The notes below the pieces were generated by a model. That model saw only the letters and a list, made by a program, of their open reading frames with translations. It was not told the origin of the DNA and made no database searches. This document shows positions 1-25,427 of a stretch of 25,427 bases of DNA, piece by piece; within the stretch, counting starts at the first letter, position 1, and each line of letters begins with the position of its first letter. The stretch is from positions 1 to 25,427 of IMG/VR virus record IMGVR_UViG_3300005804_000004; one strand, given 5' to 3'. Both the position numbers and the translations under genes were made by a program. The DNA comes from a virus. Lineage: Duplodnaviria; Caudoviricetes.

Positions 1-24
1 CGTGCCTAATATAGGAGGATCATT

Positions 25-408
25 ATGGCTGATAAATTTACTAGTTTTGGAATTGTTGTAGATCGCAAAGGGCGTGAACATAAGATTTATCCTGCCTTGT
101 TAAAAAAGAAGGATGAATTAAGGCATTTAACTCCAAAGTTTGATGATAATTTTATTCTGTTGAATATTATGATGCCACAGCGCAATGATGAAGGCCAAAT
201 TGAAACTGATTGGGACGGTCAAATCGAGTGGTCTGACGAGGCCTACGATGCAATGATGGAAGTCCTAATGATGGCATTTGACTATAAATACACTCGTGAG
301 CAAATTGAAGAGTTCGTGGATGTCGCCATGATCCCAAAGATTCTTGATATTTTCTATGATCTGAGTGGTTATAGAAAAAAGTTAGCGGAGGCACAGAGGA
401 AGAAGTAG
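25..408 (+). CDS. Phage tail assembly chaperone (lambda gpG-like), 127 aa
   Basis: GGAGG RBS at 14-18; acidic ORF upstream of the tape measure gene; slippery heptamer A AAA AAG at 375-381 near its 3' end. Confidence 0.8.
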   Translation: MADKFTSFGIVVDRKGREHKIYPALLKKKDELRHLTPKFDDNFILLNIMMPQRNDEGQIETDWDGQIEWSDEAYDAMMEVLMMAFDYKYTREQIEEFVDVAMIPKILDIFYDLSGYRKKLAEAQRKK

Positions 409-614
409 AGTGGGATGTACTCTATGCCTCGTTAATTCAAAATACAAGTCTAAGGATGAAAGACATCATGGACTTATCCATCCCACAACTTGAAATGCTA
501 ATTGATGGTATTTCCAAGAATAATAAGAAGGCGCAAGAGGCAATGGATGGCATTGAAACAGGCAATGCTCAAGACCTTTTGGCTTACTTAGATCAGAACG
601 GTGGGGAATTGTAA
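25..614 (+). CDS. Frameshifted tail assembly chaperone (gpGT-like); -1 frame 381..614 encodes VSGGTEEEVEWDVLYASLIQNTSLRMKDIMDLSIPQLEMLIDG...QNGGEL*
   Basis: In-frame X XXY YYZ site (aga aaa aag). The -1 frame is open to TAA at 612-614 and fills the gap before the tape measure gene; not in the ORF track. Confidence 0.8.
375..381 (+). promoter_or_regulatory. -1 programmed ribosomal frameshift slippery site A AAA AAG
   Basis: Same heptamer as the E. coli dnaX frameshift site, correctly phased in the chaperone ORF. Confidence 0.8.
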
Positions 615-630
615 TCCCCACCATTTTTTT
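600..630 (+). terminator. Intrinsic terminator-like hairpin between chaperone and tape measure genes
   Basis: GGTGGGGA (600-607) / TCCCCACC (615-622) perfect 8-bp stem followed by ATTTTTTT. Confidence 0.65.
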
Positions 631-653
631 ATTTATAGCGAAGAGGTGATGGC

Positions 654-3600
654 ATGAGTATTGATAGGCAAGTTAAGGTGAATTTACTACTTGAGGCCTC
701 CCAAGCATTACAAAGCATTGAACGACTAAATAATCTGCTTAAAGAAATCTCTTCGGTCAATATTGGCTCGGTAAACAAGCAACTGCAAGCATTGGGTCAA
801 TCTACTTCGAGCTTGGCGAAACCAATGAGCGATATTCAGAAGGCTGCAGCAGAAACAGCAGCTTCGCTCAATAAAATGACCTCACAAGCAGCGCAGTCAC
901 AAAGACAACAATTGCAATCCTACAAGCAGCAATTGATTGAAATTAAGAAAGAAGCAGAGCAGATTTGGAAAAACGGTGGCGATATGTCCGGCGTATCCCT
1001 GCGTTTTCATGGTGTAACCAGAGAGATTTTAGATATGCGGAAGGCGATGGGTGACTTATCTGTAAGCCTGGAAAAGACTTATTGGGAGAAGTTTATCCGT
1101 GGCCTATCAGAAGGAAACCCAATACTGGCACAGGGAAAGCAGCGTATTGCCGAGCTTAAGGCTGAGATGCGTGAATTGAATGAGATTGGCAAGTTGCCAA
1201 GTGCGCCAACTGTGACAAGCACAGGCTTTACTGTTCCAAATAGCTTCAGCGGATATAAGCAGCTTTTGCGTGAGCTGCAAACAGAGGCCGAATATTTCCA
1301 CCAGAAAATGAAGAACGCCAATAGTGAGGCTTCACGGCGTGATGCTGAAAATCAGCTTATTCGGGTTGAACGGCAAATTGAAACAGTAAACGCAGAAGCA
1401 GACTCTTTTAATAAGCGCATGAGTGCTTTAAATAAGTCATTCTTTGATATGGACTACATTACCAGTAAGATGAAATCTCACTTAATGTGGATTGGTACGG
1501 GTATGTTGCTTAGTGGGGCGTTTGCTATTCCTAGCTCTATGGTTGAGAACATTAAGAACATTGAGCAAGGCATGGCAGGTATGAGGCAGACGATGCATCA
1601 TTCCCTAGATACGCAGGAGAAGCTCAATAAGGCAACACATGAGTTTATCGGCATTGCTGCTCAGTACGGTGAAAAGATCGAGGATATCATTGAGGCCGGT
1701 AAGCTGTGGTCACGAGCCTATAAGGATATGGGGATGGTTCAAGCGTTCATGCATACATCTGCTGTACTTGCAGTAGCGGATAATTTCTCGATGGTTGAGG
1801 CCAACAGAGCGTTAGAGGCAACAATGGCTCAGTTAGGGTGGCAAGCGAAAAATACTGCAGAGGCATATGCTTATTCTATGCGTATTGCTGACTCGTGGAC
1901 TTGGGTAGCTCACAACGCCCAGGTATCCGCTAACGATCTTGCAATGGCAAATGAGCGATCTGCTGCATCGGCTCGTATGGTTGGCGTAGAATTTGACGCT
2001 CTACAGGGGTTGATTGCTGCAGGTGTAAAGAACACTGGTAGATCGGGCGCAGAGATCGGCAATATGCTGAAAACCGTATTCGGTTCTATTCACACTGATA
2101 AGGCCATTGAGGAAATTGAAGCCCTCGGTGTTTCCATGTATCAGGTTGGCGAGAACGGTCAAAAAGAGTTCCGCAAGGTGCAGGATGTGCTGCTTGACTT
2201 GGCGCAAGCAACCAGAGACACCGACAAGAACATTGAGGAAGTTATGAAGGCAGCAGCAGGTGGTAAATTCCAATGGTCTAAATTTGCAGCAGCCATGAAC
2301 TATCGTGACATTATTGATGCAATGTCGCTATCGGTTAACTCTGCAGGTGAGGCATCCAAGCAGGCAGCAATGCAGCTTGACACTATTGCTCGTAAGGCAG
2401 AGGCAGTGAAGTCTAACTTGCAACAGGCAATTATGAGTACTGGTGATGCTGGCCTAACCTCTATTATTAAAGGTACATTGGATTTGATCAACCGTTTCCT
2501 TGAGGGATTGCAAAACATTCCAAGAGGTGCTGTTTATGCAGCCGGGGCGTTTGGTGCAATTACGACAGCAGCTTATGTGCTACGCAGTATCCTTTCCAGT
2601 ATGAATACGGCGGTTGTCACTTGGAATGCTGCTCAAACTGCAATGACGGCTAGAGCAGGTGTTGCAAGTGGGGCTTTGATGGCAGAGGCCGGAGCAGCTA
2701 ATGTTGCAACTGCATCCATGACACGACTTGGTATTGCAACCACTGTTGCAACTGCCGGGTTAAATATACTGGTTGGTATGCTCGTTACGCTTGGAGCATC
2801 TATGGCAGGGTACGCTATGTTTAGCGACAATGCCAATGCCATTATGGAGGAAACCATTGAAAAGAATAATAAGCTAATTGGGGCTAAGACGGAGGAAATT
2901 GAGATCACCAAGAAGCAAGGCGAATTCCTTGAAACATTGGAGAGCAATTACTTTAGGCTTCAAGACGCTCTTGTTCAGTATCAGGGTAATGCCGAAAAGA
3001 CAAAGGCCATCGAAACCGATATGCAAGCAACCAAGAAGGCTTTGATGGAAACGATTGATAATGAGGGTAAAACTATCATCGAAAATGAGGGCATTACTAG
3101 AGAATCCTTCCAAAGAGTTCGTGATGCTCATGCTCAAAAGGTTTCTTCAATGACTCAAGACCTTCAGCAGATGAAGACTGCACAAGTCCAATACCTTGAA
3201 GATCAAGCAAAGATTATTGATGCGAGGATCGAGGACTATTGGCGTGAGGCTAATCAATTCAATGATAGCATCATGGCACGAATTAGAGGGCTTGGCCTAC
3301 TGAAGACCGCAGAGCTTAAATACCATGAATGGAGAGCAGGGGCAAACAAGCAGGATGCAGCATATTGGACAGCAATGGCTGACATGGAGGAAAATCCAGA
3401 TGTTAAGGCCAGATTTATGGCAGAAGCCAGAAAGTCTGAAAGTGCTGCTGAATACCACCGTAAGGCAGGAGAGGATCTTTATGCCGAACCTCTCCGTGAG
3501 CTGCAAGAACAGAAATATAAGATCGAGAAAGAACTTATGGCTCTTAAGCATGGTGGCAACTATAGCTTTACTCCTTCCAATGTATATGGTGGAAGTACCG

Positions 3601-4991
3601 TTCCAGAAAAGGAAGACAAAAGCAAAGATAAGAATGCTGCTAGTTATGGTCATCAGCCAAACTGGGATCAAGCGAGAGAACGGCAGAAGTGGAAACAACA
3701 AGAGGCCGAGCTATTTACCAAGTTAGAGCAACAGGCTGACAAGTATTCCGCTACTCTTGACACCCTTCGTACAAACGAAGAGCTTTATGGTCAAACTGCC
3801 GAAAATAGCACAAAGAGATTGGAGGCCTATAAGACACGGAAAGATCAGTTAAGTGAAGACCTTAAGGAGATATCGGCATTAAAGGCTGACTTTGAGGCAA
3901 AGCTCCTTGAGAAGTTTGATTCTGATGCTGATTGGGTGTCAAAGATGGCTGATCTGGGCAAAACATGGAATGAAATGACCAAGCAGCAGCGGATCGATGC
4001 CATTGCCCTTCACAAGGACTATAAGGAGAACCGGGAGGATATAGAAGTCCTACTGCAGCTAATCGAGAAGTTAAAACGCAAGGAGTCTGATATTAGCAAA
4101 GAGGGCGTGAAGGTTGATAACGATATCCGGCAAGTAACTATTGGCAAATCTCAAAACAAAGAGGAGATTTACAATAATAAAATCCGTGATATTGAAAGCA
4201 AGGCACGAAACGAAGTGGATCGGCTCAATCCTTATAGCCCCATGTATAGTGTTCAGACAGATATGATTAACCTCAAGGCTGCAGAGGATAGATTGCAAGC
4301 TATCAGGGATCGCATTAAGGAAGTTACCGCTGAAATGGAGGAATCCAAGAGGACTGGCAATCAGTTAAGCTTTGAGAGGGCAAGCAAGGAGTTCGACTCT
4401 TTGGGTAGGGAAGCCTCACAGGCCAAAAGCGAAATCCAAGGATTGAAAGACAAGCTGAATTCTGTTAAGCAGGGGCTTGCTGATACATTCTTGGATATGG
4501 CTCAAAATGGCAATAGCTTTAAAGAAGTCTGGAAGAAGCTGTGGAATGATCTAGCTAAAGATGCTCTTTATGCACTGCTGAAGATTAAAAATAATTCCCC
4601 AAGCATCCTTACTCAAGTGCTTGGGCTATTTGGCAGTGGGGGAAAAACTGGTACGAGCAAGCCAGCTACTCAACACAATGGTGGTGATGTAACATTCCCC
4701 AAGATGCATAGCGGTGGCGATGTAATTGGTCATAGTATTGTTCCTAATTTGCGGTCTGACGAGGTTGTTAGGACGCTGCAGGTTGGTGAAGAGGTTAATA
4801 GTATACAGCAAAGGAGATCGAATGAAATCCTTGGTGCTGTCGCAATGAAGGCCTTGGATGTTAACAATTCAAGACCGAACAACATTGTTATTCAAGCCGT
4901 TGACTCTCGATCCTTTGTGGAGTACTTGGATAATCATGGCGCAGCATTAGTATCTATTCTTCGCAAACAAAATGCGTTGGGAAATAGGTAA
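654..4991 (+). CDS. Phage tail tape measure protein, 1445 aa
   Basis: GAGGTG RBS; long Ala-rich helical/coiled-coil protein with TP901-type core (TGRSGAEIGNMLKTVF), hydrophobic segments and C-terminal HSGG...DEVVRTLQVGEEV motif; follows the chaperone. Confidence 0.92.
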   Translation: MSIDRQVKVNLLLEASQALQSIERLNNLLKEISSVNIGSVNKQLQALGQSTSSLAKPMSDIQKAAAETAASLNKMTSQAAQSQRQQLQSYKQQLIEIKKEAEQIWKNGGDMSGVSLRFHGVTREILDMRKAMGDLSVSLEKTYWEKFIRGLSEGNPILAQGKQRIAELKAEMRELNEIGKLPSAPTVTSTGFTVPNSFSGYKQLLRELQTEAEYFHQKMKNANSEASRRDAENQLIRVERQIETVNAEADSFNKRMSALNKSFFDMDYITSKMKSHLMWIGTGMLLSGAFAIPSSMVENIKNIEQGMAGMRQTMHHSLDTQEKLNKATHEFIGIAAQYGEKIEDIIEAGKLWSRAYKDMGMVQAFMHTSAVLAVADNFSMVEANRALEATMAQLGWQAKNTAEAYAYSMRIADSWTWVAHNAQVSANDLAMANERSAASARMVGVEFDALQGLIAAGVKNTGRSGAEIGNMLKTVFGSIHTDKAIEEIEALGVSMYQVGENGQKEFRKVQDVLLDLAQATRDTDKNIEEVMKAAAGGKFQWSKFAAAMNYRDIIDAMSLSVNSAGEASKQAAMQLDTIARKAEAVKSNLQQAIMSTGDAGLTSIIKGTLDLINRFLEGLQNIPRGAVYAAGAFGAITTAAYVLRSILSSMNTAVVTWNAAQTAMTARAGVASGALMAEAGAANVATASMTRLGIATTVATAGLNILVGMLVTLGASMAGYAMFSDNANAIMEETIEKNNKLIGAKTEEIEITKKQGEFLETLESNYFRLQDALVQYQGNAEKTKAIETDMQATKKALMETIDNEGKTIIENEGITRESFQRVRDAHAQKVSSMTQDLQQMKTAQVQYLEDQAKIIDARIEDYWREANQFNDSIMARIRGLGLLKTAELKYHEWRAGANKQDAAYWTAMADMEENPDVKARFMAEARKSESAAEYHRKAGEDLYAEPLRELQEQKYKIEKELMALKHGGNYSFTPSNVYGGSTVPEKEDKSKDKNAASYGHQPNWDQARERQKWKQQEAELFTKLEQQADKYSATLDTLRTNEELYGQTAENSTKRLEAYKTRKDQLSEDLKEISALKADFEAKLLEKFDSDADWVSKMADLGKTWNEMTKQQRIDAIALHKDYKENREDIEVLLQLIEKLKRKESDISKEGVKVDNDIRQVTIGKSQNKEEIYNNKIRDIESKARNEVDRLNPYSPMYSVQTDMINLKAAEDRLQAIRDRIKEVTAEMEESKRTGNQLSFERASKEFDSLGREASQAKSEIQGLKDKLNSVKQGLADTFLDMAQNGNSFKEVWKKLWNDLAKDALYALLKIKNNSPSILTQVLGLFGSGGKTGTSKPATQHNGGDVTFPKMHSGGDVIGHSIVPNLRSDEVVRTLQVGEEVNSIQQRRSNEILGAVAMKALDVNNSRPNNIVIQAVDSRSFVEYLDNHGAALVSILRKQNALGNR

Positions 4992-5034
4992 AATTTTTAA
5001 AAATAGTGCATAGACTCCCTAAGAATATATATAT

Positions 5035-5064
5035 GAGGGGTTTTAATTAACCCCTCTATATTTA
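5035..5064 (+). terminator. Hairpin downstream of tape measure gene (weak terminator or RNA processing/stability element)
   Basis: GAGGGGTT (5035-5042) / AACCCCTC (5049-5056) followed by TATATTTA in an AT-rich spacer. Confidence 0.4.
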
Positions 5065-5078
5065 TGTGTGGTGATTAT

Positions 5079-5489
5079 ATGGATTGGGCAAAATACATTG
5101 GCATACCTTGGAAGTTTAATGGATCGGATTATGATGGTTGTGATTGCCTTGGTCTACTACGAATTGTTGCAAGAGAGCAAGGGTGGCAAGAACAATTTGA
5201 TGATGGCAAGCCAATCGAGAAGGATTGGTTTAAGAAAGAGCCATTAAGACTACTAAGATACCTGTATCGCCACTTTGACAAGATCGATGAAGTCGATCAG
5301 TTGAGGGAGGGCGATATTATTTATTTTCGGATTAATGGCGAGGGGCATACCGGGATTTGGATCGGGTACGGCAAGTTCATAGAGCAATTCCCGGTTCAAC
5401 ACCCTATGCTGAAGTCTAGTACGCACATACAGCGTTTCAGCAAAATTAAAAACCACTTCATATGTGGCTTTAGAAGGAGGGATGGTTGA
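5079..5489 (+). CDS. NlpC/P60 family tail-associated peptidase (like the lambda gpK C-terminal domain)
   Basis: YIGIPW...GCDCLGL (catalytic Cys) and GDIIYF...HTGIWIG (His); start moved to ATG 5079 on the basis of a GGTG RBS. Confidence 0.85.
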   Translation: MDWAKYIGIPWKFNGSDYDGCDCLGLLRIVAREQGWQEQFDDGKPIEKDWFKKEPLRLLRYLYRHFDKIDEVDQLREGDIIYFRINGEGHTGIWIGYGKFIEQFPVQHPMLKSSTHIQRFSKIKNHFICGFRRRDG

Positions 5490-5857
5490 TGGCTAATGAG
5501 ATTCAAGAACTGACGATTAAGCCAAGAGGCGAAAGACGCTTAAAGCCCCGATGGGTTAATAAATCGGTTGAGTTTGAAACAGGCAAGATTCAAGTGCATG
5601 GCATCTCTACCGCACCGACCTACTTCTGGGAGCTTAAGTTTACCGGGACGATGGATGTTGGCAATGCGCTTGAGGACTTCTTTAATGAGCATTGTGGTTC
5701 TCGCAAGGCATTCTATTGGACTGATGGCAAGGGAGTAAGGAGAACAGTTCGGTTCGCCCAGGATGAGTTAGACATGACTGAGAAGTGGGGGTTCACTGAA
5801 AACGGATATGAGCCTGTCGCCTTTGATTGCACGGTCATGCTGCGAGAGGTGAGTTAA
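5489..5857 (+). CDS. Distal tail / minor tail protein (lambda gpM-like)
   Basis: AGGAGG at 5475-5480; FFNEHCGSRKAFYWTD resembles the gpM FL..HGG.K.FLWT motif; size and position fit. Confidence 0.7.
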   Translation: MANEIQELTIKPRGERRLKPRWVNKSVEFETGKIQVHGISTAPTYFWELKFTGTMDVGNALEDFFNEHCGSRKAFYWTDGKGVRRTVRFAQDELDMTEKWGFTENGYEPVAFDCTVMLREVS

Positions 5858-6696
5858 TGAGTAGAATACTTCCTATAAAATTTCAGGAGGCCAAGGAGGC
5901 CTCCGAAAACTTTTTTATAGAGCTTTATCGCATCAATCTCAAGTCTGGTATGTTAAGGTTCGCTGCCTGTGATCAAGATATTACCTTTGCCGGGGAGAAG
6001 TACTTGGCTGTTCCAATTGAGAGGACTGACTACACTCAAACAGTTGATCCGAAGGTTGATAATTTGGAATTGAGGATAGGCAATGTCGATCAGGGCATTA
6101 CGCAAGCTGTCTTTGGTGGGCTAGACTTCAGAGGGCGAGAATGCGAGCTTATCCGAATTATGTATCCTGACTCTGTAGTTCAAGATGGTGATACGCCAGA
6201 AGATATTGAGGTGAAAAATGGGCTATATTTGCCTGTGTTCTGTGGCGTACTAGATTCACCATATATGAACAATACGGAGTTTAAGGTTAGTGTTCTTGCT
6301 AAAGCACCAACGCAGGATGCGCCCAATAGAAAGTGCCAGTTAAGCTGCAATGCTGTTTTTGCTGATCCAGATGAATGTGGTGTTAGCAAGATTGTTCGTA
6401 GTGGCACAGTTGGCGAGGGATCAACGCAAAGTCACATCGTAGACAGTGGTCGCACTGAAGAAAGTGGCTTTTGGCAGGACGGAATCGTTACTCTTGGCTT
6501 TGAGAGTAGAAGAGTCAATCGATATGAAAACGGCATAGTGTATCTTGAATATCCATTTGTCGGGGTTGTTTCTGGCAGCTACCTTATCGAGCAGGGGTGC
6601 GATAAGACATTCAAGACCTGCAAAGAAAGGTTTAATAACGGGCGAAACTTTAGCGGATTTCCAAGCATTCCGTTTGAGATCGTAATTAAGTCGTAA
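5857..6696 (+). CDS. Tail tip hub protein, gpL / BR0599 (DUF2163)-like, probable Fe-S cluster
   Basis: Coupled TAATG start with GAGGTG RBS; CQLSCNAVFADPDECG and C-terminal GCDKTFKTCKERFNNGRNFSGFPSIP signature. Confidence 0.85.
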   Translation: MSRILPIKFQEAKEASENFFIELYRINLKSGMLRFAACDQDITFAGEKYLAVPIERTDYTQTVDPKVDNLELRIGNVDQGITQAVFGGLDFRGRECELIRIMYPDSVVQDGDTPEDIEVKNGLYLPVFCGVLDSPYMNNTEFKVSVLAKAPTQDAPNRKCQLSCNAVFADPDECGVSKIVRSGTVGEGSTQSHIVDSGRTEESGFWQDGIVTLGFESRRVNRYENGIVYLEYPFVGVVSGSYLIEQGCDKTFKTCKERFNNGRNFSGFPSIPFEIVIKS

Positions 6697-6709
6697 AGGA
6701 GGTGAGGTC

Positions 6710-9700
6710 TTGGGCAAGAGTCGTGGCAAGAAGATATTAAGCGTAGTCGGTTTTGCATTCGGTATGGCAAACCCGGCTATGTTTGGTGTTGGTGCTACAG
6801 CATGGTCTACTGGCGCACTAATGGCAGGTCTATATGGTGCGAGCCTTGGTGGCACTCTGTGGAGTGTAATGCATCCACCAAAGACAGAACAGGATTACAG
6901 TCGCTTTGATACAGTGATGAACACAATCAGTACAGAGGCGACGATCACTGTGATTTATGGCATTCGCAAATGGGGTGGCAATCAATCTTGGCACAAAACC
7001 GAGGATGATAATAAGCGAGTCATTAAGGATATTATTATTTGCGAAGGCGAAATAGACAGTATCTACGATCTGAGGGCTAATGATGTAAAGATCGGTGGAT
7101 TGGACAGCAGGGCAACGCTTGAGAACAATGTTGTTCGACACATCATAAAGGACTACTCTATGGCGCAAGATTACCTTGATGCCATCATGGATGAGCAATC
7201 AGATAACCATGTTAATAATTGCTCCTATGTTTTTCATAATGGCGCACCAAACCAAGACCCTCCTAGTAACTGGGAAACAGTCGGTGGCTACAAGAATTGT
7301 GCTTGGTTGAGAGCCACATTGAACCTGTCTGAGAAGCTACAGGGCGGTAACCCCAATATTACCATGCTTGTTAAAGGTAAGAAGGTTTGGGTTTATCGAA
7401 AAAACAGCTCAACAGGCAAGTATGAGTGGTTCTATGAATGGTCAGACAATCCAATTTGGTGTACAAGGGACTTTATGATCAGTGGGCGGTATGGCCTCGG
7501 ACGGTTTATCGATGGGGATATGTTTGATTTGGATGAGCTTGTGGAGGCTGCTGAATATTGTGATCAGAAGGTTACTCGCACTATAACAACGCTATTGAGC
7601 AGCGTTTCTCAGATTGATCGCCACATTGCAGAGGCGCAAGAAGCTCTCGCCGAAAACCCTAATGATAGTGATTTAATCAATAAGATTATTGCTATGCAAA
7701 ATGCAAGGCAGCAATACATCAATGGTCAAATTGATTCAGCACAAGTTGTTGTTACCGAAAAGCGATTCACCTTAAATATGATTATTGACCAACAAAGGTC
7801 TGCCACAGACATCTTGGGGGAAATCCTCTCGAACTTTGGTGGATATTTGGTTTGGAACAATGATAAGCTCTCGATTCGCATCGAGAAATCAACCATCCCA
7901 TCGTATAGCTTTTCGGATGACCAAATTGTAAAAGACTCGATGGAGATAACCCAAACGCCATTATCCGAAACTCCGAACAGATATAGAGTTGGATATTTTG
8001 ATCCCCTCAATAACTGGACTCAAGTTAAGATTCTGATGGAGGACACAGGCGATCAACAAGAGCGCAATAGGATCATTAGCAAGGATGTAACTCTGTCAGG
8101 CGTTGTTAGTCAGGGACAAGCATTGAGGTTAAGCAGGTTCTTTAAAGACCTTAATCGTGTATGCTCCTTGGTTGTTAGCTTTTCAACCGCAACATATGCA
8201 ATGCATCTTGAGTGCGGTGATGTGATTAATATTACTTGGAATGGCATATTTGAGAATAAGCCATTTAGGATTCTTGAGATAGCTGACAATGGTTATGGCC
8301 TTTATAAGATTAAGGCAAGAGAATATAATGACTCCATTTACAACGATGATTTGGGAGCAGAAATCTCAAGCCCTAATTACCTGACCGTTCCGAGTCCTTT
8401 GACTGATCGAGTGCCGGATGTTACGAACCTTTCTCTTAGTGAGGTTTATTATGTCCAAAAAACTGGGGCTTTAGTGTCGTATGTGCAGGGAACTTGTGAT
8501 CTACCTGGCTACACATACTTTCGTCATGCGGTTGTCGAATATAGTGATGACGAGATGCAAAATTGGCACTACCTTGGCACAGTAATTGATGGCAGCTTCA
8601 TTATCCCAAATGTTCAGATCGGCAAAAAATACTACGCTAGGGTTAAGGTTGAAAACACAATAGGCCGTAGATCGTCTGGAGTCATTTCGGCAGGATGCTT
8701 GGTCGAGGGCAAGAATCAGCCACCTAGCAATGTAGATGCCTCTAAATTCCAATATCAGCCCGTATCTGGTGGCTTTTTGTTGACATGGGAGGCTGTAAGC
8801 GATCCAGACCTAGATGGATACGACATCTATCAAGGCGAGAATGGATCATCTATGGCAAGCTCTGTGAGGATTGCAAACAAGCTCTATAGCACTAGCCTAT
8901 TTGTTCCAATTACTAAGGCAGGCGTTTATAGTTTCCACATTGTTGCGGTTGATACATCTGGCAATGTGTCGCAGCTCCCGGCCACCATTTTGGCGCAGTT
9001 TAATGCTCCACCCAATGTTGAGGGGTTTGATGTAGTCATTAACGGCGATGATCTTGATTTCAGATGGCAACCAATTAGCCAAAGTGGCATTCGCTATGAG
9101 ATTCGCCGGGGCGAAGCATGGGGCTATGGGGAACTGATCGGAAAAACAGCAAATGCTTTCTACCGAATCCTATTCCCGGCAAGTGGTAACCATGACTTTT
9201 GGATTAAGGCTATTGATGCTTACGGCAACTACTCCGAGAGTGCAACCCACGCAACAATAACCACGCAGTCATCGATTAATCGAAACATGATTAAAGGTGT
9301 CGATGAGGTTGTTAATGGATGGAATGGCACAAAGATTAACTTCGATGTAGTTGATAACGGCCTCAAGATGGTCAATATGGCTATACGAGGTGAGTATATT
9401 GCCGACATCGACCTGCTGAAAACCTATCTAGCACGAAACTGGATTGACACTAGCGTTACTGGCATTAGTGGTCAGGAAATCGCTTGGGATATGGCGACAT
9501 TCACTTGGGGCAGCGCAGAGGCCAATTCTCCTTGGAAGAGTACGGCAGACATTGATGGGACAACAATCAAACATCAGATTGCCTATTGGAAGGGCGTAAA
9601 CGCCGATGTGGTTGAATCGTTCTCTATGAATGATTCTCTAACTGGTACTAAAGGGATCGCACCATCTCAAAGCCTTGGGGTGACATACGAAGATGGTAGA

Positions 9701-10096
9701 TTTAAGAATGGCGTAAGGGTTAAGGACACAACAAAAATCTCTTACTCTGTTGCTATTCCATCGACATTTAGCACGATGTTTAATCTGAAGATCGGCGATC
9801 TGAAAGACAGTGCGGTATACCTGACACTAGTTGGATCGGGAGGCAAGCTCTGGGTCGGTTACGATACAAAGACAAAGAGATTCTACTTGAAGGACAGTAA
9901 CAATAAATTCCTAGAGGTTGAATGTACCACTGCCTCTCAGGGCGATTATGTGACTATCGGTATTTGCCAAACACTGACTCAGCGTAGATTCTTTGTAAAG
10001 TCATATAGTTCCAATGTAGCTGTAAGTGCCGAGGGAGATTATGCACCCCTTGGGAACTTTACGGCTATTTATTTATATCCATATCAACTTGTTTAA
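6710..10096 (+). CDS. Tail tip / host-specificity protein (lambda gpJ-like) with fibronectin-III-like domains, 1128 aa
   Basis: TTG start with AAGGAGGTGA RBS; VIYG..K.GG, WSDNPIWC..D, YCDQ..EKRFTLN and LECGDVI motifs; FN3-like segments (LTWEAVSDPDLDGYDIY, FWIKAIDAYGNYS). Confidence 0.88.
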   Translation: MGKSRGKKILSVVGFAFGMANPAMFGVGATAWSTGALMAGLYGASLGGTLWSVMHPPKTEQDYSRFDTVMNTISTEATITVIYGIRKWGGNQSWHKTEDDNKRVIKDIIICEGEIDSIYDLRANDVKIGGLDSRATLENNVVRHIIKDYSMAQDYLDAIMDEQSDNHVNNCSYVFHNGAPNQDPPSNWETVGGYKNCAWLRATLNLSEKLQGGNPNITMLVKGKKVWVYRKNSSTGKYEWFYEWSDNPIWCTRDFMISGRYGLGRFIDGDMFDLDELVEAAEYCDQKVTRTITTLLSSVSQIDRHIAEAQEALAENPNDSDLINKIIAMQNARQQYINGQIDSAQVVVTEKRFTLNMIIDQQRSATDILGEILSNFGGYLVWNNDKLSIRIEKSTIPSYSFSDDQIVKDSMEITQTPLSETPNRYRVGYFDPLNNWTQVKILMEDTGDQQERNRIISKDVTLSGVVSQGQALRLSRFFKDLNRVCSLVVSFSTATYAMHLECGDVINITWNGIFENKPFRILEIADNGYGLYKIKAREYNDSIYNDDLGAEISSPNYLTVPSPLTDRVPDVTNLSLSEVYYVQKTGALVSYVQGTCDLPGYTYFRHAVVEYSDDEMQNWHYLGTVIDGSFIIPNVQIGKKYYARVKVENTIGRRSSGVISAGCLVEGKNQPPSNVDASKFQYQPVSGGFLLTWEAVSDPDLDGYDIYQGENGSSMASSVRIANKLYSTSLFVPITKAGVYSFHIVAVDTSGNVSQLPATILAQFNAPPNVEGFDVVINGDDLDFRWQPISQSGIRYEIRRGEAWGYGELIGKTANAFYRILFPASGNHDFWIKAIDAYGNYSESATHATITTQSSINRNMIKGVDEVVNGWNGTKINFDVVDNGLKMVNMAIRGEYIADIDLLKTYLARNWIDTSVTGISGQEIAWDMATFTWGSAEANSPWKSTADIDGTTIKHQIAYWKGVNADVVESFSMNDSLTGTKGIAPSQSLGVTYEDGRFKNGVRVKDTTKISYSVAIPSTFSTMFNLKIGDLKDSAVYLTLVGSGGKLWVGYDTKTKRFYLKDSNNKFLEVECTTASQGDYVTIGICQTLTQRRFFVKSYSSNVAVSAEGDYAPLGNFTAIYLYPYQLV

Positions 10097-10115
10097 TTTT
10101 AGGAGGATGATAATT

Positions 10116-10559
10116 ATGAATGAAATGATGAAAGTACATGGTTCAATGATTGCAACTTTGGAGAAGGCAGATGGTTCTGTCGAAGTGATCCGCAAGGATA
10201 ACCTGATCTTGAATGTTGGCTTTGACTTTATCTGTGATGCGATTGGCAATAGTGGTAGCCGTCCTGCAGTTATGTCCTATATTGCGGTAGGTACGAACAG
10301 CACGGCAGCAGCAGCTTCGCAAACTGCCTTGCAAACGGAATTGGCACGAAAAGCAGCTACCTATGCTCATACTGCAGGAACGAAGATTATGACATTCACC
10401 ACGACCTTCAACCCTGGCGAAGCGACAGGTGCAATTGTTGAAGCAGGTGTTGCCAATGCAGCATCCACTGGCATTTTCCTTGATCGTGTAACCTTCAGCG
10501 TCATCAATAAAGGTGCAGACGATACACTGACCGTCACTTTCCAATTTACCTTGTCCTAA
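10116..10559 (+). CDS. Phage tail structural protein (fibre-attachment/collar-like), 147 aa
   Basis: AGGAGG at 10101-10106 supports ATG 10116; NLILNVG...YIAVGT...EAGV...LTVTFQFT pattern typical of small phage baseplate/fibre-anchor proteins. Confidence 0.65.
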   Translation: MNEMMKVHGSMIATLEKADGSVEVIRKDNLILNVGFDFICDAIGNSGSRPAVMSYIAVGTNSTAAAASQTALQTELARKAATYAHTAGTKIMTFTTTFNPGEATGAIVEAGVANAASTGIFLDRVTFSVINKGADDTLTVTFQFTLS

Positions 10560-10577
10560 TCTTAAGGGGGTGGCAGA

Positions 10578-13532
10578 ATGTCCACTGTAACCATAACCAA
10601 GAACAGTCCTCCAGACTTGTTTGCAAGTTTTGCATCTGGGTTGGAGCTGATCAAGAGGGATGGCAATTCTGTCACTCCCTCTTCTGTTTCTTCAGTTATT
10701 TTACCTAGCGGTAACGGATTGCTACTGCAAGAGTCTGATATCGCAAATCTCGTTACTGATCCAAGCTTTGACTCAGTAAGTCAGTCATATAGCCCCGGTT
10801 GGGATACTGCGATCAACGGCAATTTGGGTCTTAATAACTGGTCGCTTTACAACGGTGGTGTCCCTAGTCCTAGCGTGGGCTACCATGCTAATGTTGATCC
10901 AACTGGTGGTGTAAATGGTGCGTACTGCCTTGTGTTTCGAGATATTAATAGTCAATATGGTCAAGCACACAGATGGCTAGGCGCAAGCCAAGGCCTTGGC
11001 ACTCCAAGCTCTCTAGGATGGGCTGTTGGCGATAAAATCACTATTGGTGTTTTATTTAAGGCAGACAACATAGACAAAGCAATTACCATTGGCATTTATC
11101 ATTACAATAATCCAACATCAGGTAATGCGTTTGCTGATGCGATTGCGACGATCTACCCAACGAAAGTAAACGAATGGGAGTATGCAACATATACATTCAC
11201 GATTACTAGCGATTGGGGATTGACCAGTGGTTGCTCCTTATATATTTATGGTCATTATTATAGGAATGGCGCAGAAGGTACTGTTTGGGTGGATCGGGCG
11301 TTTGTTCAAAAGAATGGATTTCCAATTTTCCCTTCTGGCGAATCCAATGCAGGAAGGGTGGAATATACTCTTGATACGCCACCACAAGACTTCACAGTAT
11401 ACTTTCGGTTTAAGCCTAGCTGCCAATACTATAATGATGGGTTTCTTACTGGTGGATATAATCGGATCATGGCAAGTATGATTGATGCAGATGGTGTTAG
11501 GCGAATTGACTATACGGACTATGTTCCGTCACCATCGACATCGCTTACTTACTCAGCACCGTTTTTTGACTTAGAGCCAAACAGCTCTTGGGACAATTTG
11601 CAGCACCACTGGCATCACAATTTGGCCTATGTGAAGAATAAATGGCATGATGTTTTCTTCGTGAAGAGTGGTAGCACATTGCGAGTCTATATTAAACTCG
11701 ATGGCATAGTTCTTAGAGATGCAACATTTACTTACTCCGATAGCTCTCTTATGAGCAGCTTCGTGTTATCCAAAATTCGCCTTGGTTATACGACAAATGG
11801 AGTGTGGTGCGGTGCTTTCCGTGATTTAAGCATATTCTCAAAAGCCCTAGCAACAAGGGAGCTTGACGATTATGTGAATAGAATTGGTACTTATATGCAG
11901 TGGCTAGAATCGTCTTTCATGTGGACGGATTCAAGCGGTGCAAAGTCTTGGTTAGATGAGTATTTTTCATCTTACTACTTGAATATATTGGAGGATGGCG
12001 TTTCCATTACCGATAAGTCCATCAAGAATGCCACGAAAAAGGCATTTGAGAGTTTTGCAACAGCAGACTATGGGGACAAGTTTACCATGACTAAAATCCT
12101 CAAGGATTCAGTTAACTTTGCCGAGGCATATATAGACAATATTATGTTTATGCTTCGAGCATATGAAACGATTGCATTCGCAGAAAAGAATCCTAAGACG
12201 GTCTTCACTATTCCTAAAGAGGTGTTTAGCGTTACCGATCTTGGCAAAAAGCAGATTTTACTGCCAAAGCATGAGTCATTGGCCTTATCAGAATGGTACG
12301 CAAAGACCTCTGCCAAGGTTACCAAAGAGTCTGTATCGTTTGCAGAGCTAGTTCCAAAGCAGATGATCGATATTTTAGCTGATGCTTTCGGTGTGGTTGA
12401 TAATAAGCAAGAAAAGCAGGTGTCGAAGGTCAACAAGGAGATACTGACTTTTGCCGATCTGCCCAAAAACGCATTCACTATGCCGAAGTTTGAGGTTATT
12501 TCAGTGTCCGATACTGGAGGTAGAACGGTAGGGCTGCTAAAGAAAGAGTCCTTTGGTATTGTGGAAACAAAACTGCCCAAGTCAATGACTCGTGTCAACA
12601 AGGAATACCTCAATATTGCAGAGCTTTATTCTGACATTATTGGGTATATCTTAAGAGTGTATGAGGCAGTCAGTCTTACTGAAAGGCATCCCAAGTCCGT
12701 AAACACGCCCAAATATGATTCATTCGGCATCAGCGAGGTTAAGCAGCCGAAGACAATCGGGGCTGTTCGGTCTGAAGCAGTGAATGTGGCTGACAAAAGT
12801 ATTAAGACCGCAACTCACATCGAAAAAGAGGCGATTTCTTATGTCGATACGGTCTTGAAGCTGCCTAGCATTCTAAAGAAAGAGAGCCTTGCAACAACTG
12901 ACAAGGCAATCAAAAGCCCCACCAAGAAGTCACTAGAAACTGTGGCCTTCTCCGAGGTTTATAAGGATACAATCGCATTTAATCGTATATTCAGCGAAAC
13001 CGTCACTCTTCTCGACAGGCTAGTTAAGAATTATGGCATGAAGAAGTATGAGGCGATTCAGCTAGTTGATGATATTATACGGAATGCCAATGCTGTACTA
13101 AGCGACCTAGTGTTTACGGATGCAGCGATCACACTTGATGAGTTTGTGGCACGGACGAGTTCGCCAGAGGGGTATGAGCAGTTTAAGGACTTTATTCCAG
13201 GCGATCACAACTATCAAAAAGCCTTGATTCGGACTGTGGTTGAAACCTACGCAACAGGCGGTAGGCCATATCTTAATAAGTGGATGCTCAATGTTGATGT
13301 GCCGGATGTGAAGGATTCTGGATCAACATCAATATCTGCAGTGACCACAAAGGTATATTTCAATCGCACATTTATTGAGCCACCAGAAGTGCAAATCACA
13401 TTGAGAGGTGGCACAAGGGGCTTACCATGCATTATTAATATTACACCAGAATACTTCGAGGTTGAGCTTGTAAATCCAACGACCAATGAGTTAATTGCAG
13501 GATCATTATCTTGGAGTGCAACTGGTTACTAA
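10578..13532 (+). CDS. Large tail structural protein / adhesin: carbohydrate-binding-like and LamG/ConA-like domains, degenerate repeat region, beta-rich C-terminus, 984 aa
   Basis: GGGGTGG RBS; NLVTDPSF...WEYATYTF...VWVDRAFV (CBM-like); FTVYFRFKP...WHDVFFVKSG..LRVYI..DG...FRDLSIFSKAL (LamG-like); K..E....D repeats. Confidence 0.7.
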   Translation: MSTVTITKNSPPDLFASFASGLELIKRDGNSVTPSSVSSVILPSGNGLLLQESDIANLVTDPSFDSVSQSYSPGWDTAINGNLGLNNWSLYNGGVPSPSVGYHANVDPTGGVNGAYCLVFRDINSQYGQAHRWLGASQGLGTPSSLGWAVGDKITIGVLFKADNIDKAITIGIYHYNNPTSGNAFADAIATIYPTKVNEWEYATYTFTITSDWGLTSGCSLYIYGHYYRNGAEGTVWVDRAFVQKNGFPIFPSGESNAGRVEYTLDTPPQDFTVYFRFKPSCQYYNDGFLTGGYNRIMASMIDADGVRRIDYTDYVPSPSTSLTYSAPFFDLEPNSSWDNLQHHWHHNLAYVKNKWHDVFFVKSGSTLRVYIKLDGIVLRDATFTYSDSSLMSSFVLSKIRLGYTTNGVWCGAFRDLSIFSKALATRELDDYVNRIGTYMQWLESSFMWTDSSGAKSWLDEYFSSYYLNILEDGVSITDKSIKNATKKAFESFATADYGDKFTMTKILKDSVNFAEAYIDNIMFMLRAYETIAFAEKNPKTVFTIPKEVFSVTDLGKKQILLPKHESLALSEWYAKTSAKVTKESVSFAELVPKQMIDILADAFGVVDNKQEKQVSKVNKEILTFADLPKNAFTMPKFEVISVSDTGGRTVGLLKKESFGIVETKLPKSMTRVNKEYLNIAELYSDIIGYILRVYEAVSLTERHPKSVNTPKYDSFGISEVKQPKTIGAVRSEAVNVADKSIKTATHIEKEAISYVDTVLKLPSILKKESLATTDKAIKSPTKKSLETVAFSEVYKDTIAFNRIFSETVTLLDRLVKNYGMKKYEAIQLVDDIIRNANAVLSDLVFTDAAITLDEFVARTSSPEGYEQFKDFIPGDHNYQKALIRTVVETYATGGRPYLNKWMLNVDVPDVKDSGSTSISAVTTKVYFNRTFIEPPEVQITLRGGTRGLPCIINITPEYFEVELVNPTTNELIAGSLSWSATGY
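11980..13080 (+). repeat. Degenerate protein-level tandem repeat, roughly 18-20 aa period, about 20 copies
   Basis: Units such as KKAFESFATAD, KILKDSVNFAE, KVTKESVSFAE, KVNKEILTFAD, LLKKESFGIVE, ILKKESLATTD, KKSLETVAFSE; boundaries approximate. Confidence 0.7.
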
Positions 13533-13545
13533 GGGGGTAATATGG

Positions 13546-14973
13546 ATGCAACAATTTACTGATATTCCATCCACAGAGACATTGGTAAATAGTCGCCAGA
13601 AATTAATTGATAACGATAAAACGATAATGAGTTGCCATGCAGGAACAACCGCACCGACTACTAACTTGGTAGTCGGTATGTTGTTTCTGAACACTTCTAC
13701 TTGGCAATTATTTCAGCTTAAATCTCTTACGCCAGATTGGAAGTTGATCTTTGATCTTTCTAAAACGGCGGTAAGCCAAGAGTATGTTGATACAGGCCTC
13801 TCTGGTAAGGTTGATAAGACATCTTCGGCTAGGCCGGGTGTAACGAAGCTTTATCGCAAAGACAATGATTCGGCCTACAATGTGCAGGTTGAGTGGGATA
13901 ATACCTATTGGTATTTGAAAGGGTATAATGGCGACACTTATCATGCAGGTGTTCGAGTTGCGAGAGCTGACTCTGTTGATTGGTCTGGTGTGCAGAATAA
14001 GCCATCTACATTTGCTCCTCCTGTTGCAACGGCCTCTGTGCTTGGCGGTGTGAAACAGGGGTCTGGATGCTCCATTGCAGCAGATGGCACTCTCACTATT
14101 AACTTCCCGGCAGGATTCAGTTTAAGCAATACGATTACCGTAACAGGCAGCAATCAGGGTGATTCGTATGAATGTGTTACTTGGCAAGTATCCACATCTA
14201 ACAAGGTAAGTAACAATGTTAGCTGGGGTGGCACGACTGTACCTGCTGAGTTTCAGCCAATTGAAGGTATTGACGGCTCTTGGCCTGCGAGTCAGCAAGT
14301 ATACTATTGGCAAGTGAGACAATATCGCAGAACTGGCGTTGCCGGTGGTACTTACACCCTGCAAAGTCTACTGCAGGAACTCGTTAGTAAGTCACATACT
14401 CACGCTCATCGTGAGAATAGATATTATTGGAACTGCGATTGTACCTGTTCTGATAACTGCCTCGTGAGGGGAGTTAGGGTTTTAATGGCTAATGGCTCAT
14501 ATAAGGCTGCAGAGTTGGTTGAAATTGGCGAGAAGATTATTGGTAGAAACGGAGTAGTCAATACTGTTATTGCTAAGAAGTTCTCCACCCTTGGCGATGA
14601 CAGGGTTGTTATGACAATGGCTAATAACCGCAAGTTGCGTTTTACCGGAGAACATATGCTGTGGGTTAAACAAGATGACATTGAGGGGTGGGGCACTCAC
14701 AATATTAATGACTACCTTAAGATCAATAAGGGTTTTGTTGTTGATGGCATTGAGTATTCGTATGATCTGGTAGAGTTTGGGCAGGATATCCCCTTAATCT
14801 TGCAGCGTGGTGAATCCTATTTGACGGAGAATGGTTTTGTCATCGACACCGCAGTTGTCGCAAGAGAGTACGGTTCAGATACGGAAACGGTAACACTGGC
14901 AGTCGATGGCGATGGCAGTTGCATTGCAGAGGGCTATGTGGTTCAATGTGCGGTCAGAAAAGGTGGTGCTTAA
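13546..14973 (+). CDS. Tail fibre protein with His/Cys-rich tip motif and C-terminal Hint (Hedgehog/intein) domain, 475 aa
   Basis: AAGGGGGT RBS supports ATG 13546; fibre-type repeats (WSGVQNKPSTFAP, ATASVLGGVKQGSGCSIAADGTL); HTHAH and YYWNCDCTCSDN; then CLVRGVRVLMANG (Hint block A) and FTGEH (block B). Confidence 0.8.
   Translation: MQQFTDIPSTETLVNSRQKLIDNDKTIMSCHAGTTAPTTNLVVGMLFLNTSTWQLFQLKSLTPDWKLIFDLSKTAVSQEYVDTGLSGKVDKTSSARPGVTKLYRKDNDSAYNVQVEWDNTYWYLKGYNGDTYHAGVRVARADSVDWSGVQNKPSTFAPPVATASVLGGVKQGSGCSIAADGTLTINFPAGFSLSNTITVTGSNQGDSYECVTWQVSTSNKVSNNVSWGGTTVPAEFQPIEGIDGSWPASQQVYYWQVRQYRRTGVAGGTYTLQSLLQELVSKSHTHAHRENRYYWNCDCTCSDNCLVRGVRVLMANGSYKAAELVEIGEKIIGRNGVVNTVIAKKFSTLGDDRVVMTMANNRKLRFTGEHMLWVKQDDIEGWGTHNINDYLKINKGFVVDGIEYSYDLVEFGQDIPLILQRGESYLTENGFVIDTAVVAREYGSDTETVTLAVDGDGSCIAEGYVVQCAVRKGGA
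14458..14949 (+). other. Hint autoprocessing domain within the fibre gene
   Basis: Cys1 at 14458, TxxH at 14644-14655, C-terminal TLAVDGDGSCIAEGYVVQC matching the Hint terminal strands but without the canonical His-Asn. Confidence 0.8.
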
Positions 14974-14974
14974 T

Positions 14975-15811
14975 ATGCTAAAGATTTGGCATAACCCAGA
15001 AAATAACAATCCTATTAATAGCTTATGGGTTGATTTGCAGGGGAGTGTTTTATCAATCACGGTTGGTGAAAGAAAGCTTGACGATGAAACAGGAGAGGCT
15101 GTGGGAGAGCCGATAATTGGTTCTCCTAAATCAGTTACACTGAAACCGTACTCCTCATACTTGCTCATTAAGTCAGAAGGCCTTGCCGATAAGGTCAACG
15201 GAGTAATCCAGTATACTGATTGCAGATTTGTAGAAGTTCCCAAGCTAACCATGTCAAGTCGGTCAAAATACTTTGAAGCAGAAGGTCTTTTTTTGCATGG
15301 AAAAAATCTTGTGCAAATTGACACTGGGATTATTGCAGAGGACTTAAGAGAGATCGCAATTCGTATAAATTGCGCCCCAATCTCTAGCGTTGATATTAGT
15401 GCAGATATGCAATATGAGTTAGCTGAGTACGGCAAGAATATTATTCCATTTCCGAGATTGGAGCTTTGGGATAGGTATGCATTAGTACTTGATGGTGTTG
15501 AATATATGGCAGACCAAGATGGAAACACAATTGGCAACCCAATCTCCACAGTAAGATTCGATGGTGAATATATTGATATTGGAATCCAGAAATATGAGGC
15601 AGACTTTTCGGAGCAGCGCAATGAGGACTATGATAACGAGGAAGTTTTCATTGAGGTCACTTCTGGGTTTGCAAATACCACTAGAGTCAAGCTGATCAAC
15701 GGAGTAGGATCGTTTAGATGGTATCCATTTGGTTATCGTGGTGAATTCAAAATTAAGCTTGGGCGAAAATTCTATCCCGGTTGGTGCGAATATTCTCTTA
15801 CAAAGGAGTAA
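14975..15811 (+). CDS. Hypothetical beta-rich protein of the radical SAM cassette (Ig-like C-terminus), 278 aa
   Basis: AGGTGG RBS, start 1 nt after the fibre stop; C-terminal EVFIEVTSGFANTTRVKLINGVGSFRW...KIKLGRKFY looks all-beta. Confidence 0.7.
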   Translation: MLKIWHNPENNNPINSLWVDLQGSVLSITVGERKLDDETGEAVGEPIIGSPKSVTLKPYSSYLLIKSEGLADKVNGVIQYTDCRFVEVPKLTMSSRSKYFEAEGLFLHGKNLVQIDTGIIAEDLREIAIRINCAPISSVDISADMQYELAEYGKNIIPFPRLELWDRYALVLDGVEYMADQDGNTIGNPISTVRFDGEYIDIGIQKYEADFSEQRNEDYDNEEVFIEVTSGFANTTRVKLINGVGSFRWYPFGYRGEFKIKLGRKFYPGWCEYSLTKE

Positions 15812-15814
15812 TGC

Positions 15815-16852
15815 ATGAAGAAAATTGTTATATATTGTGGCAGTCGATGCAATGCAAGCTGTTCGTATTGCCACAGAAAGATCGATGAGGAAGGTGCAAG
15901 CCTTCCTCATTCTGTTCTTGCTTTTATTAAACAGCAAACCAATAATGAGCAAACGATGGTTCGTTTCGTAGGAGGAGAGCCAACGCTTTATTTGCCACAA
16001 ATAAAAGAAATCGTTTCAGCTAGTGCTGCCGGAACGGATTTCCTCATTTCTACGAATGGCCTCTTGCTGAACAATCAGGAGATTATCAACTATCTTAATA
16101 GCAATGGTTTTTTCATTTCTATTAGCTATGATGGACAAAAAGGCGGTAGAGGATATGGCAATATCTTGGTAAATCCAGAGTATATCCCGCAAATCCGCAA
16201 AATAGATAGATTGGGCTTTAGCACGACACTAGCAAAAGATAACCTTAACCTCTCTCTCTTGCTTGAGGAGTGGGGCGAAATAGAGAATGTTATAAAAAGA
16301 CCGATGCGTTTTAGACCTCATCATTGTCATGTCACCAAGCCAGAGGGCGCACCATATAACATGACACTTGACGAAATCAAACACTACACAGGCCAGTGGC
16401 AATCGCTAATCGGAGAATTCATGCGCTATTATGCTGAATATGGCTTGGCGAACATGAAGTTACTAAATATGTTCTATTATCTTTACGATAGGGTCAATGG
16501 CTATAAGCACTCACAATCAGAAACTAGATGCTTCTCTAAAGGGTGCATCCAAGTAGACTTAAAGGGCAAGCATCATATTTGCCCATACATTAGAACACCA
16601 GAAACTTACCTTGGCGAGGTTGGCGAGGATATTGAAGTCTTACTGCAAAGACAAGCAGAGATGATACGCAGCCGAAGACCAAAATGCCTTGGTTGTGACC
16701 TATATCCATACTGTGGAACATATTGCTTTGCATCTATCAGACCAGAAACCGAGTGCGAGGTGCAAAAGAGATTGATTGGTTGGTTTATTAATGAGCTTGG
16801 CAAGTACGAAGATGGTTATTTTGACAAAGTAAATATGCTTCGGAGGTACTAA
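15815..16852 (+). CDS. Radical SAM enzyme with SPASM-type auxiliary cluster domain (1), 345 aa
   Basis: CNASCSYC (CxxxCxxC), GGEPTL, STNG, ISYDG; C-terminal RCF...ICPY...CLGCDLYPYCGTYC...C. Confidence 0.92.
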   Translation: MKKIVIYCGSRCNASCSYCHRKIDEEGASLPHSVLAFIKQQTNNEQTMVRFVGGEPTLYLPQIKEIVSASAAGTDFLISTNGLLLNNQEIINYLNSNGFFISISYDGQKGGRGYGNILVNPEYIPQIRKIDRLGFSTTLAKDNLNLSLLLEEWGEIENVIKRPMRFRPHHCHVTKPEGAPYNMTLDEIKHYTGQWQSLIGEFMRYYAEYGLANMKLLNMFYYLYDRVNGYKHSQSETRCFSKGCIQVDLKGKHHICPYIRTPETYLGEVGEDIEVLLQRQAEMIRSRRPKCLGCDLYPYCGTYCFASIRPETECEVQKRLIGWFINELGKYEDGYFDKVNMLRRY

Positions 16853-17514
16853 TGTTTAAAGACTTTTTTGTTTTTCATGGAAGTGTCCATGCTGATGGGC
16901 TTTTATCTTGCGATATTTACAATGATAAATATGTAGTTCGGTTTAATAACAAGGAGTTTGTTTTGCTACTAAAAGATCTGAAAGAGGATTCGGTATTCGT
17001 ATTAATGTACGACAATGCCACAGACGAGCTGATCCCATTCTATAATTGGGATAAGTTACAAGCCCTCACGCAGCTACAGTCGATGGAACTTCTGCAAGCT
17101 TTGCAGCAAAATGCTTTTTTTCAGCTTTATTACTATGGTAAACGCCCATTTGTTAAGGTGTTTTTGCCAATTAATCAGCAAACCCTAATGTCCAATACCC
17201 ATAATTTTAGCCAAAACCTATATTGGCCTACAGATATGATTCACCCACTTGACTACTTGTATATTCCAACATTTGAGATATTAACTGCGGAAGTGAGTGG
17301 GGGTATGGTGACAATGGAGATTGATATTGTCCCATCTGTGCATAGAGACAATATGTACTTATCTTACGGTGGTCGAGCGATATCTGTTCAGCCAGGTAGG
17401 CAAATAGTCACCCTACCATACGCACCCGGCGAGAGGGTTTATGTGGGTGCAAAAGACAACCGCAAAAAGGGATGCTCATTCGATCTGGAGGGATTACTAT
17501 GTATACTCAATTGA
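16852..17514 (+). CDS. Hypothetical protein translationally coupled to radical SAM 1, 220 aa
   Basis: TAATG overlap, GGAGG RBS; no recognised motif. Confidence 0.7.
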   Translation: MFKDFFVFHGSVHADGLLSCDIYNDKYVVRFNNKEFVLLLKDLKEDSVFVLMYDNATDELIPFYNWDKLQALTQLQSMELLQALQQNAFFQLYYYGKRPFVKVFLPINQQTLMSNTHNFSQNLYWPTDMIHPLDYLYIPTFEILTAEVSGGMVTMEIDIVPSVHRDNMYLSYGGRAISVQPGRQIVTLPYAPGERVYVGAKDNRKKGCSFDLEGLLCILN

Positions 17515-18482
17515 GGTTATTGATGCCAGAAACGAACTGCAACTTAAGCTGTAAGTATTGCGCTGCAGGGTATTGTGATGCTGCCAAAAAGGAAAGCACT
17601 TTAGACTTCAACGAGGAGAAGGTTTTAAGCACTATTGGCGATAAGCAGTTTAGAGCAATATCAATATGGGGTGGAGAACCATTTGCCAATATGGAGAAAT
17701 TGCAACGGACGGTTAATTTTTGCAAGGCGCATTTTCCAGACAAGCCAACATCTATTCTATCCAATGGATACCTCCTTAATGATCAAATTGTGTCCTTTCT
17801 TAATCGCAATGATCTTGCTTTAGCGATATCTCACGATGGCGTTGGTCAGCATTATCGTGGTGCAGACTTCTTGAAAAGTGAGCAATATATAGAGCGACTA
17901 AAGAGAGTAAATAACTTTATAGGATTCCACTCGGTTATTCATAATTTCAATTGCGATATTCCGGCTATTGTTGAGTACTTCGACAATGTTAAGGAACGAC
18001 TGAATAGGGAGTTTATTTGGGCATTTGGAAATTTTAAGATTTACGATCATAGGTTTCTGGAATTTGTTCCTCATGGTGACTCTCTTGAAAAACTAGCGTA
18101 TTCGTTCAGGTGGGTATTGCAAAGATTTGCGAAGCAGCCAGGATATATTAGCCTCGAAAGGCAGCTATCTGGCATTGCAAAATTGCTTGACTCGAATAAA
18201 TCTAGGATTGTTTCTTGTGGTGCAGATAACCGCTTGACTGTCAGAATGGATGGGTCACAAGCATATTGCCAAGTCCGTGGCGAACTTGGGATGCTGGATA
18301 ATCCTGATCTTTCGACTCCAATGATGTGCAGAAGTTGCACATATGTTGGGCTTTGCGCCGGGATTTGCCCCAGTATGAACGATGCATATCGGAAAAAGGT
18401 ATGTGCCACCTATAAAATTTGGTATCGAGAGGCTATTGCCTTCCTCAATTCATTAAGGAGAGATTCTAATGAAAATCAATAA
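17499..18482 (+). CDS. Radical SAM enzyme with SPASM-type auxiliary cluster domain (2), 327 aa
   Basis: GGAGG RBS supports ATG 17499; CNLSCKYC, WGGEPF, LSNG, ISHDG; SCG...YCQ...CRSCTYVGLCAGIC...C. Confidence 0.92.
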   Translation: MYTQLRLLMPETNCNLSCKYCAAGYCDAAKKESTLDFNEEKVLSTIGDKQFRAISIWGGEPFANMEKLQRTVNFCKAHFPDKPTSILSNGYLLNDQIVSFLNRNDLALAISHDGVGQHYRGADFLKSEQYIERLKRVNNFIGFHSVIHNFNCDIPAIVEYFDNVKERLNREFIWAFGNFKIYDHRFLEFVPHGDSLEKLAYSFRWVLQRFAKQPGYISLERQLSGIAKLLDSNKSRIVSCGADNRLTVRMDGSQAYCQVRGELGMLDNPDLSTPMMCRSCTYVGLCAGICPSMNDAYRKKVCATYKIWYREAIAFLNSLRRDSNENQ

Positions 18483-18780
18483 GCTGACAGCGCAGGTAGT
18501 CGATAGGGACTACCTTTTATTTTTCGATGGCAAACCTGTTGGATCGTATGAAATTGCGAAGTTGCCAAACGATACATTGATTGTGTGGGATTCACGCACT
18601 TGCACCTTTATAGATGGCAAATCTCTCTTGGAGCTTGCTGAAAAGACGCAGAACTCGCTTAGAACAATTGCGTTAACAATGAGGATGTATCCAATCTTAT
18701 CAACTATTGGTGGTAAGTGCGTGTTTTACAATATCTCAAATACTCAGCAGGGAGGGGATGCCACAAGATCAAAAACATAG
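18469..18780 (+). CDS. Hypothetical protein coupled to radical SAM 2, 103 aa
   Basis: AAGGAG RBS, overlaps the end of rSAM 2; weak similarity to the N-terminal half of 16852..17514. Confidence 0.65.
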   Translation: MKINKLTAQVVDRDYLLFFDGKPVGSYEIAKLPNDTLIVWDSRTCTFIDGKSLLELAEKTQNSLRTIALTMRMYPILSTIGGKCVFYNISNTQQGGDATRSKT

Positions 18781-18795
18781 AAAGGTGTTGATAGT

Positions 18796-19101
18796 ATGGG
18801 CGAAAAGGAAAATGAGTTAATTGCAGTACAGGCATATCGCATGGACAATCTCGAAAAGAAGGTCACAGAACTATGCGAGAAGATAAGTGATCTTCTTGAG
18901 AAACTACCAGAGAAGTATCAAACCAAGGAGATGTGTGCAAGCATGGTTGGTGGATGCAAAGAACGCAATGAGGAGAAGTTTGAAAATCTTCAAAATGAGC
19001 TTAGTGATATTAAGGCCAAGTCTGATCGCCTTCTTTGGGGAGGTCTTTGTGGACTGCTTTATATTCTCTGGGACTTGCTAAAACCTGTTCTGACTAAGTA
19101 G
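18796..19101 (+). CDS. Holin-associated / XhlA-like membrane protein, 101 aa
   Basis: Coiled-coil followed by a single C-terminal hydrophobic helix (LLWGGLCGLLYILWDLL); first gene of the lysis cluster. Confidence 0.6.
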   Translation: MGEKENELIAVQAYRMDNLEKKVTELCEKISDLLEKLPEKYQTKEMCASMVGGCKERNEEKFENLQNELSDIKAKSDRLLWGGLCGLLYILWDLLKPVLTK

Positions 19102-19109
19102 GTGATCTT

Positions 19110-19346
19110 ATGAAAGTAAAAGCCGAGTGGATTATTGAAGGGGTAGTCACAGCACTACTCCTTCTATTTATTTTCTGGTCAATTGGATACTTTGCGAATG
19201 GCCTGTATGGCTACAAATTTCAGCTTGAGAGCTGTTGGGCAGGGCTTACTGCCATTGGATCAGCAGGTGTGCTAGCTGTGCTTAAATGGCTGATCGACTC
19301 TATCTGGAATAGTCCTAATGGCTCTATGCCGGGGAAGGGGGAATAG
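19110..19346 (+). CDS. Putative holin, two transmembrane segments, 78 aa
   Basis: Two hydrophobic helices, small size, immediately upstream of the endolysin. Confidence 0.7.
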   Translation: MKVKAEWIIEGVVTALLLLFIFWSIGYFANGLYGYKFQLESCWAGLTAIGSAGVLAVLKWLIDSIWNSPNGSMPGKGE

Positions 19347-19349
19347 CTT

Positions 19350-19982
19350 ATGGAAGATAAATATATTGGAATGCTCAGTGCAAAATACGAAAGCAATGGT
19401 GATCCGGGCTGCGTTGCCAATACTCCCGGCGATGCAGGTGGTAAAAGCGTGGGAGCTTACCAGTTTGCAAATAATGCAGGTGTCATCCGTGCTTTCATTA
19501 ATTGGCTGAGAGATCAGGGACATAAATTTGGGCATCTGGCAGAATACGATACCGATACTGATGAGTTTGACGATGCCTGGAGGCAGTGTGCCGAGGAGGA
19601 CTACGACGAATTTTGGCGTGTTCAGCACCAGTATGTTCAAGAGGTTTACTATGATCGAGCTGTAGCTAGATTGGCAGAGATCGGGATCAATGTTGATAAT
19701 CATAGCTTTGCCCTCAAGAATGTGGTGTGGTCTGCTGCCGTACAATATGGCATTGGTTGGATTAAGGAGCTTTTCAATGAGGCTTGCAGTAACATGGGTT
19801 ACCCTAATGCATCCTATATCGACCATGTTGCATTCGACGAAGAGCTAATCAGAACCATCTACGAGATCAGAGCAACGGATGGGTGGACTGACGGAAGTCC
19901 TTCCTTGCGACCAGGTCTTCGTGCAAGGTTTGAGTCCGAATGCGAGGATGCATTAAAACTATTATCTGAGGAGGCTGCATGA
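19350..19982 (+). CDS. Endolysin, lysozyme-like (resembles the VgrG3 C-terminal muramidase family), 210 aa
   Basis: LSAKYES.G.PG...GGKSVGAYQF, VVWSAAVQYG and LRARF..E...AL motifs; position after holins. Confidence 0.75.
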   Translation: MEDKYIGMLSAKYESNGDPGCVANTPGDAGGKSVGAYQFANNAGVIRAFINWLRDQGHKFGHLAEYDTDTDEFDDAWRQCAEEDYDEFWRVQHQYVQEVYYDRAVARLAEIGINVDNHSFALKNVVWSAAVQYGIGWIKELFNEACSNMGYPNASYIDHVAFDEELIRTIYEIRATDGWTDGSPSLRPGLRARFESECEDALKLLSEEAA

Positions 19983-20506
19983 TATTGGACAATAAGAAAG
20001 TAGCAATTCTATGTGCCATCTGCCTTATCGTTGGTGCTGTGGTAGGTGGGCTTGTTACCTATAAGTGCTTTCCAAGGACTGTGGTGGAATACAAGGCCGA
20101 TACAGTAAGCACAGTACAAGAGAAGGTTGTGCTTGATACCAACACGGAGGTCAAATATGTTCCAAAGGAGATCGATCCTGACACTGGCGAGAAAGAGAAG
20201 ACCGATGTGGAGGCGAACATTAATCAGCCGACTGTCAATGTGAAGGTTAATGGTATGGCGCACGACTTTAAGCTTGAGCAGAAGGAGAATCAAAAATTTG
20301 AGAACGGCAAGGTTGTTCTTGATCAAAATACGACTTTGAAGTTAGATGTAAAGACCAATGATCCAAAATTAGTGAAGGTAGATGCCTTCTGCGGGGAGGG
20401 TTATGGACTTAGCATTAACTACAAGAAGCTTACCGTCGATATTGATTTGACGGACATTAAACACCCCAAGGCCGACAGGATTAAGTATCGGCTTATGGAG
20501 TTTTAA
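19979..20506 (+). CDS. Membrane-anchored lysis accessory protein (spanin-like), 175 aa
   Basis: ATGA overlap with the endolysin; N-terminal TM (VAILCAICLIVGAVVGGLVTY); last gene before the terminator. Confidence 0.55.
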   Translation: MILDNKKVAILCAICLIVGAVVGGLVTYKCFPRTVVEYKADTVSTVQEKVVLDTNTEVKYVPKEIDPDTGEKEKTDVEANINQPTVNVKVNGMAHDFKLEQKENQKFENGKVVLDQNTTLKLDVKTNDPKLVKVDAFCGEGYGLSINYKKLTVDIDLTDIKHPKADRIKYRLMEF

Positions 20507-20511
20507 GTATC

Positions 20512-20546
20512 TGGGACTAGGCTAAATGCTTAGTCCCACCTTTTTT
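20512..20546 (+). terminator. Intrinsic terminator ending the late (tail/lysis) operon
   Basis: TGGGACTAGGC / GCTTAGTCCCA stem (one G-U), 5-nt loop, then CCTTTTTT. Confidence 0.85.
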
Positions 20547-20552
20547 GCTTTA

Positions 20553-20581
20553 TTGACTTTTATGCACATTGCTGATAAAAT
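20553..20581 (+). promoter_or_regulatory. SigmaA/sigma70 promoter with extended -10
   Basis: TTGACT (20553-20558), 17-bp spacer, TGn-TAAAAT (20576-20581). Confidence 0.8.
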
Positions 20582-20622
20582 ATTAACAGTAGGAATATTA
20601 AGAAGTGGCAAGGAGGAGTAAA

Positions 20623-20781
20623 ATGTTGAGCTACAGTCAGTGCTACAATGAGGAATGCGGAGTTACCTGTCGCAGATGCTTGGCCTTTGAAACGAGCCAT
20701 AGCTTAAAGGCGACAAAAGGCATTAAAACTGCATCTGTAAATAAGGCCAGCAAATCTAAGCTAAAAGAGGTGAACCAATGA
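20623..20781 (+). CDS. Small Cys-rich, basic-tailed protein, 52 aa (MLSYSQCYNEECGVTCRRCLAF...)
   Basis: AGGAGG at 20611-20616, first ORF after the promoter, ATGA overlap with the next gene; absent from the ORF track. Confidence 0.7.
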   Translation: MLSYSQCYNEECGVTCRRCLAFETSHSLKATKGIKTASVNKASKSKLKEVNQ

Positions 20782-21191
20782 AGATTTTAGTATGCGGTGA
20801 CCGCAAGTGGTCTAACATTGAGAGCATTCGCAAGGCAATTGAAGAGGTTCGTATGCAGTACAGCAATGAACAGAGCTTCACCATTATTCATGGGTGCGCC
20901 ACTGGCGCAGACACCCTTGCCGGGGAAGTTGGTAAGGAGCTTGGCCTTGAGATTATGGAGTTCCCGGCTAAGTGGCGTGAGTGGGAAGACAAGCCAGAGT
21001 ACCAAGTGGGAGAAGTAAATGGCAGGAAGTACTGGAAACTTGCCGGGGTAGTGCGAAACACTGAAATGCTTAAGGCGCAACCAGAGGTAGTGCTAGCATT
21101 CTACAATGATATCTCCAAATCCAAAGGTACTCTCGATATGATAAAACAGGCCAATAGAGCAGGTGTGGAAGTAAGACTTTACGCAAAATAG
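20778..21191 (+). CDS. SLOG-superfamily protein (DUF2493 / YspA-like), 137 aa
   Basis: KILVCGDR, IIHGCATGADTLA, FPAKW, AGVVRNTEML and SKGTLDMI motifs. Confidence 0.85.
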   Translation: MKILVCGDRKWSNIESIRKAIEEVRMQYSNEQSFTIIHGCATGADTLAGEVGKELGLEIMEFPAKWREWEDKPEYQVGEVNGRKYWKLAGVVRNTEMLKAQPEVVLAFYNDISKSKGTLDMIKQANRAGVEVRLYAK

Positions 21192-21256
21192 GTCTTGTTA
21201 TTTTATGCCCTGTTTTATGAGCGAAGTACAAATAAATATGCATACGGAGGTTAATA

Positions 21257-24200
21257 ATGGACAGATTTGTTAATATCCATGTTCATACTCACTACTCAAA
21301 TAATAATATGTATGACTCCACGGCAACTGTTGAAGCTGTCGTAAAAAGAGTCAAGGAGCTAGGCCAAACTGCTTTTGCAATCACTGACCACGGAACAGTG
21401 TCCGGCCTAATTGATGGCTATAAAGAGGCCAAGAAGAATGATTTGCATTTTGTCTTTGGCAGCGAGTTTTACTTTGTCCCAGAGGTTGGGATCAAGAACC
21501 GGGACAGTTGGCATTTGGTACTGATTGCAAAAGATAATGAGGGATACAAGAACCTGCTTAAGCTCACCACATTAGCTCACCAGAACTTCTACTATAAGCC
21601 AAGGGTTGATTGGGATATGCTGAAGGCGCACAGCAAAGGGCTGATTGCAACTTCTGCTTGCCTTGGTGGGGTACTAAATATGAGGAATGAAGGTGCGTGG
21701 GATCAGGACGCTAGCACCTATCGGCTTGAGCAGTTCTTAGATATTTTTGGTGGCGACTTCTATATTGAGCTACACACAAACCAAATGAAAGATCAAGTCG
21801 CTCACAATATTGCCATGATTGATATGGCTGAAAAGTTTGGTGTTCCGCTTATTGCTTGCGTCGATAGTCACTATGTCAGGGAAGATCAGTACAATGTTCA
21901 TAAGGCGTGGGTAGGAATTGGCGATAACGATGAAAGAGGGTATTACTCAACAAATGACTACTTCCTTATGTCATCCAAGCAAGTGCATGACAGGCTTATG
22001 TACCTTCCTCAAGATTGCGTTTCCAAAGCGATTAAAAATACTTCGACATTGGCAGATAGATGTCATGTAGAAATTGATTTCAAGTCCAAGCACTATCCTC
22101 ATTTCCCTGTGCCGGAGGGCATGACTCATCTTGACCGAATGAAAGAAATCTGCCGGGAAGGATGGAAGAAGAAAATTATTCCCCATGTTCCTAAAGAGCA
22201 ATGGCAGCTATACGGAGATCGGGTTAATGAGGAGTTTGATGTTCTTCAAAAATGCGACTATGTTGAATATATGCTGATTGTGCATGATATGCTTGATTGG
22301 TGTAGAAATCGTGCCAACCCCAAGATTATGACAGGTATTGGTCGGGGATCGGTTGGTGGTAGCTTGGTAGCTTACCTGATGGACATTACCAAGATTGACC
22401 CTATTAAGACGGACTTGCTGTTTTCTCGCTTTACACACACGGAACGCATTAGTCCACCCGACATAGACTCGGACATTGAAAAGGCTAGGCGAGAAGATGT
22501 TATTGAGTATGTCCGGCAGAAGTACAATGGCGATGTATACCATGTTCGCACCTTCTCCTATATGGGCGCAAGGGGTGCGCTTAAACGAGCAGGTCAAGCA
22601 CTTGGCTTACCTCACGATCAGATTAATAAGCTGTCAAAGACAGTTAATCCAATCTCAGACAAATACAAGGATCAGGTTGATGCCTTGGAGGAGATCAGAG
22701 ATAAGGCAAACGGCGATCTTATCGATCTTGCCAAAGAACTCGTCCATGTTATTCAAGGCTATTCAACCCATGCGTCAGCAATTATCTTATTCCCGGCTGA
22801 TCCTACTAATTGGGTAGCAATCGAAAGAAACCCCGGCGACTCCTATGTTGTTAGCTATAAGTATGGCGATGTGGAGGCGCAAGGCCTACTGAAAATTGAC
22901 GCTCTTGGCCTCAAGACCCTAGATGTCATCCATAGCACCTTAAATCTTATTGGAAATAAGGCCAATGGGTTTGATATTGAGCATTTGCCAGACAATGATA
23001 AGCTCACATTTGATATGCTGCATGAAGGTAAGACAGCAGGATGCTTCCAGATTGAAGGCCAAGGCATGACTAATCTCGTTAAGAATATCAAGCCAAGCCA
23101 ATACTTTGATATGATCCCTCTTGTTGCCCTGTATCGTCCTGGCTGCTTACAGGCAGGCATGGTTGAGGTTTTCACCAAGCGCAGAAACGGTGAAGAAGAG
23201 GTAGAGTATCTTGATCCTAAAATGAAAGCAGCCCTCGAAGACACTTACGGTGTCATCCTTTACCAAGAGCAAATCCAAAAGCTTGCAAATATTATGGCAG
23301 GGTACAGTATGGGCGAGGCAGACTTGCTGCGTAGGGCTGTTGGCAAGAAAAAGCCAGAAGAAATGGCAGTAATCATCCCTGAGTTCGTCAAGCGTGGGGT
23401 TGAGTGCGGTAACAGCGAGGAAACCATGAAGAAGTTAGCAGAGCTAATCGAGTACTTTGCAGGGTATGGTTTCAATAAGTCGCATAGCGCATCTTATGGC
23501 TATATTAGCTACCAAACGGCTTACCTTAAGGCGCACTACCCAGTTGAGTTTATGACATCGCTTTTGAATGTCTATATGGACTCTCCTCAAGAGGATATCG
23601 TGCCGTACATCAACGAAATTAAGGCTATGGGTATTAAGATACTGCCACCATGCGTAAATCGCTCAGAAGGCAACTGGACAATTGAGAAGCAGTCGGATGG
23701 CACTAAGGCAGTGCGTATTGGCTTGGCGTATTTAAAAGGCGTTGGAAAGGTGGAGTATCCTAGACCAGTATCGAGCATCGGCGACTTGAGGGAGGCTAAA
23801 GTCAATAAGGGCAAGATTGAGGCCATGATTAAGGCCGGGGCATTGGATTGCATTGGTAATCGTGCTGACCTGTTGGTAGAGTTATGGGAAGTCGAAGAAA
23901 CTCTAAAAAGCATTGATGAAAAAATTGCTCATGCAAAGAATCGAATCGATGAGCTGTGCAGCGATATTGAGAAAACCAAACCGACAACAAAAAAATATAC
24001 TCAACTTCAGCAGCAGCTTGCGAACAGAGAGAAGGATGTTGAGAAACTAAATAAGAAGAAAGTTGAAGTTTTCGGCCTCCAAAAAACCCTAAACTCGTAT
24101 AGTGATCCGATTGGAGAAAGAGAAGTCTTAGGGTTTTCATTCACAGACATCTTAGATTGCTATGACTTATCATGCGCTAAAGAACCAAACATTGAGTCTA

Positions 24201-24421
24201 AAATTGAACATATCATTGGTGCAGAAGTAGTTAAGTTCAAGAAGCATATGCAGAAGAATGGCAAGCCTATGGCCTTTATAACTGCTCGAACAAGAAGTAA
24301 GACGGTTGATCTAGTAATGTTCAATAGCTCTTACAGAATCTTGGAGGAAGGCAGAGTGTATCTAATCTCGATTAGAGAAAACAAGGTCACAGATGCAATG
24401 GAGGCCAGAAGAGCAGGGTAA
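21257..24421 (+). CDS. dnaE: DNA polymerase III alpha subunit (family C, DnaE-type), 1054 aa
   Basis: PHP domain (HVHTHYS, ITDHG, SACLGG, DSHY), GRGSVGGSL, PDIDSD, KIDALGL, YQEQI, YGFNKSHS, C-terminal OB fold. Confidence 0.96.
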   Translation: MDRFVNIHVHTHYSNNNMYDSTATVEAVVKRVKELGQTAFAITDHGTVSGLIDGYKEAKKNDLHFVFGSEFYFVPEVGIKNRDSWHLVLIAKDNEGYKNLLKLTTLAHQNFYYKPRVDWDMLKAHSKGLIATSACLGGVLNMRNEGAWDQDASTYRLEQFLDIFGGDFYIELHTNQMKDQVAHNIAMIDMAEKFGVPLIACVDSHYVREDQYNVHKAWVGIGDNDERGYYSTNDYFLMSSKQVHDRLMYLPQDCVSKAIKNTSTLADRCHVEIDFKSKHYPHFPVPEGMTHLDRMKEICREGWKKKIIPHVPKEQWQLYGDRVNEEFDVLQKCDYVEYMLIVHDMLDWCRNRANPKIMTGIGRGSVGGSLVAYLMDITKIDPIKTDLLFSRFTHTERISPPDIDSDIEKARREDVIEYVRQKYNGDVYHVRTFSYMGARGALKRAGQALGLPHDQINKLSKTVNPISDKYKDQVDALEEIRDKANGDLIDLAKELVHVIQGYSTHASAIILFPADPTNWVAIERNPGDSYVVSYKYGDVEAQGLLKIDALGLKTLDVIHSTLNLIGNKANGFDIEHLPDNDKLTFDMLHEGKTAGCFQIEGQGMTNLVKNIKPSQYFDMIPLVALYRPGCLQAGMVEVFTKRRNGEEEVEYLDPKMKAALEDTYGVILYQEQIQKLANIMAGYSMGEADLLRRAVGKKKPEEMAVIIPEFVKRGVECGNSEETMKKLAELIEYFAGYGFNKSHSASYGYISYQTAYLKAHYPVEFMTSLLNVYMDSPQEDIVPYINEIKAMGIKILPPCVNRSEGNWTIEKQSDGTKAVRIGLAYLKGVGKVEYPRPVSSIGDLREAKVNKGKIEAMIKAGALDCIGNRADLLVELWEVEETLKSIDEKIAHAKNRIDELCSDIEKTKPTTKKYTQLQQQLANREKDVEKLNKKKVEVFGLQKTLNSYSDPIGEREVLGFSFTDILDCYDLSCAKEPNIESKIEHIIGAEVVKFKKHMQKNGKPMAFITARTRSKTVDLVMFNSSYRILEEGRVYLISIRENKVTDAMEARRAG

Positions 24422-24448
24422 GGAGATTATTCTCTCCTTACCTTTTTT
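24416..24448 (+). terminator. Intrinsic terminator after dnaE
   Basis: GGTAAGGAGA (24417-24426) / TCTCCTTACC (24433-24442) then TTTTTT. Confidence 0.88.
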
Positions 24449-24510
24449 ATTTAGAGATTAGAGAAAATAGATGAATTACCGCAAAATTTATCTACAATGC
24501 AAATATAGTA

Positions 24511-24538
24511 TTGACATCGTGCATTTTATTGCTATAAT
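24511..24538 (+). promoter_or_regulatory. Consensus sigmaA promoter for the XRE regulator
   Basis: TTGACA (24511-24516), 16-bp spacer, TGn-TATAAT (24533-24538). Confidence 0.85.
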
Positions 24539-24621
24539 TAGAATTAAGGTAGCTGAAATGTTACTGATTCCTATTCGGTACGCATAGGAGGATAGACTAT
24601 CCAAGTGAGGAGTTGTGCAAG

Positions 24622-24969
24622 ATGACAGTAGGGTTAGACACAATGGGGAAGAGAATCAAGAATCTGAGAGAGAAACTTCGCTTAACTCAGGAAGAAGTCG
24701 CAAACAAAATAGGACTCTCTCAAAGTGCCTATAATAGGTACGAAAAGGATCAGATTCATCGTTTCTCCGAAAAAACCTTAGAAAGATTGGCGATTGCTCT
24801 TGAAACAACCACAGACTACATTTTGGGGCAAGAAGCTAATCAGGGCAAACTCGATCATATTCCAGAGCAAATTCGAGAGTGGCTGTCTAATCCAGAGTGC
24901 GTTCCGTATGTTGCAAAGGCTTTTATGATGTATCAAGAGGATAAGTTGGGAGCATACTTGAAGAAATAA
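24622..24969 (+). CDS. XRE-family helix-turn-helix transcriptional regulator
   Basis: GAGGAG RBS supports ATG 24622; RIKNLREKLRLTQEEVANKIGLSQSAYNRYEK...LAIALETTTDYILG. Confidence 0.92.
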   Translation: MTVGLDTMGKRIKNLREKLRLTQEEVANKIGLSQSAYNRYEKDQIHRFSEKTLERLAIALETTTDYILGQEANQGKLDHIPEQIREWLSNPECVPYVAKAFMMYQEDKLGAYLKK

Positions 24970-25061
24970 GATACTTATATATTGAGCATATTAGATTGAA
25001 TAACTAGATACTCGTCACCAGATGGGTGACCCTGTGTTGGAATGACACTTGTATATTCTTA

Positions 25062-25139
25062 GCGTGGAATTCGTTAGGGGCGCAGGATGTCGGCAGATCG
25101 AAAGGTCTGCCTTTTCCTGTTATTGGGGGTATTTTACGC
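25062..25139 (+). other. Nested stem-loop element (possible small RNA or extended terminator)
   Basis: GCGTGGAAT/ATTTTACGC, GCAGGA/TCCTGT and GGCAGATC-GAAA-GGTCTGCC; G-U pairs favour the + strand. Confidence 0.45.
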
Positions 25140-25142
25140 ACA

Positions 25143-25167
25143 ATAAAAAGGCCTCTTGCGAGGCCTT
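25143..25167 (-). terminator. Intrinsic terminator of the convergent minus-strand gene
   Basis: Minus strand reads AAGGCCTC-GCAA-GAGGCCTT then TTTATT; overlaps the stop codon. Confidence 0.85.
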
Positions 25168-25426
25168 AAAACATTTTACCAATGGCACTTTTAATTTCTT
25201 CGTCCTGTTCGTTATTCTCGGATGGCGATGCGGTAGGTGCATAGTTCTTTAGTTTCTCGTCTAAGAGCCGATTTATGACCATTTCAATACTATCTGGCAT
25301 CTGCATTGGGTTGCCACTCATTTCTCGTTTTAGGCGATCCTTAACCCATTCTGAGAAGTTGTCCAGGCCATCAATGAAGCTTAGAAGATCAGACTCCTTC
25401 TCTTCGTTAAAATATACCGCCTTAAC
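25166..25426 (-). CDS. Partial (5'-truncated) ribbon-helix-helix protein, ParR-like partition adaptor candidate
   Basis: Open frame ...VKAVYFNEEKESDLLSFIDGLDNFSEWVKDRLKREM...DEEIKSAIGKMF*; strand-helix-helix pattern, low-complexity linker and short C-terminal helix; not in the ORF track. Confidence 0.6.
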   Translation of the reverse strand, partial: VKAVYFNEEKESDLLSFIDGLDNFSEWVKDRLKREMSGNPMQMPDSIEMVINRLLDEKLKNYAPTASPSENNEQDEEIKSAIGKMF

Positions 25427-25427
25427 C

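Follow-up and report, generated by a model that had tools for sequence, protein, structure and literature searches.

Organization of the locus

The window, a stretch of 25,427 nt, is a partial tailed-phage record whose nearest relatives fall in Negativicutes. Between the tail and lysis genes, it carries a cassette of six open reading frames, all on the + strand, in the order fibre–Hint, p278, rSAM1, p220, rSAM2 and p103. Both the cassette and its short spacing, first described in the original prediction, were confirmed, with intergenic distances of 1, 3, −1, −16 and −14 nt. Tape measure, NlpC/P60, hub and J genes lie upstream, and a lysin-type gene with two small holin-like ORFs lies downstream. 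Promoter-like sites are not more frequent in the window than in shuffled sequence. The order of five cassette genes is kept in five relatives, all without the Hint domain.

The fibre-type protein and its cysteine-rich tip

The first gene (13546..14973, + strand) encodes a fibre-type protein of 475 aa, which comprises an N-terminal domain of ~100 aa common to fibre-like proteins, a shaft, a helix-HxH segment, a Cys ladder and a Hint domain. It is homologous to gp28 of Achromobacter phage JWF and occupies the identical gene slot. We infer the fibre label because the protein itself matches no fibre family in family searches; among 22 relatives scanned, peptidase S74 (6), tail collar (2), Gly_rich_2 (3) and Laminin_G_3 (2) domains were detected, and these domains, like gene position, fit a tail fibre, the likely assignment.

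The tip reads SHTHAHRENRYYWNCDCTCSDN, followed by the predicted cut point and CLVRG, and contains H284/H286/H288, C297/C299/C301, D303 and N304, with C305 as Cys1 of the Hint domain. When fibre residues 1-304 were shuffled 20,000 times, CxCxC turned up in 21 cases. Two parts of the tip stand out in alignments. The G-x-Y-x-L...L-Q-x-L-V-x-x-S-H-x-H segment (residues 268-288; 14347..14409, + strand) is conserved in tips, with G268, Y270 and L279 invariant in 14/14 and H284 and H286 conserved at ≥90% among 27, and is a candidate recognition and/or metal-binding element. The Cys ladder, N296-C-D-C-T-C-S-D-N304 (14431..14457, + strand), is the predicted substrate and mature C-terminus, and its C297, C299, C301 and D303 are invariant in 14/14 tips. 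The YYW of the tip is not conserved in alignments of either 14 or 27 tips and the conserved aromatic-x-x core motif is missing, so that the aromatic role raised in the original prediction did not hold and cyclophane (triceptide-type) chemistry was dropped. A PDB sequence search with the tip returned chance crystallin matches alone.

The ladder proteins of the closest relatives (L234, L388) are just 121-127 aa long, and the 'fibre tip' of these loci may therefore be a separate small protein. The 32 virion proteins detected in phage RP31 include no product of ORF68-76 (PMC5468394 Table S3), a table in which the ladder ORF is unannotated.

Two radical SAM/SPASM enzymes without an RRE

rSAM1 (15815..16852, + strand; 345 aa) and rSAM2 (17499..18482, + strand; 327 aa) are radical SAM/SPASM enzymes and candidates for the C-x-D enzyme and the ladder enzyme, respectively. 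They score 45.5 and 36.9 bits against Pfam Radical_SAM (cut-off 29.5), both match PHROG 1802, and the CX3CX2C and GGE motifs are invariant in the alignments of each. The SPASM motif C...G-x4-C...C-x2-C-x5-C-x3-C...C is present in rSAM1 (C239/256/291/294/300/304/314) and in rSAM2 (C240/257/277/280/286/290/302). These seven cysteines are invariant together with C12/16/19 of rSAM1 (26/26 sequences) and C14/18/21 of rSAM2 (5/5), and the seven SPASM cysteines of a third clade are likewise invariant (10/10). The best PDB match of rSAM1 is CteB (5WGG, E 5e-15), aligned from CteB residue 97. An N-terminal RRE is absent from both enzymes, as the SAM motif lies 11-13 residues from the start and CteB aligns from residue 97/106.

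Passages of PMC10177961 assign three cysteines to auxiliary cluster AC1 of CteB and four to AC2, and part of PMC13692751 describes seven SPASM cysteines in CrpC. With seven invariant cysteines, as in CteB/CrpC, the SPASM pattern of both window enzymes fits thioether formers, which upholds that part of the original prediction. The PapB family (NF047865) scores 57.3 and 50.4 bits against a curated cut-off of 340, and none of the 25 curated maturase families listed per enzyme reaches its own cut-off. Enzymes of other chemistries, namely ChlB (9GM3), anSME (4K37), SuiB-type 5V1Q and viperin, score close, and identity to all characterised enzymes is low. These matches, along with the occurrence of 3-5 enzymes per single short ladder in some loci, would suit another radical reaction on the ladder, such as α-thioether formation, epimerisation, terminal-Asp decarboxylation, formylglycine-like Cys oxidation or inter-chain C-C/C-S links. 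We consider this improbable, given that the ladder cysteines are invariant and alternate with Asn/Asp, that the seven-Cys SPASM pattern resembles CteB/CrpC and that the tip aromatics vary. Thioether chemistry is the assignment that we favour, with modest confidence.

Alternatively, the HxH and CxCxC motifs could bind metals or Fe-S along the axis of a trimeric tip, with the enzymes and their partners loading or building the centre and forming no cross-links. HxH metal sites do occur in trimeric fibre tips, for example in T4 gp37, and H284/H286 are conserved next to the ladder. We nevertheless find this explanation quite unlikely, as all aligned enzymes retain an intact CX3CX2C SAM motif, the HxH segment is missing from most main-clade ladders and ladder length varies freely.

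A single-sequence search with rSAM1 found no relative in IMG/VR and one in the protein collection, and alignment queries were therefore needed to collect its relatives. In trees built with FastTree and with IQ-TREE (34 rows), the rSAM1 clade comprises 17 rows with a support of 98, and rSAM2 falls on the side of the single-enzyme JWF/RSP15 clade (SH-aLRT 94/91, unstarred).

Partner proteins p278, p220 and p103

Each enzyme gene follows a partner gene. p278 (14975..15811, + strand) has a beta-rich N-domain with two helices and a C-terminal Ig-like sandwich: in its AF2 model (pLDDT 91.9), residues 166-278 match Ig-like domains in a fold search with a best Z of 9.9 (rmsd 2.9, 93 aligned). A homologue of p278 is present in rSAM1 loci. 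p220 (16852..17514, + strand) is likely its paralogue, based on HHalign (78%, E 1.8e-5) and on an AF2 model (pLDDT 89.6) with the same element order, and the two are likely paralogous partners. The modeled order is six strands, two helices, two strands and the sandwich; that of an RRE is three strands followed by three helices. No RRE/PqqD chain is found among the 50 p278 fold matches listed, a comparison in which residues 165-278 alone were well tested. In ESM Atlas, neither p278 nor p220 matched a named family, and a PDB sequence search with p278 yielded no match.

The last gene encodes p103 (18469..18780, + strand), a small protein of no known family and an optional cassette member. A homologue occupies the same slot of L388 (score 66 vs 24.6±4.5, 0/1000 shuffles; BLASTP gave no alignment), none was seen after rSAM2 in L165, L391 and L393, and a protein search with p103 retrieved itself alone. 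By visual comparison, p103 could pass for a copy of the p220/p278 N-domain, but this was not supported (HHalign <1%, shuffles 11-646/1000).

A Hint domain of predicted cleavage-only type caps the ladder

Pfam and PDB profile matches and alignment identify the C-terminal part of the fibre-type protein (14458..14973, + strand) as a Hint domain of the cleavage-only type, with Cys305, TGEH at 367-370 and no His-Asn. It matches Pfam Hom_end_hint with an E of 5.3e-6, under the family cut-off, and the N-termini of PI-SceI/VMA and Prp8 inteins in the PDB with E 0.002-0.8. Among 22 fused Hints, His B10 is found in 22/22, Thr/Ser B7 in 21/22 and His-Asn in 0/22; the corresponding column of the window Hint reads QC. 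Cleavage-only Hints are defined by Cys1, a block B TxxH and the absence of block G, and type B BIL and Hedgehog Hints, which lack the block G His-Asn, therefore cleave without splicing, as set out in a section of PMC4031507. The window Hint shares these type B BIL/Hedgehog-like features (C305 as Cys1 and a TxxH in block B, without block G). It differs in capping the C-terminus of a phage tail protein, and in close relatives it is absent or occurs as a free gene without Cys1. Protein splicing (class 1 intein or type A BIL) was ruled out as the C-terminal His-Asn is missing.

In the five Hint-less relatives with the same gene order, the substrate ends 1-5 residues past C-x-D, and this natural stop coincides with the predicted cut position at Cys305. 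The domain is predicted to cut itself off at Asn304/Cys305. That cleavage bares the tip, as originally proposed, agrees with the retained Cys1 and TxxH and with this stop. An essential role for the exposing step was not borne out, since these five closest cassettes have no Hint and 11/18 rSAM1-clade loci listed have a free Hint gene, whose Cys1 is absent wherever the gene start is visible. Peptidase S74 fibre chaperones are also self-removing C-terminal caps; S74 is found on other proteins that share the N-terminal domain of this fibre, and some ladders are followed by an S74-like start motif. The fold and chemistry of S74 are unrelated to those of Hint, and S74 is not known to involve a modifying enzyme.

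The ladder could also be excised as a small RiPP-like product, the fibre body acting as leader, or belong to a small protein that is not a fibre and acts in the virion or on the host. Ladder ORFs of 60-130 aa are common, some loci have three ladder ORFs, and the short proteins of the closest relatives point the same way. Classical RiPP clusters combine a small precursor with a peptidase and a transporter, whereas the window cassette has a 475-aa substrate and no dedicated gene of either kind; moreover, ladders terminate 300-700-aa proteins in the fibre slot, and a Hint, S74-like or other cap comes after the ladder in some loci. We therefore give such a product little credence.

Enzymes and cysteine ladders co-occur

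In a dereplicated reverse test, a protein with (N/D)-C repeats at its end adjoins 19/20 rSAM1 orthologues, all rSAM2 orthologues (4/4) and 34/36 members of the wider enzyme clade, compared with 0/44 host radical SAM controls and 0/17 weak-match cellular or metagenome controls. These fractions are inflated, since the rSAM1 and main-clade search seeds were taken from ladder-bearing loci and the best 80 matches were kept. The neighbourhood check suggested at the outset thus came out in favor of the proposed tie between the enzymes and the Cys-rich end of the fibre, a ladder lying beside nearly all orthologues. In the forward direction, an in-frame NCNC motif occurs in 58 of 80 flanked IMG/VR loci, 50 of which have a related rSAM; five of the remaining eight loci end ≤1.1 kb downstream and in three the motif is not C-terminal. 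The cultured phages JWF, 2-1, RSP15 and RP12 carry the same module. L175 and L182 encode a Cys-Gln-repeat protein in place of the ladder, and no ladder lies within 8 kb of the main-clade enzyme in L496.

A terminal C-x-D is present in every locus type that has the add-on enzyme (21/21) and in 0/49 that lack it, an association that is partly post hoc, three positives having been classed after their tails were seen and 18 being supported by score. Seventeen of the 21 positives form one clade, and a tree-aware test retains 4 independent pairs (p 0.125). Among 149 phmmer matches, 0/19 helix-HxH tips follow the C-x-D rule, counted on proteins alone. These sequence comparisons, in part post hoc, suggest that the terminal C-x-D tracks the second enzyme, a relationship that is new here.

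The L496 enzyme and weak viperin and MoaA matches would be expected if the enzymes performed nucleotide, cofactor or host-directed chemistry and merely travelled with the tail module. The co-occurrence in both directions, the C-x-D association and a SPASM pattern of the peptide-maturase type make this very unlikely. As rSAM relatives almost always lie beside runs of cysteines, the phage likely cross-links its fibre tip, and the ladder is very probably the target of the enzymes.

Proposed mechanism

Overall, our sequence analysis leans toward a reading in which two partnered enzymes thioether-link the fibre ladder and the Hint domain cuts itself off. rSAM1 and rSAM2, each encoded behind its partner gene, would install Cys-to-Asn/Asp thioethers on the nine-residue ladder, and self-removal of the Hint at Asn304/Cys305 would make the ladder the C-terminus. 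p278 and p220 may take over from the absent RRE in presenting the tip, probably via the G-x-Y-x-L...S-H-x-H segment. rSAM2 would link (N/D)-C repeats with NxxcB-like spacing, as in N296-C299 and D298-C301, and rSAM1 would be an add-on acting on the terminal C301-x-D303 in a PapB/CrpC-like direction; we rate such a division of labour at slightly under an even chance. The Hint would serve as a removable cap that may also help folding, and the stapled tip could form a rigid end contacting the host.

More tentatively, and with appreciable doubt, we envisage a modular post-translational code for fibre tips in which one clade staples the ladder and a second joins it for those tips, and only those, that end in C-x-D. 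Both would work with a dedicated Ig-tipped partner of a new substrate-recognition type. The Hint cap would also act as a chaperone, and many Negativicutes prophages would retain it as a free gene that is catalytically dead. In that case, RiPP-like macrocycles made by the enzymes would sit at the end of the virion that binds the host.

Relation to known systems

A close parallel is CrpC/CrpA of Methanococcus voltae, likewise a seven-Cys SPASM enzyme with a neighbour-encoded protein, where CrpC puts ranthionines on a Cys-rich C-terminus with C-X-X-Q/D motifs. As described in portions of PMC13692751, CrpC is a single archaeal enzyme (TIGR04463) with an RRE and acts on a 17-residue repeat; here, in contrast, two RRE-less phage enzymes are predicted to act with separate partners on a Hint-capped tail-module substrate. 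CteB/PapB ranthipeptide maturases share the 3+4 auxiliary-cluster cysteines and form Cys-to-Asp links with flexible spacing (excerpts of PMC10177961, PMC10739248), PapB tolerating Cys and Asp from adjacent to six apart (PMC10739248). Unlike them, the window enzymes fall far under the PapB cut-off and have neither an RRE nor a small leader-core precursor. NxxcB joins Cys to the Asn β-carbon and accepts Asp, according to part of PMC9389541; the N-x-x-C spacing of this streptococcal NxxcB/NxxcA peptide system also appears in the window ladder.

Our literature search found no report of radical SAM cross-linking on a virion protein, nor of this system, which is absent from PMC12801897, PMC7029224 and PMC3556154, papers that touch on radical SAM genes of phages or on Hint/intein domains. 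Whole-protein radical SAM cross-linking is rare; besides CrpA, a passage of PMC13692751 names QHNDH, MCR and the ribosome as carrying modifications of a RiPP-like kind. If our reading is correct, phages of aerobic and anaerobic hosts alike would complete a tail protein by oxygen-sensitive chemistry, with consequences for fibre expression, engineering and structure solution. The two-enzyme, RRE-less cassette would be a compact system of a 52-residue tip and four proteins, of which JWF and 2-1 carry a one-enzyme version.

Cassette architecture and fibre assignment

The window, a linear virus record from IMG/VR, spans 25,427 bases and has an estimated completeness of 33%. Family and profile matches identify tape measure, NlpC/P60, hub and J genes upstream of the cassette and lysis-type genes downstream. 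All six genes predicted to lie between them are present in the predicted order: the fibre–Hint gene (13546-14973), the partner gene p278 (14975-15811), the radical SAM/SPASM gene rSAM1 (15815-16852), the second partner gene p220 (16852-17514), the second enzyme gene rSAM2 (17499-18482) and p103 (18469-18780), all on the plus strand with intergenic gaps of 1, 3, -1, -16 and -14 nt. In agreement with the original prediction, the first gene encodes a single 475-aa protein combining an HTHAH motif (residues 284-288), a cysteine-rich end (NCDCTCSDN, 296-304) and a Hint domain starting at its Cys1 (C305). This end is an example of what we call a ladder, a run of (N/D)-C repeats ending the substrate protein; a CxCxC motif arose in 21 of 20,000 shuffles of residues 1-304.

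Family and profile scans of the window proteins gave no fibre-family match to the 475-aa protein itself. We assign it as a fibre from its gene position, its homologues gp28 of Achromobacter phage JWF and gp27 of phage 2-1, which occupy the same gene slot, and the domains of its phmmer relatives (peptidase S74 in 6, tail collar in 2, Gly_rich_2 in 3 and Laminin_G_3 in 2 of the 22 that we selected for scanning among 150 matches listed). A 984-aa protein is encoded at 10578-13532; its homologues in other ladder loci have 394-451 aa and it shows a weak Laminin_G_3 match at 267-428, which suggests that it may carry an inserted lectin-like domain.

Coupling of the enzymes to the cysteine ladder

The cassette is real, and its link to the cysteine ladder is tight. 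Co-occurrence of the enzymes with such protein ends was borne out by a reverse test, in which one alignment each for rSAM1, rSAM2 and the wider enzyme clade served to collect loci (best 80 matches each), which were then dereplicated and freed of those with less than 3 kb upstream (2, 1 and 10, respectively). A ladder lies within 8 kb in 19/20 rSAM1, 4/4 rSAM2 and 34/36 wider-clade loci, rates that are upper estimates because two alignments were seeded from ladder loci and the best 80 matches were kept. Among the misses, L175 has a Cys-Gln-repeat protein in the ladder's place, L525 has a ladder overlooked by the motif rule and L496 has a main-clade radical SAM gene (8001-9296) that lacks a ladder within 8 kb. 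Weak-hit controls, which gauge mainly how often the motif rule gives false positives, had a ladder in 0/44 GTDB (19 dropped) and 0/17 metagenomic loci (29 dropped); weak viral matches had one in 3/5 and 8/45.

In the forward direction, the DNA pattern for NCNC[ND]C[ND]C matched at least 122 loci in 18 of the 64 parts of the IMG/VR collection, 80 of them with flanks. The motif is in frame, mostly C-terminally, in 58 of these 80, and in 50 of the 58 a related radical SAM gene lies on the same strand (raw loci, not dereplicated). Of the remaining eight, five break off no more than 1.1 kb downstream, and the other three have the motif off the C-terminus.

Small Cys-Gln-x repeat proteins, with or without a terminal ladder, occur in L175 and L182 (both 7453-7758), L129, L144 and L162; a single cassette holds as many as three ladder proteins. 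Ralstonia phage RP12 has an unannotated 65-aa ORF (L003:6837-7034) ending in HTH...NCNCNCACTRGSL that immediately precedes a partner gene and radical SAM genes. One phage (L208/L334) bears two cassettes, one in the order p278–enzyme–rSAM1–p220 behind a CGDDGS ladder, the other with another ladder and two further enzymes. Additional genes of 200-250 aa between partner and enzyme in L012, L061 and L065 presumably resemble 2OG-Fe(II) oxygenases.

The two-enzyme ladder cassette is unreported in the literature searched, which took in few subscription papers and no preprint supplements and yielded no account of a virion fibre modified by a radical SAM enzyme. In the accessible text of PMC5468394 the RP12 and RP31 enzymes are only annotated, and its Table S3 has none of RP31 ORF68-76 among 32 virion proteins detected; the available portions of PMC12801897, PMC7029224 and PMC3556154 do not describe the system.

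Closest relatives and conservation of the tip

rSAM1 shares 45% identity with the product of a gene in a Sporomusaceae MAG (L234), and its clade is found in Acidaminococcus and Phascolarctobacterium genomes; judging from these relatives, the host is likely a member of the Negativicutes. The order ladder–p278–rSAM1–p220–rSAM2 is kept in five distinct loci (L234, which ends within rSAM2, L388, L165/L389, L194/L391 and L393), whose substrates end in CGDS, CGDDSH, CSDDGE, CGDDGGE and CGDDCGG. Across 14 tips, C297, C299, C301 and D303 are invariant, as are the upstream G268, Y270 and L279. A role for the aromatic residues of the proposed core found no support, as YYW is not conserved among these tips.

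Enzymes and proposed chemistry

anSME and SuiB display a fully ligated eight-Cys pattern. The enzymes studied here combine CX3CX2C with seven SPASM cysteines that are invariant in rSAM1 (26/26), rSAM2 (5/5) and the wider clade (10/10), a number common to CteB and CrpC. CteB is the best PDB match for rSAM1 and the second for rSAM2, aligning only past the CteB N-terminal region, and neither enzyme reached the curated cut-off of any of the 25 families listed for it. According to the accessible parts of the sources, the auxiliary-cluster cysteines of CteB are arranged as 3+4, with PapB predicted likewise (PMC10177961), CrpC, itself with seven SPASM cysteines, makes ranthionine links on a protein (PMC13692751), NxxcB joins Cys to Asn or Asp β-carbons (PMC9389541) and PapB tolerates Cys/Asp spacings from adjacent to six residues (PMC10739248). 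The cassette lies outside the curated families of CrpC, PapB and NxxcB and would work like them in the proposed chemistry. We consider thioether stapling of the fibre tip the best reading, and a moderately probable one.

Possible division of labour between the two enzymes

In a 120-row FastTree phylogeny, rSAM1 belongs to a clade of 17 rows (98) and rSAM2 to one of 5 rows (99). A 34-row IQ-TREE phylogeny groups rSAM2 and the JWF/RSP15 clade together (94, unstarred); rSAM1 falls on the opposite side with short second enzymes from L064/L065/L494 and L316 (91, unstarred), where long branches meet. The ladder ends in C-x-D in 21/21 locus types with an rSAM1-type second (add-on) enzyme versus 0/49 without (70 types), 17 of the 21 positives forming one clade and the add-on class being backed by profile score in 18 of 21, with three assigned after the tails were seen. 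A tree-aware test (60 rows; 19 add-on versus 18 C-x-D loci) yielded four independent pairs, with a mean of 3.6 concordant and 0 discordant (p 0.125). None of 19 helix–HxH tips among the 149 phmmer matches listed, judged without gene context, follows the C-x-D rule. The putative association of the add-on enzyme with a terminal C-x-D is a lead, not a result.

Fused and free Hint domains

The fused Hint was proposed to expose the tip by cleavage, for which its residues speak: among 22 fused Hints picked with a Cys-first pattern, 22/22 retain His B10 and 21/22 retain Thr/Ser B7, with His-Asn in 0/22. This fits the type B BIL description, cleavage without splicing (accessible text of PMC4031507), the activity predicted here from residue conservation. 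Against a Hint as an essential exposing step, 0/5 same-order loci have one in the cassette; the predicted cut ahead of C305 would produce a CSDN end that lines up with the natural ends of Hint-less relatives.

An unexpected free Hint-like gene (123-140 aa) is present in 11 of the 18 rSAM1-clade loci listed, between the ladder and p278 in the maps viewed. Such genes, lacking Cys1, occur in Negativicutes prophages at L204:7804-8178, L175:7768-8184, L236:7804-8175 and L044:6235-6645 (minus strand), among others. Free and fused forms match by HHalign (96.7%), and the free form matches BIL/intein structures (E 3.5e-4 and 8e-4). In the 15 copies with a visible start, out of 16 distinct ones and leaving L178 aside, it begins with Met/Val-Ile/Val and no Cys, and TxxH is absent from six aligned free Hints. 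Since only fusions keep the catalytic residues and the domain often persists in their absence, the Hint may, as this suggests, have a second, non-catalytic role. P0142 is a fused form of the same subtype as the free genes.

Among 173 distinct ladder ends, 162 are free, 5 are followed by a Hint, 4 by an S74-like domain and 2 by another cap. Other caps follow the ladder in L022, L032, L054 and L541, which we take to be an S74-like SD-x-x-LK start or a K-I-I/V-C domain. The cassette-bearing phage L165 encodes a second, unrelated C-terminal-Hint protein (13477-14610).

Partner proteins and flanking features

The alignment between p278 and p220 is weak (HHalign 78%, E 1.8e-5), and the two predicted models (pLDDT 91.9 and 89.6) have a common order of elements; p278 residues 166-278 are Ig-like in the predicted model (best Z 9.9, rmsd 2.9, 93 aligned). 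With one partner gene ahead of each enzyme, the arrangement suggests duplication of a partner–enzyme unit. The partners may be maturation factors or virion proteins. The p278 profile also matches a protein's C-terminal region in 18/78 main-clade loci, and p103 has one homologue, in the same slot of L388.

A terminator-like hairpin (20512-20538) directly 3' of a 175-aa gene likely marks where the late operon ends. Family and profile matches identify a SLOG-family (YAcAr) gene at 20778-21191 and a phage DnaE-type DNA polymerase III alpha gene at 21257-24421.
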